Origin: Maricaulis sp.
GTDB taxonomy: Bacteria; Pseudomonadota; Alphaproteobacteria; Caulobacterales; Maricaulaceae
NCBI RefSeq assembly: GCF_015665295.1
Contig: NZ_JADFAJ010000011.1
Span: 21,652 to 85,651, forward strand
Reading direction: 5' to 3'
Length of the DNA stretch: 64,000 nucleotides
Below the pieces are notes generated by a model. The model was not told the DNA's origin. It made no database searches and saw only the letters and a list, made by a program, of their open reading frames with translations. Of this stretch, positions 1 to 64,000 are shown one piece after another (positions within the stretch are counted from its first letter, which is position 1; each line of letters starts with the position of its first letter). The translations under genes were made by a program, and so were the position numbers.

Positions 1-364
1 CGACGACGCGATAGGCCAGCGGGTCGCTGCGGACCTTGCGGTCATTGGCCAGCGCATAGGCGCAATGCCCGTCATAGGCCGGCGCATAGCGGGCCGGGTT
101 GGCGACGAACAGGTCACGATTGGCCTCGCTGGCGAAGAACCAGGTCACGCCATTGAAGTCCGCCGTGATGCTCTCCCGGCCCTGCAGCGGCATGTCTTCC
201 GTGTGATAGCTGACCACGTCATAGCCCCCCACGGGACGGCCTTCGCGATCAACAAAGGGCTCACCGGCATCGGCGAACCCGACAAGAAAAACCGTCGCCA
301 GGACAAGATTGGCGAGGCCCAGTGCAAGGCGGAGGAGAGATTTCGCAGTAAGGATGGCGGTCAT
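1..364 (-). CDS. YHS domain-containing protein (3' end cut by window edge)
   Basis: My own minus-strand translation from the ATG at 362-364 gives MTAILTAKSLLRLALGLANLVLATVFLVGFADAGEPFVDREGRPVGGYDVVSYHTEDMPLQGRESITADFNGVTWFFASEANRDLFVANPARYAPAYDGHCAYALAN... It has a hydrophobic N-terminus followed by a YHS-type pattern (GYDVVSY ... WFFAS..N...F..NP..Y.P.Y.GHCAY). It is absent from the ORF track because it runs off the edge. Confidence 0.7.
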   Translation of the reverse strand, partial: MTAILTAKSLLRLALGLANLVLATVFLVGFADAGEPFVDREGRPVGGYDVVSYHTEDMPLQGRESITADFNGVTWFFASEANRDLFVANPARYAPAYDGHCAYALANDRKVRSDPLAYRVV

Positions 365-548
365 GGTCTTTTCCCGTGCAGCGGTCACGACTAGCTTGGC
401 GCAGATATGGGCTGCAAAGGCTTTGGGTGATAGTCCACGAGACGACACATCCGGTCACGGACGCGCCGGGCCGTTGTGATCCATCGTGAACGCGCAGCCC
501 CTCACGGCCGATCTGCACCCCGGGACGGAAACTCAACGAGGACACGCC

Positions 549-782
549 ATGCCCATGCCTGCCGACGACATCATTGCCCTGATCAAGGCCGGCATCCCGG
601 ATGCCGAGATCGAGATGACCGACCTGGCCGGTGACAATGATCACTGGAAGGCTGTGGTCACGGCCGAGAGCTTCCGCGGCAAGCTGCGCGTCGCCCAGCA
701 TCAGATGGTCTACGCCGCGCTCGGCGAGAAGATGGGCGGCGAGCTGCATGCGCTGGCGCTGGAAACGCGGACGCCCGGCTGA
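549..782 (+). CDS. BolA-family protein
   Basis: The product is 77 aa from the internal ATG at 549 (GAGGA upstream) of ORF 486..782. It contains ...DNDHWKAVVTAESFRGKLRVAQHQMVYAALGEKMGGELHAL, which is BolA/IbaG-like. A monothiol glutaredoxin lies nearby, the usual partner. Confidence 0.8.
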   Translation: MPMPADDIIALIKAGIPDAEIEMTDLAGDNDHWKAVVTAESFRGKLRVAQHQMVYAALGEKMGGELHALALETRTPG

Positions 783-1609
783 TGATCGAGGCGGACGGCT
801 TCTCGCGCCTGGGCTTCGGCGTCACCGGTCCGCATGCCGGGCTTGGCACCGGGCGCAGCGCCACGACACGCCTGATCCACCAGGCAATCGATCTCGGCGT
901 CACCCTGTTCGACACCGGTCCCGCCTATGGCAGGGGCGAAGCGGAAAACCGTCTCGGCACCGCCCTCAGGAGCGTGCCCCGCAACAAGGTCTTCGTCGCG
1001 ACCAAGGCGGGCGTCCAGGCCGGCGGCTATCGCGACTTCTCGGCCGGCGCGGTTGAAATGTCGCTGCGCGATTCCCTGAAACGCCTGCAGCGGGATCATG
1101 TCGATCTTCTGCTCCTGCATGGCCCCTCGCCAGACGAGCTAACCGACAGGCTGATCCGCCGCCTGCAGGCTTTCCGGGATCGCGGCATGATCCGCCATAT
1201 CGGCGTGTGCGGCCGCGGCGCCGAACTGGACCGGGCCATCGAGCTGGGCGTGTTCGACGCCCTCATGGCGCCGGTCCACGCCGGCATCAGCGTGCCCGAA
1301 CAGCAGCGCCTCGAGCGCGCCCGAACGGCCGGCCTTTCGGTGATCGGCATCGAAGCCATGGCCGGCGCGGCCCGGCCCACCGGCCTGCCCGCTTCGCGCG
1401 GCGATCTGTGGTATCTGGCGCGCCAGGTCAAACGGCGCCTGCGACGCGATCCACCTGTCGTGGCCGGCACGAGTCCGGTTGACGGCCTGCGCTGGGCACT
1501 CTCGCAGCCCTTCGCCGACAGTGTCATCTGCCTGACCACACGTCCGGCCCACCTGGCCGCCAATGCGGCACTGGTCGCCGCTCTTGAAGCCGGGCAGCCG
1601 ACGTCCTAG
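782..1609 (+). CDS. aldo/keto reductase family oxidoreductase
   Basis: This 275-aa ORF contains [28 protein letters not shown] and DLLLLHGP motifs typical of AKRs. Its start overlaps the bolA stop (TGATG). Confidence 0.75.
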
Positions 1610-1641
1610 CTATCGACAAGGTTTACCCGAGGAGTTCAGCC

Positions 1642-1974
1642 ATGTCCGTGACCGCCCAGGACAGCATCAAGTCGACCATCGACACTAACGACGTCGTTCT
1701 CTTCATGAAGGGCACGCCGGTCTTTCCGCAATGCGGCTTTTCCTCGGTGGTGGCGCGCGTCCTGGATCATCTCCAGGTCAGTTTCGAAAGCGTCAACGTG
1801 CTCGAGGATGACGGCATTCGCCAGGGCATCAAGGAATTCTCGAACTGGCCGACCATTCCCCAGCTCTATGTGAAGGGGGAATTCCTTGGCGGCTGTGACA
1901 TTATCAAGGAAATGTTCGAGACCGGTGAGCTTCAGGCCTATTTCAAGGACAAGGGCGTCATCGACGCCGCGTGA
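1642..1974 (+). CDS. grxD: monothiol glutaredoxin (Grx4 family)
   Basis: The 110-aa product carries the CGFS active site ([14 protein letters not shown]) and [19 protein letters not shown]. Confidence 0.92.
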
Positions 1975-2321
1975 TCGCTGGCCGTCGAGCGGCGTGACCG
2001 CTTCGGCGCCATCCGGCTCCCCAAACTGGCCATGTCATCCCGGCCCGCATTGAAGCGGGCCCTCGCCTTGCCCTGTCCCCGAGCGCCGTGAAACCCCGTC
2101 CCCGGTGCAAGCAGCGATGATGGCCCGCGCTCGCGGGCTGGCATTGACCGTGTGGAAATCGCGCAAGGGAAAGCGGCGGCAACGGGTCCGACTGAAGCGA
2201 CGAGCGGCGCGCTGTGGGGCAATTTCCCCCGACCTATTCCATGTTCGGCGTCATCAATGCCGCCGCGCGCCTGTCATCGGGCCGGGCCGCCCGTGCTCGA
2301 GCATGCCTGTGGCCGCGTGCC

Positions 2322-2849
2322 CTAGCGGCGCGTTGCAACATGGGTACGGTCTTCATTCCAGTCCCAGGGACGCTCGGTATCAACCGGATTGAGCACGATC
2401 ACCTGGCCGCCGATCGGCACGCCGAGTTCCTCGAAACCGAAACCGAGCTGGGTGCCCCAGGGCACGTCGGTGGCGCACAGGTCGGGCGACTGGCGCGTCA
2501 GGCGCACCGTGTAGATTTCATCATGATATTGCTGGACATCGACCCGGAAATCCGCGCGCGAGGTACAGCCATTCGTATCGGCATGGACGATCAGGATATC
2601 GTCCTCGATCACGCGCCAGTAGATGATGTCCTCCAGCGACGGGTCCGGCGCCGGTGCCTGACGGCTGGTGCCGGGAATGCGCATGTCGGAGATATTGATC
2701 GTCGGCAGGGCCGGCATCGCCGGCATGGCCGGCAGGCTGGGCAGGAGACTGCGCCTGGCCTCGACCTGCGGATCCCCGCTCGTTGCACATGCCGAAAGTG
2801 ACACTGCCAGCCCCAAACCGGCCAATACGCCCCGCCAACGTCCTGTCAT
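2322..2849 (-). CDS. hypothetical lipoprotein
   Basis: Internal start MTGRWRGVLAGLGLAVSLSAC of ORF 2322..2954 gives a lipobox (LSAC). No family was recognised. Confidence 0.5.
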   Translation of the reverse strand: MTGRWRGVLAGLGLAVSLSACATSGDPQVEARRSLLPSLPAMPAMPALPTINISDMRIPGTSRQAPAPDPSLEDIIYWRVIEDDILIVHADTNGCTSRADFRVDVQQYHDEIYTVRLTRQSPDLCATDVPWGTQLGFGFEELGVPIGGQVIVLNPVDTERPWDWNEDRTHVATRR

Positions 2850-3044
2850 CCTTGCCCCCAAAGACAGCCCCGATACGCATCCGGATCCCGCATATTGCCC
2901 CCGCGGCCCCGAACGATGCGCCATACAATCAGGGATTAACGCCAGATCAACCATGGACTCGTGAGACGCGAATTCCCGAAGTGATATGCTGCAAGAGCGG
3001 GCAGGTCTGCGTGCGGGCCAGGCAGCGACTGCGGCGCGTCCACG

Positions 3045-3080
3045 AAAAAGGCCGCCCCGGTTTCCCGGAGCGGCCTTTTT
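3045..3080 (-). terminator. Rho-independent terminator downstream of rpsD
   Basis: The sequence aaaaaggccgccccggtttcccggagcggccttttt forms a GC stem flanked by A-run and T-run. On the minus strand the hairpin is followed by TTTTT, 22 nt after the rpsD stop. Confidence 0.75.
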
Positions 3081-3101
3081 GCACGGTCGATTTTCGTCCT
3101 C

Positions 3102-3719
3102 TTACGAGGAGTAGAATTCGATGACCAGGTTCGGTTCCATCTGCACCGCGTACGGCACTTCGGAGAATTCCGGCATGCGGGTGAAGGTAGCCTTCATCGC
3201 CTTGGGGTCGAGATCGACATAATCGGGAACATCACGTTCCGGGCTTTCCAGGGCTTCCAGGACCAGCGCCATCGAGCGCGAACGCTCGCGGACTTCGATC
3301 ACGTCGCCCGGCTTGCAGCGGTAGGACGGGATGTTGACCTTGATGCCATTGACCTTGACGTGGCCGTGATTGACGAACTGGCGCGCGGCGAAGACCGTCG
3401 GCACGAACTTGCAGCGGTAGACGATGGCGTCCAGGCGGCTTTCCAGCAGACCGATCAGAAGCTCGGCGGTGTTACCCTTGCGGCGGGAAGCTTCGTCATA
3501 GGTACGACGGAACTGCTTCTCGGTGATGTTGCCGTAATAGCCCTTCAGCTTCTGCTTCGCCATGAGCTGAAGACCGAAATCGGACATCTTGGTCTTGCGG
3601 CGCTGACCATGCTGGCCGGGGCCATAGGAGCGCGAGTTGACCGGAGACTTCGGACGGCCCCACAGGTTTTCACCCATGCGGCGGTCAATCTTGTATTTCT
3701 GCGAATGACGCTTCGACAT
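3102..3719 (-). CDS. rpsD: 30S ribosomal protein S4
   Basis: The 205-aa product begins [41 protein letters not shown]... and is a full-length S4. Confidence 0.97.
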
Positions 3720-4067
3720 TCTGGTCTCTCTATATGCTTGATGCGGACCGGCAACCTCACGATTGAGATTGCGTTTGCAACGGCGGCGCTCGCATCACCC
3801 GTAATGATTTCCCCGGCCCAGGCGCACCTGTTCCGAAGGAAGCGCGGGTTTTACCTGTGTGGACAGGGATGTCAATGCCCGGGCTGTCGTTGTGGGACGG
3901 GTCAAGCGGGCGTGAAAGCGCCTGTGATCCCCCCGGGCGGCGCCTCGCGGGGCATCCGGGCGCGACGCGCCCCACCAACCCGCTGTTCTCCTGAAGGAAT
4001 TCAGTCAGTCGGGACATCCCCTGTGGAACAACTTGCGGCCTGCCGCAATCCTTCCTACCTCACCGCC

Positions 4068-5177
4068 ATGCGCCAGCTCCTTTTGCCTGCCCTCGCCGCC
4101 TGTGTTTTCAACGTCGCCGCCCTGGCGCAGACGGACCAGGGCGACCAGATCCAGACGCGCCTCGACGCCGCCATCGCCGACGATGCCGCACCCGGCCTTT
4201 CGGCCACACTCCTCGCGGCCGACGGGGCGCGCATCGACCACCAGTCAGGGTTTGCGGACCGGCGTGGGCACGTGCCGGTCGACACGGACACCCGCTTTCT
4301 TTCCGGCAGTGTCGGCAAGACCATCACTGCCCTCCTCGCCGTCCAGCTGGCCAATGATGGCGTGCTTGATCTCGACGCTCCGGTTGCCCCCTGGCTTTCC
4401 GGCCATGACTGGTGGCCCCGCCTGGCCAACCACGACGCCCTCACCCTGCGCCGCCTGCTCAATCATTCCGCCGGCGTGCCGGACTATCTCGAGGATATCG
4501 ACTTCTTCCTGGCCGGACTGACCCGTGGCGCGCGCGGCTTCACCCCGGAAGAGACAGTGGGCTTTGTCGCCGGTGACGGGCCGGAGGGCCCACCGGGGGC
4601 GCATTTTTCCTACTCGGACACCGACTACATTCTGGTCGGTCTGGTCATCGAGGCCGTAACGGGCGAGGACTTCTACGATCTCGCCCAACGCCGGGTCATC
4701 GGGCCATTGGAGCTTGAACGGACCGAACCGCTGCAGGGGCGGGTGTTCGACGATCTCGCCGACGGCCGTCGCGGCGGTCTTTTCGGGCGCCGCACGACCG
4801 CGCGCAACGGACGCCTCAATGAAAATCTCGATCATGAATGGACAGCGGGTGGATGGGTCACCACGCCGGGCGATCTGGCGCAGCTCTACCGCTCACTGGG
4901 CGAGAACGGCCTGTTCGCCGCCGAAGGCGCGGAGATGCGGCTTGATCCCAACCCGCTGAACGCGACAGGCACCAGCGGTTATGGTCTGGGCCTCTATGTC
5001 CGCCTGCGCGATGACGGGACCTATCGCATCGCGCATGGCGGCGATTTCGGGGGCTACCGCTCGGCGGCGATGTATGACAGCGGGTCCGGACTGGCGCTCG
5101 CTGTGCAAGCCAATGACAAGCGCTTCGAGGCGCCGGACATGGCCGCCACACTGCTCGATCTGCTGGGCGAGAACTAG
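4068..5177 (+). CDS. serine hydrolase (beta-lactamase/class C-like fold)
   Basis: The in-frame ATG at 4068 gives the signal peptide MRQLLLPALAACVFNVAALAQ. An SxxK motif is present (SGSVGKT). The upstream part of ORF 3360..5177 is antisense to rpsD and was rejected. Confidence 0.75.
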   Translation: MRQLLLPALAACVFNVAALAQTDQGDQIQTRLDAAIADDAAPGLSATLLAADGARIDHQSGFADRRGHVPVDTDTRFLSGSVGKTITALLAVQLANDGVLDLDAPVAPWLSGHDWWPRLANHDALTLRRLLNHSAGVPDYLEDIDFFLAGLTRGARGFTPEETVGFVAGDGPEGPPGAHFSYSDTDYILVGLVIEAVTGEDFYDLAQRRVIGPLELERTEPLQGRVFDDLADGRRGGLFGRRTTARNGRLNENLDHEWTAGGWVTTPGDLAQLYRSLGENGLFAAEGAEMRLDPNPLNATGTSGYGLGLYVRLRDDGTYRIAHGGDFGGYRSAAMYDSGSGLALAVQANDKRFEAPDMAATLLDLLGEN

Positions 5178-6040
5178 CCGCGCGCGAGCACGCTGCCGAG
5201 GCGGCGCTGGAATCCGGCATTGCCCCATTCGGAGGTATAGGCCGTGGCCTTCGCCTTGGCCTCACCCAACGAGACGCCCCAGAAACCCGCAAGGGTCACC
5301 GCGTCATTGAAATCGAGTCCGGTATCAACCCAGCTGCACTGAACGGACGCCGCCGTCGAGGCGATGTCCACGTCCACAAGGTCTGTGATCCCGCCGGCAA
5401 TCTTCTGGCCGATCACGGTCTTGGCTGACCCGACATCCGTACCCCAGACCCGGGCGACCTTGAGCGCGTCGCAATAACCGTAATCGCTGTTGAAGAATAA
5501 TTGCTGGTAAGCGCCGTCGTTTCCGGACGGGTTTTGCGGGGGCGCCGAATTGAGGACATGCGCCATGGCCCGCCTGAAACCCTTATGGCCGAGATCAGTC
5601 GCGATATCCCCGGACTTTGCCTTGGCCTCGCCGGGACTGCGACCCCAGTAATCGGCCAGTGCCACGGCCTGTTCCCAGCTCAGGCCCAGCTCGCCCCAGT
5701 CACAGGCGACCCGGCCGGCTGTCGAAGCGATATCGGCATCGACGAGGTCGGTCAGCCCATTGGCGATCTTGCCGCCGATAATCGCCTTGGCGGCAAAGGG
5801 GCTGGTTTTCCAGACATCGGCAACCTTGCGGGCATCGCAATAGCCATACTCGCTGGAAAAGAACAGGTCGAGACGGGCGGCCTCGTCCTGGCCAAACGCC
5901 AGACCGGCTGACGACACGGCGAGAAGGGCCGACATATCCGCGCCGGGCAGCGCAATGTCCGCCCCCGCCACTTCGGCCTGGGCCGATGCTCCGACAAGCG
6001 AGACCAGAGCCAGTGCACTCATGACCGACGTGTTCGACAT
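5174..6040 (-). CDS. secreted protein of unknown function with two tandem ~105-aa Cys-containing domains
   Basis: The start at ATG 6038-6040 is preceded by GGGGGA. The signal peptide is MSNTSVMSALALVSLVGASAQA. There are two internal repeats (LFFSSEYGYCDARKVADVW...RVACDW... and LFFNSDYGYCDALKVARVW...SVQCSW...). Confidence 0.6.
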   Translation of the reverse strand: MSNTSVMSALALVSLVGASAQAEVAGADIALPGADMSALLAVSSAGLAFGQDEAARLDLFFSSEYGYCDARKVADVWKTSPFAAKAIIGGKIANGLTDLVDADIASTAGRVACDWGELGLSWEQAVALADYWGRSPGEAKAKSGDIATDLGHKGFRRAMAHVLNSAPPQNPSGNDGAYQQLFFNSDYGYCDALKVARVWGTDVGSAKTVIGQKIAGGITDLVDVDIASTAASVQCSWVDTGLDFNDAVTLAGFWGVSLGEAKAKATAYTSEWGNAGFQRRLGSVLARG

Positions 6041-6197
6041 TTCAATTCCCCCGGATTTCAATCCTGCCCAGCCTTAACCGCGTTGGCCGGGCCCGGCAAT
6101 CAGAATGCGTCCACCGCCTGACATGCGGACTCCCGCACCGGCCGGATCGCTGCCAGATTGCCCGAACCGGATCAGGCGAAAGAGGGCGGAGACAGAC

Positions 6198-7283
6198 ATG
6201 GCAGACCCGACGCGCCGTCCCTGGAAGACGGGATTCGAGATCGAGCTGATGGCCCCGCGCGGGCTCAGCCGCCGCGATCTCGCCGCCCGGATCGCAAACC
6301 GGGTGGGCGGCCGCGTCCACACCGTCTTCTACCCGCAATCCGAACCCAGCCTTGTTCCCGGCATGCCGGTCTTTGAAAACCTCGTCCTGGGTTTCGAGGT
6401 GTTGAGCGCCGCCGGCGAGCGGGTTGCCCTGTGCGTCGATGACCTCACCCTGCGCGACGGGCTGGACCCGCAGGCCGCGCCGCTGCCTGGCTGGATGCGG
6501 ATCCTCAGCGATGATGCCCGCCTCCTCGCCCTGGTGACCGAACATTGCGACCCGGACGCTGACACGGGGAATGTCCTGACGCCCATCGCGACGCTGTTCG
6601 GAACCCGGCTTGAACACACCGAGGGCGGGATCGCCAAGGTGGTCGACCGAGCCGCCCGCTCGATCGCCATGGTCGCGCCCCTGCCCGGCGAGCGGGAACG
6701 GCCCTGCGAGCTGATCACCCCGCCCTATGAGCGTGATCCCGGTTCGGCGCTGGCCGCCCTGCTTGAAGATGCCCGGGCGCTGGGTTTCACGGTACCGGCC
6801 GAAGCCGCTGTCCACGTGCATTTCGACGCCGCACCGCTGCGCTCTGCCCGCACCCTGTCCCGCCTCGTCACCTTTCTGGCCCGCCATGGCGACGAGCTGC
6901 GACACCGGGTCGGCACCAATCCGCGCTGCGTCCGCCTCGGACCCATTGCCGACACCCTCGTCGATCTGGCCAGCTCAAAGGCTTTCCTGGCCGCTGACTG
7001 GGATAAGGCCCGCGCCATGCTGATCGAGGCCAAGCCGACCAAATATGCCGATTTCAACTTCCTGAACCTGGCCCACGAACTGCCCGGCAAGACGACCTTC
7101 GAAGCCCGGATCTTCCCGGGCTCGATGGATCTCGACGAAATACTGCGCAATGCGCGGTTGATGGAGTCGGTGCTGGGCTGGGCTGCGGGCGATGATGCTG
7201 AACCGGGCGGTGACCGCTTCTGCGGGTCGCTGGGCTTGTCAGCGGCAGACCGGGCGTTCTGGGAAGACCGGGCGGACCCGTAA
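6198..7283 (+). CDS. putative amidoligase (Amidoligase_2 / GS-like fold family)
   Basis: The start at ATG 6198 is preceded by agagggcgga. Motifs occur in the order expected for the putative amidoligase family: KTGFEIEL near the N-terminus, RPCELITPP, AAVHVHFD, TTFEARIFPGS. Confidence 0.55.
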   Translation: MADPTRRPWKTGFEIELMAPRGLSRRDLAARIANRVGGRVHTVFYPQSEPSLVPGMPVFENLVLGFEVLSAAGERVALCVDDLTLRDGLDPQAAPLPGWMRILSDDARLLALVTEHCDPDADTGNVLTPIATLFGTRLEHTEGGIAKVVDRAARSIAMVAPLPGERERPCELITPPYERDPGSALAALLEDARALGFTVPAEAAVHVHFDAAPLRSARTLSRLVTFLARHGDELRHRVGTNPRCVRLGPIADTLVDLASSKAFLAADWDKARAMLIEAKPTKYADFNFLNLAHELPGKTTFEARIFPGSMDLDEILRNARLMESVLGWAAGDDAEPGGDRFCGSLGLSAADRAFWEDRADP

Positions 7284-7301
7284 AGGGCCTGTCTGCGCGC
7301 C

Positions 7302-8051
7302 CTAATCCTCGCGCACCACCCGCGCCTTGCCGCGGCCGAGCGCCAGCGCTTTCACGGCGCCGCGGAAGGTGCGGACTTCCTGCTCGGTCCAGCGGCCGCG
7401 GATGAAGGCGTTGCGGAGATTCTGGACCATGAGCGGGGTTTTTGACGGCGGGTGGAAGAAGCCGGCGCGGTCGAGCTCATGCTCGAAATGCTCGAACATG
7501 CGTTCCAGGTCTTCTCGCTTTGCAATGTCGGAAACCGGTTCGAACACGGCCGGAACGCCTTCGCCGGCCGTCCATTCATAGGCGATGACGGCGACCGCCT
7601 GGGCCAGGTTGAGCGAGGAGAAGGTGCGGTCGACCGGCAGGGTGATGATGACATCGGCCATGTTGACCGCCTCATTGGGCAGGCCGGACTTCTCGCCGCC
7701 GAACATCACCGCGAGCCTTTCGCCCGCAGCGATGGCTGCCTTCATGTCGCTGACCGCCTCGCGCGCCGTCATCACCGGCTTTTCCATCCCGCGCGGCCGG
7801 GCGGTGGTGGCATAGAGGCGGGTGCGGTCATGAATCGCATCGCCGAGGCGGTATTCCACCCGGGCATTGCCGAGCACCGGTGAACCGGCCGACATGGTCA
7901 CCGCCTTGTCGTTTGGCCAGCCATCACGCGGATCGACAATGATCAGCTCGGGCAGGCCGAAATTCCCCATCACACGGGCTGCCGCACCGATATTCTCGCC
8001 GAGCTGGGGCGTGTGCAGTATGAAAGCGGGTGTGGCGGAAATTTCTGGCAT
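7302..8051 (-). CDS. SpoU/TrmH-family RNA 2'-O-methyltransferase (TrmJ-like)
   Basis: The 249-aa product contains FILHTPQLGENIGAAARVMGNFGL..LIIV and LFGGEKSGL...IPV...SLNLAQAVAVIAYEW, which are SPOUT class motifs. Confidence 0.8.
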   Translation of the reverse strand: MPEISATPAFILHTPQLGENIGAAARVMGNFGLPELIIVDPRDGWPNDKAVTMSAGSPVLGNARVEYRLGDAIHDRTRLYATTARPRGMEKPVMTAREAVSDMKAAIAAGERLAVMFGGEKSGLPNEAVNMADVIITLPVDRTFSSLNLAQAVAVIAYEWTAGEGVPAVFEPVSDIAKREDLERMFEHFEHELDRAGFFHPPSKTPLMVQNLRNAFIRGRWTEQEVRTFRGAVKALALGRGKARVVRED

Positions 8052-8160
8052 GGAAGCGGGCCTTCACCTTGGCGCGCACCGATGCTAGAGAGCGCGCAAA
8101 TGACTTGTCAGCGCTGTCCTAGCGCGACTTCCGACTGTCCGAAAAGAAAGCAGAGCACCC

Positions 8161-9384
8161 ATGGCGAAGATCAAAGTCGATACCCCGGTCGTCGAACTCG
8201 ACGGCGATGAGATGACCCGCATCATCTGGCAGCTGATCAAGGACAAGCTGATCCTGCCCTATCTCGACATTGATCTGAAGTATTACGATCTCTCGGTCAC
8301 CAAGCGTGACGAGACGGACGACCAGATCACCATCGACGCTGCCGAGGCGATCAAGCATTACGGTGTCGGCGTGAAATGCGCCACCATCACCCCGGACGAA
8401 GCCCGTGTGGAAGAGTTCGGCCTCAAGAAGATGTGGCGCTCGCCGAACGGCACGATCCGCAACATCCTCGGCGGCGTTGTCTTCCGCGAGCCGATCGTGA
8501 TCTCCAACGTGCCGCGCCTGGTGCCGGGCTGGCAGCAGCCGATGGTGATCGGCCGTCACGCCTTTGGTGACCAGTATCGCGCCACCGATTTCCTGGTCGA
8601 CCGTCCGGGCAAGCTGACCATGACTTTCGAGCCGTCCGACGGCTCCGATCCAGTCACCCGCGAAGTCTTCGACTTCCCGTCCCCGGGCGTCGCCATGGGC
8701 ATGTATAATCTCGACGACTCGATCCGCGATTTTGCCCGCGCCTCGCTCAATTACGGCCTGCAGCGCGGCTGGCCGGTCTACCTGTCGACCAAGAACACCA
8801 TCCTCAAGGCCTATGACGGCCGCTTCAAGGACCTGTTCGAGGAAATCTACCAGGCCGAGTTCAAGGACGCCTTCGCCGAGAAGGGCATCTCCTATGAGCA
8901 CCGCCTGATCGACGACATGGTCGCCGCCGCGATGAAATGGTCCGGCGGTTTCGTCTGGGCCTGCAAGAACTATGACGGCGACGTCCAGTCCGACACCGTG
9001 GCCCAGGGCTTTGGTTCGCTCGGCCTGATGACCTCGGTCCTGATGAGCCCGGATGGCAAGACGGTGGAAGCGGAAGCCGCCCACGGCACGGTCACCCGCC
9101 ACTACCGCCAGCATCAGCGCGGCGAGCAGACCTCGACCAACTCCATCGCCTCCATCTTCGCCTGGACGCAGGGCCTCAGCCATCGCGGCCGCATGGACGG
9201 CAATGCCGATGTGATGAAGTTCGCAGCGACGCTGGAAGACACCATCATCAAGACGGTCGAAGCCGGCTTCATGACCAAGGACCTGGCCCTGCTGGTCGGC
9301 GAAAGCCAGGGCTGGCTGTCGACCGAGGGCTTCCTCGACAAGGTCGACGAACGCTTCCAGGTCGCGATGGCCAACTGGAAGTAA
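8161..9384 (+). CDS. icd: NADP-dependent isocitrate dehydrogenase (homodimeric, eukaryote-like type)
   Basis: The 407-aa product contains [23 protein letters not shown]...[14 protein letters not shown]...TVTRHYR. Confidence 0.95.
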
Positions 9385-9410
9385 GCGCCACCATCACGGC
9401 GACAATGACA

Positions 9411-9441
9411 GGGGCGGCTCCGACGGGGCCGCCCTTTTTCT
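9411..9441 (+). terminator. Rho-independent terminator after icd
   Basis: The hairpin ggggcggctccgacggggccgccc is followed by tttttctt, 27 nt after the stop. Confidence 0.7.
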
Positions 9442-9687
9442 TGTGTGTGGGGGGCTGGTCGGTTGTTTGCGGATGGCGCCCGGTTCGAAGCTCCGCCCGA
9501 ACACTTTCGCGGCGGCATCCTGACCAACCGGATTGAACGGATCGGACAGCCGGTGAACGGTATTATGCATGGCGACGGATCAGTCCGACATCAGGATGCA
9601 TTTCGAAACGGGTTGAAATCTGGCGCCATCAGATAATATGACCAATAGGCCCCGCCATCTCTGACACCCCAAGCCCTGTGCCGAAGA

Positions 9688-10077
9688 ATGAATGCGGATT
9701 TCGAATTCGACCCTGACAACGGTCTCTGTATTTACCGGATTTCGGGCGTGATCAGCGCCAGAGCCCTGCTGAATACGTTCGCCCGCGCCCGATCGCACCC
9801 GGACTGGTCGGACCGCTACGACTTCCTCACCCTGCTTTCCAACGCCTCCCTCGCCCAGCTTCCGGCCGACGCCATGACGCGGCTGCAGGTACAGATGGCC
9901 GACGCTGATCCGGTCAACAAGGGGCCGCGCCGGCGTGCCGCCATCGTCTACGATGACGACCTGTCCAGGGCCATGCTGACCTATTGGGAGATGGTCGCCG
10001 GGAAAACCCTGACGACCGACGAGCGGGTCTTCACCAGCGAGGTCAAAGCCCGCGCCTGGTTGTCTGAACCGCGCTGA
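9688..10077 (+). CDS. hypothetical protein
   Basis: This 129-aa ORF has protein-like composition and no competing ORF. No family was recognised with confidence. Confidence 0.45.
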   Translation: MNADFEFDPDNGLCIYRISGVISARALLNTFARARSHPDWSDRYDFLTLLSNASLAQLPADAMTRLQVQMADADPVNKGPRRRAAIVYDDDLSRAMLTYWEMVAGKTLTTDERVFTSEVKARAWLSEPR

Positions 10078-10524
10078 TCAACCGCCGCCGCTGCGCTTCA
10101 TCGTGACGAAGGTTTCTGCCTCGATCCGCCAGCGCCCCTCAACGCAGCGCCATTTGGCGAAATAGCGGCCCGTATAGCGGATGGCAAAGCCGTCGCTGGA
10201 CCAACTGCCGGTCCAGCGACCGGTTTCGGCCGCCAGATGGCTGTCCTCGCAGACCTCGATCCGCGACGGGGCACGCACATAGCGCACGTCCGGCATCGTG
10301 GTGAAAATGGAGGACCAGGCCTCCAGCTGCGCCTCGCGACCGGTAATCAGCTGGGCCTCGTCGCCGGGCACCAGGACGACATCCTCAACCAGATGCGCGG
10401 CGATCGCCTTCAGGGACCGGTTTTCCAGCGCCGCATTGAAATCGGCGCGGGCCATTGCGACGGCGCGCGCCGCCGCCTTGTCACCCACGAGCTGGGTGTC
10501 GGTTCCGGCCGGCTTGCGGGCCAT
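10078..10524 (-). CDS. SnoaL-like / NTF2-fold (DUF4440-like) protein
   Basis: The 148-aa product contains FNAALENRSLKAIAAHLVEDVVLVPG... and ...YFAKWRCVEGRWRIEAETFV, an NTF2-like pattern. It abuts the alaS stop. Confidence 0.55.
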   Translation of the reverse strand: MARKPAGTDTQLVGDKAAARAVAMARADFNAALENRSLKAIAAHLVEDVVLVPGDEAQLITGREAQLEAWSSIFTTMPDVRYVRAPSRIEVCEDSHLAAETGRWTGSWSSDGFAIRYTGRYFAKWRCVEGRWRIEAETFVTMKRSGGG

Positions 10525-13178
10525 CAGCCCGCCAGCACGTCACGAATGGCCGCGATGCCGGCTTCGGCCCTGGCGCCGTCCGGTCCGCCTGCCTGGGCGA
10601 AGTCCGGCCGGCCGCCGCCCCCCTTGCCGCCCACGGCAGCGGCGCCGGCCTTGACCAGATCAACCGCACCGAAGCGCTCCTTGAGGTCGTCGGTCACGCC
10701 GACCGCGAGGGCGGCCTTGCCATCATTGACGCCAATGAAGGCGGCAATGCCGGAGCCCATCTGCGCCTTGGCCTCATCGACGAGGCCGCGCAAATCCTTG
10801 CCGCCCACACCCTCGACCACGCGGCCGATGAAGTTGACGCCATTGACGCTCTCCGGGCCGGCCGGAGCACCAGCGGCGCCGCCACCCATGGCCAGCTGCT
10901 TCCTGGCTTCGGCAAGCTGACGCTCGAGCTTCTTGCGCTCTTCCATCAGGCCGGAGACGCGGCCGGCAAGCTCCGCCGTGGGGACTTTCAGCGCGTCAGC
11001 CGCGGCCCGGCCAAAGCCGAGCTGTTCTTCCATGTAGAGACGCGCGCCCTCGCCGGTCATCGCCTCGAGACGGCGGATGCCGGAGGACACAGCGCCTTCC
11101 GAGACAATCTTGAACAGGGCGATATCACCGGTACGCGCGACATGGGTGCCGCCGCACAGCTCGACCGAATAGGGTTTGTCATGATCGCCCAGCGCCTCGC
11201 CCATGGTGAGGACGCGGACCTTGTCGCCATATTTCTCACCGAACAGGGCCAGCGCGCCGGCCTCGATGGCCGCATCCGGCGTCATTTCGGCCGTCGAGAC
11301 GGCGGTATTCTGGCGGATGACCGCATTGACCTGGGCCTCGATGGCCACGATCTGCTCGGCCGTGACGGACTTGTTGTGCGAGAAGTCAAAGCGCAGCCGG
11401 TCAGGGCCGACATGCGAGCCCTTCTGGGTGACATGTGCGCCCAGCACATCGCGCAACGCGGCGTGGGCCAGGTGGGTGGCGGAGTGGTTGGCACGGATCG
11501 CGGCACGGCGCGGGGCGTCGGCGTCGAGCGTGGCGGTGTCGCCGAGCGTGATCTCGCCCTTCGTCAGCACGCCGATATGGGCATGCATGTCGCCGCCGCG
11601 CTTTTGCGTGTCCTCGACCGTGAAGATGGCGCCATCATCAAAGCGGATCTCACCGGTATCGCCGCACTGGCCGCCGCTCTCGCCGTAGAACGGCGTCTGG
11701 TCGAAGACGAGCTCGGCGCGTTGGCCGGCCCCCAACGCCTTGGCTTCCCGGCCGCCTGAAATGATCGCCGCCAGCCGCCCCTTGCCGCCAGTGCCGGCAT
11801 AGCCGGTGAAACGGGAGGCCCCGACCTTGTCGCGCACGGCGAACCAGACCGCATCCGGCGCTGCATCGCCGGAGGAGAACTTGCTGGCCCGCGCATCGGC
11901 GCGCTGCTTGGCCATGGCCGTATCAAAGCCCGCCTCATCCACCGTCATGCCCTTGGCGCGCAGCGCGTCCTGGGTCAGGTCGAGGGGGAAGCCATAGGTG
12001 TCGTAGAGCTTGAACGCGGTTTCGCCGGGCAGGGCTTCGCCCTCGGTCATGTCGGCGGTTGCCTCTTCCAGAAGGGAGAGACCACGGCCGAGCGTGCGCT
12101 GGAAGCGCTCCTCCTCGACCTCAAGCGTCTCCTCGAGCAGGGCCTGGGCCCGCACCAGTTCCGGATAGGCATCGCCCATCTCGGCGCTGAGCGCTTTCAC
12201 CAGCTTCCATATCACCGGTTCGCCGGCGCCAAGGATATGCGCATGGCGCATGGCCCGGCGCATGATCCGGCGCAGCACATAGCCGCGGCCCTCATTCGAC
12301 GGGCTGACACCATCAGCCATCAGGAAGCAGGTCGAGCGCAGATGGTCGGCAATGACGCGGTGGCTGGCAAGGGCGTCACCCTCGGCCTTGACGCCGAGCA
12401 CGTCCTCACCGGCCGCAATGAGATTGCGGAACAGGTCGGTCTCGTAATTATTGTGCTTGCCCTGGAGGATGGCGGCGATGCGCTCCAGTCCCATGCCGGT
12501 ATCAATGGAGGGTTTGGGCAGGTTGATGCGCTCGTCCGGGCCGAGCTGTTCGAACTGCATGAAGACGAGGTTCCAGATCTCGATGAAACGGTCACCATCC
12601 TCGTCCGGCGAACCGGGCGGGCCACCGGCGATCGACGGGCCATGGTCGAAAAAGATTTCCGAGCACGGACCGCACGGGCCGGTCTCGCCCATGGACCAGA
12701 AATTGTCCGAGGTCGAAATGCCGATAATGCGTTCGTCCGGCAGGCCGGCGATCTTGCGCCACAGGGCGCGCGCCTCGTCATCCTCGGCATAGACGGTGAC
12801 CAGGAGCTTGTCGGCCGGCAGGGCGAATTCCTTGGTCACCAGCTGCCAGGCATGCGCGATCGCCTCTTCCTTGAAATAATCGCCGAAGGAGAAATTCCCC
12901 AGCATTTCAAAGAAGGTGTGGTGGCGCGCCGTATAGCCGACATTGTCGAGATCATTGTGCTTGCCACCGGCGCGCACGCATTTTTGCGACGAGGCCGCGC
13001 GCGGCTTGGCGCGCTTTTCCTGGCCGGTGAAGGCATTCTTGAACGGCACCATGCCGGCATTGACGAACAGGAGGGTCGGATCGTCCTGCGGGACCAGGGG
13101 CGCCGACTGGACCACTTCATGGTCCTGGCTGGCGAAATAGTCGAGGAAAGTCGCACGGATGTCGCGCAGGCTGGCCAT
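10524..13178 (-). CDS. alaS: alanine--tRNA ligase
   Basis: The 884-aa product begins [47 protein letters not shown] and is full length. Confidence 0.97.
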
Positions 13179-13446
13179 GATGTCCGATCCCGTCGGCTGG
13201 AGTGTCGCGCGCCGACCTGACAGGTCGACACAAACCGGTTTCTGTAGACTGACATATAGAAACGGGTGCCCGGCCTAGCCAAGCACCCGTTCACAATCAA
13301 GCTGCGATTGTCGCGACAGCGTGACGGACATGTCGCGGACCGGTCGGCATCGAGGCCTCAACCTGCGCCCTGCAGGACCCGGCCGGAGCCGTCCCCCGCG
13401 ACGCGCACGAGATGGCGGACCCGCAGCGCCAGCGCCTTGGCCATGC

Positions 13447-13484
13447 CCCGGATCGATGTCCCGGATCGATGTCCCGGATCGATG
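13447..13484. repeat. 13-bp tandem repeat, ~2.9 copies (cccggatcgatgt)
   Basis: The sequence read directly is cccggatcgatgt cccggatcgatgt cccggatcgatg. It lies in the recA-alaS spacer. Confidence 0.9.
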
Positions 13485-13558
13485 CGCTCAATCAGCACCG
13501 CAGGACAACGCCCGGGAAGCAGCCCGTCGAATCCGGTTGTGGCGTCCGCCAGTCGCGG

Positions 13559-14641
13559 CTAGCCCGCCGCGACGTCTTCCTCTTCCGGCAGGTCAGGACC
13601 GGTGAGCATTTCGTCGGCGATCAGGCCGGCATTGGCGCGCACCTTGGACTCGATCTCACTGGCAATGTCCGGATTGCTGAGCATGAACTGGCGGGCATTT
13701 TCACGGCCCTGCCCGATGCGTTCGGAATTGTAGGAGTACCAGGACCCCGACTTCTCGATCACATCGCCCTTGACGCCGAGATCGATGAGCTCGCCCATCT
13801 TGGAAATGCCCTCGCCGTAGAGAATGTCGAATTCGACCTCGCGGAAGGGCGGCGCGACCTTGTTCTTCACCACCTTGACGCGGGTCTGGTTGCCGATCAC
13901 CTCGTCGCGATTCTTGATTGCCCCGATCCGGCGGATGTCGAGCCGGACGGAGGAGTAGAATTTCAGCGCATTGCCGCCGGTCGTGGTTTCCGGCGAGCCG
14001 AACATGACACCGATTTTCATGCGGATCTGGTTGATGAAGATGACCAGGCATTTCGACTTCGAGATCGAGCCGGTCAGCTTGCGCAGCGCCTGGCTCATCA
14101 GGCGGGCCTGGAGGCCCGGCAGGCTGTCGCCCATTTCACCTTCAAGCTCGGCGCGCGGCGTCAGCGCGGCGACGGAGTCGATGACCAGGATGTCGACGGC
14201 ACCGGAGCGAACCAGCGTATCGGCAATCTCGAGCGCCTGCTCACCGGCATCGGGCTGCGACACCAGGAGCTCGCCGACATCGACGCCCAGCTTGCCGGCA
14301 TAGATCGGATCGAGCGCGTGCTCGGCATCGATGAAAGCGGCCACGCCGCCCGCTTTCTGGGCCTCGGCGACGGTGTGCAAAGCGAGCGTCGTCTTGCCCG
14401 AGCTTTCCGGACCGTAGATCTCGATGATCCGGCCCTTGGGCAGACCGCCAATGCCGAGCGCGATATCGAGCCCCAGCGAGCCGGTGGAAATCGTCTCGAT
14501 CTCCATGGCCGGCTTCTGGCCCAGCTTCATCACCGAACCCTTGCCGAAGGCCTTGTCGATCTGGCTCAGCGCCGCCTCGATGGCCTTTTCCTTGTCCATG
14601 TTCTTTTCGTTCTTCACGAGTCGAATCGCGCCCTTGCTCAT
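13559..14641 (-). CDS. recA: recombinase RecA
   Basis: The product contains ...[26 protein letters not shown]...[16 protein letters not shown] chose the start at ATG 14641 (AGGGA 8 nt upstream). The ATG at 14650 is an alternative. Confidence 0.95.
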
Positions 14642-14711
14642 AGCCTTCATCCCTTATTTCACGCCCCTCAGGTATGGGCAACCGAGCTCCGGTGTACCAA
14701 TTTTGTTCCCG

Positions 14712-14726
14712 GAACACAAGCGGAAC
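14712..14726. promoter_or_regulatory. alphaproteobacterial-type SOS (LexA) box upstream of recA
   Basis: GAACACAAGCGGAAC on the + strand equals GTTC-N7-GTTC on the recA strand. It lies about 70 nt upstream of the recA start. Confidence 0.7.
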
Positions 14727-14814
14727 ATCTATGGTTAACAAAACGGAACAAAGGCCGATCAACCGTCATAAAGTGCGATTTGTATTTCCACCTCACAGCC
14801 CCTAGCTTGGACAG

Positions 14815-16203
14815 ATGACGGATATCGCTCGACGAATTGGATCACGACGGAATCGCGGCCTCGCCGCAGGCCTCCTGCTGACATTGCTGGCCGGCTGCAG
14901 CCCGCGCTCGAGCATGCCCGCCCCCGAACCGGACACGCTGGCGCTGATTCGCGAGCGCGGTGAGCTGATCGTGCTGACCCTGCCCGGCCCGACCAGCTAT
15001 GAGGACGGCTCGGACGGCCCCGAAGGGTATGAGGTCGACCTCGCCCGCGCCTTCGCGGACAGCCTGGGCGTCGCGGTGCGGTTCGAGACCGCCGACTCGA
15101 TTCCTCGCCTGCTCGGTGCGCTCGAAAACGGCGAGGGTCATATCGCTGCAGCCGGATTGACCCAGACTGCAGAGCGGGCGGCAAGGCTTGCCTTTGCGCC
15201 CGCCTACAAGTCGGTGACCGAGCAGCTGGTCTGTCGGCGCGGCGGGCCGACACCGACCCGGCGTCACAGCCTGCCCGGAACCGATATCCTGGTGCTGGAA
15301 GGCTCCAGCTACGAGGAGACCTTGCGCTCGCTGCAGGCCGGCCTGCCGGATCTGGGCTGGCGGACACAGCCGGCCGGGTCTGCCATGCCGCTGCTGGACG
15401 CGGTGGAGGGCGGCGATGCCGACTGCACCGTCGCCGACTCCCATCTCGCCGACTTCGCCCGGCGCCGCCATCCCGAATTGGTCGTGGCGCAAAATCTCAC
15501 GGGCGAGCAACCCCTGGCCTGGGCCGTGGACCCGCGCGTGGACGGGCTGCCAGACGCCTTGACCAGCTGGTTTGCCGAAGCCCACGCCAACGGACTTCTC
15601 GAGGCCCTCGACGAGACCTGGTTCGGGCAGTACGGCGATTACGACTATGTCGACATTGCGCGTTTCGTGCGCCGCGTCGACGATCGTCTGCCGCGCTATC
15701 GCCGCATCTTCGAGACCGTCGCTGAAGACCTGCCCTTTGATTGGGAATTGCTGGCCGCGCAGGCCTACCAGGAATCGCATTGGGACCCTGATGCGGTCAG
15801 CGCGACCGGGGTGCGCGGATTGATGATGCTGACCCTGTCGACCGCCGAACGGGTCGGCATTGAGGACCGTACGGATCCGCGCCAGAGCATTCGGGGCGGC
15901 GCCGCCTATCTGGATGATCTCTACGCGCGTGTTCCCGACGGGGTGACCGGCGAGGACCGGCTGTGGTTTGCGCTCGCCGCGTACAATGTCGGCATGGGCC
16001 ACATGTATGATGCACGGCGACTGGCGGAACGCCTCGGCCGCGACAAGAACAGCTGGGACGACCTCGCCGAGACCCTGCCCCTGCTGTCGGATCCGCAATA
16101 CTATCCGACGCTGCGCTATGGCTATGCCCGTGGTCACGAGCCGGTCCGCTATGTCGCCAAAATCCGAGAATACCGCGCCATGCTGGCTGCCCAGGACCTC
16201 TGA
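14815..16203 (+). CDS. mltF: membrane-bound lytic murein transglycosylase F-like (SBP_bac_3 + SLT domains)
   Basis: The 462-aa product has a lipoprotein signal (LLTLLAGCS), an N-terminal solute-binding-like domain and a C-terminal SLT motif (AQAYQESHWDPDAVSATGVRGLMMLT...AAYNVG). Confidence 0.85.
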   Translation: MTDIARRIGSRRNRGLAAGLLLTLLAGCSPRSSMPAPEPDTLALIRERGELIVLTLPGPTSYEDGSDGPEGYEVDLARAFADSLGVAVRFETADSIPRLLGALENGEGHIAAAGLTQTAERAARLAFAPAYKSVTEQLVCRRGGPTPTRRHSLPGTDILVLEGSSYEETLRSLQAGLPDLGWRTQPAGSAMPLLDAVEGGDADCTVADSHLADFARRRHPELVVAQNLTGEQPLAWAVDPRVDGLPDALTSWFAEAHANGLLEALDETWFGQYGDYDYVDIARFVRRVDDRLPRYRRIFETVAEDLPFDWELLAAQAYQESHWDPDAVSATGVRGLMMLTLSTAERVGIEDRTDPRQSIRGGAAYLDDLYARVPDGVTGEDRLWFALAAYNVGMGHMYDARRLAERLGRDKNSWDDLAETLPLLSDPQYYPTLRYGYARGHEPVRYVAKIREYRAMLAAQDL

Positions 16204-16292
16204 CCCGGACCGCGCGCCCTGGCTGAACATGCCCCGGAAAAAAGGGCGCGCCCGACGGACGCGCCCCTGTCTGTTCGGTCTGCCGGTTCAGC

Positions 16293-16865
16293 CTAGCGGC
16301 GGCGACGGGCGACGCGATCGATTTCGGCCTGGACCTTCTCGTCGACGATCGACGGCAGGTTGGCATCGAGCCATTCCTTGAGCATCGGACGCAGCAGGGC
16401 GCGAACCACGCCTTCCAGCGTGCGGCCTTCCTCGTCTGAGATACGGATATTCTCGGCCAGGGTGTGGAACGATCCCATGGCGGCAGCGGCCGCCGGCTCG
16501 CTCATGATACCATCGGCGGTTTCATCAGCCAGCGCGTCGAAATCGATTTCGGGCTCGGGCTCGGCCATGACCGGCTCGTCCTCGATCTCCTCCTCACGAT
16601 CGACAATCATCAGATCATCATCAACGGACATCGGTTCGGAGCCGGCGTCGTTCGTGTCGACCCGTTCGGTCAGTTCGAGCACGTCATCGGCGCCACTTTC
16701 CTCGACCGGCGCGTCGAACAGGGCATCGACATCATCCTGGCTTTTCGGGACCTCATCGACGGCCTCAGCCTCGGCCGGCGCATCATCATCGTCCTCGTTG
16801 ATGATGCGGCGAATCGAGGAGAGGATTTCCTCCATCGACGGTTCGTTTTCAGCGGCATCGGCCAT
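16293..16865 (-). CDS. popZ: polar organizing protein PopZ (DUF2497 C-terminus)
   Basis: The 190-aa product has MEEILSSIRRIINEDD at the N-terminus, an acidic/Pro-rich middle and C-terminal GRTLEGVVRALLRPMLKEWLDANLPSIVDEKVQAEIDRV. It closely parallels Caulobacter PopZ. Confidence 0.9.
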   Translation of the reverse strand: MADAAENEPSMEEILSSIRRIINEDDDDAPAEAEAVDEVPKSQDDVDALFDAPVEESGADDVLELTERVDTNDAGSEPMSVDDDLMIVDREEEIEDEPVMAEPEPEIDFDALADETADGIMSEPAAAAAMGSFHTLAENIRISDEEGRTLEGVVRALLRPMLKEWLDANLPSIVDEKVQAEIDRVARRRR

Positions 16866-16886
16866 GAGCGCCCAAGTCCTTGTTTT

Positions 16887-16977
16887 CGGTCTGCGTCTTC
16901 GGTCTGCGTCTTCAGTCTGCGTCTGCAGTCTGCGTCTTCGGTTTGCGTCTGCAGTCTGCGTCTGCAGTTTCGTCGGC
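16887..16977. repeat. 13-bp tandem repeat, 6 good copies plus 1 degenerate copy (cggtctgcgtctt / cagtctgcgtctg)
   Basis: Read directly from the sequence. The array starts 22 nt upstream of the popZ ATG, within the tolC-popZ spacer. The period is not a multiple of 3. Confidence 0.9.
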
Positions 16978-17068
16978 GTTTGCGGGCCACCGCACGCGGC
17001 AGCCTCCCGTGATACGCGAATAAACCGGGCCGCAACTCGCCTGTCCAGCCCGAGACTCTTCGAAAACC

Positions 17069-18457
17069 CTAATTCCAGGGCGTTAAGTCAAGGTTAGGGA
17101 AACGCGATTCGCGGGAAACCCCTGCAGCGGCATCATAGATTTCCACGTCCAGGCCAAGCGTTTCCGCAGAGGCCAGCCCCATGGCCTGCAACAGGCGATA
17201 GCCGGCAACAAAGCTGTCGCGCTCGGCGGTCACGAAGGTGAGACGCGATTCGAGCAATTCCTGTTCGGCATTGAGCACATCCAGCGTGGTGCGGATGCCG
17301 ACGAAGGCCTCCTGCTGCACGCCATCCAGCGCAATCTCGTTGGCACGCACGGCCTGGCGGCTCGATTCGATCACGGCCAGCGACGCAACATAGGAATACC
17401 AGGCATTGGTCACGGCTTCGGTGACCTGGCGCCTCGCGTCACGGACCAGGAAGCGGGCCTGCTCTTCCTGCGCCACGGCGGCGCGGACGCGCGACCGGTT
17501 GAGGCCGCCCGTGAAGATCGGCATCGAGACCTGGCCCATGATCGATGCGCTGTCGCGAACATCGCCGGAAAAGCTTGAATCCCGGGCCGAAGAGGCCGAG
17601 GCGGTCAGCGAGACTTCCGGACGCAAGGCGCCGCGGGCAATGCGGATCGCATGCTGGGCGGCCTCTTCGCTATAACGGGCAGCCAGCAATTGCGGGCTGT
17701 TGTCGAAGGCGTATTCCGCGGCATCGGCCAGATTGTCCGGCAGGGGCGGCAGGGCGGGCGGTTCGCTCAGCGAGGCGGCCGGCTGACCGGTCACGCGCTC
17801 ATAGGCAGCGCGGCTGGCCGCCATCTGCGCCTGGGCGGCAGACAGCTGGGTCTGGGCCAGCGACAGGCGCGCCTCGGCCTGCGACACGTCGGTCCGGGTG
17901 ATCTCGCCAACCTCGAACCGGTCGCGCGCGGCCCGCAGTTGCTGGGCGAGGACTTCGACATTGTTCTGGCGGATCTCGACGACATTGCTGTCGCGTCGCA
18001 CATCCATGAAAGCCGTGACGGCACTCACCAGCACGGTCTGCTCGGTCGCACGAAGGTTTTCACGCCCCGCCATCACGACCGCGGTCGCCTGGTCGATCGC
18101 CCCGTCGATCCGGCCACCGCGATAGATCGGCTGGCTGGCCGAAAGGCCGTAATTCTTGGGCGTTGCATCCGACTCGTAACTATTGGTGGAATTGTTGATC
18201 TGCGAGAAGCTTTCGCCTTCCGCGTGCGATCGCGAGATCGAGGCCGAGGCTGAAACCGACGGCAGACGTCCCGCCTCGGCCTGGACGCGCCCCTCATCGG
18301 TGGCACGCAGGCGGGCGCGTTCGGCCTGCAGGGTCGGGTTGGAGTTGTAGGCCAGTGCCAGCGTCTCTTCGAGCGTTTGTGCCTGCCCGGCGCCGGCAAG
18401 CGCGAGGGCCGATGCACCCGCTGCCAGAACGAGCGCCAAATTCTTCAATCGCGACAT
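17069..18457 (-). CDS. tolC: TolC-family outer membrane efflux protein
   Basis: The 462-aa product has a signal peptide (ALALAGAGQAQ), TLEETLALAYNSNPTLQA and two repeated OEP halves. Confidence 0.9.
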   Translation of the reverse strand: MSRLKNLALVLAAGASALALAGAGQAQTLEETLALAYNSNPTLQAERARLRATDEGRVQAEAGRLPSVSASASISRSHAEGESFSQINNSTNSYESDATPKNYGLSASQPIYRGGRIDGAIDQATAVVMAGRENLRATEQTVLVSAVTAFMDVRRDSNVVEIRQNNVEVLAQQLRAARDRFEVGEITRTDVSQAEARLSLAQTQLSAAQAQMAASRAAYERVTGQPAASLSEPPALPPLPDNLADAAEYAFDNSPQLLAARYSEEAAQHAIRIARGALRPEVSLTASASSARDSSFSGDVRDSASIMGQVSMPIFTGGLNRSRVRAAVAQEEQARFLVRDARRQVTEAVTNAWYSYVASLAVIESSRQAVRANEIALDGVQQEAFVGIRTTLDVLNAEQELLESRLTFVTAERDSFVAGYRLLQAMGLASAETLGLDVEIYDAAAGVSRESRFPNLDLTPWN

Positions 18458-18768
18458 TACGAACCCCTCTTGCAGCGCCGGAACCGTGTCCGGCGCCCTG
18501 CCTCATACTAGCGCGTCATCCGTCCCGATCCAGTGTTGGTGACCGGGTGCGGCCAAAATCTGCCCACGCGCATACCACGCCAGCATATAGGCACGCCATG
18601 ATTAAAAGTGAACACTGTTCACTCTGATATTTCCGTAACAATTCCCGTCCCTGCCGCATTCGCAGCCAGACGCAGACCCGGACCGGCGGCCGAGCCTGTC
18701 GGGATTGAACGGGCGAGACCACTGATTCCGTTCCTTCCGGACCGGAAACAAGTCGGCACCGGGTATTG

Positions 18769-19422
18769 TCAGAGGACGAATCCGGCCTCGGCCTGGAAAC
18801 CCGGCAGCGGCGCGACATTGGCGTCGAAAACGACACGCTCGCCGATCCCTGCTGCCGAACGGGTAAAGATGGTCGCCTTGCCGATCGGCCCCTTGCTGAT
18901 CACGGCAGCCAGACGTCCGCCGGGCGCCAGCTGGTCGAGCCAGGCCTGGGGCACCTCATCGACCGCCCCATTGACGAAGATCACGTCGAACGGTCCCTGC
19001 TTGGCAACGCCGGCCGCCAGATCGCCCTCGATCACGACGGCATTGTCGGCACCAATGTCAGACAGCAGGCTGGGCGCGCGCGCCAGGCTGTCCTCGTCTG
19101 ACTCAAGCCCCACGACGGTTCCGGCCATACGCGCCAGGATTGCAGTCGAATAGCCGCGGGCACACGCGATATCGAGCACCAGCTCATCCGGCTGGATGTC
19201 CGCCGCATGCACCAGCTTGGCGAAATCGCGCGGCCGCATCAGCGTGCGCTCATCGCCGATCGCGACCTGGGAATCAGAATAGGCTGAGGCGCGCCGGGCG
19301 CGCGGCACGAAGAGGTGTCGCGGCACATCAAGGAAGGCCGCGATCAGGCGCCGGTCCGTGACATCTGACGGGCGGATCTGGCAATCCACCATCTGCTTGC
19401 GCGCCGTTTCGAATTCGCTCAC
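18769..19422 (-). CDS. pcm: protein-L-isoaspartate O-methyltransferase family protein
   Basis: The product contains MVDCQIRPSDVTD..L..AFLDVPRHLFVP and LDIACARGYSTAILA (SAM motif). I propose the GTG start at 19422, preceded by GGGAGAG. The ORF-track ATG at 19500 is an alternative. Confidence 0.8.
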   Translation of the reverse strand: MSEFETARKQMVDCQIRPSDVTDRRLIAAFLDVPRHLFVPRARRASAYSDSQVAIGDERTLMRPRDFAKLVHAADIQPDELVLDIACARGYSTAILARMAGTVVGLESDEDSLARAPSLLSDIGADNAVVIEGDLAAGVAKQGPFDVIFVNGAVDEVPQAWLDQLAPGGRLAAVISKGPIGKATIFTRSAAGIGERVVFDANVAPLPGFQAEAGFVL

Positions 19423-19940
19423 GAGGCTCTCCCTGACCAGGCCCTGTTGGGGTACGGATTGTCGCTGATATATCCCGGCATCGCACAGCGCCGCAAGCAT
19501 GCCACTGCGCGCGCGTGGAATTGCCCTGCAATCGGAAAGGGGATGACCGTAGCTCTTCGCCCTGACAGGGCGAAGCGGATCGCCCCATGGCGGCGAGACG
19601 GCGTGGGTGACGGGAGGTCGGTGACAGAACGCCGGCCCAGCTTCGGCACTGAACGACCGCCCCTCAGTAGCTGGCGCATTGGAATCGGCGGCGAGCGCGT
19701 CCGGGAAAGCTCCGCGAACGGGATGCCGGCGAAGTCACCTTGTGCAAATCCACCGGCTGTCGGCATCGGCCAGCACTCCCCTGCCCTCCCATTCTTTCGG
19801 CGTGAAAGCGTGCGGAGCGAACGGCGTGTTGTCACACGACCAGCCCGTCGCGGAAAAGCGCGCGCGGCGCGGGCCCGGGGATCAGCCATCTGCTCGGCCG
19901 GAGGATGTCCATTTCAGGTGATATGGCGGAAGATCCTGAA

Positions 19941-19985
19941 ATGGTGAGCCGACAGGGATTCGAACCCTGGACCTACTGATTAAAA
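19941..19985. repeat. att-like direct repeat: duplicated 3' part of tRNA-Lys
   Basis: atggtgagccgacagggattcgaaccctggacctactgattaaaa is identical to 21856..21900. Identity ends inside the anticodon-loop position. Confidence 0.9.
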
Positions 19986-20129
19986 TTTACAATATTACTT
20001 CATTAAATCAACGAGTTACCTGTCTAGCCCGCCGAATTCGCGCCATTTGAAATCAAGCACTTATATGAACCACGTTAAACGGCAACACTCTTCGCGGCAG
20101 CCGGTTGGCCCACACGCGAAAGCTACGCA

Positions 20130-20783
20130 TCACATCAAATAGTTCCAGAAGATCGCTCCGATTGTGCACGCTAGAGCGAGAACAAAACCAATTGCCGCGA
20201 ACAACAGAACCCGCCGGGTGTGTTTGCCGAGCCACATTGTGAGCGTGTGAGTAACCCCCTTCCGCACATTCTCCTCTGAAAAGTCGTATGGATTTCTGTT
20301 CGACAATGCCGCCAACTCGTTCCGTATCGGCGCGGCAATATCCTCGGTCGGCTGCTTGAGTCCTGCCATGGCAGCAGAAAGGTTGGCGAGCTCAAGATCT
20401 TCTGTAGCGTGCGCCATCGCCAATGAATGTGCCGCGAACGCGTGCTGGCGAAGCGCATAACCATCCTGCAGCAGGAACCCGACAAATGTGATCGTGACGA
20501 ATATCCCGATGGCAACGACCGCTAGCACGAACGCCTCAATCGGGACGTCATCCGCGACCGCATCAGCCAACCAAATCAAGATCGACCCGGCTGCTGCTCC
20601 GCTAGCTAGAAAGAGCAGCCTGTTCATTTCGAGCAGCGCCTGTTCTGCCTTCTGCCATGCACTATCCTTGGAGGCTCGATAGGAAGCGACCTGTCTTGCA
20701 AGTCGCTCCGCGCTCAAACGAGCAAATCTTTCCGGAACCTCCTCAACCACATCGGCCTCATCGCTGGTCATCGCGCCCTCCAT
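20130..20783 (-). CDS. three-TM membrane protein of unknown function
   Basis: The product is 217 aa (alternative ATG at 20771). It has an acidic helical N-terminus followed by three hydrophobic segments. Its start overlaps the upstream DUF4238 gene. Confidence 0.6.
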   Translation of the reverse strand: MEGAMTSDEADVVEEVPERFARLSAERLARQVASYRASKDSAWQKAEQALLEMNRLLFLASGAAAGSILIWLADAVADDVPIEAFVLAVVAIGIFVTITFVGFLLQDGYALRQHAFAAHSLAMAHATEDLELANLSAAMAGLKQPTEDIAAPIRNELAALSNRNPYDFSEENVRKGVTHTLTMWLGKHTRRVLLFAAIGFVLALACTIGAIFWNYLM

Positions 20784-21636
20784 CGGCCTTACCAGGCCAG
20801 ATCGAACTTAAACTCGAAATTAGGATTTCTGACCTGGAGCAAACCGCATCGCTACGGCGCATGGTAGCAACATTCACCGCACGAACATCGCTATCGTCCT
20901 TCACTCCAAAAACCTTGTAGCCGCCTCCATCCCCGCAGAGGCCTATTGCGATATCCGGGGCGATCGGCATCGACATTTCAACACTCGCGTCCCATAGCGG
21001 GAGTGAAGCATCGGGGACGCTCGCCACGCGTTGACGAAACCGTCCTATCGGCACGTCTCCCAGCACGAACGACTTTTTTGAGTTGGCGAGGACCGCGAAG
21101 AACAAGTCTTTCCTAGCGAACACCTCCGCGATGTTGTCGCTACCCTTCACCAGGGTGTCGATCAGAGCATTATCTAGGACATCAAGCAGCTCTAGTCGGA
21201 CGCCTTCGACGCTCTCCTCAGGCACAGATCCATCCAGCAACGCATCGTCGAGACGTTCAATTTCCTCGCATTTCACCCGATTAAGCTGATAGGGAACCCG
21301 CATAAACTGGTGATAGAAAAACCCTTCCAGAGAGCGCCGCTCTGGTCCGGTAAACAATGGCGCCCGGCCTGCACGCAAATCGCGAACAGCCCTGTCGATC
21401 AAGGGGGCCCATTCACTTTCGGCCTGCCCGTACGCCCGTTCAACTGCCGGGTCTCGCAGATTTTCGCCGTCGCGATATGAATACAAATGCCGCTGCCAAA
21501 AAACGCCTGACGGAGATCGTAGCTCTGCTCTCCGGTCGGCGCGCGCTCTTTCAAGATACCAAACTCGGCCGTCCGATCTCGCGAAGTTCCGGATTACGAA
21601 CTGTGGCACGAAATGATGACGCTTGGGCTTCCCCAT
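20758..21636 (-). CDS. DUF4238 domain-containing protein
   Basis: The 292-aa product has the N-terminus MGKPKRHHFVPQFVIRNFA..., which matches the HH-VPQ-F-L-NF signature I associate with DUF4238. Confidence 0.65.
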   Translation of the reverse strand: MGKPKRHHFVPQFVIRNFARSDGRVWYLERARADRRAELRSPSGVFWQRHLYSYRDGENLRDPAVERAYGQAESEWAPLIDRAVRDLRAGRAPLFTGPERRSLEGFFYHQFMRVPYQLNRVKCEEIERLDDALLDGSVPEESVEGVRLELLDVLDNALIDTLVKGSDNIAEVFARKDLFFAVLANSKKSFVLGDVPIGRFRQRVASVPDASLPLWDASVEMSMPIAPDIAIGLCGDGGGYKVFGVKDDSDVRAVNVATMRRSDAVCSRSEILISSLSSIWPGKADGGRDDQR

Positions 21637-21856
21637 AGGACCGCCTGCCTTCTCAACGGGAGGGCGACCACTGTGCCAGCGATTCGAGCCAAAGACCGAC
21701 GAATATGCAATCAGATGAAATTAGCAGGAATTTCAATAACTTACTTGTTAAGCACGCACCAGTTCACACGTTCGAGTGTTAAAAGGCTCCAGAGATCCGC
21801 CAACCGGTGGCGAACGGAAAGAGCAACAAGCATTTGAATTTTATGGAAGAAAAGGA

Positions 21857-21932
21857 TGGTGAGCCGACAGGGATTCGAACCCTGGACCTACTGATTAAAA
21901 GTCAGTTGCTCTACCAGCTGAGCTATCGGCTC
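21857..21932 (-). tRNA. tRNA-Lys (anticodon UUU)
   Basis: The reverse complement is GAGCCGATAGCTCAGCTGGTAGAGCAACTGACTTTTAATCAGTAGGTCCAGGGTTCGAATCCCTGTCGGCTCACCA. It folds as a cloverleaf with a 7-bp acceptor stem, a CTTTTAA anticodon loop, GGTTCGAATCC in the T-arm and an encoded CCA. Confidence 0.93.
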
Positions 21933-22049
21933 CCCGAACGAGGAGGGCGGAACCTATACGGGCGATTTGGGGGGGTCAATCGGGCTTTGCCTGCGGATTT
22001 CAGCATTTTTGATGAGATTTCGCCGCAATCACCGATTAAAATACAGCGC

Positions 22050-22670
22050 ATGAGGAGAAGACTGAGTCTGCTGGCATGCTTGCTCGGGGCGTTAGCCGCG
22101 ACCGCATGCTCGTCCACACGCCAAACCGCCGGCAATGCCGGCAGCTTTGCGCGCGAGGAAACAGCGGAGGCATTTGAGGATGCCGTCGGACTGCCGCGCG
22201 AGCGGCCGGGCCGGGTCATGGTTGATCAGGGCGAGGACACCGTGCCCACCCCCTATGGCGGTGATGGCTCGCGTCGTCGCTGCTCGACGGTCGCCCAGGA
22301 CATTGCCCGCCTGACTGTCGTGCTCGGCCCGGATGTCGAGGAAGAGCGTCGTCTCGCGGAAGAAGACGAGCATGATCACGACACCTGGATGGGCCAGAGC
22401 GCCCATATCGCCGCCCAGGCGCCGGACGCGGCCGCCGATGGCGCGCGCGGCCTGTATCGCTCGACGATTGTCGGCCTGAACCCGGTCCGTCCGGTCGTGC
22501 GCTTCCTCGGCGGTGCCGGACGCATCGAGCGTGAAGCCCGCGAACAGCGCGACATGGCCCAGCGACGCCGGGCCTATCTGCGCGGTCTCTATGACGGTTT
22601 CGGCTGCCCGCCCGCCCAGATGCGCCGTGCCTTCGAGGCCTATGGCCTGGTGGAGGAAGAGACGGAGTAA
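22050..22670 (+). CDS. hypothetical lipoprotein
   Basis: The in-frame ATG at 22050 gives MRRRLSLLACLLGALAATACS (lipobox). The upstream part of ORF 21807..22670 runs through the tRNA gene and was rejected. Confidence 0.55.
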   Translation: MRRRLSLLACLLGALAATACSSTRQTAGNAGSFAREETAEAFEDAVGLPRERPGRVMVDQGEDTVPTPYGGDGSRRRCSTVAQDIARLTVVLGPDVEEERRLAEEDEHDHDTWMGQSAHIAAQAPDAAADGARGLYRSTIVGLNPVRPVVRFLGGAGRIEREAREQRDMAQRRRAYLRGLYDGFGCPPAQMRRAFEAYGLVEEETE

Positions 22671-22701
22671 GGCCTTCGCCTCGCCCGTCTCGGGGCAATG
22701 C

Positions 22702-23229
22702 TCAGATCAGCGACTTGTAGAAGAAGGTCGTCGAGCAGGGCGTTCCGTCCGGGAAGAGCGCGTAATCCGGCACAGGCCCGACCTCGACCCAGCCACGCTT
22801 GCGATAAAGCGCATCGGCCGGCGAGCCGGTCACCGTGTCAAGGACCAGCGTGCGCAGCCCTGTCTCTCGCGCATGGCGCTCCAACGCGTCCATCAGGGCA
22901 TCCGCCACACCGCGGCGACGGGCCTTAGGCGAGACCATCAACTTCGCCACATCGCCGCGATGCGGCTGGTTGTCCGGCAGGCCGGTGATCAATTGGACGG
23001 TGCCGAGAAGCATGCCGGATGCGGTGTCCCGCGCCGACCAGATCAGCCGGTCACTCCGCTCAAGCTGATCGGCGATACCAGCCCAGAAATCGCCAGCCTG
23101 CCCTTGGCTGAAAGGCGACAGGAAGCCGATCGAGGCGCCCGCCCCGACACAGGCGGTCAGGAGACCGGCAAACGCGGTGAGTTCGGCGCGCAATTCGGCG
23201 TGACTGAGCTGCCGCAGCGTTACAGCCAT
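22702..23229 (-). CDS. GNAT-family N-acetyltransferase
   Basis: The start is MAVTLRQLSH... The product contains KLMVSPKARRRGVADALMDALERHARETG, the acetyl-CoA-binding Q/RxxGxG/A motif region. Confidence 0.8.
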   Translation of the reverse strand: MAVTLRQLSHAELRAELTAFAGLLTACVGAGASIGFLSPFSQGQAGDFWAGIADQLERSDRLIWSARDTASGMLLGTVQLITGLPDNQPHRGDVAKLMVSPKARRRGVADALMDALERHARETGLRTLVLDTVTGSPADALYRKRGWVEVGPVPDYALFPDGTPCSTTFFYKSLI

Positions 23230-23231
23230 GA

Positions 23232-24374
23232 CTATCCCGCCCGCTTTGCCGCTTCGGCCTGACCTTCTTCCCACTTCGCCCGGAAATCCCGCCGGAAGGC
23301 CTCGAACTCACCCGCCGCAATGGCCGCGCGCATGCGCGCCGTCAGGTGCTGGAAGTAGGCGATATTGTGCCAGGAGAGCAGCATCGCCGAGAGATATTCT
23401 CCGGCCCGGAAAAGGTGGTGGAGATAGGCCTTGGAATAATCCGTGCTGGCCGGGCAATCGATCTCTAGATTGAGCGGGCTGTCATCCTCGGCGAACTCGG
23501 CACGCTTGATATTGATCGGGCCATAATCCGACCAGGCCTGGCCATGACGCCCCGACCGGGTCGGCAGGACACAGTCGAACATGTCGACACCGCGGGCGAC
23601 CGCCTCGACCAGGTCGATCGGTTTGCCGACGCCCATCAGATAGCGCGGCCGCTCGGTCGGCAGGTGCGGCGTGGTGAAATCGAGCACATCGCACATTTTC
23701 TCAAAGCCCTCGCCGACCGCCAGGCCGCCGATGGCATAGCCGTCATAGCCGGTCTCGATCAGGCGCTCGGCACTTTCGCGGCGCAGGTTTTCAAAGACCG
23801 AGCCCTGGACGATGCCGAACAGGGCCTGGCTGTCGCGCGTGCCGAAGGCGGCCTTGGAGCGCTGCCCCCAGCGGATGGAGAGTTCCATGCTGGTGCGCGC
23901 CTCTTTCTCCGAACATCCGAACGGGGTGCACTCATCCAGCTGCATGGAGATGTCGGCGCCCAAGAGGTCGGCCTGGATCTCGATCGAGCGTTCCGGGGTG
24001 AGATTGTGCTCCGACCCGTCGATATGGGAGCGGAACTTCACCCCCTCCTCGCTCATCTTGCGCAGCTTGGACAGGGACCAGACCTGGAAGCCGCCACTGT
24101 CTGTCAGCATCGGGCCCTGCCAGGTCGAGAATTTGTGCAAGCCACCCAGACGCTTCACCCGCTCGGCGCCGGGGCGCAGCATGAGGTGGTAGGTATTGCC
24201 CAGGATGATGTCGGCCCCGGTCGCCTTGACCTGGTCCATGTAGAGCGCCTTCACCGTCGCCGCCGTGCCGACCGGCATGAAGGCCGGCGTGCGGATATCG
24301 CCGCGGGAGGTCTTGAGAACGCCGGTACGGGCCGCACCATCGGTGGCATGGATCTCGTAGGGAAAGGTCGTCAT
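23232..24374 (-). CDS. tgt: tRNA-guanine transglycosylase (queuine tRNA-ribosyltransferase)
   Basis: The 380-aa product starts at the ATG at 24374: [37 protein letters not shown]...LTDSGGFQ. Confidence 0.95.
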
Positions 24375-25432
24375 GTGCGGCGCTCCAGCAGGCAGGCATC
24401 GCCATAGGAGTAGAAGCGATACTCCGCGGCAATGGCGTGGGCATAGGCCTTCTGCATGACGTCCAGGCCCGACAGCGCACTGACCAGCATGAAGAGCGTC
24501 GACTTGGGCAGGTGGAAATTGGTCATCAGCATGTCGGTGATGGCAAAGTCCGAGCCCGGCGTGATGAAGATGTCGGTGTCGCGGCTGCCGGCTTTGATCA
24601 CACCCGGCCCGGTGGCCAGGCTCTCGATCGTGCGCAGGGCCGTCGTACCGACCGGAACCACACGCCGCCCCTCGGCCTTGGCGGCATTGATCGCGGCCGC
24701 CGCCTCCGCCGAGACGGTGCACCACTCCGAATGCATCTGGTGATCATCCGTATCGTCGGACTTGACCGGCAGGAAAGTCCCGGCCCCGACATGCAGGGTG
24801 ACGCGGGTCTGCTCGATACCGCGCGCCTCCAGTGCCGCCATCAGTTCCGGCGTGAAATGCAGGCCGGCGGTCGGTGCGGCGACCGAGCCCTCATGGGTGG
24901 CGAACAGGGTCTGGTAATCGGCCTCGTCCTGTTCATCGACGCCGCGCTTGCGGGCGATATAGGGCGGCAGCGGCATCTCTCCGGCGGTCGCAATGGCGGC
25001 ATCGAGCGCTGGACCGGTCGCATTGAAGACCAGACGGACATCGCCGCCTTCTGACTTGCCCGTGACTTCGGCTTCGAGCGTCTCGCCGAAGGCAATCCGG
25101 TCGCCGGTCCGCAGGCGCTTGGCCGGCCGCACGAAAGCCCGCCAGGCTGACGCATCGATTCGCTTGTGCAGATTGACCTCGACCTCGACCGGTCCGCCGC
25201 CACCGACAGCCCGCGCCGGACGCACGCCCCTGAGGGCGGCCGGGATGACGCGGGTGTCGTTGAAAACCATGAGATCGCCCTTCCGGAGGATGTCCGGCAG
25301 GTCGCGAACGCCGCGATCGGAAAAGACGCCATTGGAGGCAATATGGAGCATCCGCGCCGCATCACGCGGACGGGCGGGACGCAAGGCGATCCGCTCCTCG
25401 GGGAGGTGAAAGTCAAAATCGGAAACACGCAT
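24371..25432 (-). CDS. queA: S-adenosylmethionine:tRNA ribosyltransferase-isomerase
   Basis: The 353-aa product starts at the ATG at 25432: [24 protein letters not shown]... It has a 4-nt overlap with the tgt start. Confidence 0.95.
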
Positions 25433-25525
25433 GGCTGCGGGGTCTATATTCGGACACACCGCTTCGCAATCTTTGGCGTGTAGAAAGCCTGCCAATAGCT
25501 CCGGTTCACACGGCGAGTTCATCAC

Positions 25526-26521
25526 GTGCGTCACACGATTTCCGCTTTCCTGGCCCTGTGCGCCGTCATGGGCGTCGCTGCCTTCACGACCCTCGCCCCG
25601 ATGTGGCGCGGCTTCGATGCCTGGCGGCAGATCTGGCCGCTGGTGGTCGTGTTTGTGATGGCCGTGACACTGTTCTCCTTGCGCAATCGCCATCGCTGGC
25701 TGGCGCCTGCGCTGGCCCTCGGCTGTATCGCGATCCTGGTGCCAGCGATTCCGGAAGGACTTCGCCGCCCCGACCGGCAAGCCCTCGCAGACAGCGACGA
25801 CGCCATGATCGAGCTGACCTTTGTCACCCACAATCTCTGGGGTCTGAGCACGAATCCGGTCGGCGCACCATCCGTCCTCGAAGCACTCGCGCCGGATATC
25901 CTGGCCCTTCAGGAAGCAACCCGGAATGCCAAGCCCGTCGTCGATGCCCTCGAATCCGGCTACCCGCACATCGCCCGCTGCCGCTCGGTCCGGTTACTGT
26001 CGCGCCTGCCAATTCTGGACAGTGGCTGCGTCCGCCACCCGCCGGAGATTTCCTTCGAGAATGCGGTGCCATGTGACTGGGAGCTGCCGCCGGCCGTCTG
26101 GGCCCGCATCGAATTGCCGGACGGGCGCGAAGCGAATGTTGTTTCCGTCCATCTGACCTGGCCCTTCCCCAGCGCAGCCCAGGACTGTCAGCGACGCAAT
26201 CTGGCCCGCTCGCTCGGTCAGATGGACCAGACAAGCATGGTGGTGATGGGTGATTTCAACGCGGCCCCCCCGTCCCGGGCCCTTGCCCGGATTGAACGCG
26301 ATCTGGCCCTCGAACGTCGCTCCGTCGCCCTGCCGACCTGGCCGTCGGAAGGCCTGTTCAGCGCTGACCCGTCGGCCAATTTCGGGGTGTCGCCCATGCT
26401 GATCGGGATCGACCATGTCTTTGCCGGTCAGGCCTGGCAAACCGTCTCGATCGAGGCCGGACCGAATACCGGCTCGGACCATCGCCCACTGGTGACGCGG
26501 ATGCAGCTGTCGGCGGACTGA
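25526..26521 (+). CDS. endonuclease/exonuclease/phosphatase (EEP) family protein with N-terminal TM segments
   Basis: The 331-aa product has hydrophobic N-terminal helices followed by THNLWG, LALQEA, GDFNAAP and GSDHRPLV motifs. Confidence 0.8.
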
Positions 26522-27127
26522 TCAGTCGTGAGACCAGTTGTCCGGATCATCCGAGCTGCCCGGTGACAGCCCCAGGGTTTCGCCGTCATGGCTGACACCG
26601 AGGCCGAGCACGGTCCGGTTTGCGTAAGCGAAATAGGCGGTCACCTGGTTGATCTCGAGGATCTCGCCATCATCAAAACCGGCCTCGCGCAAGGCGATCA
26701 CATGCTGCCGGCTCAGCGTGTCGGGCGCACGCGTCAGGATTTCCGCATAGCGCAGGCCGGCCAGCTCGCGCCCGGAAAAGGCACGCTCGGGAATGCCGCT
26801 GTCGATGGCGTCGCGGATCTGTGCAGCGCGCTCTTCATCGGCGACCAGCCGCCGCAATCCTTCGAAATGATGCTCGACGCAATAGGTGCAGCGATTGAGC
26901 TTGCTGACCCAGGTCCCGATGGCTTCCAGATAGGCCTTGTCGAGACTGTTTCCGTAATGGTGCAGCACGGCTTTATAAAGGGCCATATGGCCCTCCAGCG
27001 TGTGCGGGCGCAGCGCGTGGGCAGCGAGGATATTGTCGATCTGGCCGGTCTTGCCGGCCACCCGGTCATAGATAGCCGAAAGGCGGCCATCGGCCGCCTT
27101 TCGATCGAGTGTCTTTATCCAGCTCAA
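26522..27127 (-). CDS. carboxymuconolactone decarboxylase-family peroxidase-related enzyme (AhpD-like)
   Basis: The product has a CTYCVEHH CxxC motif and SWIKTLD...LSAIYDRV. I propose the TTG start at 27127, because the track's ATG at 27208 would overlap the upstream ppiB. The start is uncertain. Confidence 0.65.
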   Translation of the reverse strand: MSWIKTLDRKAADGRLSAIYDRVAGKTGQIDNILAAHALRPHTLEGHMALYKAVLHHYGNSLDKAYLEAIGTWVSKLNRCTYCVEHHFEGLRRLVADEERAAQIRDAIDSGIPERAFSGRELAGLRYAEILTRAPDTLSRQHVIALREAGFDDGEILEINQVTAYFAYANRTVLGLGVSHDGETLGLSPGSSDDPDNWSHD

Positions 27128-27131
27128 GGCC

Positions 27132-27584
27132 TCAGGCCTCGACGACCGTCGCCTTGATGATCTTGCCCGGATTGGCCGGCGGCTCGCCCTTGGGCAGCGC
27201 GTCGACATGTTCCATGCCGGAGATCACTTCGCCCCAGACCGTGTACTGGTTGTTGAGGTAGGGCACGTCATCCAGGCAGATGAAGAACTGGCTCGAGGCG
27301 CTGTCCGGGTCGGCGGCGCGCGCCATCGACATGGTGCCACGCACATGCGGCTCGGCCGAGAATTCAGCCGGAATGTGCTGGCCGGAACCGCCCATGCCAT
27401 TGCCGTTCGGACAGCCGCCCTGGGCCACGAAACCGTCGATCACACGATGGAAGTTCAGCCCGTCATAAAAGCCTTCCTTCGCCATCTCGGTAATGCGGGC
27501 CACGTGCTTGGGCGCGAGGTCAGGACGCAGCTTGATGGTGACGTCACCGCCTTCAAGCGTGAATACGAGTTGTTCTTCAGCCAT
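27132..27584 (-). CDS. ppiB: peptidyl-prolyl cis-trans isomerase (cyclophilin type)
   Basis: The start is MAEEQLVFTLEGGDVTIKL. The product contains FHRVIDGFVAQGG and QFFI. Confidence 0.9.
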   Translation of the reverse strand: MAEEQLVFTLEGGDVTIKLRPDLAPKHVARITEMAKEGFYDGLNFHRVIDGFVAQGGCPNGNGMGGSGQHIPAEFSAEPHVRGTMSMARAADPDSASSQFFICLDDVPYLNNQYTVWGEVISGMEHVDALPKGEPPANPGKIIKATVVEA

Positions 27585-27592
27585 GGGTCTTC

Positions 27593-28552
27593 CTATTCCA
27601 CAATCCGGGTCGGCACGGTGATATCGCAAATGTCCGGCAGATTTCCAGACGTGTCGCGCAGCGTGTCGAGATAAGCGGCAAAGGCCGCTGAATCGGTGTC
27701 GGCCACCTGGATGATCACCTGCTCATCGGCCGGCAGCTCATCGCCGGTCCGCATGGAGCGGATATTGTCCGGCCGGAAGCCCGGATCATCCATGGACGAG
27801 CCGACGGCAATCGCATCGACGGCTTCCTGGCCAACTCGTACACGGCCCCAGGACGTGTATTGCGCGTTGAGATGCTCGGCATTGCCGCGGGTGATGTAAA
27901 ACTGGCTGCGGGCCGAATTGGGATCGGCGGTCCGCGCTGCCGCGGCCGCACCGCGACAATGAAGTAGCCAGGACTGAACCTGGCCATCGCCGGTGATCGC
28001 TGCCAGGGCGGCGGTCTGCGTCCCGGCATGGAAACCATCCCAGAAGCCGGCCTTGGCTATCTGCGGCAAGGCGCGCGGATTGATGATGCGATCCTGCAGC
28101 TCGGTCACCACCGGTTCGCCGGCGCGGCGCACCGTGAATTCAGCCTCCAGCCCTTCGACTTCCGCAGCATGGCCGGGATTGGAGCGGGCCCCGCCGCCCT
28201 GCGCCATGAATCCGTCGATCACACGGTGCCAGACCAGAAAATCATAGAAGCGTTCCTGCGCCAGACTGCGCATGCGGGCGACATGATTGGGCGCGAATTC
28301 CGGTGCCATTTCGACGATGACCATGCCGTGATCGGTGTCGATATAAAGCAGGTCTTCCTGGTCGGCCGTCCGCCAGGCATCCTCGGGAAATTCCCATTGC
28401 GGTGCCGCCGGCGCGGCCTGGGCGCTTGCCACGGCATCAGCCCGGGCATTTCCGGCTTCAGCCTGGCTCGCATCGGTCCCGGCCTCACGGGCGCAGGCGG
28501 CGGCGCTCAGCGCGAGTGCCAGGGAGGCGGACAGTGTAAAACGCATGATCAC
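27593..28552 (-). CDS. periplasmic cyclophilin-type peptidyl-prolyl isomerase (extended)
   Basis: The 319-aa product has a signal peptide (LALALSAAACA) and contains WHRVIDGFMAQGG and SQFYIT. Confidence 0.8.
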   Translation of the reverse strand: MIMRFTLSASLALALSAAACAREAGTDASQAEAGNARADAVASAQAAPAAPQWEFPEDAWRTADQEDLLYIDTDHGMVIVEMAPEFAPNHVARMRSLAQERFYDFLVWHRVIDGFMAQGGGARSNPGHAAEVEGLEAEFTVRRAGEPVVTELQDRIINPRALPQIAKAGFWDGFHAGTQTAALAAITGDGQVQSWLLHCRGAAAAARTADPNSARSQFYITRGNAEHLNAQYTSWGRVRVGQEAVDAIAVGSSMDDPGFRPDNIRSMRTGDELPADEQVIIQVADTDSAAFAAYLDTLRDTSGNLPDICDITVPTRIVE

Positions 28553-29043
28553 GCAAGACGCTCCTTCAATCGGCGTTCAATACTCGGCGTCACGAAGGCG
28601 GAGACATCACCGCCCAGACGGGCAATTTCCTTGACCAGGCGCGACGCGATCGCCTGGTGACGCGGATCGGCCATCAGGAACAGCGTCTCGATATCGTCAT
28701 TGAGCTGCTGGTTCATGGCGACCATCTGGAATTCATACTCGAAATCGGACACGGCACGAAGCCCGCGAACAATCGACTGGGCGCCGATTTCCTCGGCAAA
28801 ATGCATCAGCAGCCCGTCGAACGGGCGCACCTCGATATCGGCACCATCGGCAAACGGGGCGACCTCGGCGCGGACCATGTCGACACGTTCCTCGAGGCTG
28901 AACAGCGGATTCTTGCCCTCATTGACGGCAACCCCGATCACCAGGTGATCCACCAGCTTCACGGCCCGGCCGACAATGTCGATATGACCATTGGTCAGCG
29001 GATCAAACGTGCCCGGATAGAGCGCTGTGCGGATCATGACCAA
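28549..29043 (-). CDS. coaD: pantetheine-phosphate adenylyltransferase
   Basis: The 164-aa product contains ALYPGTFDPLTNGHIDIV. Confidence 0.95.
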   Translation of the reverse strand: MVMIRTALYPGTFDPLTNGHIDIVGRAVKLVDHLVIGVAVNEGKNPLFSLEERVDMVRAEVAPFADGADIEVRPFDGLLMHFAEEIGAQSIVRGLRAVSDFEYEFQMVAMNQQLNDDIETLFLMADPRHQAIASRLVKEIARLGGDVSAFVTPSIERRLKERLA

Positions 29044-29143
29044 TCTCTCCCGGGCCTGATGCCCTCAAGGCGCCTGCCCGGCGCCCGGCCCTTGTCTGGC
29101 AGAAGGCCGGAGCGATTTCAATCACTCCGGCCCTTTGCTGGCT

Positions 29144-32008
29144 CTACTCGCCGGGTCCGGTCTCGCCCCCGGCGGCCGGACCGGCATCCGCATCGCCCGG
29201 GGCGGCAGGGCCGCCCTCGGCATCGATTTCTTCGACCGTTTCGCCATCATCGCCGGCATCCTGGATGCGCACGACGGCGACGACATTCTCGCCTTCATTC
29301 AGGCGGATAAGGCGAACACCGCGGGACGAGCGGCTGGCGATACGGACGGTATCGACCGGGAAGCGGATCAACTGACCGCCATCTGTGACGGCCATGATCT
29401 GATCGGCATCCTCGACCGGGAAACTGGCCGACAAGGGCACGTCGCGTTTGATGTCGGTGGCGGCGACGCCATTATTGCCGCGCCCCATCACCCTGAAATC
29501 ATAGGCCGACGAGCGCTTGCCCATGCCGTCGGACCCGACGGTGAGGAGGAATTCCTCGGCCGCGCCGAGCTCGGCCAGGCGCTCGGTCGACAGGGCCGCT
29601 TCATCCTCGGCCTCTTCGTCGGGATCATGGTGGGTGAGATCGACGTCTTCCTCGTCACCCAGCGCGCGCCGCATGGCGGTGGCGTGCTTGAGATAGGTAC
29701 GGGCTTCCGGCGAGGTCACGTCGACATGGTGCAGGATCGCCATCGAGATCAGCGTATCCCCGTCGGCCAGGCGGATGCCGCGCACCCCGACCGAGTTGCG
29801 GCCGGCGAAGATGCGGACATCGGTCACCGGGAAGCGGATCGCGCGGCCCTTGTGCGTGGTCAGGAAGACATCATCATCCTCGGTACACAGCACGACATTG
29901 ACGATCTGGTCGTCCGCTTCCTCCAGCTTCATCGCGATCTTGCCATTGCGATTGACCTGGACGAAGTCCGACAGCCGGTTGCGGCGGACAGTGCCCTTGT
30001 TGGTGGCGAACATGACATTCATGTCGGCCCAGACGCTCTCATCCTCGGGCAGCGCCATGATCGAGGTGATGGTCTCGCCCTGCTCCAGCGGCAACAGGTT
30101 GATCAGCGCCTTGCCGCGCGTGTTCGGCGCGCTCAGCGGCAGACGCCAGGTCTTGGTCTTGTAGACCATGCCCCGATTGGAGAAGAACAGGAGCGGCGCG
30201 TGGGTCGAGGCGACAAACAGGGTCGAGATGAAATCCTCGTCCTTGGTCGCCATGCCGGACCGGCCCTTGCCGCCGCGACGCTGGGCGCGGTAGTCGGACA
30301 GTGCCGTTCGCTTGACATAGCCGCCATGGGTGACGGTGACGACCATCTCGTCGCGCGGGATGAGATCCTCGTCCTCGAAATCGAGCTCGGCATCAACGAA
30401 TTCCGAGCGCCGCGGCGTCGCATAATTGTCGCGCACCTCGACCAGCTCGTCGCGGATCATGCCCAGCACCCGCTCGCGCGAGCGCAAGAGGTCCAGGAGG
30501 TCGGCGATCTGCTCGGCCAGCGTCGCCGCCTCATTGCCCAGCTCCTCGCGGCCCAGACCGGTCAGGCGGTTGAGGCGCAGTTCCAGGATCGCGCGGGCCT
30601 GTTCCTCGGTCAGGCGCAGCGTATTGTCCGCGCGCAGCATGGAGCGCGGATCGGCGACCAGTTCCACCAGCGGCGCCACATCGACAGCCGGCCAGTCGCG
30701 CGCCATCAATTGCTCACGCGCGGTCGCCGGATTGGGCGCCTTGCGGATGAGGGCGATGACCTCGTCGATATTGGCAACCGCCAGGGCCAGACCGATGATG
30801 ACATGGGCCCGGTCGCGCGCCTTGTTGAGCTCGAACTTGGCCCGGCGCGCCACCACTTCCTCGCGGAAGCGCAGGAATTCCTTGAGAATATCCAGCGCAC
30901 CCAGCAATTTGGGACGACCGCCGACGAGCGACAGCATATTGGCGCCGAAACTCGTCTGCAGGGGTGACCAGCGATAGAGCTGGTTGAGGATGACATCGGC
31001 ATTGGCATCGCGCTTCAGCTCGATCACCACGCGCATGCCGTTGCGGTCGCTCTCGTCGCGCAGATCGGCAATGCCCTCGATCTTCTTCTCGCGCACCAGG
31101 TCGGCGATCTTCTCGATCATCGAGGCCTTGTTCACCTGGTAGGGGATTTCATGGACGATGATCGCCATGCGGTCCTTGCGGACTTCCTCGATCGAGGTGC
31201 GCGAGCGCATCACGATCGAACCGCGCCCGGTCAGCACCGCATTGCGGGCGCCCGAGCGGCCGAGGATCAGGCCACCGGTCGGGAAATCCGGACCGGGGAT
31301 ATAATCCAGCAGCTCGCCCTCGGTCAGGGCCGGGTTTTCCAGCAGCGCCAGCGTCCCGTCGATCACCTCGCCGAGATTGTGCGGCGGGATATTGGTCGCC
31401 ATGCCGACGGCAATGCCGCCGGCGCCATTGACCAGGAGATTGGGGAAACGGGCCGGCAGCACGACCGGCTCCTGGCGCTCGGCCGAATAATTGTCGATGA
31501 AATTGACCGTATCCTTGTCGATATCGGCCAGCAGCGACTGGGCCACCTTCTGCATGCGCGCTTCGGTGTAACGATAGGCGGCGGGCGGATCGCCATCGAC
31601 CGAGCCGAAATTGCCCTGCCCGTCGATCAGCGGCACCCGCATCGACCATTCCTGGGCCAGGCGGACCAGCGAGTCATAGACGGCCTGGTCGCCATGCGGG
31701 TGGTAGCGACCCATCACGTCACCGACGGCGGTGGCGCATTTGCGGTAGGACTTCTCGTGGGTCTGGCCGTTCTCGTGCATCGTGTAGAGGATGCGGCGGT
31801 GGACCGGCTTCAGCCCGTCACGCGCATCCGGGATGGCGCGCGAGACGATGACGCTCATCGCATAGTCGAGATAGGACGACTTCATCTCGTCCTCGATGGC
31901 GATATTGCCAATCCCGTCCGGCAGGGCCGGCGGCAGGCCGCCAGCGTTTTCGGGTCCGTTCTCGGGTCCCTCGTCCGGGGTGTTCGGCGTGTCGTCGTGA
32001 TCGCTCAA
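29144..32008 (-). CDS. gyrA: DNA gyrase subunit A
   Basis: The 954-aa product contains [28 protein letters not shown]-terminal beta-pinwheel repeats and an acidic tail. Confidence 0.97.
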
Positions 32009-32243
32009 GGCGGCCCTCTTTTCATTGTATCGCGAAGCCGGTCATGCTTGCCCCGACCGGCCCGTCACGAAAATCGCCGCCCTTCACCCAGCCTCGCGCG
32101 CGGGCGCGAATCGACAGCGTGAATCAGGCGGCTTTCCTGTCGCAGAGTCTTAACAATCGCGGGAGGGGAGAGCAAATGCGGGGGGCGGTTGGGGGGCAGG
32201 CACACGTCCCGCACTTTTTCCGACACTCACCCCGCCACATACC

Positions 32244-32506
32244 GTCATCCTGAAGAAAGTCAGGACCCAGTCTCGCAGACCCGATTTCGCCGAACCCTGC
32301 AATGACGTCGCGTCGCAGACTGGGTCCCGATTGTCATCGGGATGACGGTGGGTCCGGGGTTTCCAATACCCTTGTCATCCCGGGCGGAGCCCTGACTTGA
32401 TCAGGGCGCAGATCCGGGACCCATACGCCCGGTGCGGCCAGCTTTCGCGATAATGGGTCCCGGCTCTGCGGCCTGCTTTCGCAGGCCATTCGGCCGGGAT
32501 GACAAG
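32244..32506. repeat. cluster of REP-like palindromic elements (GTCATCC[CGG]-hairpin-[CCG]GGACCCA family)
   Basis: Two ~54-nt copies lie in inverted orientation (32371..32424 and 32453..32506). They share termini but have different internal stems. A shorter variant sits at 32244..32270, and a GTCATCGGGATGAC palindrome at about 32333..32346. Confidence 0.8.
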
Positions 32507-32596
32507 CGGGTGGGGGACAGGTGACATATCTCTCTCCCCCGTCCACCCCGGCGCCGTCGCGCAGACCGATCCATACATTGCTTGTCAGCCAGCAGG

Positions 32597-32675
32597 CCGT
32601 ATCGGGTTCTTCAGCTCAAGGGTGAAACCGCGAAGCGGCGGCTGCGCCGCCCTTGACCTGAAGAACCCGATACGG
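32597..32675. repeat. long inverted repeat (26-nt arms, 25/26 complementary, 27-nt loop)
   Basis: ccgtatcgggttcttcagctcaaggg pairs with cccttgacctgaagaacccgatacgg. It lies about 115 nt upstream of the nuclease-like ORF. Confidence 0.9.
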
Positions 32676-32790
32676 CGAACTCCCAGCAAGCAGATTATGG
32701 CAAGGTCTGCGCCGGGGCGCCTGAACAGAGCGGAAGCGGTTTTGGCACAGATCGATGCGCAAAAAGGCCGACGTGAGCCAGGAGATATCG

Positions 32791-34035
32791 ATGCGGCAAT
32801 ATGGATCACCGATATTGATCGACGCCAGCGGGACTGTAGCGAAGCCCCTTTCCCCGGTGCAACGGAGCGGGAGCGCAGAGGTGCGCGGATACGACGAGGC
32901 GTTTATCCAGCGCCTCGTGCTCAACCACCCGGCGCTCTTGCCGCTGAACGAAATCGACCCAACCTGCGTCGATCCCGTTCCTGTTTGTGATGAGCTGCCC
33001 ACGCGGGCCGGACCTATCGATGTATTCATGATCACTCCGACGGGCATGCCACTGCTTGTCGAATGCAAGCTCTGGAACAACCCCCAGGCTCGACGTGAAG
33101 TCGTCGGGCAGATCATCGACTACGCCAAAGAGCTTCAAAAGTGGTCCTACGAAGACCTCCAGCGAGCTTGCGCCGCGCGCAAAGGGGCGGACTTCGAGCT
33201 ATTCAATTTTGTGGCCTCTTGCACGGGAAACCTCGATCAGAAGACGTTCACCGACAATGTCACCCGAAACTTGCGGGATGGCCGCTGCGTGCTCCTCGTT
33301 GTCGGAGACGGCATTCGCGAGGGAGTCGAGGCGATAGGCGAATACCTGACTGGATCAGGCGCATTGCAGTTCAGCTTCGGCCTTGTCGAACTGCCTGTAT
33401 TCGAGACCACCGACGGGCAACGTCTCGTCACGCCGCGCACGTTAGCGAAGACAACCATCATAGGTCGATACGTGTTTGGCTTCGCCCCGGATGGCGCTCC
33501 CCGAATTATCGATGACGGCTCGACCGAAGAAGAAGAGCAAGACGAGACCGTAGACGAGGCCAAACGCCTCATCAGCGGCGAGAATTTTGCGTTCTGGACT
33601 GACGTGCTTTCCAACCTAGAACTGGACGATCGCTCACAAGAGCTGGCTAAACCAAAGACAAGCGAGACGATCAATTTCTGGCTTCCCGCGCCCCGTGGCG
33701 GCACCATGATCAAAGACAACTGGATCACCCTATATCTGGCCCGCAGCAGCAATCAGGCTGGAATTTTCTTCACAGGCACACGCACCGGCTTTGGTGGTGA
33801 AATTGCTCGCGCGATGCTTCCCGAAATCGAGGACATCCTGGAAGAGCTTGGCCCTGAGGCTCGGCAGACTGAGCCGAAGTCTGGAAAGATCAACATAGGC
33901 GAAGCGCATGTTCTTGGCCCGCTGCACGACTCCAACAATCGCGCGGAGTTGGTCTCGTGGATGCGCGAGCGTGTGAATCGATACGTCAACACCTTCCGGC
34001 CGCGAGTGGAGGCAATCGCGGAGACATTGGATTGA
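32791..34035 (+). CDS. PD-(D/E)xK (RecB/NucS-like) nuclease-domain protein with DUF4268-like C-terminal region
   Basis: The start at ATG 32791 has AGGAG 8 nt upstream. The product contains GPIDVFMITPTGMPLLVECKLWNNPQARREVVGQIIDYA, giving D...ExK followed by QxxxY. The C-terminus (FAFWTDVLSNL...WITLYLAR...ELVSWMRERV) resembles DUF4268. G+C is lower (52/100 at 33181-33280). Confidence 0.55.
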   Translation: MRQYGSPILIDASGTVAKPLSPVQRSGSAEVRGYDEAFIQRLVLNHPALLPLNEIDPTCVDPVPVCDELPTRAGPIDVFMITPTGMPLLVECKLWNNPQARREVVGQIIDYAKELQKWSYEDLQRACAARKGADFELFNFVASCTGNLDQKTFTDNVTRNLRDGRCVLLVVGDGIREGVEAIGEYLTGSGALQFSFGLVELPVFETTDGQRLVTPRTLAKTTIIGRYVFGFAPDGAPRIIDDGSTEEEEQDETVDEAKRLISGENFAFWTDVLSNLELDDRSQELAKPKTSETINFWLPAPRGGTMIKDNWITLYLARSSNQAGIFFTGTRTGFGGEIARAMLPEIEDILEELGPEARQTEPKSGKINIGEAHVLGPLHDSNNRAELVSWMRERVNRYVNTFRPRVEAIAETLD

Positions 34036-34233
34036 TATCAACCTCGGTTTATCTAGCCAATTGATCAGTTGGGTCCTAGGTCATCGGGTGTTAAAAACGA
34101 CAGTTTCTGAGATCAACGAGAACAATCGATTTGGAGCGCGCAAGCGCCCTGAGCCCCGCCTCACAACCAATCTCGAATTTCTTTGCCCCCCCCAACAGCC
34201 CCGGCCGCAGCGCGGCCGGGTCCATCGGCGCAA

Positions 34234-34839
34234 TCACTCCACGCGGTAATTCATGAACTCGTCGCGGGTGACGCGGCCATCGCCATTGGTGTCGATCATG
34301 TGGAAGACGGCGGTGACGCTTTGTGCAGCCGTTTGCTCGGCATTGGCGATGACGCGGGCGAGATAGTCCGGCGAGGCGACGCCTTGCTGGGCGTCCATGC
34401 CGAGCTCGGCCAGGGCGGTCTGGACCGAGCCGGTCACCTCGGCGCGCAGTTCCGGGCCGAGATGGCCGTCGGCGGTGAGGCCGGCCTCCTCGAAGAGTTC
34501 GGCGAGGTCAAAATCCTGGCTGCCATCGCGGTCGACAGAGGCAAAGCTGGCTTCCGGATCATTCCGGTCCGCGTCGGCGGGTGATGTGGTTTGCAGACCG
34601 GTTGCCGCAGCGACAACCGAGATGAGGGCGAGAAAACTGGCAGGCATGGCGTACTCCTTGAAATTGAGACTGGGGAGCACCCGGCGCGGTCGGCGTGAAC
34701 CGGAATAGGTCTCGACATAGGCGCGCAACACCTCGCTGGCTGTGACGCCCTGCGATTGGCAAGCCTGCATGAAGTCCTGCTTGGTCTGGTGACCGATGCG
34801 GATTTCCAGGAACTCGCTCTGTTTTTCACGCCGTTTCAT
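34234..34839 (-). CDS. EF-hand protein, possibly with N-terminal ribbon-helix-helix-like region and TM anchor
   Basis: The 201-aa ORF has two canonical EF loops (DRDGSQDFDLAE, DTNGDGRVTRDE) and a hydrophobic segment ASFLALISVVAAATGL. The N-terminal part EFLEIRIGHQTKQDFMQACQSQGVTASEVLRAYVETY is RHH/MobC-like. An internal ATG at 34647 has a perfect AAGGAG 6 nt upstream, so a shorter secreted form of about 137 aa is possible. Confidence 0.6.
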   Translation of the reverse strand: MKRREKQSEFLEIRIGHQTKQDFMQACQSQGVTASEVLRAYVETYSGSRRPRRVLPSLNFKEYAMPASFLALISVVAAATGLQTTSPADADRNDPEASFASVDRDGSQDFDLAELFEEAGLTADGHLGPELRAEVTGSVQTALAELGMDAQQGVASPDYLARVIANAEQTAAQSVTAVFHMIDTNGDGRVTRDEFMNYRVE

Positions 34840-35118
34840 GTCGTTTCCGACCCGCCAGGCGGGCCGACCCTTGTTTCACGCTGACATCCAAGTGCGAGCC
34901 GATCTGGCCACACCAGGCCGGCCAAGAAGAACCGATTTGCCGTCCCGACGCACGCCTTTTAACGTCCGGACACTGATTTCATTGATGAAATTTTGGTCAG
35001 GCGGGGGTGGGCGAGCACGGCCGGAGTACGAATGCACCTTTCCTCCCCGCCCTGCGGGGAGGTGGATCGCCCGAACGAGCGAGACGGAGGGGCCGCCGCA
35101 GGTGGTGTGCCACGCTCC

Positions 35119-35217
35119 CCCTCGCTTTGCCCCGCCCTCGCTTCGCCCCACCCTCGCTTCGCTCGGCCCCATCGACCCGAGGCTGCGCCTCGGGCCACTT
35201 CCCCACATGTGGGGAAG
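35119..35217. repeat. intergenic repeat patch: 3 copies of ccctcgctt(t/c)gc at 16-nt period, plus hairpin and 20-nt perfect palindrome
   Basis: The copies are at 35119-35130, 35135-35146 and 35151-35162. The hairpin cccgagg..cctcggg spans 35177-35195. The palindrome cttccccacatgtggggaag spans 35198-35217. Confidence 0.8.
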
Positions 35218-35332
35218 AAAAGATATCCGGGCCGGCCCTGCACCGCCGCCGTCACAAATCCTTGCCTTGTCGCGGCGGGCCTGCCTCACTAGGGCCGAAG
35301 CGGTTGACCCATACCACCGATCGGGGGCTTTC

Positions 35333-36643
35333 ATGACGTTCCGTATTTTCACCATCGCCATGCTGACGGGCCTTATCGCCGCTTGCAGCCATTTGCCTGC
35401 ACCCTTCACTGAACCGTCCACCGAACCGGCCGCCGAACGGGTTGCGGCGAACGCGCCGCCGGTTGTCATCATGATCGGGCTGGACGCGCTTCGCTTTGAC
35501 GCGATCGACCGGCATGAGGCGCCCAATCTGCGTGCCCTCGCCGCGCGCGGCACGCGTCCCGAGCGCATGTATCCGGTGATGCCCACGAAGACCTTCGTGA
35601 ATTTCTACTCGCTGGCGACCGGGCTTTATCCGGAACATCACGGCATGGTCTCCAACTCGCCCTGGGACCGGCGGCTGAACGAGACCTTCTCCAATTCCGG
35701 CGGCAGCCCGCAGGATCCGCGCTGGTGGGGCGGCGAGCCGATCTGGATCACGGCCGAGGAACAGGGCCTGCGCTCGCACATCATGTTCTGGCTCGGCTCG
35801 GAAGTGGAGATCAACGGCATCCGACCGACGGTCTGGCACCCTTACGAGCACAACAAACCCTATGAGGAGCGCGTAGCGGAAGTGCTGGCCTGGTTCGACG
35901 CACCGCTTGCCGAACAGCCGCGCTTTGCCGCCTTCTACATGGATCATGTCGACACGGTCGTGCACCGCGCCGGCGTCGAGACAGAGGCCGAGGGCGACGC
36001 CGTCGCCCGGGTCGATGCGCTGGTGGGCGAGCTGGTTGCAGGCCTCGAGGCGCGCGGCATGATGGACCGGGTCACGCTGATCATCGTCTCCGACCATGGC
36101 ATGGTGAATGTCTCGACCGAGCGCTCGATCGCCGTCGATGAACTGGCCGATCTCGAGGGTCTGTTCATCGAGGAGTTCGGCGGTGAGTACGGCGCCGGTC
36201 TGGAACCCTTCCTCATGGGCTATGGCGATGCAGCGACCGTGGCCCGCATCCATGCCGAACTCCAGGGCGCCCATCCGCACATGCAGGCTTATCGTCGAGA
36301 CGACATGCCGGCGCACTGGCATTTCGACCATCCCGATCGCGGGCCGGACCTGTTCATCCACGCCGATCCCGGCTGGCTGCTGACGCGCTCCGACACCGAC
36401 CTCTCCAACCCCTATATCGCCAGCCTGCTGGCCACCCACGGCTATGACAATCATGCCGACACGATGGGCGCGACCTTCATCGGCGCCGGCCCGATATTCC
36501 CGCAGGGTACACGCCCGGCCGCCTTCGAAAACATCAATGTCTATGGCCTGATCGCCTGCGCACTGGACCTCGAGCCGGCGCCGACCGATGGTGATCCGGC
36601 GGAGGTTGAGCGCATCACGGGCGGACGCTGCCCGGCGCAATGA
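35333..36643 (+). CDS. nucleotide pyrophosphatase/phosphodiesterase (alkaline-phosphatase superfamily) lipoprotein
   Basis: The ATG at 35333 gives MTFRIFTIAMLTGLIAACS (lipobox). The product contains VVIMIGLDALRFD...MPTKTFVNFYSLATGLYPEHHG...SDHGM...HGYDN. Confidence 0.85.
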   Translation: MTFRIFTIAMLTGLIAACSHLPAPFTEPSTEPAAERVAANAPPVVIMIGLDALRFDAIDRHEAPNLRALAARGTRPERMYPVMPTKTFVNFYSLATGLYPEHHGMVSNSPWDRRLNETFSNSGGSPQDPRWWGGEPIWITAEEQGLRSHIMFWLGSEVEINGIRPTVWHPYEHNKPYEERVAEVLAWFDAPLAEQPRFAAFYMDHVDTVVHRAGVETEAEGDAVARVDALVGELVAGLEARGMMDRVTLIIVSDHGMVNVSTERSIAVDELADLEGLFIEEFGGEYGAGLEPFLMGYGDAATVARIHAELQGAHPHMQAYRRDDMPAHWHFDHPDRGPDLFIHADPGWLLTRSDTDLSNPYIASLLATHGYDNHADTMGATFIGAGPIFPQGTRPAAFENINVYGLIACALDLEPAPTDGDPAEVERITGGRCPAQ

Positions 36644-37686
36644 GGGAGATTGCGATGACCGGAATGAACCGGCGGACCGTGCTGACCGGCCTGGCGGCCT
36701 GCGGCCTCCCCGCTCCGGCATGGGCGGCGCAACAATCCGGCGAGACGGCCTGGCAGGTCATGGCCGCCCTGCCCCGCCGCGTGCAGGAAATCTATCCGGG
36801 CCTGCTGGATGGACGCCTCTATCTCGCGGGCGGGCTGGAGGCGCGCAACGGTGCGAATGTCGACTCGATCAGCGACCAGCTCTTCGTGCAGCACGCGCCC
36901 GCCGACCCGGCCTCGCCCTGGGAGACCCGCGCCCCGCTGCCGGAACCGCGCCACCACCCCAATCTCGTCGGGCATGACGGCTTCGTCTACGCGATTGGCG
37001 GCTTCCGGGCCGGTGATGGCGGCATCTGGGAGATGATCCCCAATACAACGCGCTACGAGCTGGCGCGCGATGAATGGACCGAAATGGCGCCCATGCCGAC
37101 GCCCTATGCCGAGACCTGCGCGGTCTCGCTGGGCGGATTGATCCATGTCGCCACGGGTCGTCAGCCCGATGGCGAGGCCAATGCCAACTGGCCCGATCAT
37201 GGCGATCGCGGCGACCATCTCGCCTATGACGCCGCGGCCGACAGCTGGTCCCGCCGGGCGCCCAATCCCAACCCGCGAAACTCGGCCGCCGGTGTCGTGC
37301 TGGACGGTCGCTTCCATGTCGTCGGCGGCCGCCGGGTCAATGCCGGCAATGAAACCCATCACGAGGCCTATGATCCCGTCACCGATGCCTGGCATCGCCG
37401 CGCCCCCCTGCCCCAGGGCCAGGGCGGTCTGGCGGCGGCGGTCGCCGGAGGCCGGATTCATGCTTTCGGCGGTGAGTATTTCGACAATGGCGGCGGGGTT
37501 TACCCGCAGGTCTGGGTCTATGATCCGCAGGCCGATGCCTGGCAGGCCGGTCCGCCCATGCTCACCCCGCGCCACGGCCTCGGCGGTGTCGGTCTGGATG
37601 GTGCGATCTATGCCATTGGCGGCGCGTCGAGCGCCAGCGGTCGCAATACGAGCGATCTCGTCGAACGCCTTATCCCGGCTTCGTGA
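36640..37686 (+). CDS. Kelch-repeat protein with Tat-type signal
   Basis: The product begins MNRRTVLTGLAACGLPAPAWA and has repeated ...GGF/GG...W motifs (5-6 Kelch blades). The ATGA overlaps the upstream stop. An alternative start is at 36655. Confidence 0.75.
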   Translation: MREIAMTGMNRRTVLTGLAACGLPAPAWAAQQSGETAWQVMAALPRRVQEIYPGLLDGRLYLAGGLEARNGANVDSISDQLFVQHAPADPASPWETRAPLPEPRHHPNLVGHDGFVYAIGGFRAGDGGIWEMIPNTTRYELARDEWTEMAPMPTPYAETCAVSLGGLIHVATGRQPDGEANANWPDHGDRGDHLAYDAAADSWSRRAPNPNPRNSAAGVVLDGRFHVVGGRRVNAGNETHHEAYDPVTDAWHRRAPLPQGQGGLAAAVAGGRIHAFGGEYFDNGGGVYPQVWVYDPQADAWQAGPPMLTPRHGLGGVGLDGAIYAIGGASSASGRNTSDLVERLIPAS

Positions 37687-38131
37687 TCATCAGCCAGACA
37701 AGCGCGATCAGCGCCGCAAAGGCTGGCCAGCCGAGCGCGAACCAGATCCGCATCAGCCGGTGCACGGCCTCGGGAATGGCAGGACCGTCGGCCTCGGCCA
37801 GCAGGCGCTTCACCCGCATCTGGATCCACACAACCGGCAGCCAGCACGCCCCGATGAAGAGATAGAGCGCCACGCTCGCCACCAGCCAGGGCGCGGTCAG
37901 GGACCAGCCGGCCACATGGGCCAGGGCGAGACCGGAGACGGGTTGCAGCACGACAGCACTCGCGGTGAACACCCAGTCGGCCAGCACGACATGGCGCGCG
38001 ACCAGGGCAAAGCCGGCCCGCTCGCCGCTGCGCCAGGCCATCAGCATGAAAAAGGCAATCGCCGCGCCCGATCCGAACAGGACGGCTGCGCCGAGGATGT
38101 GGATCAGCCGCAGAACCGGGTAGAGCTCCAT
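37670..38131 (-). CDS. DUF2269-family integral membrane protein
   Basis: The 153-aa product begins MELYPVLRLIHILGAAVLFGSGAAIAFFML and has four hydrophobic helices. Its start overlaps the stop of the upstream SDR gene (TGATG). Confidence 0.65.
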   Translation of the reverse strand: MELYPVLRLIHILGAAVLFGSGAAIAFFMLMAWRSGERAGFALVARHVVLADWVFTASAVVLQPVSGLALAHVAGWSLTAPWLVASVALYLFIGACWLPVVWIQMRVKRLLAEADGPAIPEAVHRLMRIWFALGWPAFAALIALVWLMITKPG

Positions 38132-39426
38132 CAGCGCTCATCCTCGGTCGCAGCAATCATCAGCGCCAGCGCCATCATCGGGAAGACCTTGAGAATGGGG
38201 CCCAGAGCATCGGCCCACAGGCCCGGCAGGGTCACGCTGAGCGTGGCAATATAGGCAAAGCTGCCAGCGATCATGATCGCCGAGAGCAGGCGTACCCGCC
38301 ACTTGGCCAGCATGCCAAGCCCCATGGCGATGTCGAACAGGGAACCGAACCACAGGACGGGCGGCCGGGCAGCTGCGGAAAATCCGCCGTCCGCGAGGAT
38401 GGAATAGGCGTGATCCCTGGCGATGGTCAGCGCCAGCACCCCGGTCATCAGCCAGTAAAGCCCGAGGACCCAGCGCGCCAGAGGCCGGGCAAGGCCGAGC
38501 CGGGCGTGCCAGCGGTCCTGCAGCCCGGCCGGGTGGGCGGCGAGCCAGTCATGGAAGCCGCGCGGGGTCGCCCCGGTCGTTGCGAGCCAGGCTGACGGAT
38601 CGCCCTCAACGTCGAAATCGAGCTGTTTGAGCGCATTCGAGCGCATCGAGGTGCGCACGCCCATCCAGCCCAGAAGGTCGCCGAACAGGAAGGCCGGGCG
38701 CGCCAGCCATCGTGGCACGGCCCAGATCCGGCTGTCGCCGAAGCCGAGCCAGCGCCGATAGCTGCGCACAGTGTCAGCAAGGCTGACCCGTTCCGGCCCG
38801 GCAAGGTCAAAACAGGTACGGGTCGGCGCGTCAGGCCTGAGGAGGTCCGCAATCGCGGCGCACAGATCGTCCATGCCGATCGGCCGGAAGACCTGCCCGC
38901 CGCCAGCCACCGGGGTGACGAAAGGCAGGCCGCACAGGCTGCGCACCAATGCCGTCCCGCCATAGACATTGCGGGCGATGACCAGCGAGGGCCGCAGGAT
39001 CAGCCAGTCGAGATTGCAGGCCTTCAGCGCCGCTTCGCCAGCCAGCTTGTCGCGCGCATAGCCGGACCGGGCGGCCGCGTCGACACCGACAGCAGAGATG
39101 TGCAGGACGCGCGGCACGCCGGCCAGCTCGCAGGCCGCAAACAGGGCGGCGGCGCCATCGACATGCGCCTTGCGGCTATTGTCACCGAGCCCGTCCTGCA
39201 ACACGCCGACGCAATTGATGACGGCATCGACATCGACCAGGCGGGGGATCCAGTCCTCCGTCGTGTCGCAACGAAAATCGCACGCCACCCAGTCCAGCCA
39301 AGGCGCCCTGCGACGCGCTTTCGTCACGCCGCGCGCGGCAGCGATGACGGCATGGCCTTCGGCGTGAAGACGGGCCGCAAGATGCGACCCGATAAACCCG
39401 CTGGCTCCGGCAATCAGAATGCGCAT
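38131..39426 (-). CDS. NAD(P)-binding epimerase/SDR domain fused to a DoxX-like membrane domain
   Basis: The start is MRILIAGASGFIGSHLAARL (Rossmann GxxGxxG). The C-terminal ~130 aa are hydrophobic (LGLYWLMTGVLALT...). Confidence 0.7.
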   Translation of the reverse strand: MRILIAGASGFIGSHLAARLHAEGHAVIAAARGVTKARRRAPWLDWVACDFRCDTTEDWIPRLVDVDAVINCVGVLQDGLGDNSRKAHVDGAAALFAACELAGVPRVLHISAVGVDAAARSGYARDKLAGEAALKACNLDWLILRPSLVIARNVYGGTALVRSLCGLPFVTPVAGGGQVFRPIGMDDLCAAIADLLRPDAPTRTCFDLAGPERVSLADTVRSYRRWLGFGDSRIWAVPRWLARPAFLFGDLLGWMGVRTSMRSNALKQLDFDVEGDPSAWLATTGATPRGFHDWLAAHPAGLQDRWHARLGLARPLARWVLGLYWLMTGVLALTIARDHAYSILADGGFSAAARPPVLWFGSLFDIAMGLGMLAKWRVRLLSAIMIAGSFAYIATLSVTLPGLWADALGPILKVFPMMALALMIAATEDER

Positions 39427-39496
39427 GTCCCCACCCCGCCTCAGCTGCACCGCCAGTCTAGACGGCGCAAGCGGGGAGGGAAGCCGGGGTGTCAGC

Positions 39497-41029
39497 CTAT
39501 TGGCGCTGATAATGGGAGATTGCGTTTTCCAGCGAGAAGCTCATGCCGGTGGTCCGGCCCCGCGCGTCCCGATGAAGATCGATCCGGGCGAGCCCGACTG
39601 TCTCCTCGATCGCCGGTATCAGGAAGCATGTCGGGCTGAGCGGAACCAGCTCGAAAAACTGCTCGGTGCCGGCTGCGCCGACCGACAGCGCTCCGTCCGT
39701 CGCGCGGATCTCCAGATCGTTCTGGAAGAAGCGCCCGACCATTTGCTGGCGCAAGGCCAGCGGGAAGCTCTGGTCGAGCGTGTAGGTACCGGCATAGTCG
39801 GCGAGCAGACCTTCAGGTAGGTCGAGGCCGGGATCGATGACCGGGGCGTTGATTGTCCAGTTCATCGTGTCGGAAACGGCATTGCGGATCTCGTTGATCA
39901 GGGCCCGGCCGCGCGCACCATTGGTGAGGATGACCAGCCCTTCCCCGCTTTGCGGATGCCCCTCGATCCAGGTCTGGTAGGAATTGTTGGCTCCGCCATG
40001 ATGGAAGAAGAAGTCCTGCGCCAGGCCGGTGACACGCGGCCCCAGACCATGTTCACCCGGCGCCACCCGGGTCAGCATCTCGATGGCGAGCGGTTGGGGC
40101 AGATAGCGCCCCTGGCCGTGATAGTCCGCCATCAGCATCGTCACCAGACGGCCCAGATCATGGGCACTGGTCCAAAGCCCCGATGCAGCGGCTTCCGGCA
40201 TCGCCTCGTATCCGCGCGGCAGGGCCGCCGGCGCGCCGAGCCGGTCATGGGCCCGGGCAATATTGCCATGGGCCTGCGGCAGCGGATTGGCAAAACTCGA
40301 CCGGTCAAGCCCGAGCGGGGCGAAGAGATGGGCGGCAGCGGCCTCCTGGAACGGGCGCTCGAGAACATCACTGACGAGCAGCTGAACCATTGTGTAACCA
40401 CCACCGGAATAGCGATAGCGCGTGGCCGGGGCATGCTCGCGCGCCAGCGGCGCATGCGTGGCCGGCGCCTTGCCGTCGAGCGTCTGGACGGTCGTTGGCA
40501 GCGCCTCGCCGGGCTGGAAGTCGGCAAAGCCGTGCAGGTTGAACCCGGCGGTGTGCGACAGGAGGGCCCGCAGCGTCACCGGCGCCTCCGGCGACATGTC
40601 GCGCTCGGCCGGCAGCTGCCAACGGGTCAATTGCGCGCGGACATCCCGGTCCAAGTCCAGCTCGCCCTGCGCCACAAGGTGCAGGATCAGGCTGGCGGTG
40701 GCGACCTTGCTCACCGAACCGGCGGAGAAAACTGTGTCGGCGGTCACCGGGTTACTGCCTCCAGCCTGCAGGACGCCATAACCGGTCGCCAGCACGATGT
40801 CGCCATCGGCAATGATAGCGATGGCGACACCGGGGACGCCGTAATGGGCCATGCGCGCCTCCAGCGACCAGGTTTCATCGGCGACACCGGTCACGACACG
40901 CGGCCGCAGCGCCTCGACGAAATCGGCCGGCTCGGTCTGGGCTGCGGCTGACGGACCGGGAAGGACGGCGAGGCTGAAAGCAAGCATGACAAAGGGGTTC
41001 GCCAGACCGGCGAAAGACGGGCGGATCAT
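39497..41029 (-). CDS. serine hydrolase (beta-lactamase fold) with C-terminal extension
   Basis: The 510-aa product has a signal peptide and an SxxK motif (SAGSVSKV). It lies downstream of the blaI/blaR1-like pair on the same strand. Confidence 0.75.
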   Translation of the reverse strand: MIRPSFAGLANPFVMLAFSLAVLPGPSAAAQTEPADFVEALRPRVVTGVADETWSLEARMAHYGVPGVAIAIIADGDIVLATGYGVLQAGGSNPVTADTVFSAGSVSKVATASLILHLVAQGELDLDRDVRAQLTRWQLPAERDMSPEAPVTLRALLSHTAGFNLHGFADFQPGEALPTTVQTLDGKAPATHAPLAREHAPATRYRYSGGGYTMVQLLVSDVLERPFQEAAAAHLFAPLGLDRSSFANPLPQAHGNIARAHDRLGAPAALPRGYEAMPEAAASGLWTSAHDLGRLVTMLMADYHGQGRYLPQPLAIEMLTRVAPGEHGLGPRVTGLAQDFFFHHGGANNSYQTWIEGHPQSGEGLVILTNGARGRALINEIRNAVSDTMNWTINAPVIDPGLDLPEGLLADYAGTYTLDQSFPLALRQQMVGRFFQNDLEIRATDGALSVGAAGTEQFFELVPLSPTCFLIPAIEETVGLARIDLHRDARGRTTGMSFSLENAISHYQRQ

Positions 41030-41098
41030 CCAACTCTCCTGTTTCGCTTTGGGGGTGGTGTGTGGATCGACCGGGTCGGGCCCGGCCGATCCGCCGGC

Positions 41099-42769
41099 TC
41101 AGCGCGTCGGCTCATTGTGCTGGGCGCCGCGGGCTTCGAGCCAGGCCGCGATCCGGCCATGACCGGTCCGACGGGCCTCGCTCAGCGGCGAGCGATAAAT
41201 TTCCTGGCCATTGCGGTCCGTGGCCCGCACCGTCAGGGAGAGATCGGCCCCGGCCGCGACCAGGCGCTCGATCACAGCAAGATGACCCTGCTGGGCAGCA
41301 TTCACCAGCGGGGTTTCGTCACCGAAGACATAGCCGTCCGGATCGGCCCCGGCGCCGAGCAGCAGATCAACCGTACCGACCCGGCCATGCAGCGCGGCCG
41401 CGATCAGCGGATTGCCGTCGCCGGACTGGCCCGCATCCACATTGGCGCCGGCAGCGAGCAGGCGCTGGACCAGATCATCACGGCCGCGGGCCGCCGCAGC
41501 GATCATCGGATTGCCGTCACCATCAACACCAAGATCGGGATTGGCGCCGGCATCGAGCAGGGTCTGGAGCGTCTCGGCATCGCCGGACCGGACCGCCGCG
41601 ATCAAGGCCGTTCCATCGCCGCGGTAGCGGACATCCGGATTGCCACCCTCGGCCAGCAGCGTGCTGACCTGTCCGGCGCGGCCGCGCCGGGCAGCCTGGT
41701 AGAGGCGAGCGTCGAGACTGTAGCTATCATCGAGATGACGCAGCGGAGACGGACGGGTGTCGCTGCCTTCCATGGCGCGGGCCTCGCCGAATTGCGGTGT
41801 CAGTACCAGCGCCGTTGCGGTGAGGACGGGAAGAATGAGCGCGAGACGCATCGGGGTATCCTTTCTGTTGCATTCATCGGCAGCGGTCAGCCGTCCGACA
41901 CGGTGGGCCAGGCTCGAGCGTGCCGGCGCAGCGGCCAGCGCGAGAGAGGCTTGACGGGTGTTCGAGGCAGCGGCCTCGATCAGGGCGAGGGCCAGATCGC
42001 GGGGCCGACCGGTGATCCGGGCAGCGTCCCGGTCGCACAGGGTTTCCCGGTTGCGTTCCAGATGATCCATCAGCGGCTGCAGCGGCAGAACCCACCAGAA
42101 AACGGCGTGCAATCCCCGCAGCGCCAGCACGGTCCATGCATCGCCGCGGCGGGCATGGGCGATCTCGTGCTCGAGCACCGGCAGGGCTGCCTGATTGAGC
42201 ATGAAGCCGTCAGGCAGAAGGATTTGCGGCCGCCGGTAGCCGGCCAGCATGGGCGCCGTCACGGCCTCGCTGGTGGCGAGCGGGAGTGGGGCTGACAGGC
42301 TCAAGGTCTCGGGACAGTCCAGCGGGCTTGCGGCGGAGCGCATGTGATGAAGGGCAAGAAAGTCGCGCGCCAGACGCACGGCCATGGCGACGAACCCGAT
42401 CAGCCAGAGCAGCAACAGCGCTCGGAAAACGGGCCTCCACATGTCGGACACCGGCCTGTCTGCCCGGTCTTCCGCAATCCCGGCCGCACCAGGCAGCCCG
42501 CCGGCTCGCGGCCCGGCCGCCTGCGCCAGGCTGGTGATCGACGTGTTGGCTCGCGTCAACTCGGGCGGGGCGAGCGGCGTTTCCGGTGCGGTGCGCAGGG
42601 CCAGAAGGCAGACCAGCGGAATGACGACCAGCGCGGCCAGGGCCAGGTCATGCCGTTCGCGCACAAGGGACGCCGGCAGCAGACGATCCAGTCCGGTCAC
42701 CAGGACCGCAAACATGGTTGCGGCGACCCCGCTAGCCAGGCCGGCGAGCAGCACGGTTTCGAGCGTCAT
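41099..42769 (-). CDS. M56-family (BlaR1/MecR1-like) membrane metalloprotease with C-terminal ankyrin repeats
   Basis: The 556-aa product has N-terminal TM helices, the HExxH motif in LEHEIAHARRGD, and then 4-5 ankyrin-like repeats (GDGTALIAAVRSGDAETLQTLLDAGANPD...). Confidence 0.75.
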   Translation of the reverse strand: MTLETVLLAGLASGVAATMFAVLVTGLDRLLPASLVRERHDLALAALVVIPLVCLLALRTAPETPLAPPELTRANTSITSLAQAAGPRAGGLPGAAGIAEDRADRPVSDMWRPVFRALLLLWLIGFVAMAVRLARDFLALHHMRSAASPLDCPETLSLSAPLPLATSEAVTAPMLAGYRRPQILLPDGFMLNQAALPVLEHEIAHARRGDAWTVLALRGLHAVFWWVLPLQPLMDHLERNRETLCDRDAARITGRPRDLALALIEAAASNTRQASLALAAAPARSSLAHRVGRLTAADECNRKDTPMRLALILPVLTATALVLTPQFGEARAMEGSDTRPSPLRHLDDSYSLDARLYQAARRGRAGQVSTLLAEGGNPDVRYRGDGTALIAAVRSGDAETLQTLLDAGANPDLGVDGDGNPMIAAAARGRDDLVQRLLAAGANVDAGQSGDGNPLIAAALHGRVGTVDLLLGAGADPDGYVFGDETPLVNAAQQGHLAVIERLVAAGADLSLTVRATDRNGQEIYRSPLSEARRTGHGRIAAWLEARGAQHNEPTR

Positions 42770-43191
42770 GATTGCCCCTCCCCGTCCTCATCATCAGTGA
42801 CCGGCCGGTCACGGACCTCCCCCTGCAACACGGCGGCGCGCAGGGCGTCGATATCATCGAGAGTCAGCTTTTCCTCGCGCACGAGATGCTGGGCGAGGCT
42901 TTGCGCCGAGCCGCCAAACAGGGACCGGACCAGTGAGCCGAGGGCCTGGGCTCGTGCACCATCGCGGCTGAGAAGGGCGGAATAGATATGGGCGCGCCCG
43001 GACTTTCGAAACCCGACATAACCCTTGTCGGTCATGATCCGGATCGTGGTCAGGACGGTGGTGTAGGCGAGTCCGTGTTCGGCGCTGAGGGCATCGGTCA
43101 CCTCCCGGACACTGGCTTCGCCGCGCTCCCAAAGAACGGTGATGATGCGCTGCTCGGCATCAGTGAGTTGAGGGGATGCCGGACGGGCCAT
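42766..43191 (-). CDS. BlaI/MecI/CopY-family transcriptional repressor
   Basis: The 141-aa product contains LTDAEQRIITVLWERGEASVREVTDAL...YTTVLTTIRIMTDKGYV. It has a 4-nt overlap with the M56 gene. Confidence 0.85.
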   Translation of the reverse strand: MARPASPQLTDAEQRIITVLWERGEASVREVTDALSAEHGLAYTTVLTTIRIMTDKGYVGFRKSGRAHIYSALLSRDGARAQALGSLVRSLFGGSAQSLAQHLVREEKLTLDDIDALRAAVLQGEVRDRPVTDDEDGEGQS

Positions 43192-43202
43192 CTACGAATT
43201 CC

Positions 43203-43266
43203 TTAGTTGATGGTGACAAGGTGCCTGCGCCACCCGGACATCATCAACTAAAAAATTAGTAATTGA
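43203..43266. promoter_or_regulatory. candidate operator/promoter of the blaI-like operon
   Basis: This AT-rich patch lies directly upstream of blaI. It has three copies of the half-site TTAGTTGA/TCAACTAA: TTAGTTGATG at 43203-43212, CATCAACTAA at 43242-43251 and TTAGTAATTGA at 43256-43266. Confidence 0.45.
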
Positions 43267-43329
43267 GCATGGAAGGGCCGGGATCTCATTCCCGATCGCC
43301 TTGCCGAGCAGGCCTGGACGCCCGCCTTC

Positions 43330-44049
43330 CTAGTCGTCCGTTGCCACGATCGTGGCACGCATCATCTCCAGATTGCTCTGAATGTTTGCCGTGATACGCG
43401 CCTCGATGGCCGGCCAGCGATTTTCCACCATCAACCACTCGTCACCGCTCAATGTCTGTTCATTGACGGCGGCGAAATAGGCATTCGACCCGAAGGAACA
43501 CGCCCACCAGGGCGAGTTGCCGCCGCTGAATGCACTGCCGGATTCAAGGATGGTTTCGATGGCCGCGACGGTCAGTTCGGGACGCTCGGCCATCACCGAG
43601 ATGATCGCTTCACCGGCATAGGCCGACGCTTCATTGATGATCTCGATCGCGGATGAGTCGAGGCAGCGCGCCGCATCATACATGGTGCGAACGCGGCCAA
43701 GAAAATAGGCCTGGATGGCAAAGGCCGGATCGGAATCGACCGTCATCCGGGCCAGCTCGAACATGAAGAGTGGCGGAGAATCGTGCCGTGCCAGCCACAG
43801 GCGCTGCGCCAGCTCATCAGGCGGAATCTCGGTCTGGGTCTGGAGCTGGCTGAGCGTGCCCAGCGCGTCGCCCCAGGCCATGTCGCCGACCACGAAATGC
43901 GCTTCACCGCCCTCGATCGGGATCACCACGATCCCGGGCGACCGGGCGTTGGCGTCGCCGGTCGCATCCTGGGCCAGCACCGCCCCCGCCGCCGAAGCGG
44001 CAAGCAGGCCGGCGCCGATCAGGCCGGTCAGGCTAGAACGGAATTTCAT
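43330..44049 (-). CDS. hypothetical secreted protein
   Basis: I propose the start [27 protein letters not shown] (signal peptide). The longer track ORF would run deep into ssb. No family was recognised. Confidence 0.5.
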
Positions 44050-44518
44050 CATCGAGATCAGCATTGCGGAAATCTTCCTTCGGACCGTCCATCGAGCGCT
44101 GGCCGCCACCGGAGCCGCCGCCCATTTCCTCGTAGCCGCCGCCACCGCCGCCGGAACCACCCTCATTGCGACCGTCGAGCATGGTCAACTCGCCACGGAA
44201 ACGCTGCAGCACGACCTCGGTGGAGTATTTCTCCTGGCCATTCTGGTCGGTCCATTTGCGGGTCTGAAGCTGGCCCTCGACATAAACCTTGGAGCCCTTC
44301 TTGAGATAATTCTCGGCGACCTTGGCGAGATTGTCGTTGAAGATCACGACACGGTGCCATTCGGTCTTCTCGCGGCGTTCGCCGGAGGACTTGTCGCGCC
44401 AGCTTTCCGAGGTCGCGACCGAAAGATTGACGACCGGATCGCCATTGTTCATGCGGCGGATCTCCGGATCACGTCCCAGATTGCCGACCAGAATTACCTT
44501 GTTCACGCTTCCCGCCAT
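44033..44518 (-). CDS. ssb: single-stranded DNA-binding protein
   Basis: The start is [22 protein letters not shown]. The product has a Gly-rich tail and a C-terminal DLDDEIPF. Confidence 0.95.
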
Positions 44519-44569
44519 CGCCCGTTCTCCATCCTTGCTGCCCGGTCCTGTTATCAGGGGCAACCCAGT

Positions 44570-44584
44570 GTTCACATTCTGTTC
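44570..44584. promoter_or_regulatory. alphaproteobacterial-type SOS (LexA) box in the ssb-uvrA divergent spacer
   Basis: GTTCACATTCTGTTC is a GTTC-N7-GTTC box. It lies 52 nt upstream of the ssb start. Confidence 0.7.
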
Positions 44585-44861
44585 CGCAGGTCAATTCACG
44601 CCTGCGAGTCACGGTGATTTGAGAGGAGGCTGGCGACAGAGTCCAGTCGAGCGCAACAGGGCAATCACACCTCGCCGCAAGCACGCCTCCTGCCACCGTC
44701 ATGTCAGTTGTCCCGTGTCCGGCGCTGGACCCGGCGGGATCGGCGTCCTATCTCCTGACATCGACCTCGTGCGCTGGACAGACCACACGACGTTCCCCTA
44801 ACGTTCCGCACCGGTTGCGATTCTCAGCCGACAGGCGTGACCAATAAAGACAGGCAGACGC

Positions 44862-47735
44862 ATGGCGCTCGACAAAATCCGCGTGCAGGGCGCACGCGAA
44901 CACAATCTGAAGAATGTTTCGGTCGAGCTGCCGCGCGACAAGCTGATCGTGTTCACCGGCCTGTCCGGATCGGGCAAGTCCTCCCTTGCCTTCGACACGA
45001 TCTATGCCGAGGGCCAGCGCCGCTATGTCGAGAGCCTGTCGGCCTATGCCCGGCAATTCCTTGAGCTGATGTCCAAGCCGGACATGGACAGTATCGAAGG
45101 CCTCTCCCCGGCGATCTCGATCGAGCAGAAGACGACCTCGAAGAACCCGCGTTCGACCGTCGGCACGGTCACCGAGATCTATGATTATATGCGTCTCCTC
45201 TGGGCCCGCGTCGGCGTGCCCTACTCGCCCGCGACCGGCCTGCCGATCGAGAGCCAGACCGTCAGCCAGATGGTCGACCGGCTGACCGCGCTGGAGGATG
45301 GCTCCCGCCTTTATTTGCTGGCCCCCGTCGTGCGGGGCCGCAAGGGCGAATACCGCAAGGAATTCGCGGAATGGCTGAAGGCCGGCTTCCAGCGGGTCAA
45401 GGTCAACGGCGAGTTCTACACGCTGGAAGACACGCCGACGCTCGACAAGAAATTCAAGCACGATATCGACGTGGTAGTGGACCGGATCGTCATCAAGCCG
45501 GACATGGAAAGCCGCCTCGCCGACAGTCTGGAAACCGCGCTGCGCCTGGCCGACGGGCTCGCGGTCGCCGAGTTCGCCGACCGCCAGGACGAGAAGGGCC
45601 AGGCCGAACGGATGATCTTCTCGGAGAAATTCGCCTGCCCGGTTTCCGGCTTCACCATTTCCGAGATCGAGCCGCGCCTGTTCTCGTTCAACAATCCCTT
45701 CGGCGCCTGTCCGAGCTGTGACGGTCTGGGCCAGTCGCTCAAGTTTGACGAGGACCTCGTCGTGCCCGATCGCGACAAGCCGCTCTCCGATGGTGCCATC
45801 GCGCCGTGGAGCCGGGCGACCTCGAAACTCTACCAGCAGACCCTGCAGGCCCTGGCCGGACATTTCGGCGGCGACATGTTCCAGGCCTGGCGCGACCTGC
45901 CCGAACCCTTCCGCAAGATTGTCCTCTTTGGCACCAAGGAGAAGGTCACCTTCGTCTATGAGGACGGGCTGCGGAAATTCGAGACCCAGAAACCCTTTGA
46001 AGGCGTCATCCCCAATCTCGAACGGCGCTGGCGCGAGACCGACAGCAGCTGGGTGCGCGAGGACCTGGCCCGTTTCCAGTCTTCCCAGCCCTGCGAGACC
46101 TGCGGCGGCCGGCGCCTGAAGCCGGAAGCGCTGAGCGTCAAGATCGACGGCCAGGACATTGCCGACGCCTCGAAACTTTCCATCCGCAATGCCCGGGACT
46201 GGTTTGGCGCCGTGGAAGCGACGCTGAGCCCGAAGCAAAAACAGATCGCCGAGCGCATCCTCAAGGAAATCCGCGAGCGCCTGCGTTTCCTAGTCGATGT
46301 CGGGCTGGACTATCTCACGCTTGACCGCGCCTCGGGCACACTGTCGGGCGGCGAGAGCCAGCGTATCCGCCTGGCCAGCCAGATCGGCTCCGGCCTGACC
46401 GGCGTGCTCTATGTCCTCGACGAACCCTCGATCGGCCTGCACCAGCGCGACAATACCCGCCTGCTGGAAAGCCTGCGCGGGCTGCGCGATCTCGGCAATA
46501 CGGTGATCATTGTCGAGCATGACGAGGAAGCCATCCTGACCGCGGATTATGTCGTCGACCTCGGCCCCGCCGCCGGCATTCATGGCGGTGAGATCGTCGC
46601 CGCCGGCACACCGGAGGAAGTCACCCACAACCCGAACAGCCTGACCGGCCAGTATCTGCTGGGCACGCGGCGCATCGAAGTGCCGACCCGGCGCCGCAAG
46701 ATCGACAAGAAACGCACGGTGAAAGTCGTCGGCGCGACCGGAAACAATCTCAAAGCGGTGGATGCGGAATTTCCGCTCGGCGTCCTGTCCTGCGTCACCG
46801 GCGTGTCGGGCGGCGGCAAGTCGACCCTGACCATCGAGACCTTCTACAAGGCCGCCGCGCGCAAGCTGCAAAAGGCCCAGCAGGTCCCCGCTCCGCACGA
46901 CCGCATTGAAGGGCTGGACCGGCTCGACAAGGTCATCGATATCGACCAGTCACCGATCGGCCGCACACCGCGCTCCAATCCGGCCACCTATACCGGCGCC
47001 TTCACCCCGATCCGCGAATGGTTCGCCCAGCTGCCGGAAGCCAAGACCCGCGGCTACAAGCCGGGCCGCTTCTCCTTCAATGTGAAGGGCGGTCGCTGCG
47101 AAGCCTGCCAGGGCGATGGTGTGGTGAAGATCGAGATGCACTTCCTGCCCGACGTCTTCGTGCCCTGCGATGTCTGCCACGGCAAACGCTTCAATCGCGA
47201 GACGCTGGAGGTCCAGTTCAAGGGCAAGTCGATCGCCGATGTGCTCGACATGACGGTCGAGGAAGGCGCCGACTTCTTCAAGGCCGTGCCGGCCGTGCGC
47301 GACAAGATGGAAACCCTCAAGCGTGTCGGCCTGGGATATGTGAAGATCGGCCAGCCGGCGACCCAGCTCTCCGGTGGTGAAGCCCAGCGTGTGAAACTCT
47401 CCAAGGAGCTGTCCAAGCGCGCCACAGGCAAGACGCTCTACATTCTCGACGAGCCGACCACCGGCCTGCATTTCGAGGATGTCCGCAAACTGCTGGAAGT
47501 GCTGCACGAGCTGGTCGAGGCCGGCAATACGGTCGTGGTCATCGAGCACAATCTCGACGTCATCAAGACCGCCGACTGGCTGATCGATCTCGGCCCCGAA
47601 GGCGGTGATGGCGGCGGCGAGATCGTCGCGGTCGGCACGCCGGAAGACGTCGCCAAGGTCGAGCGCAGCTGGACCGGTCGCTATCTGGCCCCGATGCTGG
47701 AACGGGCGAAGGAATTGCGGAAGAAGGCGGGTTAG
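44862..47735 (+). CDS. uvrA: excinuclease ABC subunit A
   Basis: The 957-aa product contains [50 protein letters not shown] and two ABC modules. Confidence 0.97.
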
Positions 47736-48673
47736 TCGGCGGCTTCTGCCGGGGCCGGCGCCGCCTCAACCCCGTAATCCGCCGCCTTGCCCTTGAACGC
47801 CCAGTAGAGCGTGCCGGCGAGCAGGACGACGGTTGTCACGGCGCTGGCTTCCGGTCCGAACACACCGCCGGTGAGCCACCAGGCGGCGTCGGGCCTGTCG
47901 GCGAGATCGATCAGGATCGGGCTGACCGGGCTGTCATGGCCGCTGACCGGCAGGCCAAAGCCCGACGCCAGCAGCCAGTTCCACGCCGCATGCCAGCCGC
48001 ACACGCCCCACAGCGAGCCTTCCTTGATGGCGTAGAAGGACAGCATCACCCCGACCAGCAGGATATTGGCGAGGCCGAAAGCCAGCTCGGCCGACATCGC
48101 GATATTGGCGCCGTGCAGGAGCGAGAAGATCGCCGAATTGATCACCACGCCCCAGACAATCCCGTGCCGGGAGGTGATCAGCCCCATCAGCCAGCCGCGC
48201 ATGAAGATCTCTTCGGTCGAGCCCTGCACGATGAAGCCGAGCAGGACCCAGGCGGCGGGTATGAGAATCGCCAGGGCGAGTGATCCGCTGGCCTCGACCT
48301 GATACCCGCCCAGCAGCCAGATACCGCCGACCACGACCGCGAGGAAGGCGAGGCCAAGTCCGTAGCCGCGCACAAACCGCCCGAGGAAATTCGCATTCAG
48401 GCCAAGGGCGGCAAGCGGGCGCCGCTCGAAAAAGATGACCCAGAGGAAGACCAGCACGGCTCCCGGCGCAAACGTGCCGATGAGCGTATAGGTCATGCCC
48501 TGCCAGGTCTCGTCCGACGTGCCATCGGCCGAGATATAGCCGAGGAGGACACCGGCTATCGCACCGATGACCGCGCCGAGGATGATCAGGGCAATGGCCA
48601 TGGGAATGGCCGCCGCCGTCCAGGTCCGCCGGGCCCGCAGCCCGCGCTTGGCATAAATTTCCTGTCCGGCCAT
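47732..48673 (-). CDS. CPBP-family (CAAX/Abi) intramembrane metalloprotease
   Basis: The start is MAGQEIYAK. The product is multi-TM and contains [11 protein letters not shown] and FSLLHGANI motifs. Confidence 0.8.
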
Positions 48674-48753
48674 GTTCGATGCCCCGTTCCGCCGCCCAAA
48701 TCTGCGCTGTCGCACGAGACTAGGCGGCGGCGGGAGATGTGGGCAAGTCCGGC

Positions 48754-49635
48754 TTACGCCTTTTCGACCACCGGCGCGGCGGCCAGCATGGCACTGGCAT
48801 AATCGGTGATCGAATAGCCGGTCTTCGACTGGGAATTGAGCACATTGGCCGTGTTCCAGATCCAGCCGCCCGGCGATTGCCAGGTGTTGAGTTGCGCGGT
48901 CATCTGGCTGGGTGTCAGGGCCGGCGCCGAGGGTGATCCTGCGACCGCCATGCCCGGGCGGACAAAGGCCTGCGCATTGCTGACCCCGATCGACGAACCG
49001 GCCCGATGGATCTCCTGGACCCATATGCGGGGATCATTGCTCGCGCCGCCGGCATAGCATTGCAGGTTGAAGCCGACGACCGGCTGGCTGCCCAGCTCGG
49101 TCATGTTGGCTTTCAGGCAATCGATCCACATCGAGACGCCGTAATAAGGGCAATAGGTCAGCTTTGCGCCCATGCGCTGGTTGAGCTCGATCGTGAAACG
49201 GCTGATCAGGCCGGCCGGCTCGGTCAGGTATTCCTCATAGTCGAGGTCAAAACCATCGGCGCCGAGGTCCATCAGGACCTGGAAATTCGCAAAAAGGTTT
49301 GCTTCATTGGCCCCGCCCCTGTTCAGGATGGACTGGATGTTCTGGAAGTCGGACACACCGCCAGAGCCAACCGAGAACCATACATTCTGGGCCAGCCCGG
49401 CCTTTCGGGCGGCACTGATGATACCGCCGATCCCGGCACCGGTGGTCGGGTCGAGCACGCCATTGGTGACCAGCGGCACGTCATTGTAGTGCAGGTTGCC
49501 GTCCGGGTTCACATGGACTGACCAGAAGATGTAGTCATTCATGCGCGATGCGAGCAGTTCCGACTGCGTCGGGGCCAGCAGGTCAGATTTCCCGAACAGA
49601 CCCGTGATGTACGCGCCGGCAAGATTGGTGGTCAT
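48754..49635 (-). CDS. GH18-like (chitinase-fold) protein without signal peptide
   Basis: The 293-aa product contains DGFDLDYE, which matches the DxxDxDxE catalytic motif of glycoside hydrolase family 18. No N-terminal hydrophobic signal is present. Confidence 0.55.
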   Translation of the reverse strand: MTTNLAGAYITGLFGKSDLLAPTQSELLASRMNDYIFWSVHVNPDGNLHYNDVPLVTNGVLDPTTGAGIGGIISAARKAGLAQNVWFSVGSGGVSDFQNIQSILNRGGANEANLFANFQVLMDLGADGFDLDYEEYLTEPAGLISRFTIELNQRMGAKLTYCPYYGVSMWIDCLKANMTELGSQPVVGFNLQCYAGGASNDPRIWVQEIHRAGSSIGVSNAQAFVRPGMAVAGSPSAPALTPSQMTAQLNTWQSPGGWIWNTANVLNSQSKTGYSITDYASAMLAAAPVVEKA

Positions 49636-49793
49636 GATAGTGCCTCCCTGGGCTTGGCGGAGGCCGTCCGCGCAGACTCACGGGAGACAGGATAGCAGAT
49701 TTAATCTCAGGTTGCGATTCACGACAGGGCCACCCCCGGTCCGGACTTGTGCCGGACCGGGGGTGCGCGATCCTGTCAGACCGGAGCGGCGGC

Positions 49794-50873
49794 TCACCCC
49801 TCGCTGGGCGAGGCGCCCATCGGGTGGCCCGCGGCCAGGGTCGGCGCATCCGACGCCTCGCCCTCACCGCCGCTGCGGACCCGCACGGCATTATAGGCAC
49901 CGATCGAGTGCCAGACCGCTTCCAGCATGACCTGGAAGGCGTAGAGCAGCACGAAGCCGACAATCAGGGCGATCAGCGTGCCGGGCTGGCTGAGGCTGGA
50001 CTGGAGGCTGGCGAGAACGGCGTCAGGATCCACCTGGCTACCCTGTTCCGCGACATCGACCAGATCCATGAGCATCGGGAAGAGCGCCGCCAGCAGGGCC
50101 AGCTGGACCACGAAGCCCAGCGTGCCGCCAATCACCATCATGATGGCATAGGCAACGACATAGCTGACCAGAAGCGGCCAGAACACGCCCTTGCTGGCAT
50201 CCCAGCTCTCGAAGAAGCGCAGGCGTCCGTCCAGCACGGTCAGGGCCGGCGCTGAAGCCAGGCGGATGGCAAAGACCAGCAATGCGACCAGAACCGCGAG
50301 GAAGGCGAGAAAGGCCAGCAGACCGCCACCGAAACCGATCGCTGCGGAATCGCCACCGCCCTGCGCCATCATCACGGCGCCGAAGCCGAAGATCCCGATC
50401 ACCAGGGCCGCGCCGAAATAGGCCACCGCAGCCACGACCACGTAGAGCAGATTGACCCCGATCAGGCGCAGCTCGTCGCCGCCGAAACGGATCGGAACGA
50501 CCGGCTTGATCTCACCCTTGGTGAGAAAGCGCAGCCAGGCGGCCTGGAACGTGACCGCAAACAGGAAGGTGAGCGGGATAATCAGGAAGCCATAGGTCAG
50601 GAAGGGCATCAAGATGCCGAAGACCTGCCGCATGGCGTCGGCATCACTGAGACCGCCATGGGCGTCCGCCTCGATGAGTTCGAACAGGTTGATATAGGCC
50701 GGCCCCATCATCATCACCGACAGGGCGACGAGAACCGCAGCGCACAGTGCCTGGAAGACGAAAAGCCAGAGCGCGCCGCCCGGCTTCTCGCCGAAGCGAA
50801 TGAAAAACCAGAAGATTGCCTTGCCGATATCGAAGCTTTGCGTGGCCATGATCAGTCCCTGCCCTTGCGTCAC
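49794..50873 (-). CDS. multi-pass membrane protein, paralogue of 50937..51857
   Basis: The 359-aa product has at least 6 hydrophobic helices. It shares blocks with its neighbour (RFGGDELRLIGVNLL versus LQLSGDEWRLFIVALL; AIRLASAPAL versus IARLSISFPA). Confidence 0.6.
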   Translation of the reverse strand: MTQGQGLIMATQSFDIGKAIFWFFIRFGEKPGGALWLFVFQALCAAVLVALSVMMMGPAYINLFELIEADAHGGLSDADAMRQVFGILMPFLTYGFLIIPLTFLFAVTFQAAWLRFLTKGEIKPVVPIRFGGDELRLIGVNLLYVVVAAVAYFGAALVIGIFGFGAVMMAQGGGDSAAIGFGGGLLAFLAFLAVLVALLVFAIRLASAPALTVLDGRLRFFESWDASKGVFWPLLVSYVVAYAIMMVIGGTLGFVVQLALLAALFPMLMDLVDVAEQGSQVDPDAVLASLQSSLSQPGTLIALIVGFVLLYAFQVMLEAVWHSIGAYNAVRVRSGGEGEASDAPTLAAGHPMGASPSEG

Positions 50874-50936
50874 GATAATACCATCATGCGCGCCTGACGA
50901 AAAATCGCCAGCGGGAACAGAGCCGCAATCGTCCCG

Positions 50937-51857
50937 CTAGGCGGAAGTTTGGGTTCGCACGGCGTGGAAATGGGCATAGAGACCGGCAATTACAGGCAGG
51001 TTGAGGATGGCAAAAAAGCCGGTCACCCGCATGTATTCCTGCATCATCACGAAGCCGCCCGAGGTCTCCACCGTGGCGCCGACGGTGACCGGCGTCGCCA
51101 GGAATCGATCACCCAACATCGCGCTGAGCGCCTCATAAAGCCCGATCTCGATGGCGAACAGGGGCAGGACTGCCAGCGCCATCGCGCCCATGATGCGCCA
51201 GGCCTGGCCCTCGCTGAGCGTCCAGACCGACAGGACCCGCACAGCGCGCTGCGCGATGCTGGCCGGGAATGAGATCGACAGACGGGCGATCAGCCAGGCA
51301 ACCAGCAGGAAGGCGACGGCATTGACGACCCAGGCCGCGATCCAGTCGGCCAGTGTCATGTAGCTCATGGCGGTCGGCAGGTCGAAACCGGCCTCTTCCG
51401 GATTGATGCCGGCCCGGTCGACCGCACCGCCGGCAATCGTGCTGAACACGACAAAGGCGAACATGGCCGCCAACAGGGCGACGATGAGGACCAGCGCCGC
51501 ATTGAGCAGGGCCACGATGAAGAGGCGCCACTCATCGCCGGACAACTGCAGCCCCCAGCGACCGGCATACTCGTCGCGCACGGCAAGGCGAAAGGCCATG
51601 GCCGAGAAGGCCAGGCTGCCAACGGTCATGGCGATCAGGGCCGTGGCATCAAGGGTCAGCCAGAAACCGTCCAGCGGCGCAGCCTGACCCTTTTGCGCCA
51701 GCCACAGCCGGACCGCATAGGCCAGGGTGAAGGGCAGGCCGGCCAGCGCAAAGCGCTGCCAGTGCGTGGCCAGCAGGCCATAGGCGACCACAACACTGCG
51801 CAGGACGGGTATGGGCAGGACGGGAATGGGCTGGCTCGACATGACGGCTCCGATCAC
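50937..51857 (-). CDS. multi-pass membrane protein, paralogue of 49794..50873
   Basis: The 306-aa hydrophobic product shares the blocks described for 49794..50873. Confidence 0.6.
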   Translation of the reverse strand: MIGAVMSSQPIPVLPIPVLRSVVVAYGLLATHWQRFALAGLPFTLAYAVRLWLAQKGQAAPLDGFWLTLDATALIAMTVGSLAFSAMAFRLAVRDEYAGRWGLQLSGDEWRLFIVALLNAALVLIVALLAAMFAFVVFSTIAGGAVDRAGINPEEAGFDLPTAMSYMTLADWIAAWVVNAVAFLLVAWLIARLSISFPASIAQRAVRVLSVWTLSEGQAWRIMGAMALAVLPLFAIEIGLYEALSAMLGDRFLATPVTVGATVETSGGFVMMQEYMRVTGFFAILNLPVIAGLYAHFHAVRTQTSA

Positions 51858-51913
51858 TTCGTCGCCAGAGATACCGCCCTGCCCGCAAGGATCAAGCGCG
51901 ACGCGCGGTCGCG

Positions 51914-52168
51914 TCAGCGCTGCATGCGGTAATCAAAGCGTTGCTCAACGCCGCTGCGCCGGACTGGAACCCCGTCCTGGGTGGCCGGGTCGTAGCGCCA
52001 GCCCTCCAGAGCATCGACCACAACCTCGTTGAACGCGCCTGGCGGGAAGCCGCCGACGATCTCGATGTCGTCCACTTCGCCGGTCTCGGTGACGACAAAT
52101 CTCACATAGATCACGCCCTCAAACCCGGCCATTGCGACCTCCAACGGGTATCGCGGACCATCCCGCAT
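51914..52168 (-). CDS. stand-alone TonB C-terminal domain protein (or gene remnant)
   Basis: The 84-aa product reads PRYPLEVAMAGFEGVIYVRFVVTETGEVDDIEIVGGFPPGAFNEVVVDALEGWRYDPATQDGVPV. It has no TM or Pro-rich region, and the trmFO start lies only about 50 nt upstream. Confidence 0.5.
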   Translation of the reverse strand: MRDGPRYPLEVAMAGFEGVIYVRFVVTETGEVDDIEIVGGFPPGAFNEVVVDALEGWRYDPATQDGVPVRRSGVEQRFDYRMQR

Positions 52169-52218
52169 GACGACAAGCCTGCCCCCGCCCGCTTGACTCC
52201 CATGCGCCCCGGTTCGAT

Positions 52219-53619
52219 ATGCCGCGCATGACAGATCAAGCGATGAAACCCGTTCACGTCATCGGCGGCGGCATGGCCGGTTCCGAGGCCACCTGGCAGC
52301 TCGTCTCCAAGGGCGTGCCGGTCATCCTGCACGAAATGCGCGGCGTGAAGGGCACCGATGCCCACCATACAGACGGGCTGGCCGAGCTGGTGTGCTCGAA
52401 CTCCTTCCGCTCGGATGATCACCGCACCAATGCGGTCGGCCTCCTGCACGAGGAAATGCGCCGCCTCGACTCGATCATCCTGCGCCAGGGCGATGCCGCC
52501 CGCCTGCCCGCCGGCGGCGCGCTGGCTGTTGATCGTGACGTCTTCTCGCAGGCCGTCACGAAGGAGCTCTCCGAGCATCCGCTGGTGACGATCAATCGCG
52601 AGGAAATCCCCGCCCTGCCGCCGGAGGACTGGGACAGCGTCATCATCGCCACCGGTCCCTTGACCTCGGAAAGCCTGTCCGAAGCGATCCTGAAGGAAAC
52701 CGGCGAAGGCGAGCTGGCCTTTTTTGATGCCATCGCACCGGTCGTCTATCGCGACAGCGTCAACACCGAGAAAGCCTGGTTCCAGTCACGCTATGACAAG
52801 GGCGAGACCGAGGCCGAGCGCAAGGCCTATCTCAACTGCCCGATGGACAAGGACCAGTATGAGGCCTTCATCGACGCGCTTATCGCGGCGGAAAAGACCG
52901 AGTTCAAGGAATGGGAGGCCAACACCCCCTATTTCGACGGCTGCCTGCCGATCGAGGTGATGGCCGAGCGCGGTCGCGAGACCCTGCGGCACGGCCCGAT
53001 GAAACCGGTCGGCCTGACCAATCCGCACAATCCGACGGTGAAGCCCTGGGCCATCGTCCAGCTGCGCCAGGACAATGCGCTGGGCACGCTGTTCAATCTC
53101 GTCGGCTTCCAGACCAAGATGAAATACGGCGCCCAGGGCGAAGTCCTGCGCATGATCCCGGGTCTCGAGGAGGCCCGCTTTGCCCGGCTTGGCGGCATCC
53201 ACCGCAACACCTTCCTGAACTCACCGAAACTCCTCGATGCGCAATTGCGCCTGAAGAGCCAGCCGCGCCTGCGCTTTGCCGGCCAGCTGATCGGTGTCGA
53301 GGGCTATGTCGAAAGCGCCGCCATGGGCCTGCTCGCGGGCCGCTATGCCGCCGCGGAGCGCCTGGGGACTGCCCTCATCCCGCCGCCTGCCACCACTGCG
53401 CTCGGCGCGCTGATCGGCCATGTCACGGGCGGTCATCTGGATGGCGGCAAGGGGTCTTTCCAGCCGATGAATGTCAATTTCGGTCTCTTCCCGCCGATCG
53501 AGCAGCCCACGATCGATGCCGACGGGAATCGCATCAGGGGCAAGGCCAAGACACCGGCGCGCAAGACGGCGCTGTCGGAGCGCGCGCTGAGCGATTTGGC
53601 GAGCTGGGCGGCCGGCTGA
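52219..53619 (+). CDS. trmFO: methylenetetrahydrofolate--tRNA-(uracil-5-)-methyltransferase
   Basis: The 466-aa product contains [18 protein letters not shown] (FAD motif). The true start may be one of the downstream ATGs (52228 or 52243). Confidence 0.93.
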
Positions 53620-53670
53620 CCTGATCAGCCTGGCGCATGGGCGGCGCAGAATGCCCGAGGAGGAAAGCCC

Positions 53671-55680
53671 GTGTCCCGATTCAATCCGCGTTCCCTGCTG
53701 GTGGCCGTGGCCGTTGGGCTCATCTCGGCAGGCAGCTGTCTTGCACAGGCCTTGCCGGCCGTTTCGGCATTCTCCCGCACGCCCCACGCGAGCCTGGTTG
53801 CCCTCTCTCCAGACGGCTCACGGATCGCCTTCGTGACCAATGACACTGGCGGGAACCTGATCCTGCTCGCCGCTCACCTGGCCAGTGGCGAGCGACGTAT
53901 CTCGAACATATCGGGCCTCGTGCCGCATACCGTGCTCTGGGCTGACAACGACAGCCTGGTCATGGTCGCCAGTCAGTCCGGCCGCCTGCCCTATCTGGAA
54001 GGCATGGTCGATTTCACCGCGGCGTTCGGCTTTGAGATCAATAATGGCTTCGAGCCCGTGCGCCTGATGTCGCGGCAAAATTCCAGTGGCGGCATCGGCA
54101 GCAATCTCGGTGAGGAAGGCAATACCGGCCTCGACCTCAACCGCGGCCGTATTGCGGGGCGGGTGCCGTCAACCGGCGAGGTCATGATCGCGATCAACAG
54201 TGTCAGCCGCCAGCGCGACCTGCATCGGGCGAGTCCCGGCTCCCGGCGCTCGACCCTTGTCCACGAAGGTGGCGCGAGCACGGTCCGGTTTTTCCTCGAT
54301 CGCGACGGCCAGGCCGTCGCCCGGATGGATTATGATGCAGTCGGTGACTATCAATCGATACGCGTTTTGCGTGGCGGCAACTGGGAAGAAGTCTTCGCGC
54401 TGGAAGACTCCCGGATCGAAGGGCTGGAAGTGTACGGCCTGTTGCCGTCCGGGGATCTCGCCGTCGGCTATTACATGGACGACCATCTAAGTGTCCTGCC
54501 GCTGTCGCTGGAGACCGGCGTGATAGGTGCACCGATCTTCCAGAACCAACAGTTCGACCATTCCCGTATCATCTGTGATCCGCATTCCAACCTCGTGCGC
54601 GGGGTTGAGGTGGAAGCGCAGACCCCCACGCAAGTCTGGTTCAATGCCGGGATTGACCAGTTGCGCGGCCAGCTTGAAGCCGCGCTTGGCGGCGTGCCGA
54701 CGACCATCGAGACCTGGTCGAGCGATTTCACCAAGATCCTGGTCGCAACTCATCCGGCCAACGGCCCCACCGTCTATTACTATTTCGACGGAGAAACCGG
54801 CGCACTCTCCCAGTTTGCAAATTCGCATCCCGACCTCGCCGATGTCCAACTGCCCGCCCGTGAACCCTACAGCTATGCGGCACGGGACGGGACGCCCATT
54901 CCGGGCTACCTCACGCGCGCTGCCGGAGCGGGTCCGCAACCAACCATCATCCTGATCCATAGCGGCCCGCAATCACACGGGTCACTTCTCGTGCACGGTC
55001 AGCCGGAAGCGCGCGCGAACGGCCGCTTCGACTATTGGGCCCATTTCCTCGGCTCCCGCGGCTACACTGTCCTGCAACCCAATTTTCGCGGCTCCGATGG
55101 TTATGGCTATGCATGGGCACGCGCCGGCGACGGGCAATGGGGACGCTTGATGCAGCAGGACATTTCGGATGGCGTCAACGCGCTCACAGAGGCCGGACTG
55201 GCTGATCCTGACAGGATCTGCATTGTTGGCGCGAGCTATGGCGGCTATGCGGCGCTGGCAGGGGCAACACTGACGCCGGACCTGTATGCCTGCGCCGCGG
55301 CCTTTGCGCCCGTGACGGACCTGCCGGCAATGCTGGGCTTCATCGACCGGCGCACCGGGCTTTCCAGCGCAATGCAGGCCGGTTTTCGGCGGTCTATCCT
55401 GGGCGAAAACGACCTGTTGAGCTTCACCGAAGCCGACAATGTCTCCCCGCGCCATCTCGCGCCGGACCTGTCGATCCCGGTACTCATCCTCCATGGCGAA
55501 AGCGATAGCGTCGTTCCGATCGAACAGAGCGTGTTTTTCAACAATGCCGCACGCGACCGCGATTTGGTGACCTTCATCCGGCTAGAGGACGGCGACCATT
55601 GGCTCACCCAGCCGCAGACACGTGAAACGCTTCTGACCGAGCTTGAGCGTTTCCTCGCCGAGCATCTCGGCGAGGAATAA
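53671..55680 (+). CDS. S9-family serine peptidase (prolyl oligopeptidase/acylaminoacyl peptidase-like)
   Basis: The 669-aa product has a signal peptide, an N-terminal beta-propeller-like region, GASYGGYAA (GxSxGG nucleophile) and LILHGESDSVVP. Confidence 0.85.
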   Translation: MSRFNPRSLLVAVAVGLISAGSCLAQALPAVSAFSRTPHASLVALSPDGSRIAFVTNDTGGNLILLAAHLASGERRISNISGLVPHTVLWADNDSLVMVASQSGRLPYLEGMVDFTAAFGFEINNGFEPVRLMSRQNSSGGIGSNLGEEGNTGLDLNRGRIAGRVPSTGEVMIAINSVSRQRDLHRASPGSRRSTLVHEGGASTVRFFLDRDGQAVARMDYDAVGDYQSIRVLRGGNWEEVFALEDSRIEGLEVYGLLPSGDLAVGYYMDDHLSVLPLSLETGVIGAPIFQNQQFDHSRIICDPHSNLVRGVEVEAQTPTQVWFNAGIDQLRGQLEAALGGVPTTIETWSSDFTKILVATHPANGPTVYYYFDGETGALSQFANSHPDLADVQLPAREPYSYAARDGTPIPGYLTRAAGAGPQPTIILIHSGPQSHGSLLVHGQPEARANGRFDYWAHFLGSRGYTVLQPNFRGSDGYGYAWARAGDGQWGRLMQQDISDGVNALTEAGLADPDRICIVGASYGGYAALAGATLTPDLYACAAAFAPVTDLPAMLGFIDRRTGLSSAMQAGFRRSILGENDLLSFTEADNVSPRHLAPDLSIPVLILHGESDSVVPIEQSVFFNNAARDRDLVTFIRLEDGDHWLTQPQTRETLLTELERFLAEHLGEE

Positions 55681-55711
55681 GGCGTGAGCCGTGCCCCGTT
55701 CCAAGGGCGAC

Positions 55712-56407
55712 CTACCAGGGCAAGTCCTGGCCGGAGACGTGATAGAAACGGCCGCTCATGACCGGATTGCCATAGGCACGGGCAATCAGATCGAGCTGGC
55801 CGGAGACGGATTCCTGAACCGTAAGCTGACCATTGGGGCCCCCCATATCGGTCTTCACCCAGCCCGGGTGCAGGATCAGCACAACAATGCCGCGATCCTT
55901 GAGGTCTATGCTCAACGACTTGCCGATCGCATTGAGCGCGGCCTTCGAGGCGCGATAGCCGTAGCCACCGCCGCTGTCATTGTCGCGGACCGACCCCATG
56001 CGCGACGACTGAAGGGCAATCACCTTCATCTCGGACTCGGCGACGCGGTCCACAAAGGCCTCGACCAGGGCCAGCGGCGCGATCGAATTGACCCTGAATT
56101 CCTCCAGCATGGCGGCCCCTGCGGCGGCACCGAACCGGCGCGTCTCGGGCGCCATCATGCCGGCATTGGCAAACAGCAGGTCGACCGGCCCCGTGACCAT
56201 CCTGGCCAGCGCTTGGGCACTGTCGGGATCGGCCGCGTCATAGGCATGAATATCCAGCTTGCCCGCGCCGACCTGCAATGCGGCGAGCTCTGTGGCCGCG
56301 GCCGGATCGCGAACCGCGGCGCTGACATGCCAGCCGCGCTCGAGCAATTGCCGGGCATGCTCCAGCCCCAGTCCGCGATTGGCTCCGGTGATAAGCGCGT
56401 GATGCAT
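55712..56407 (-). CDS. short-chain dehydrogenase/reductase (SDR)
   Basis: The 231-aa product contains ALITGANRGLGLEHARQL and YRASKAAL (YxxxK). Confidence 0.85.
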   Translation of the reverse strand: MHHALITGANRGLGLEHARQLLERGWHVSAAVRDPAAATELAALQVGAGKLDIHAYDAADPDSAQALARMVTGPVDLLFANAGMMAPETRRFGAAAGAAMLEEFRVNSIAPLALVEAFVDRVAESEMKVIALQSSRMGSVRDNDSGGGYGYRASKAALNAIGKSLSIDLKDRGIVVLILHPGWVKTDMGGPNGQLTVQESVSGQLDLIARAYGNPVMSGRFYHVSGQDLPW

Positions 56408-56474
56408 GTGTCGTCTCCTTGGTTGCCGCCATGTTGGACGCGAGCGCCCCGGCGAGGCAAGCCTCCTAGACCAG

Positions 56475-57296
56475 CTAGCGGCCGGTCAGGGCCAGCCAGG
56501 TCAGGCGCAGGCGTCGCGCCAGCGGATTGATATCCGCTGCCAGGGCGTAGGGATTGTCCGGCAAGCGCTTCAGATACCCCGCGGCCAGAAGGCAATAGCC
56601 CATCGCCGGCACGGCCTCGGCCGGCAGGGGGCGCGCCGCCTGCAGCCCTTCAACAGCGCTGCGGGCGGCCGCGATGATGCCGGCCCGTGCCTCGGCGACC
56701 TGCGCCTGCCCCAGCCCCTGGGCCATCATGGCGGGCGTCACGCCGGCCGCCGCCAGGGCCTCGCCGCCAATCGGAGCCCGTCCGATCTGCGCGCGCATCG
56801 GGAAGGCCCGCAACAGCCCGGTCAGCCCCCAGGCCCGTCCCGCATCCCGAATGCTGTCCTCGGGCACGGCATCGACGGCATCAACCACGATCAGGGCGAG
56901 ACGCACCAGTCGCACAGCGGTTGCGTCGACATAGGCAAGCAGGTCGTCGAGATCGCTATAGGGGCGTGCCGCAATGTCATCGAAGCGGGCCTCGACAAGC
57001 GGTGTCAGTTGGTCCAGCGAAATGCGGTCCGTGAGCGCGGCCAGCCCCTCGGTCACATCATGACGACGGACCCTGGGCGGGTCGGCATGAAGGTCGGCGA
57101 TGGCGTCGCGCCACCAGGTCAGCTTCATCTCGCCGATCAGGCTTTCCGAGCTGGAATCGGCCGCCCGGCCCAGCTCGTGATTGAGACCGTAAAGGGCCAG
57201 AAGACCGGCCCGTTCCTGCGGCTTTGCGAACAGGGCGCAGAGATAGCGGTCGGGATCGGCATTTTGCAGCAAGCTGTCGATTTCTTTGGCCATCAT
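56475..57296 (-). CDS. squalene/phytoene synthase-family protein
   Basis: The 273-aa product contains ADPDRYLCALFAKPQERAGLLALYGLNHELGRAAD...LTWWRDAI, typical of the SQS/PSY fold family (NDUFAF6-like subgroup). The function is uncertain. Confidence 0.6.
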   Translation of the reverse strand: MMAKEIDSLLQNADPDRYLCALFAKPQERAGLLALYGLNHELGRAADSSSESLIGEMKLTWWRDAIADLHADPPRVRRHDVTEGLAALTDRISLDQLTPLVEARFDDIAARPYSDLDDLLAYVDATAVRLVRLALIVVDAVDAVPEDSIRDAGRAWGLTGLLRAFPMRAQIGRAPIGGEALAAAGVTPAMMAQGLGQAQVAEARAGIIAAARSAVEGLQAARPLPAEAVPAMGYCLLAAGYLKRLPDNPYALAADINPLARRLRLTWLALTGR

Positions 57297-57401
57297 GCGT
57301 CTCCCGGGTGGACTTGGGCGGCATCCACACCATATGTGCGGACATGAAAACGGCCCGACCGGCCCTCATCTTCCCCGACTTCGTCACTGTAAGAGGTTCC
57401 C

Positions 57402-58007
57402 ATGGCTTTCACCCTGCCCGATCTGCCCTATGCCAAGGACGCGCTGGCTCCCCATATCTCCTCCCAGACGCTGGATTTCCACCACGGGAAACACCACAAC
57501 GCCTATGTCGGCAAACTCAACGGCCTCGTTGAGGGCACCGATCTGGCCGAAATGTCGCTGGAAGACGTGATCAAGGCCACTGCCGGTGATGCCGCCAAGG
57601 CCGGCGTGTTCAACAATGCCGCCCAGATCTGGAACCACACCTTCTACTGGCAGTCCATGCGTCCCAATGGCGGTAGTGCACCGACCGGCGATCTTGCCGC
57701 AATGATCGACCGCGATTTCGGATCGCTGGACGCCTTCAAGACCGCCTTCGCCGATGCCGGCGCCACCCAGTTCGGCTCCGGCTGGGCCTGGCTGGTCCTG
57801 GCCAATGGCAAGCTGGAAGTGCGCAAGACGCTGAACGCCGAGACGCCGCTGACGGATGAGGGCGTCACCCCGCTCCTCACCATGGATGTCTGGGAGCACG
57901 CCTATTATCTTGATTTCCAGAACCGCCGTCCGGACTACATCTCCACCTTCCTCGACAAGCTGGTGAACTGGGAATTTGCGGCTGAAAACCTCGCCGCTGC
58001 CCAATAA
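57402..58007 (+). CDS. sodB: Fe/Mn superoxide dismutase
   Basis: The 201-aa product contains MAFTLPDLPYAKDALAPHISSQTLDFHHGKHH...DVWEHAYYLD. Confidence 0.95.
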   Translation: MAFTLPDLPYAKDALAPHISSQTLDFHHGKHHNAYVGKLNGLVEGTDLAEMSLEDVIKATAGDAAKAGVFNNAAQIWNHTFYWQSMRPNGGSAPTGDLAAMIDRDFGSLDAFKTAFADAGATQFGSGWAWLVLANGKLEVRKTLNAETPLTDEGVTPLLTMDVWEHAYYLDFQNRRPDYISTFLDKLVNWEFAAENLAAAQ

Positions 58008-58034
58008 GCCTCTCGTCAGAGCGGCTCTTGCGCC

Positions 58035-58081
58035 CTAACCTTCCCTTCGGTCGATAATTACAATCCCGAAGGGAAGGTTAG
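58035..58081 (+). terminator. 16-bp-stem hairpin between sodB and the next gene
   Basis: ctaaccttcccttcgg-(15-nt AT-rich loop)-ccgaagggaaggttag. The 3' arm ends immediately before the ATG at 58082 and contains the only SD-like sequence (GGGAAGG). Confidence 0.5.
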
Positions 58082-59362
58082 ATGGCGTTCAAACAAGCCA
58101 TGGCTGCGTTCGCGCTGGCCACGACGGTGCTCATGCCCGTCACCGCGCCGCTGCTGGCGCAAGACACACACTCCGTTGAGAATCCGGCTGCGCTGGGTTT
58201 TGACCCGGTCGCCCTGGCCGATCTGGACAATCATCTCGACACGCTCGCCGCTGCCGGCGCCCGCCCCGGCTATGCCGCGATCATCGCCCGCGGTGAACAG
58301 ATTGCCTTCCTGTCCGAGGCCGGCGAAGCCGATCTGGACAATCATGCCCCTTTCACCGTCGACACGCCGGTGCGCATTGCTTCCATGACCAAGCCGGTCA
58401 CTGCGGTTGCGATCATGATGCTGGTCGAGCGCGGCGAGATCGCGCTGCACGATCCGGTCAGCGACTACATCCCGTCCTTCGCCAATGTCCGCGTCGCCGT
58501 CTCTCCCATGGCCAATGAGGCCGGCGAGATCGAGACGCGGGCACCGGACACGGTGATGACGATCGAGCACCTGCTGACCCATACAGCCGGGCTGGGCTAT
58601 ATCTTCGAGGCGGAGAGCGATCTGGGTCGGCTCTACCTGGAAAACTCCATGTATGACGGCGAGGGCGACCTCGCCTTCCGGGTCGACCGGCTGACGGCCA
58701 TGCCGCTCTATACCGATCCCGGCGAACGCTGGATGTATTCCTATGGGCTGGATGTCGCCGGACGGGTGATCGAAGTGGTCTCCGGCATGCCGCTCAACAC
58801 CTTCTTCGACACCGAGATCTTCACGCCGCTGGGCATGAACTCGACCGGCTTCTTCTTCGAGGACGTCGATTTCTCCGAGGACGAACTGGCGCCGCTCTAT
58901 ATCCATGACGAAGACGGCGCGATGGTGCCGTTCGAATTTGGCACCCCGACCTGGCCGTCCGGTGGCGGTGGTCTGGTTTCGACCGCGTCAGACTATATCC
59001 GCTTTGCCATGCTGCTCGCCAATGGCGGCCAGCTCGGCGATGTCGAACTGATGTCGCAGGAGACCTTCGCGATCTTCTCCAGCCCGCATGCGACCGGCGA
59101 TCAGCTGGGCGAAGGCTGGGATGGCCGCGCCTTCGCGCTCGCCATGGACGTTGTGCTGCCGCCAGAGGAAGGCCAGCGCCCGGCCGGCGTTCCGGGTGAT
59201 CTGAGCTGGGGCGGTCTCTTTGACACCGACTTCTTCGTCAGCCCGCGCACCGGCACGGCGGCGGTGATCATGACCCAGATCCAGCCCTCGCAGTATCGGC
59301 CCGAACCACGCACACTGCGCGAATTCCGGCCGCGAGTGTATGCGAGTTTCGCCTTCGACTGA
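58082..59362 (+). CDS. serine hydrolase (beta-lactamase fold)
   Basis: The 426-aa product has a signal peptide and an SxxK motif (IASMTKPVTA). Confidence 0.75.
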   Translation: MAFKQAMAAFALATTVLMPVTAPLLAQDTHSVENPAALGFDPVALADLDNHLDTLAAAGARPGYAAIIARGEQIAFLSEAGEADLDNHAPFTVDTPVRIASMTKPVTAVAIMMLVERGEIALHDPVSDYIPSFANVRVAVSPMANEAGEIETRAPDTVMTIEHLLTHTAGLGYIFEAESDLGRLYLENSMYDGEGDLAFRVDRLTAMPLYTDPGERWMYSYGLDVAGRVIEVVSGMPLNTFFDTEIFTPLGMNSTGFFFEDVDFSEDELAPLYIHDEDGAMVPFEFGTPTWPSGGGGLVSTASDYIRFAMLLANGGQLGDVELMSQETFAIFSSPHATGDQLGEGWDGRAFALAMDVVLPPEEGQRPAGVPGDLSWGGLFDTDFFVSPRTGTAAVIMTQIQPSQYRPEPRTLREFRPRVYASFAFD

Positions 59363-59487
59363 GGCGGCTGCAAATCGAGCGCCGTCCCGGCGACGGAATG
59401 TGACGCGTCTGCTCGTTATACGAAGGCATCGAGCGGCGCCCCTCCCCGAAAAGCCGCACGGATGCTCACGTACCCCCCGAACGTGAA

Positions 59488-59518
59488 CAGGGCCCGCCGA
59501 AGTCTCCGGCGGGCCCTG
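59488..59518. terminator. GC-rich hairpin between convergent genes (putative bidirectional terminator)
   Basis: The hairpin is cagggcccgccg-aagtct-ccggcgggccctg. The flanking U-tracts are weak. Confidence 0.4.
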
Positions 59519-59549
59519 AACGTTTCGGGCAGACAGATCGGAGGCGTCG

Positions 59550-60158
59550 CTAGCCGAAGATCGTCTGGGCCATGGCCATCGCGATCAGCATCGGGAAGGA
59601 CAGGAGCGTATTGGTCCGCGAGAACAGCATCGCCGTGCGCGCGGCCTTCGGCTTGGCGTCGGCGTCTGCCTCGACCAGGCCGAGAGCGATCTTCTGGTTC
59701 GGCCAGATCACGAACCAGACATTGATCGCCATGATGATGGCCAGCCACATGCCGATTCCGATGAATGAATATTGTGGCGTGTAGACCTCGGCCACGAGTC
59801 CGAGACTGAGCACTTCCATCGAGTAGCCGCGCAGGCCGGCCACCATGAGGCCGGTCAGAACGGTGAAGGCGGCACCCCAGCGGAACCAGAACAGGGCCGC
59901 CGGCGCGATCACCTTGCCGATGGCCGGCTTCTGCTCGTCCGGAATGTTCGGCATGTTCGGGATCTGCACGAAGTTGAAATACCAGAGCAGGCCGATCCAC
60001 ATGATGCCGGCGACAACATGCGTCCAGCGCGCAAGGCCCTGCCAGAAAGCCCCATCCGGCACGATCGCACCGGACATGACATAGGCGCCCAAATAAAGGG
60101 CCACGAGCACGAAGGAGACGATGACCGTCGTGCGCAGATTGCTGAGTATTGCACCCAT
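59550..60158 (-). CDS. PuuD-like (urate hydroxylase N-terminal domain family) integral membrane protein
   Basis: The 202-aa product contains RWTHVVAGIMWIGLLWYFNFV and further TM helices. No cytochrome c domain is present. Confidence 0.5.
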   Translation of the reverse strand: MGAILSNLRTTVIVSFVLVALYLGAYVMSGAIVPDGAFWQGLARWTHVVAGIMWIGLLWYFNFVQIPNMPNIPDEQKPAIGKVIAPAALFWFRWGAAFTVLTGLMVAGLRGYSMEVLSLGLVAEVYTPQYSFIGIGMWLAIIMAINVWFVIWPNQKIALGLVEADADAKPKAARTAMLFSRTNTLLSFPMLIAMAMAQTIFG

Positions 60159-60253
60159 TGTTTTCCCTCCCCAATCGACAGAATCACTCTGTCAGTGGAG
60201 GGAAAATACGGCTTATTCGCGCCTCAGGATAGTGTAGCCGGCCTCACACCCGC

Positions 60254-61198
60254 TCAGCTCTCATTGCTCTCGCGCTGGACATTGGTGAACAGCAGGATCG
60301 GCGCGGCCACGAAGATCGACGAGAAAGTCCCGATCAGCACGCCCCAGATCATCGCAAAGGCAAACCCCTTCAGGGCCGTGCCACCGATCAGATAGAGCGA
60401 GATCAGCGCGACCAGCGTGGTCACCGAGGTCAGGATCGTGCGTGACAGCGTGTCATTGATCGACAGGTTGAGCACTTCGGGCAACGGCATGCGCTTGTAC
60501 TTGCGGAGATTTTCACGGATCCGGTCATACACGACCACGGTGTCGTTCATCGAGTAACCGACAATGGTCAGGATGGCAGCGACGGTGGCGAGATCGAAGG
60601 ACATCTGGGTCAGCGAGAACATGCCGATCGTGGCGATAACGTCGTGGGTCAGGGCGACGATTGCGCCGACCGAGTACTGCCACTCGAAGCGGAACCAGAT
60701 ATAGACCAGCATCAAGAAAAGCGCGACGCCGATGGCGGTAAAGCCGGAAACGATCAGCTCGCCCGAAACAGCCCCACCGATCACCGTCGTTCCGCGCATT
60801 TCGATATCGGGGAAATCGGCCAGCAGCGCATCTTCCAGCGCCTGCCGGGCCGTATTCTGGGCCGCCTCGCCCTCCAGCCCCTCGCCTTCCTGCAAGGGAA
60901 GCGAGATCAGGTAGGTCGTACGGTCTTCGCCGGACGCGCCGGCGCCCTGCACCCGGGCTTCACCCAGGTCGAGCGCGTTGGCTGTCGTGCGCAAGCCCTC
61001 GATCGAGGTGGTGTTCAGCGCGGCGACTTCGGTCTGGATACCGCCGCGGAAATCAATGCCGAAATTGATGCCTACCGTGGCGAATTCGAACATGGAGAAG
61101 ACGATGAAGAGGCCCGAGACCGCCAGCGCGATGAAGCGTCCGCGGATGAAGGGGACCTTGGCCGATGTCGGCAGGTATTTGACGAGTGCGAGGGTCAT
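60254..61198 (-). CDS. secF: protein translocase subunit SecF
   Basis: The 314-aa product contains GIDFRGG and VVVYDRIRENL. Confidence 0.93.
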   Translation of the reverse strand: MTLALVKYLPTSAKVPFIRGRFIALAVSGLFIVFSMFEFATVGINFGIDFRGGIQTEVAALNTTSIEGLRTTANALDLGEARVQGAGASGEDRTTYLISLPLQEGEGLEGEAAQNTARQALEDALLADFPDIEMRGTTVIGGAVSGELIVSGFTAIGVALFLMLVYIWFRFEWQYSVGAIVALTHDVIATIGMFSLTQMSFDLATVAAILTIVGYSMNDTVVVYDRIRENLRKYKRMPLPEVLNLSINDTLSRTILTSVTTLVALISLYLIGGTALKGFAFAMIWGVLIGTFSSIFVAAPILLFTNVQRESNES

Positions 61199-61213
61199 GT
61201 CCGTTTCCTCCCC

Positions 61214-62869
61214 TTAAAGCGGCAGCGTCTTGGGCTTGAACGCCCGCAGCCAGACAACCGCCAGCAGGCGGGAGATCACGAAAGCGGTGAAGACCGAGGT
61301 GATGATGCCCACCCCGAGCGTCACGGCGAAGCCGCGCACCGGTCCGGCGCCGAGCATGTACAGCACGGCCGCAGCAATGAAGGTGGTGATGTTAGCATCG
61401 AGAATGGCGGCCAGCGCCCGCTCATAACCGGCCTGCAGCGCCTGCACCGGGGTGCGGTTGTTCTTCACCTCTTCGCGGATCCGCTCATAGATCAGCACAT
61501 TGGCGTCAACCGCCATACCGATGGTCAGGATGATACCGGCAATACCCGGCAGGGTCAGCGTCATGCCAAGTCCGGACAGGCCGCCCAGGATCAGGAAGAC
61601 GTTGATCAGGAGCGCCGCCGTCGAAAAGACGCCAAACACGCCATACATCGCGACCATGAAGATGATCACCAGGCCAAAACCGATCATCACGGCGAGTTGT
61701 CCGCTTTCGATCTGGTCACGTCCGAGCGAGGCCGTTACGACGCGCTGCTCGACCGGCGTCAGGGTCGCCGGCAGCGCGCCGGCATTGAGCAGGATGACAA
61801 GCTGGTTGGCAGATTCATAGGTGTAGCCGCCGCCGATCACGCCGGAGCCGGACAGGATCGGCTCGTTGATCCGGGGCGCCGTGATGATCTCGTCATCCAG
61901 CACGATCGCAAAGCTGCGGCCACGATTGGCGCGCGTGAGTTCGCCAAAAATGATGGCGCCTTGCGTGTCCAGGCGGAAGCCGACGACCGGACCCACATAG
62001 TTCGGGTGGTTCGTGACGTAGGCGCTGTTGAGATTTTCGCCGGTCAGACGTTGACGGGTTTCAACCGCAAGCCAGGCTGTCCCGCCCGTGTCCGCCATCG
62101 GAAAAACGGTGACGCCGGGAGGCGTGCGCGCCTGGCCATTCGGGCCGGGATCAACACTGTCATCGACGAGATGGAAGCTCATGGCGGCCTGGGTGCCGAC
62201 AAGGTCGATAATCGCCTGCGGATCGTCAGCGCCCGGCACCTGGACCAGGACGCGGCGATCACCGGAACGGGCAATGGTCGGGTCAGTCGTGCCGAGCCCG
62301 TCGAGGCGGCGACGGATCACCGTGATCGACTGCTCCAGCGTCCGCGTTCGGATCATTTCATACTGTTGCGGCGTGACCGAGATACGGATCGCGCTGAGAT
62401 CCGATGCGTCCGCCGCAATGTCATACATGTTGGCAAGACCGACCTGGCCAACCCCGGTCGTGACCGGCGCGTTGAGATCGCGGACACGTTCCAGCGCGGT
62501 TTCGCGATCCTCGGGACGGACCATCAACACCACGACCTCATCGCCGATCACCGAGACCGAGCGGGCCAGCACGGGCGGTGCTTCACGCAGCGAGGTGCGG
62601 ATATCCGAGGCCAGCGCTTCGAGCTGGGCATCGCGGACCTCATCCATATCGACTTCAAAGACGATATGCGAACCGCCCTGGAGGTCGAGGCCGAGATTGA
62701 TCGTCCCTGCAGGAATAAAGCGCCAGATGCCCTTGGGCGTGCGTGTCCCATCCGCCTCATTGATCGTGTAACGGTCGGTTTCCGGCACGAAATTGGGGAT
62801 GGTGTACATCACGCCGAGCAGCGTGATGAGGAATATGGAAAGCAGTTTCCAACGCCCGAAATGCAGCAT
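61214..62869 (-). CDS. secD: protein translocase subunit SecD
   Basis: The 551-aa product contains GLDLQGGSHIV and NVLIYERIREE. Confidence 0.93.
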   Translation of the reverse strand: MLHFGRWKLLSIFLITLLGVMYTIPNFVPETDRYTINEADGTRTPKGIWRFIPAGTINLGLDLQGGSHIVFEVDMDEVRDAQLEALASDIRTSLREAPPVLARSVSVIGDEVVVLMVRPEDRETALERVRDLNAPVTTGVGQVGLANMYDIAADASDLSAIRISVTPQQYEMIRTRTLEQSITVIRRRLDGLGTTDPTIARSGDRRVLVQVPGADDPQAIIDLVGTQAAMSFHLVDDSVDPGPNGQARTPPGVTVFPMADTGGTAWLAVETRQRLTGENLNSAYVTNHPNYVGPVVGFRLDTQGAIIFGELTRANRGRSFAIVLDDEIITAPRINEPILSGSGVIGGGYTYESANQLVILLNAGALPATLTPVEQRVVTASLGRDQIESGQLAVMIGFGLVIIFMVAMYGVFGVFSTAALLINVFLILGGLSGLGMTLTLPGIAGIILTIGMAVDANVLIYERIREEVKNNRTPVQALQAGYERALAAILDANITTFIAAAVLYMLGAGPVRGFAVTLGVGIITSVFTAFVISRLLAVVWLRAFKPKTLPL

Positions 62870-62919
62870 GTCAGCGCGGCCTCTTGGTCAGGGACGATCA
62901 GGGATGACGGTCAATCGGC

Positions 62920-63243
62920 TCAGCCGATTTCCTTGTCGTCCTTCTTGGCATCGGTCTTGGAATCATTGGCCGGCTTGGGCGCGGTGCGACCCTTCACATC
63001 GGCAATCGTCGAGCGAACGATACGGACCTTCACGCCCTCGCCGAGATCCAGCGTCACTTCCTCGTCCGTCACCTTGGCGATCTTGCCGATCATGCCGCCC
63101 TGGGTGATGACTTCATCGCCACGCTTGAGACCGTCGATCAGCGCCTTGTGCTCTTTCATGCGCTTTTGTTGCGGACGGATGAGCAGGAAGTAGAAGACCA
63201 GGCCCATCAGGACCAACATGATGATCGAAGAATACTGTTCCAT
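62920..63243 (-). CDS. yajC: preprotein translocase subunit YajC
   Basis: The start is MEQYSSIIMLVLMGLVFYFLLIRPQQKRMKEHK. It lies upstream of secDF. Confidence 0.9.
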   Translation of the reverse strand: MEQYSSIIMLVLMGLVFYFLLIRPQQKRMKEHKALIDGLKRGDEVITQGGMIGKIAKVTDEEVTLDLGEGVKVRIVRSTIADVKGRTAPKPANDSKTDAKKDDKEIG

Positions 63244-63413
63244 GAGGTAGCGCGCTCCGCGGCTTGTGGGTGCGTAACGCAACGAGAGTGCGAAAACGCC
63301 CTGAAATTCGAATGCGCGGGACTATATCGGGACGAGGCCTGGTTGCAACAAGGGTCGGCTGTAGCGGCGCTGCCGGACTGTGTGCTCCAAGGCACACGGG
63401 ACACGCACCGGGC

Positions 63414-64000
63414 TCAGCGCAGATAGGACATCGGATCGACCGGATTCACCCCGGAGCGGATCTCGAAATGCACCTGCGGCCGGTCGACCGTGCCGGTAGC
63501 ACCCGCCTGGGCGATAATCTGGCCCCGACTGATCTGGTCGCCCTCACGGACGAGCAGGCGCGAATTATGGGCGTAGGCAGTCACAAAGCCACCACTGTGG
63601 CGAACCAGCACGAGCTGGCCATAGCCGGCGAGCTCGCTGCCGGCATAAACGACCTGACCCGGCGCCGCGGCGCGGACCTCGGCCCCGGTCGTGGCCTCGA
63701 TATTGATGCCGTCATTGCGCTCGCCATTGGGGCGACGCCCGAAGGACGACAGGACCTGCCCGCGAATGGGCCAGTCAAACCTGGGCGCTCCGGCTTCGGC
63801 CGGTGGCGGGGCGTAGCGGTCATTCGGCGCCGACGTCGTCGGAGCGCGCGAAGAGCCGCCCGATGTGGTCGAGGCGACCTGGGCGCCATGCGGCAGGCGT
63901 ATCTGCTGGCCGACTTCGATCTCGTAGGGCGCACGAATACCGTTATGGCTGGCCAATTGCTGGAAGGGCACGCCGTAGCGCAGGCCGATACGGTAGAGGT
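63414..64000 (-). CDS. M23-family (LysM-containing, NlpD-like) peptidase, 5' end beyond window
   Basis: The C-terminus reads GINIEATTGAEVRAAAPGQVVYAGSELAGYGQLVLVRHSGGFVTAYAHNS...HFEIR. The reading frame stays open to the window edge, with a LysM-like YRIGLRYGVPFQQLASHNGI. Confidence 0.85.
   Translation of the reverse strand, partial: LYRIGLRYGVPFQQLASHNGIRAPYEIEVGQQIRLPHGAQVASTTSGGSSRAPTTSAPNDRYAPPPAEAGAPRFDWPIRGQVLSSFGRRPNGERNDGINIEATTGAEVRAAAPGQVVYAGSELAGYGQLVLVRHSGGFVTAYAHNSRLLVREGDQISRGQIIAQAGATGTVDRPQVHFEIRSGVNPVDPMSYLR

What the first reader, a model, noticed from the sequence alone, without database searches (positions are those of the whole stretch)
19941..21932. Integrase-less 1.9-kb islet bounded by a perfect 45-bp direct repeat of the tRNA-Lys(UUU) 3' part
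The 45-nt string atggtgagccgacagggattcgaaccctggacctactgattaaaa occurs at 19941-19985 and 21856-21900. The second copy is the stretch from the anticodon loop to CCA (+1 nt) of an intact minus-strand tRNA-Lys. Identity breaks inside the anticodon loop, which is the classic crossover region for tyrosine-integrase insertion into tRNA genes. Between the copies I find no integrase, excisionase or other recombinase ORF in any frame. There are only the two cargo genes and about 220 bp of AT-rich DNA (46/100 G+C) next to the tRNA. The element is therefore either a decayed island reduced to its cargo, or a minimal element mobilised in trans by an integrase encoded elsewhere.
Basis: seen in the sequence. 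Interest (0 to 1): 0.65.

Follow-up and report, generated by a model that had tools for sequence, protein, structure and literature searches.

The report
Integrase-less phage-defence islet in tRNA-Lys
A 1.9-kb piece of foreign DNA carrying a probable two-gene anti-phage module sits inside the tRNA-Lys gene of a Maricaulis bacterium, bounded by a duplicated tRNA end but with no recombinase of its own, and it has clearly moved between Maricaulis lineages; it is a small, tidy example of a known kind of element.

Summary
A perfect 45-nt direct repeat (19941-19985 and 21856-21900) bounds a 1,870-bp segment next to an intact minus-strand tRNA-Lys(UUU). The organism is a Maricaulis.

Seven related loci, representing five or six distinct genomes, have an empty site: one tRNA-Lys and no partial copy. 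The DNA just beyond the distal copy in the window matches the native flank of the tRNA in those genomes. The distal copy is therefore the displaced original tRNA end (attR), not a tandem-gene remnant.

The segment is compositionally foreign (54% versus 65% G+C). Synonymous divergence from another Maricaulis is 0.05-0.07 in the islet genes and 0.4-0.9 in the flanking core genes. The integrase-less unit itself has therefore been exchanged between lineages.

The cargo is a DUF4238 protein, from a family shown experimentally to protect E. coli from T7, and an overlapping gene for a protein with three hydrophobic, probably membrane-spanning, segments. I found no recombinase in the islet or in the 64-kb window.

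A 38%-identical DUF4238 gene in another marine bacterium is the only gene of a similar 1.26-kb islet in tRNA-Val.

Best reading: a CIME-like minimal defence islet, probably mobilised in trans. How it moves is not shown. Interest is moderate.

The parts
21857..21932 (-). Intact tRNA-Lys(UUU) gene with encoded CCA. Its 3' part (U33 to CCA) is the tRNA-proximal repeat copy (attL side).
   Evidence: ARAGORN; Rfam tRNA 78.3 bits; sequence.
21856..21900 (-). Proximal copy of the 45-nt direct repeat (attL core): tRNA positions 33-76 plus 1 nt.
   Evidence: Exact match, 0 of 100 shuffles; family D1; junction alignment.
21637..21855 (-). Islet non-coding end next to the tRNA, about 220 nt, 48% G+C. It is conserved with indels in the L035 and TARA islets. 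It begins with the T-rich motif TCCTTTTCTTCCATAAAATTCAAATG and contains a short hairpin, CGCCA-CCGGT-TGGCG. It presumably holds the promoter of the cargo operon and element-side att sequences (inferred).
   Evidence: No sigma-70 consensus match. No Rfam family.
20758..21636 (-). Cargo gene 1: DUF4238 protein (292 aa), same direction as the tRNA. Probable anti-phage defence protein.
   Evidence: Pfam PF14022, E 5.9e-22, 78.8 bits against a cut-off of 27. GC3 0.59 against 0.70-0.90 in the rest of the window. The family gives T7 resistance in E. coli (PMC9122126). Homologues lie in defence islands.
20130..20783 (-). Cargo gene 2: 217-aa protein with three hydrophobic, probably membrane-spanning, segments. 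It overlaps gene 1 by 26 nt (operon). Candidate membrane effector or partner.
   Evidence: ORF. No family in Pfam, PADLOC, PHROGs or NCBIfam. Hydropathy. A 213-217-aa product is called directly after the DUF4238 gene in L035, L036, L038-L041, L045 and L071; in L037 the gene is broken into two short ORFs.
19986..20129 (-). Islet non-coding end next to the distal repeat, 144 nt, 47% G+C. The last 5 nt before the repeat differ in all three lineages (GTAAA / GTGCC / GTATC).
19941..19985 (-). Distal copy of the 45-nt repeat (attR core): the displaced original 3' part of the tRNA-Lys gene.
   Evidence: It is followed by the native tRNA flank.
19909..19940 (-). Native 3' flank of tRNA-Lys. It is homologous to the sequence that directly follows the tRNA in empty-site genomes (TTTCAGGAYCTTCCGC...).
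   Evidence: Taken alone, this flank is 84% identical to the L067 flank over 32 nt. Blocks of repeat plus flank are 88-93% identical to L067, L069 and L070. Junction table.

Best explanation
This is a very small genomic islet, 1,870 bp between the repeats. It entered the tRNA-Lys(UUU) gene of a Maricaulis chromosome by an att-type recombination, the kind that tyrosine integrases catalyse.

The element brought its own copy of the tRNA's 3' part, from the anticodon loop to CCA, so the gene stays intact at one end (attL). The original 3' part, still joined to its native flank, was pushed 1.9 kb away (attR).

The element encodes no recombinase and no transfer function. Its whole coding content is a two-gene operon read in the same direction as the tRNA. 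The first gene encodes a DUF4238 protein, a family with a proven single-gene anti-phage member. The second, overlapping gene encodes a three-segment membrane protein. Together they are most likely an abortive-infection-type defence module.

In the current vocabulary it is a CIME-like element: attL and attR are kept and the integration genes are absent.

Shown: it is an insertion, because empty sites exist. It is foreign in composition. The integrase-less unit has been exchanged among Maricaulis lineages long after they diverged, always at the same tRNA-Lys site.

Inferred: movement depends on an integrase supplied in trans by another element with the same tRNA-Lys specificity, or by riding in tandem with such an element. 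The two repeat copies are kept identical to each other and to the host's own tRNA allele by gene conversion or by selection for a working tRNA. The cargo defends against phage.
For: Repeat and tRNA.

Empty sites with conserved neighbours (YkuD-KefB-carboxylesterase | tRNA-Lys | lipoprotein-GNAT-tgt-queA).

The window's attR flank equals the native flank of empty sites.

Foreign composition: G+C 0.544 against 0.65; GC3 0.59-0.63 against 0.70-0.90.

Recent horizontal exchange. Window against L035 (M. maris GCA_015665245): dS is 0.049 for DUF4238 and 0.075 for the partner, against 0.37-0.92 for ten flanking core genes, including the lipoprotein gene about 120 bp from the tRNA (dS 0.71). dN/dS is 0.45-0.53 in the islet and 0.05-0.18 in the core. 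Window against the TARA lineage: 0.23 and 0.32 in the islet, 0.58-0.92 in the core.

Patchy distribution. By tgt, L035 is nearer to the empty-site genomes L067/L068 (0.27-0.30) and L069 (0.34) than to the occupied window (0.41).

Same unit, same ends. Homology between the window and L035, and between the window and the TARA contigs, stops at 19939-19942, the outer edge of the distal repeat.

No recombinase. Both islet ORFs lack recombinase domains. There are no tyrosine- or serine-recombinase motifs in six frames of the window. No integrase domain appears in ten candidate ORFs. tblastn with two alphaproteobacterial integrases finds nothing at E<0.1 in the window and nothing at E<=1e-3 in the 36 Maricaulis-family loci (and 3 tRNA-Val loci) tested.

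Defence function. PF14022. DUF4238 alone protects E. coli from T7 (PMC9122126). Homologues lie inside a type I R-M locus and next to HEPN-ApeA and SIR2 genes.

Signs of repeated use of the site. In L035 and L071 the attR flank starts with the islet's own tRNA-proximal motif (14-nt exact match, about 24 of 31 overall). This is what an earlier insertion would leave behind.

A complete version of the architecture exists. Sphingomonas parapaucimobilis has recJ, tRNA-Glu, site-specific integrase, DUF4238, two hypothetical genes and SIR2 in that order.

CIME definition: PMC5704250.
Against: No integrase with tRNA-Lys specificity was identified anywhere. None of the 11 tRNA-Lys loci examined (some from the same genome or lineage) carries a larger, integrase-bearing element at this site.

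A simple reciprocal crossover cannot explain the repeat alleles. Both copies carry the host lineage's own tRNA allele: T-loop GAATC in the window, GAGCC in L035, acceptor CGGGCTC in TARA. One copy should be element-derived, yet the elements are far more alike than the hosts. An extra process, conversion or homologous recombination, has to be assumed.

The identity block is also not the same in all lineages. It runs from position 33 to +1 in the window and from about 41 to +13 in TARA.

No arm-type repeats were recognised in the islet ends. The Lys and Val islet ends do not align.

The defence role is by family membership and context only. PADLOC-DB v2.0 models do not hit either protein.
Confidence: 0.65

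Rival explanations
1. Integrase-independent spread. The islet has no working site-specific system any more, or never needed one. It moves between Maricaulis cells as part of short DNA fragments, through gene-transfer-agent particles, transformation or vesicles. It is inserted or replaced by RecA-type homologous recombination. The almost invariant tRNA sequence on one side and the tRNA 3' half plus flank on the other serve as portable homology.
For: Both repeat copies always carry the recipient lineage's tRNA allele. Heteroduplex repair during homologous recombination would produce this, and a reciprocal integrase crossover would not. The extent of the identity block differs between lineages. 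The most similar part of the islet is its interior (95-100% identity), and the non-coding ends drop to 87-88%, like a recombination tract. Between L035 and L071 the neighbouring lipoprotein gene (dS 0.02) travelled with the islet (dS 0.00) while tgt and queA are at 0.14. No integrase was found.
Against: In the Lys islets of the window and L035 and in the Val islet the homology block starts in the anticodon loop. That is a signature of integrase-shaped attP sites and is not needed for homologous recombination. Arms of 32-76 nt are very short for RecA. Between the window and L035 the flanking genes are not co-transferred at all; the lipoprotein gene has dS 0.71. Whether Maricaulis makes gene-transfer agents was not examined.
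Confidence: 0.17
2. Immobile relic. A larger integrase-bearing defence island (tRNA, int, DUF4238 and further genes) inserted once in an ancestor and decayed to its int-proximal cargo. The present distribution reflects vertical descent plus losses by recombination between the repeats. The low divergence of the cargo reflects a selective sweep of a useful allele.
For: The architecture tRNA, integrase, DUF4238 and further genes exists in Sphingomonas. Deleting the integrase would give the arrangement seen here. Deletion between 45-nt direct repeats would regenerate a perfect empty site. The L035 attR flank shows that remnants do accumulate at this site.
Against: Synonymous divergence of the islet genes (0.05-0.07, and 0.23-0.32 to TARA) is far below that of the core genes on one side, right up to the tRNA (0.4-0.9). 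The non-coding islet ends, at about 12% divergence, also lie below the synonymous divergence of the core genes. Occupied genomes are not a clade in the tgt and queA comparison. No integrase pseudogene remnant is detectable in the islet.
Confidence: 0.1
3. The DUF4238 protein is itself the recombinase of a new kind of minimal tRNA-targeting element. This would explain why two homologous DUF4238 genes head two integrase-less islets in two different tRNA genes.
For: The window protein and its closest relative outside the Maricaulis islet clade (P0005, 38-40% identical) both sit 175-220 nt downstream of a tRNA gene. Both lie inside a repeat of that tRNA's 3' part. In the tRNA-Val case, DUF4238 is the only ORF of a 1,257-bp unit (islet G+C 43.5% against 62% in the rest of the contig). 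The family has invariant His, Glu and Arg residues.
Against: A confident model (pLDDT 81, pTM 0.80) matches no solved structure. The best Foldseek hit has E 0.2 and TM below 0.2, so no known recombinase, transposase or nuclease fold is matched. A profile search of PDB sequences gives nothing. Of the 21 more distant homologue loci examined, 20 are not beside a tRNA: they lie in ordinary defence islands or on plasmids. The one that is close to a tRNA has a conventional integrase between the tRNA and the DUF4238 gene. A family member acts as a stand-alone anti-phage gene in E. coli.
Confidence: 0.03
4. The distal copy is what remains of a second, tandem tRNA-Lys gene, and the DNA in between is ordinary intergenic or core DNA.
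For: tRNA genes are often tandemly duplicated. For example, two identical tRNA-Asp genes lie 148 bp apart in L046.
Against: Relatives with one tRNA-Lys and no partial copy exist. There is no homology to the tRNA 5' half upstream of the distal copy in any lineage. The flank of the distal copy is the native flank of the single gene. The composition is foreign and synonymous divergence is discordant with the core.
Confidence: 0.01

Closest known systems
CIME (cis-mobilizable element), as defined for streptococcal ICE/IME systems (Guedon et al. 2017, PMC5704250)
   Same: It is bounded by attL and attR made of the 3' end of a tRNA-Lys-type target. It has no integrase, excisionase or transfer genes and carries only cargo. 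It can only move with help.
   Different: CIMEs are described as decayed ICEs or IMEs, and their movement has been shown by accretion with an ICE. Here no parent element or helper is known and the unit is only 1.9 kb. Evidence for movement is comparative (synonymous divergence, empty sites), not experimental. The host is a marine alphaproteobacterium.
tRNA-gene integrated genomic islands and satellites with tyrosine integrases of the anticodon-loop sublocation class (Williams 2002, cited from my own knowledge and listed as ref. 26 in PMC10121019)
   Same: The identity block runs from the anticodon loop to the 3' end of the tRNA. The tRNA is restored by element DNA. The original 3' end is displaced with its native flank. 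G+C is low and distribution is patchy.
   Different: The defining integrase gene next to the tRNA is absent. Both repeat copies carry the host lineage's allele, which one reciprocal crossover does not predict.
DUF4238 single-gene anti-phage system from the P2 prophage hotspot (Rousset et al. 2022, PMC9122126)
   Same: Same Pfam family (PF14022). It is carried as a mobile-element cargo gene.
   Different: No sequence match was found in the phage collection at E<=1e-3, and the validated E. coli protein itself was not retrieved or compared. Here the gene is coupled by overlap to a membrane-protein gene. It sits in a tRNA islet instead of a prophage hotspot. The function is untested.
Defence hotspots at tRNA loci with no identifiable means of mobilisation (Hochhauser et al. 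2023, PMC10121019)
   Same: A defence cargo sits at a tRNA locus, present in only some genomes, and lacks a recognisable mobile-element backbone.
   Different: Those E. coli hotspots are large and variable in content, and many still hold integrases. This is one fixed two-gene unit with precise att-like ends.
tRNA-Glu, integrase, DUF4238, two hypothetical genes, SIR2 island of Sphingomonas parapaucimobilis YK209 (NZ_CP155750.1)
   Same: An alphaproteobacterial tRNA-linked island in which a DUF4238 gene lies near the tRNA end and reads in the same direction as the tRNA.
   Different: It has a 605-aa site-specific integrase between the tRNA and DUF4238, plus further defence-type cargo. Its DUF4238 protein is only 29% identical. 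No distal repeat was found within 31 kb.

Membership tests
tRNA-integrated genomic island (integrase-type att duplication) | Direct repeat made of the 3' part of the target tRNA gene, with an intact tRNA at one end | tested here: met
   45-nt perfect repeat covering U33 to CCA plus 1 nt. The tRNA is intact by ARAGORN and Rfam.
tRNA-integrated genomic island (integrase-type att duplication) | Empty site in related genomes, and the distal repeat joined to the native flank of the tRNA | tested here: met
   Empty sites in L067-L070 and L072-L074. Native flank after the distal copy.
tRNA-integrated genomic island (integrase-type att duplication) | Composition and divergence discordant with the chromosome | tested here: met
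   G+C 0.544 against 0.65, GC3 0.59-0.63 against 0.70-0.90. dS 0.05-0.07 against 0.37-0.92.
tRNA-integrated genomic island (integrase-type att duplication) | Integrase (tyrosine or serine recombinase) gene inside the element | tested here: not met
   Only two ORFs, DUF4238 and a membrane protein. No recombinase motif or tblastn hit in the islet or in the 64-kb window.
CIME (cis-mobilizable element) | Retains attL and attR | tested here: met
CIME (cis-mobilizable element) | Lacks integration and transfer genes | tested here: met
CIME (cis-mobilizable element) | Derived by decay from an ICE or IME | tested here: inconclusive
   No parent element was found at 11 tRNA-Lys loci examined (some from the same genome or lineage), and the islet holds no integrase remnant. 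A tRNA-integrase-DUF4238 island in Sphingomonas shows that a possible parent type exists.
CIME (cis-mobilizable element) | Excised, integrated or transferred with the help of a cognate integrase or ICE | not testable with these tools
   This needs the whole genome of the strain and experiments. Only comparative evidence of movement is available.
DUF4238 anti-phage defence system | Protein belongs to Pfam PF14022 over its full length | tested here: met
   E 5.9e-22, 78.8 bits (cut-off 27), profile positions 1-271 of 281.
DUF4238 anti-phage defence system | Recognised by models of a curated defence-system database | tested here: not met
   No PADLOC-DB v2.0 model hits either protein at E<=0.1. 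I did not establish whether that release contains a DUF4238 model.
DUF4238 anti-phage defence system | Homologues lie in defence islands or mobile elements | tested here: met
   Within a type I R-M locus with AHJR-like and Ymh genes. Next to HEPN-ApeA, SIR2 and transposases. With integrase and SIR2. On alphaproteobacterial plasmids.
DUF4238 anti-phage defence system | Confers resistance to phage when expressed | not testable with these tools
   Shown only for an E. coli prophage homologue (PMC9122126).

The most novel reading that the evidence does not exclude
DUF4238 islets may be a family of ultra-minimal defence elements of 1.3-1.9 kb: one or two genes plus a copy of a tRNA 3' half. They would spread between lineages with no recombinase of their own. 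The tRNA fragment would act as the whole 'mobility module', either as bait for any resident integrase of matching specificity or as a universally conserved homology arm for RecA-mediated insertion. Conversion to the host's tRNA allele would follow at each landing. That would be a way for single defence genes to travel that current mobile-element detectors, which look for recombinase genes, cannot see.
Probability: 0.2. Interest if true: 0.65.

Novelty: new member of a known kind. Interest (0 to 1): 0.4.

Why it matters
Many anti-phage genes sit at tRNA hotspots with no visible means of getting there (PMC10121019).

This locus is an unusually clean case for studying that. The whole element is two genes and two 45-nt repeats. 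Occupied and empty alleles exist in close relatives. The divergence data show that the recombinase-less unit itself has travelled. A second, even smaller DUF4238 islet at tRNA-Val suggests the arrangement recurs.

It offers a simple system for asking two questions. The first is how integrase-less defence cargo is mobilised, by a trans-acting integrase or by homology. The second is how the duplicated tRNA end is kept identical to the host's allele.

It also adds a DUF4238 variant with a membrane-protein partner to a defence family whose mechanism is unknown.

Tried and rejected
- PADLOC, PHROGs and NCBIfam scans of both cargo proteins gave no hits.

The 4-sequence alignment returned 14 distant loci plus a copy of the tRNA-Val islet gene on a contig too short to show the tRNA. 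None has a tRNA beside the gene or a repeat of a tRNA end; two have a tRNA-Ser about 2.4 kb upstream. The tRNA link is therefore not a general property of the family.

- The viral contig scan found nothing.

- tblastn against phage genomes found nothing.

- DNA searches of the islet against plasmids and phages matched only the tRNA part.

- Structure route: the model is good, but Foldseek against the PDB and a profile search of PDB sequences gave no meaningful match. The fold gives no mechanistic lead and no support for a recombinase role.

- A possible third, degenerate copy of the tRNA T-arm inside the islet (21677-21700, family D2) is not significant. A local alignment score that high was reached in 43 of 500 shuffles. 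I dropped it.

- The non-coding ends of the Lys and Val islets do not align convincingly, and no shared arm-type motif was found.

- No sigma-70 promoter consensus and no terminator at the gene ends were found. No Rfam family besides the tRNA was found.

- A search for integrase remnants or integrase genes in the window and in the 36 Maricaulis-family loci (and 3 tRNA-Val loci) tested was negative.

- No distal repeat was found for the Sphingomonas tRNA-Glu island within 31 kb.

- The Williams 2002 paper on tRNA sublocations is not held in the library. I cite it from my own knowledge only.

- I first suspected that the synteny break with pcm coincided with the repeat. It does not. Native spacer sequence continues to at least 19645.
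Full report
**1. The observation**

The 45-nt string is present exactly twice in the window, at 19941-19985 and 21856-21900. Both copies are on the same strand with no mismatch. None of 100 dinucleotide-preserving shuffles produced even one match at up to 3 mismatches.

The only tRNA gene in the 64 kb is tRNA-Lys(UUU), on the minus strand at 21857-21932. It scores 78 bits against the Rfam tRNA model.

Read on the tRNA strand, the repeat covers U33 of the anticodon loop through the encoded CCA plus one base. The base before it is C32 in the gene and A in the distal copy.

Two overlapping minus-strand ORFs fill most of the 1,870 bp between the copies: 20758-21636 (292 aa) and 20130-20783 (217 aa). 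They read in the same direction as the tRNA. They are flanked by 220 nt (48% G+C) and 144 nt (47% G+C) of non-coding DNA.

**2. Where the window comes from, and the neighbourhood**

The pcm gene next to the distal repeat is 91% identical in protein to that of Maricaulis maris DSM 4734. Thirty-four related loci were retrieved, mostly Maricaulis.

In the 20 Maricaulis-family loci scanned for tRNAs, pcm lies next to tRNA-Cys and, where the contig reaches far enough, tRNA-Asn. It is never next to tRNA-Lys. Homology of close relatives with the window stops at about 19525.

The other side of the islet (lipoprotein, GNAT, tgt, queA and on to gyrA) is syntenic with M. maris GCA_015665245 (L035). There the tRNA-Lys is followed by the same two cargo genes, a second copy of the tRNA 3' part, and then a carboxylesterase gene. 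Homology between L035 and the window ends at 19942, the outer edge of the distal repeat.

**3. It is an insertion**

Orthologues of the lipoprotein gene, which lies about 120 bp from the tRNA, were used to fetch the same locus from other Maricaulis.

- Seven loci are empty sites: L067 and L068, L069 (Maricaulis sp. W15), L070, L072 (M. parjimensis DSM 16078), and L073 and L074. They represent five or six distinct genomes. Each has one tRNA-Lys, no partial copy and no DUF4238 gene. Where the contig extends that far, the same neighbours (YkuD, KefB and usually the carboxylesterase gene) follow on the far side.
- L035, L071 and a set of TARA Oceans contigs (L037-L044) are occupied.

The junction table shows the classical relationship.

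- In the window, the sequence after the distal copy is CACCA|TTTCAGGATCTTCCGCCATATC.
- In the empty sites, the sequence that follows the tRNA is CACCA|TTTCAGGACCTTCCGCAACATC in L067 and a similar sequence in L069.
- Taken alone, the flank is 84% identical to that of L067 over 32 nt. Blocks of repeat plus flank are 88-93% identical over 58-77 nt.

The distal copy is therefore the original 3' end of the gene, displaced with its native flank (attR). The 3' part of the working gene now adjoins element DNA (attL).

**4. It is foreign, and it has moved as this minimal unit**

The interior G+C is 0.544, against 0.651 and 0.647 in 10 kb on either side. Third-position G+C of the two genes is 0.59 and 0.63, against 0.70-0.90 for nearly all other ORFs of the window.

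Window against L035, by the Nei-Gojobori method:

| Genes | dS | dN/dS |
|---|---|---|
| Ten flanking core genes, including the lipoprotein gene beside the tRNA (dS 0.71) | 0.37-0.92 | 0.05-0.18 |
| DUF4238 | 0.049 | 0.53 |
| Partner gene | 0.075 | 0.45 |

Window against the TARA lineage: the islet genes are at 0.23 and 0.32, and the core genes at 0.58-0.92.

Occupied genomes do not form a clade. By tgt, L035 is closer to the empty-site genomes L067/L068 (0.27-0.30) and L069 (0.34) than to the occupied window (0.41).

In all three lineages the unit has the same two non-coding ends and the same gene content, although in contig L037 the partner gene is broken into two short ORFs. What has been exchanged between lineages is therefore the integrase-less 1.9-kb unit itself. 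It is not a larger element that later decayed three times to the same remnant.

The interior of the islet is 95-100% identical between the window and L035, and the two non-coding ends are 87-88% identical. The ends are still much less diverged than synonymous sites of the core genes. The gradient could reflect constraint on the genes or a recombination tract.

**5. The cargo**

The 292-aa protein matches Pfam DUF4238 over its full length (E 5.9e-22, 78.8 bits, cut-off 27). A single DUF4238 gene from the P2 prophage hotspot gives strong resistance to T7 in E. coli (Rousset et al. 2022, PMC9122126). The family is counted as a defence system in later surveys (PMC12629846; PMC11350192).

An exhaustive phmmer search found 1,020 cluster representatives at E<=1e-3, but only 7 at E<=1e-30. 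The window protein therefore belongs to a small, divergent clade.

More distant relatives (25-30% identical) lie in typical defence contexts:

- inside a type I restriction-modification locus with AHJR-like and Ymh genes;
- next to HEPN-ApeA, SIR2 and transposase genes;
- on alphaproteobacterial plasmids.

The second gene overlaps the first by 26 nt. It encodes a protein with three hydrophobic segments (about 55-76, 84-105 and 192-214) and belongs to no known family. A product of 213-217 aa is called directly after the DUF4238 gene in L035, L036, L038-L041, L045 and L071.

My inference is a sensor or enzyme plus a membrane effector, of the abortive-infection type. This is not shown.

An AlphaFold model of the DUF4238 protein is confident (pLDDT 81, pTM 0.80). 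It has no significant structural neighbour in the PDB; the best match has E 0.2 and TM below 0.2. A profile search of PDB sequences gave no hit either. The fold gives no mechanistic lead and, in particular, no hint of a recombinase.

**6. No recombinase**

Neither islet ORF has a recombinase domain. Three checks of the window were negative:

- Six-frame motif scans for tyrosine and serine recombinases found nothing.
- Pfam scans of ten integrase-sized or low-GC3 ORFs found none.
- tblastn with two alphaproteobacterial site-specific integrases found nothing better than E 0.17 in the window, and nothing at E<=1e-3 in the 36 Maricaulis-family loci (and 3 tRNA-Val loci) tested.

None of the 11 tRNA-Lys loci examined (some from the same genome or lineage) carries a larger integrase-bearing element at this site.

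**7. A sister islet in another tRNA**

The closest relative of the window protein outside the Maricaulis islet clade is P0005, at 38-40% identity. It lies in marine metagenome contigs (L046-L049) 175 nt downstream of tRNA-Val(UAC).

It is enclosed by a 53-nt direct repeat (94% identical, perfect from the anticodon loop to CCA) with a spacing of 1,257 bp. It is the only ORF inside. That islet has 43.5% G+C, against 62% in the rest of the contig.

So two related DUF4238 genes head two integrase-less islets in two different tRNA genes. The link is not general. Fourteen more distant loci from the metagenome scan, five from look-ups and two on plasmids have no tRNA beside the gene.

One informative exception is Sphingomonas parapaucimobilis. 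It has, in order, recJ, tRNA-Glu(UUC), a 605-aa site-specific integrase, DUF4238, two hypothetical genes and SIR2. That is the same layout with the integrase still in place. It suggests a parent architecture in which DUF4238 is the cargo gene nearest the integrase. Loss of the integrase would leave what is seen in Maricaulis.

**8. What does not fit a simple integrase story**

The tRNA-Lys gene is slightly polymorphic in the genus:

- T-loop GAATC in the window and L069;
- T-loop GAGCC in L035 and L070;
- T-loop GAACC in L067 and L068;
- acceptor stem CGGGCTC in TARA and M. parjimensis.

In every occupied genome both repeat copies carry that genome's allele. After one reciprocal crossover, one copy should be element-derived, and the elements are far more alike than their hosts.

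The block of identity also differs between lineages. It runs from position 33 to +1 in the window. In TARA it runs from about position 41 to +13, with a degenerate anticodon region.

Gene conversion between the copies would explain this. So would selection for a tRNA whose acceptor strands pair, or insertion by homologous recombination with mismatch repair. I cannot tell which from the data.

In L035 and L071 the flank of the distal copy begins with the islet's own tRNA-proximal motif. The match is 14 nt exact and about 24 of 31 overall, at the same offset from CCA. This is what an earlier insertion at the same site, later deleted, would leave.

**9. Interpretation**

The best-supported reading is a CIME-like minimal defence islet. 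The att sites are retained and the integration genes are absent, which fits the definition in PMC5704250.

It was inserted by att-type recombination into tRNA-Lys(UUU), it carries a probable two-gene anti-phage module, and it has recently been exchanged among Maricaulis lineages. I put this at 0.65. Within it, the insertion and the horizontal exchange are close to certain, and the trans-acting integrase is an inference.

The main rivals are:

- integrase-independent spread by homologous recombination using the tRNA as portable homology (0.17);
- an immobile relic whose alleles swept (0.10);
- DUF4238 as a new recombinase (0.03);
- a tandem tRNA gene remnant, which is refuted.

**10. Novelty and score**

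All the ingredients are known: tRNA att duplications, integrase-less att-bounded elements, defence cargo at tRNA hotspots with unclear mobilisation (PMC10121019), and DUF4238 as a defence gene.

What is new is a particular member. It is extremely small, it has demonstrably travelled without a recombinase gene, it has a sister at tRNA-Val, and its repeat copies track the host allele.

I rate it 'new member of a known kind', interest 0.4. There is a 0.2 chance that it represents a more general, recombinase-free way for single defence genes to spread.

Noticed in passing
window 19526-19644 (breakpoint interval); pcm 18769-19500, tolC 17069-18457: This genome has a chromosomal rearrangement. In the 20 Maricaulis-family loci scanned for tRNAs, pcm lies next to tRNA-Cys (and tRNA-Asn where the contig reaches), and in other Maricaulis the tRNA-Lys spacer leads to carboxylesterase-KefB-YkuD. 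Here the tolC-pcm block is joined to the native tRNA-Lys spacer. pcm-side homology ends at 19525 and spacer homology to L067 reaches 19645. The window contains no tRNA-Cys or tRNA-Asn. The breakpoint is 300-400 bp beyond the islet and not at the repeat. I could not exclude an assembly join.
   Followed up: partly
L035 11696-11730 and the same sequence in L071: The flank after the distal repeat in M. maris GCA_015665245 and L071 is CTCCTTTTCTTCCATATTTTCAAGTG. It resembles the islet's own tRNA-proximal end, not the native flank. The native spacer resumes roughly 100 nt further on. This looks like the scar of an earlier insertion at the same att site.
   Followed up: partly
L046 74-1406 (also L047, L048, L049): A 1,257-bp islet in tRNA-Val(UAC) of an unidentified marine bacterium. 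It has a 53-nt repeat of the tRNA 3' part and a single ORF, a DUF4238 protein 38-40% identical to the window's. Islet G+C is 43.5% against 62% in the rest of the contig. Two identical tRNA-Asp genes lie 1.8 kb further on. The host and any empty-site alleles were not determined.
   Followed up: partly
L081 / L084 (Sphingomonas parapaucimobilis YK209, NZ_CP155750.1, about 340,000-351,500): A defence-type island with the gene order recJ, tRNA-Glu(UUC), 605-aa site-specific integrase, DUF4238, two hypothetical genes, a 1,265-aa SIR2-family protein, and an IS256 further on. No distal repeat of the tRNA end was found within 31 kb.
   Followed up: partly
L001-L021, between tRNA-Asn and tRNA-Cys upstream of pcm: The distance between tRNA-Cys and tRNA-Asn varies from about 0.75-0.85 kb (L001, L009, L018, L019, L021) to 3.2-4.8 kb (L002-L008, L010-L012, L017). 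No repeat of either tRNA end was detected. This may be another variable spot. Its content was not examined.
   Followed up: partly
window 32372-32622 and 32755-34035: Short stretches at 32372-32512 and 32548-32622 match non-syntenic intergenic positions in L035 (downstream of its distal repeat), L037 and L038 at 74-83% identity, which suggests a small dispersed repeat. The adjacent 426-aa ORF has the lowest GC3 outside the islet (0.68) and no Pfam family.
   Followed up: no
L037 6678-7384 versus L038/L039: In TARA contig L037 the partner gene appears broken into two short ORFs (86 and 95 aa). The otherwise near-identical L038-L041 have an intact 213-aa gene, and about 50 nt do not align. This suggests an indel or frameshift variant in the population.
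   Followed up: no
L036 (1,956 bp) and L045 (1,945 bp), Logan contigs: Two run-level contigs consist of exactly the islet from inside one repeat copy to the end of the other. A de Bruijn graph breaking at a 45-nt repeat would produce this, but an excised circle would produce it too. The contigs alone cannot distinguish the two.
   Followed up: no

What the first reader, a model, noticed from the sequence alone, without database searches (positions are those of the whole stretch)
20130..21636. Overlapping DUF4238 + three-TM gene pair as the only cargo of a tRNA-Lys islet: candidate undescribed two-gene defence/abortive-infection-like module
What the sequence shows:
- ORF 20758..21636 (292 aa) opens with MGKPKRHHFVPQFVIRNF. 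I associate this HH-VPQ-F-x-x-NF signature with Pfam DUF4238, a family with no assigned biochemistry.
- Its last 26 nt overlap the start of ORF 20130..20783 (217 aa). The alternative ATG at 20771 still overlaps by 14 nt, so the two genes are probably translationally coupled.
- The second protein has an acidic helical N-terminus of about 50 aa and three hydrophobic helices (LLFLASGAAAGSILIWLADAV, AFVLAVVAIGIFVTITFVGFLL, VLLFAAIGFVLALACTIGAIFWNYL). It has no enzymatic motif.
- Both genes are AT-richer than the core (55/100 versus 69/100 in hand samples) and sit alone between att-like repeats.

Inference: a soluble protein of unknown function plus a small membrane protein, in a horizontally acquired hotspot, resembles the layout of many abortive-infection systems.

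From memory and unverified: DUF4238 proteins occur in defence islands and possibly in a validated two-gene system (Dazbog). I do not recall a 3-TM partner there, so this pairing may be new.
Basis: partly seen in the sequence, partly recalled or inferred. Interest (0 to 1): 0.8.

Follow-up and report, generated by a model that had tools for sequence, protein, structure and literature searches.

The report
DUF4238 defence gene with membrane partner
A 1.9-kb piece of foreign DNA inserted at a lysine tRNA gene of a marine Maricaulis bacterium carries a distant relative of a known single-gene anti-phage protein (DUF4238), coupled to a small membrane protein found almost nowhere else; this is an interesting local variant, not a widespread new two-gene system.

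Summary
ORF 20758..21636(-) is a DUF4238 protein (Pfam E 5.9e-22). It overlaps a gene for a protein with three hydrophobic segments (most likely start ATG 20771, 14-nt overlap, GGAGG 5 nt upstream). The pair is the only cargo of a low-GC islet (0.54 vs 0.645) bounded by an exact 45-nt repeat of the 3' part of tRNA-Lys. No integrase is present.

- DUF4238 is already a validated single-gene anti-phage system (E. coli P2 hotspot, Rousset 2022), not Dazbog. The window protein is a distant member: 19% identity, core motifs intact, no hit to PADLOC's narrow DUF4238 model.
- The membrane protein is an orphan. A search of 1.84 billion representative proteins finds only Maricaulis-type relatives.
- The pairing is not conserved. 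The closest outside DUF4238 (38%) is sole cargo of a tRNA-Val mini-islet, a 59% relative of the membrane protein is alone between tRNA-Lys repeats, and none of nine other DUF4238 loci has a membrane partner.

Most likely this is a co-expressed stack in a cis-mobilisable-type islet: an autonomous DUF4238 defence gene plus a lineage-specific membrane module. Recurrent integrase-less mini-islets at tRNA genes are the more unusual by-product. Interest is moderate.

The parts
21857..21932 (-). tRNA-Lys (anticodon UUU), the integration target
   Evidence: ARAGORN. Rfam tRNA at 78.3 bits, E 1e-16. Conserved next to the lipoprotein and Tgt genes in 14 Maricaulis/Hyphobacterium genomes.
21856..21900 (.). 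Proximal direct repeat (attL-like): 44 nt of the tRNA 3' part, from the anticodon loop to the 3' end, plus 1 nt
   Evidence: Exact 45-nt repeat D1. Only two copies in the window.
21637..21855 (-). 219-nt non-coding leader of the islet, the presumed promoter region of the operon. It contains a small hairpin, CGCCACCGGTTGGCG, at 21798-21812.
   Evidence: Conserved in the orthologous islets L002 and L007 but not in L001. No sigma-70 consensus match found, so the promoter is inferred, not shown.
20758..21636 (-). DUF4238-family gene (292 aa)
   Evidence: Pfam PF14022 E 5.9e-22. hhalign to the validated E. coli TA007 defence protein: probability 90.8%, E 1.2e-6, 245 columns. Invariant F18, E66, E73, R113, P115, F190, P224 and N255 across 9 diverse members, including the E. 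coli protein. dN/dS 0.27-0.29.
20777..20781 (-). Shine-Dalgarno GGAGG for the membrane-protein gene. It lies inside the 3' end of the DUF4238 ORF, 5 nt before ATG 20771.
   Evidence: Read from the sequence. GGAGG and the ATG are invariant in L002 and L007.
20130..20771 (-). Orphan membrane-protein gene (213 aa; a 217-aa form is possible from ATG 20783). Layout: acidic helical N-terminus, a hairpin of two hydrophobic segments, a loop of about 84 aa, and a C-terminal hydrophobic segment.
   Evidence: ORF. Conserved start. Hydropathy. dN/dS 0.22-0.27. No hit in Pfam, NCBIfam, PHROGs, PADLOC or PDB. Only Maricaulis-type relatives among 1.84 billion representatives.
19986..20129 (-). 144-nt non-coding distal arm of the islet
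   Evidence: Conserved in L002 and L009. No terminator-like site found.
19941..19985 (.). Distal direct repeat (attR-like), a partial tRNA-Lys copy
   Evidence: Not called as a tRNA.
19909..19940 (.). Native attB flank: the sequence that directly follows the tRNA in an islet-free genome
   Evidence: Window 19909-19985 matches L033 (M. maris DSM 4734) 9775-9851, which adjoins its tRNA-Lys, at 88%.

Best explanation
The locus is a 1,915-bp, horizontally acquired, integrase-less islet in a Maricaulis chromosome.

How it got there. It was inserted by site-specific recombination into the 3' part of tRNA-Lys(UUU). The crossover lay in the anticodon-loop region, which left a 45-nt target duplication. 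Structurally it is a cis-mobilisable-type element: att-like repeats and cargo, with no recombinase of its own.

What it carries. The single operon holds two genes.
1. A divergent member of the DUF4238 family, the family of the validated single-gene anti-phage system from the E. coli P2 hotspot.
2. A lineage-restricted orphan protein with three hydrophobic segments. Its ribosome-binding site and start codon lie inside the end of the first gene, so the two are made together.

How it most likely works (inferred, not shown).
- The DUF4238 protein is the autonomous phage-responsive defence determinant, as in E. coli.
- The membrane protein is a separate membrane-acting module, for example exclusion or abortive killing. 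It already circulated as cargo at this tRNA-Lys site and became coupled to DUF4238 in the Maricaulis lineage.
- It may add to or modulate the phenotype, but is probably not an obligate partner.

Shown here: the anatomy, family membership, purifying selection, clean insertion against empty sites, restriction of the pair to one lineage, and solo occurrence of each gene.

Inferred: the defence function, the biochemical role of either protein, and mobilisation in trans.
For: Family and motifs:
- Pfam E 5.9e-22.
- Profile match to the validated E. coli protein over nearly its full length.
- Family-wide invariant residues intact.
- The predicted fold (pLDDT 70.8, pTM 0.71) matches one other protein at E <= 0.001, an uncharacterised protein of Stenotrophomonas phage Smp131 (E 1.8e-7, TM 0.54).

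Defence phenotype of the family: PMC9122126. DUF4238 domains also occur in validated TIR systems, PMC11350192.

Defence or mobile-element contexts of distant homologues:
- integrase + SIR2 at a tRNA-Glu
- reverse transcriptase
- MqsRA
- VapC, integrase and DprA
- OLD-family protein and S1-P1 nuclease
- type I RM
- ParE

Insertion:
- Exact 45-nt repeat and a GC dip.
- L027 is the empty site for L002, and the L033 native flank matches window 19909-19985.
- 14 species representatives lack both genes.
- No integrase was found in the window with three integrase queries.
- A tyrosine integrase sits at the same tRNA-Lys in L030.

Coupling and selection: conserved overlap with GGAGG-ATG; dN/dS 0.22-0.29 for both genes.

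Separability:
- The 38% DUF4238 homologue is sole cargo of a 1,257-bp tRNA-Val islet.
- The 59% membrane-protein homologue is alone between tRNA-Lys repeats with no DUF4238 remnant.
- No multi-segment membrane neighbour at nine other DUF4238 loci.
Against: - No experiment links this DUF4238 subfamily to phage defence. It shares only 19% identity with the validated protein.
- PADLOC's DUF4238-Pers model scores the E. coli protein at 718 bits but does not detect the window protein.
- There are no known defence genes next to the islet in the window.
- Neither protein has relatives in phage genomes or IMG/VR.
- Tight translational coupling, conserved at three divergence levels, could mean the two proteins do work together. 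This would favour the obligate two-gene rival.
- L001 is a 1.2-kb unitig, so a DUF4238 gene elsewhere in that genome cannot be excluded.
- The biochemistry of DUF4238 is unknown, and its fold has no PDB match.
Confidence: 0.5

Rival explanations
1. Obligate two-component abortive-infection system. The soluble DUF4238 protein senses infection and activates the membrane protein, which depolarises or permeabilises the membrane. Neither gene protects alone.
For: - Overlapping genes with a conserved internal SD and ATG.
- Similar purifying selection on both genes.
- The pair is retained in all Maricaulis-type islets at 84-94% identity.
- DUF4238 can work with a separate effector domain in validated TIR systems.
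- In L022 a DUF4238 gene is overlapped by a different effector-like gene, an S1-P1 nuclease. This suggests DUF4238 may pair with variable effectors.
- TM1 carries a small-residue motif, SGAAAGS, that is invariant in all four aligned homologues, including the 57-59%-identical L001 protein.
Against: - All paired copies are orthologues of one insertion, so they count as a single observation.
- The validated E. coli DUF4238 protects as a single gene.
- The nearest outside homologue is the only gene of its islet.
- The membrane protein occurs alone.
- In one TARA assembly (L006) the membrane gene is split while DUF4238 is intact.
Confidence: 0.25
2. The islet is not defence. It is a decayed remnant of a larger integrative element or prophage whose two surviving genes serve the element (for example addiction or toxin-antitoxin-like stabilisation, or lysis or exclusion functions) or do nothing useful for the host.
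For: - No integrase or mobility gene in the islet or the window.
- The same tRNA-Lys holds an integrase-bearing phage-like island in L030.
- tRNA-proximal islands are known to accumulate partial tRNA repeats and degenerate elements (bioRxiv 10.1101/2020.12.28.424599).
- No hit to any defence model.
Against: - Both genes are intact and under purifying selection across lineages about 13% divergent in DNA.
- The islet has only 219 and 144 nt of non-coding DNA and no pseudogene debris.
- Four different mini-islets (window type, L001, L034, L012) are equally clean. This is not expected from random decay.
- DUF4238 has a documented defence phenotype.
Confidence: 0.15
3. The pairing is an annotation or assembly artefact: the second ORF is not a real gene, or the islet is a chimeric join at the repeat.
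For: - Logan contigs carrying the islet are unitigs that break at the repeats (L003, L004, L042, L001).
- The window's distal synteny differs from other Maricaulis genomes.
Against: - The same islet sits in long contigs, including a 714-kb NCBI contig and several independent TARA scaffolds, with identical order.
- The membrane-protein ORF is conserved at 59% identity with matching length and hydrophobic segments, and dN/dS is about 0.25.
- The native flank continues past the distal repeat.
Confidence: 0.03

Closest known systems
Single-gene 'DUF4238' anti-phage system (Rousset et al. 2022, E. coli TA007, plasmid pFR101; PADLOC model DUF4238-Pers PDLC03000; called Rst_DUF4238 in one preprint)
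   Same: - Same Pfam family, PF14022.
- Similar length (292 vs 309 aa).
- Alignable over about 245 columns (hhalign probability 90.8%).
- Shares the N-terminal R-H-H-F motif, two invariant glutamates, R-x-P, the F-(V/I)-x-x-D-x-P stretch and a C-terminal N.
- Both are carried as cargo of mobile DNA.
   Different: - 19% identity.
- Not detected by the PADLOC model.
- Sits in a tRNA-Lys mini-islet of an alphaproteobacterium, not a P2-like prophage hotspot. There is no phage-genome relative, whereas the E. coli clade is in phage pro483.
- Has a translationally coupled membrane-protein gene, whereas the validated system is one gene.
- Phenotype untested.
TIR-domain defence systems of E. coli that include a DUF4238 domain (Nat Commun 2024, PMC11350192)
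   Same: They show that DUF4238 can be combined with a distinct effector module.
   Different: The partner there is a TIR NADase, not a membrane protein. No TIR or other enzymatic domain is present here. No sequence comparison with those proteins was possible, because their sequences were not retrieved.
Cis-mobilisable elements (CIMEs, as defined in ICEberg 2.0, PMC6323972) and remnant elements in tRNA-proximal islands (tycheposon islands, bioRxiv 10.1101/2020.12.28.424599)
   Same: - Flanked by att-type direct repeats derived from the tRNA target.
- No integrase or transfer genes.
- Sits at a site that in a related genome holds an integrase-bearing element (L030).
- Presence/absence polymorphism with clean empty sites.
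   Different: - Very small (1.2-1.9 kb), carrying one operon, or a single gene in L001 and L012.
- Trans-mobilisation is not demonstrated.
- Described CIMEs are, from memory, derivatives of ICEs in Firmicutes rather than single-operon defence cassettes.
Defence systems built from a soluble component plus small membrane proteins (e.g. '2TM + 1TM + TIR' from phage AC1 and RexAB-like, both in Rousset 2022 Table S2)
   Same: General layout: a soluble protein with a small multi-pass membrane protein in one operon.
   Different: No detectable sequence relationship. hhalign of the membrane-protein profile against the 2TM and 1TM proteins gives probability 0.3% and 0.1%. This is a resemblance of layout only.

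Membership tests
Pfam PF14022 (DUF4238) | Score above the curated gathering threshold over most of the model | tested here: met
   78.8 bits against a cut-off of 27, E 5.9e-22, model positions 1-271 of 281.
Pfam PF14022 (DUF4238) | Conserved family residues: N-terminal HH-F-x-P/S-Q motif, two Glu, R-x-P, F-V/I-x-x-D-x-P, C-terminal Asn | tested here: met
   F18, E66, E73, R113, P115, F190, P224 and N255 are invariant in a 9-sequence alignment that includes the validated E. coli protein. H7-H8 and D194-x-P196 are present in the window protein.
Validated single-gene DUF4238 defence system (Rousset 2022; PADLOC DUF4238-Pers) | Detected by the system's own HMM (PDLC03000) | tested here: not met
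   No PADLOC hit at E <= 1 for the window protein. The control E. coli TA007 protein scores 718 bits.
Validated single-gene DUF4238 defence system (Rousset 2022; PADLOC DUF4238-Pers) | Stand-alone single-gene architecture | tested here: not met
   A second gene overlaps by 14 nt with an internal SD. The closest outside homologue, P0007, is stand-alone.
Validated single-gene DUF4238 defence system (Rousset 2022; PADLOC DUF4238-Pers) | Confers phage resistance when expressed | not testable with these tools
   Needs plaque or infection assays.
Dazbog (DzbAB) | Proteins match the Dazbog models; the system contains a DUF262 protein | tested here: not met
   No PADLOC hit for either protein at E <= 1. 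That PADLOC v2 includes Dazbog models is from memory. Pfam finds no DUF262. A review assigns DUF262 to Dazbog (PMC10952713).
Cis-mobilisable element (att-flanked, non-autonomous integrative element) | Flanked by direct repeats that duplicate the integration target | tested here: met
   Exact 45-nt repeat of the tRNA-Lys 3' part. Orthologous islets have 53-59-nt repeats.
Cis-mobilisable element (att-flanked, non-autonomous integrative element) | No integrase, excisionase or transfer genes of its own | tested here: met
   Only two ORFs are under selection between the repeats. tblastn with three integrases finds nothing in the 64-kb window.
Cis-mobilisable element (att-flanked, non-autonomous integrative element) | Excised or integrated in trans by a cognate integrase | not testable with these tools
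   Indirect evidence only: an integrase-bearing island at the same tRNA-Lys in L030, clean empty sites, and other mini-islets at the same site.
Conserved two-gene system (DUF4238 + membrane partner) | Co-localisation of homologues of both genes in independent genomic contexts | tested here: not met
   The pair is found only in orthologous Maricaulis islets. The genes occur apart in L001 and L012/L013. None of nine other DUF4238 loci has a neighbour with several hydrophobic segments. The membrane protein has no wider family.

The most novel reading that the evidence does not exclude
The islet is one example of an unrecognised class of miniature, integrase-less cassettes of 1.2-1.9 kb. Each is bounded by tRNA-derived att repeats and carries a single gene or small operon, possibly defence-related. 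Island or prophage integrases that target the same tRNA would swap them in trans, making an integron-like cassette exchange at tRNA hotspots in marine alphaproteobacteria. Within this cassette, the DUF4238 protein and the orphan membrane protein would form a genuine sensor-effector abortive-infection pair. DUF4238 would then be a portable sensor that can be wired to different effectors: TIR, nuclease or membrane protein.
Probability: 0.15. Interest if true: 0.65.

Novelty: new variant of a known kind. Interest (0 to 1): 0.4.

Why it matters
DUF4238 is a validated anti-phage family with no known mechanism, and here it has no structural match in the PDB.

A natural variant wired to a membrane protein could show whether DUF4238 acts as a sensor that hands over to exchangeable effectors. 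Other relatives are wired to TIR or overlapped by a nuclease gene. That would make its mechanism experimentally approachable, using single-gene versus two-gene constructs and motif mutants.

Separately, four independent integrase-less mini-islets suggest that single genes or small operons can be exchanged at tRNA sites without carrying their own recombinase:
- DUF4238 + membrane protein at tRNA-Lys;
- the membrane protein alone at tRNA-Lys;
- three small ORFs at tRNA-Lys;
- DUF4238 alone at tRNA-Val.

Such elements are easy to miss, because island finders look for integrases and defence finders miss this divergent DUF4238.

If neither idea holds, the locus is simply a new, divergent member of a known defence family in an under-studied marine genus.

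Tried and rejected
- Dazbog link: rejected. There are no PADLOC hits, and the literature ties Dazbog to DUF262.
- Function of the membrane protein by homology: nothing found in Pfam, NCBIfam, PHROGs or PADLOC, in PDB sequences, in plasmids, in IMG/VR, or among 1.84 billion representatives. In that last search, the three long repetitive proteins matching only residues ~108-163 were judged spurious. hhalign against the Rousset 2TM and 1TM proteins was negative. The AlphaFold model was too poor to search (pTM 0.34).
- Fold of DUF4238: no PDB match (best E 0.79) and no PDB sequence match. Only a phage Smp131 uncharacterised protein matched in BFVD.
- Wider survey of this DUF4238 subfamily:
  - The first genome-contig scan found nothing because the patterns were too specific.
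  - The metagenome scan returned only a contig already known.
  - The viral scan returned nothing.
  - The survey therefore rests on nine loci.
- DUF4238 remnant upstream of the lone membrane gene in L001: none, even at tblastn E <= 100.
- Shared arm sequences among the different mini-islets (possible integrase arm sites): alignments show no convincing common motif.
- 'Rearrangement exactly at the distal repeat': I first thought the window's homology with L002 and L009 ended at the repeat. Finer comparison shows the native flank continuing to about 19909 and a further patch at 19645-19728. The synteny break therefore lies further out and is unrelated to the att site.
- Promoter and terminator scan: no sigma-70 match. 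The one terminator-like site lies inside the DUF4238 ORF and is below chance expectation.
- Rfam: only the tRNA.
Full report
**1. What is in the sequence**

The window comes from a Maricaulis genome. A 100%-identical DUF4238 protein is labelled 'Maricaulis sp.', and 14 Maricaulis or Hyphobacterium genomes share the neighbouring genes.

- tRNA-Lys(UUU) lies at 21857..21932 on the minus strand.
- Its 3' part, from the anticodon loop to the 3' end plus one base, recurs as an exact 45-nt direct repeat at 21856-21900 and 19941-19985. There are no other copies in the window.
- The 1,870 bp between the repeats have GC 0.544, against 0.645 for the rest of the window.
- Two minus-strand genes lie between the repeats. 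ORF 20758..21636 (292 aa) matches Pfam DUF4238 at E 5.9e-22. ORF 20130..20783 has no match in Pfam, NCBIfam, PHROGs or PADLOC.
- The second gene most likely starts at ATG 20771, giving 213 aa. This is the only start conserved in all homologues, the one gene callers chose, and it follows a GGAGG 5 nt upstream. The overlap with the DUF4238 stop codon is then 14 nt.
- Hydropathy gives three hydrophobic segments: roughly residues 52-72, 80-101 and 187-209 by inspection, within the 51-72, 71-104 and 185-213 ranges of the scan. An acidic helical N-terminus precedes them, and a loop of about 84 residues separates the second and third.
- Both genes evolve under purifying selection, with dN/dS 0.22-0.29 against the 84-87% orthologues.

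**2. The islet is a clean insertion at a recombination hotspot and has no recombinase**

- The same two-gene islet, with 53-59-nt repeats, occurs in a 714-kb contig labelled M. maris (L002) and in several TARA scaffolds (L006-L011).
- None of the 14 species-representative genomes has either gene.
- L027, about 90% identical to L002 in the flanks, is an exact empty site. The sequence that follows the tRNA in L027 is the one that follows the distal repeat in L002.
- The 33 nt beyond the window's distal repeat match the tRNA-adjacent flank of M. maris DSM 4734.
- The ancestral downstream neighbours are a carboxylesterase, a KefB-type exchanger and a YkuD-domain protein.
- In L030 a tyrosine integrase (PF00589, E 3.4e-20) followed by phage-like genes abuts the same tRNA-Lys.
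- L034 carries a different 1,778-bp integrase-less islet there, with three small ORFs. One is DUF6864, one has a single hydrophobic segment, and one has an N-terminal hydrophobic segment.
- No integrase is detectable in the 64-kb window.
- The repeat runs from the anticodon loop to the 3' end. This is the classical footprint of tyrosine-integrase insertion into tRNA genes (established knowledge, from memory: Williams 2002).

Structurally the islet fits the definition of a cis-mobilisable element: att sites plus cargo and no mobility genes. The term is used in ICEberg 2.0. Partial tRNA repeats and degenerate elements are also known from tRNA-proximal islands in marine bacteria.

**3. What DUF4238 is known to do**

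The family is not a blank.
- Rousset et al. 2022 cloned a single DUF4238 gene from the P2-prophage hotspot of E. coli TA007. It gave strong resistance to T7 (PMC9122126).
- DUF4238 is listed among anti-phage systems in later surveys. PADLOC has a model for it, DUF4238-Pers.
- DUF4238 domains also occur in validated TIR systems of E. coli.
A review places DUF262 in Dazbog, and neither window protein hits any PADLOC model.

I retrieved the validated protein sequence from the paper's Table S2A.
- The window protein is 19% identical to it (BLASTP E 6e-5).
- It aligns over 245 columns by profile comparison (probability 90.8%, E 1.2e-6).
- Eight residues are invariant across nine diverse members including the E. 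coli protein. The R-H-H-F and D-x-P motifs are also present in the window protein.
- PADLOC's narrow model scores the E. coli protein at 718 bits and does not see the window protein.

The window protein is thus a true but distant family member that automated defence finders would miss.

An AlphaFold model built on 8 sequences (pLDDT 70.8, pTM 0.71) has no structural neighbour in the PDB (best E 0.79). In BFVD it has one below E 0.001, an uncharacterised protein of Stenotrophomonas phage Smp131 (E 1.8e-7). No biochemical activity can be assigned.

**4. Is the pair a system?**

This is where the interpretation weakens.
- The membrane protein is an orphan. The word-indexed search of 5.8 billion proteins found two relatives.
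- An exhaustive profile search of 1.84 billion representatives found only the same cluster, a fragment, and three repetitive proteins matching a short Ala-rich stretch.
- All paired copies are orthologues of one insertion event.
- The only independent relative of the membrane protein (59% identity, L001) sits alone in a 1.2-kb unitig. That unitig begins and ends with the tRNA-Lys 3' repeat, and 390 nt upstream show no trace of DUF4238.
- The nearest DUF4238 outside Maricaulis (38%, P0007) is the only gene of a 1,257-bp islet. That islet is bounded by 53-nt tRNA-Val repeats and has GC 0.435 against 0.62.
- More distant DUF4238 genes lie next to the following, and none has a neighbour with several hydrophobic segments:
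  - an integrase and SIR2 at a tRNA-Glu;
  - a reverse transcriptase;
  - MqsRA;
  - VapC, an integrase and DprA;
  - an OLD-family ATPase, with an overlapping S1-P1 nuclease gene;
  - a type I restriction system;
  - ParE.
- In one TARA assembly the membrane gene is split while DUF4238 is intact.

Evidence on the other side:
- The overlap and internal SD are conserved.
- The two genes show similar constraint.
- The TIR and nuclease associations show that DUF4238 can be wired to different partners.

**5. Best reading**

The locus is a horizontally acquired, non-autonomous tRNA-Lys islet with a bicistronic operon.
- The DUF4238 gene is most likely an autonomous phage-defence determinant, as are its validated and nearest relatives.
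- The membrane protein is a lineage-specific module that also travels alone at this site and has become translationally coupled.
- I put about 0.5 on this reading, about 0.25 on an obligate sensor-effector pair, about 0.15 on non-defence remnant cargo, and a few per cent on artefact.

Shown: the anatomy, family membership, selection and insertion history. Inferred: the defence function, the biochemistry and trans-mobilisation.

**6. Novelty and score**

The DUF4238 gene is a new, divergent member of a known defence family. The coupled membrane partner is an undescribed but narrowly distributed variant. The recurrent integrase-less mini-islets at tRNA genes are the most unusual aspect, but they rest on four cases and no mobility evidence.

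- Classification: new variant of a known kind.
- Interest: 0.4.
- Most novel reading not excluded: trans-mobilised tRNA-att cassettes carrying a genuine DUF4238-membrane-effector system. Probability about 0.15, interest about 0.65 if true.

Noticed in passing
L034:8033-9811: A different integrase-less 1,778-bp low-GC islet at the same tRNA-Lys in another Maricaulis MAG. It is bounded by an exact repeat of at least 30 nt of the tRNA 3' end. Its cargo is three small same-strand ORFs: 185 aa with an N-terminal hydrophobic segment, 134 aa DUF6864 (E 2.6e-15), and 85 aa with one hydrophobic segment. None hits PADLOC.
   Followed up: partly
L001:1-1236: A 59% homologue of the membrane protein is the only gene in a 1.2-kb Logan unitig that starts and ends with the tRNA-Lys 3'-end repeat. 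There is no DUF4238 remnant upstream. The membrane gene can therefore be sole cargo at this site.
   Followed up: yes
L012:97-1406 and L013:1243-2552: A 38%-identical DUF4238 gene is the only cargo of a 1,257-bp islet flanked by 53-nt tRNA-Val repeats (94% identical). GC is 0.435 against 0.62 for the flanks, and there is no integrase.
   Followed up: yes
L030:8699-9766: A tyrosine integrase (PF00589, E 3.4e-20) lies directly beside the same tRNA-Lys in a complete uncultured Maricaulis chromosome. Phage-like genes follow it (PBECR3 nuclease, DUF551). It is a candidate source of trans-acting recombinase for this att site.
   Followed up: partly
window:19500-19940 and beyond: The carboxylesterase-KefB-YkuD block follows tRNA-Lys in most Maricaulis genomes but is absent from the whole window. 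PCMT (18769..19500) and TolC (17069..18457) follow instead. Residual homology to the native intergenic region at 19909-19940 and 19645-19728 puts the synteny break at about 19500-19645, not at the att repeat.
   Followed up: partly
L006:6678-7384: In one TARA scaffold the membrane-protein gene is split into 86-aa and 95-aa ORFs while the DUF4238 gene is intact. This is either a frameshift or pseudogene, or an assembly error.
   Followed up: no
L022:4112-5432: In a Neorhizobium contig a shortened DUF4238 gene (239 aa) is overlapped by 53 nt by a gene with an S1-P1 nuclease domain. An OLD-family ATPase gene lies 3.7 kb downstream. This may be another DUF4238-plus-effector arrangement.
   Followed up: partly
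L024:1526-1601 and 2298-2373: A 76-nt duplication (78% identity) of the 5' end of an isochorismatase gene brackets an RHH-ParE toxin-antitoxin pair just downstream of a DUF4238 gene. It looks like a target duplication from insertion of the TA cassette.
   Followed up: no
window:21798-21812: A small hairpin, CGCCACCGGTTGGCG, lies in the islet leader 45 nt downstream of the tRNA 3' end. It is conserved in L002 and L007. It could be a tRNA terminator remnant or an operator.
   Followed up: no
window:16885-16968: A tandem repeat of a 13-nt unit (TTCAGTCTGCGTC, 6.5 copies, 88% matches) lies just beyond the stop codon (3' end) of the TolC-like gene.
   Followed up: no
window:33001-34500: The second GC dip of the window (0.57-0.59 against a mean of 0.64). 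It overlaps a 426-aa ORF at 32755..34035(+). Not examined.
   Followed up: no
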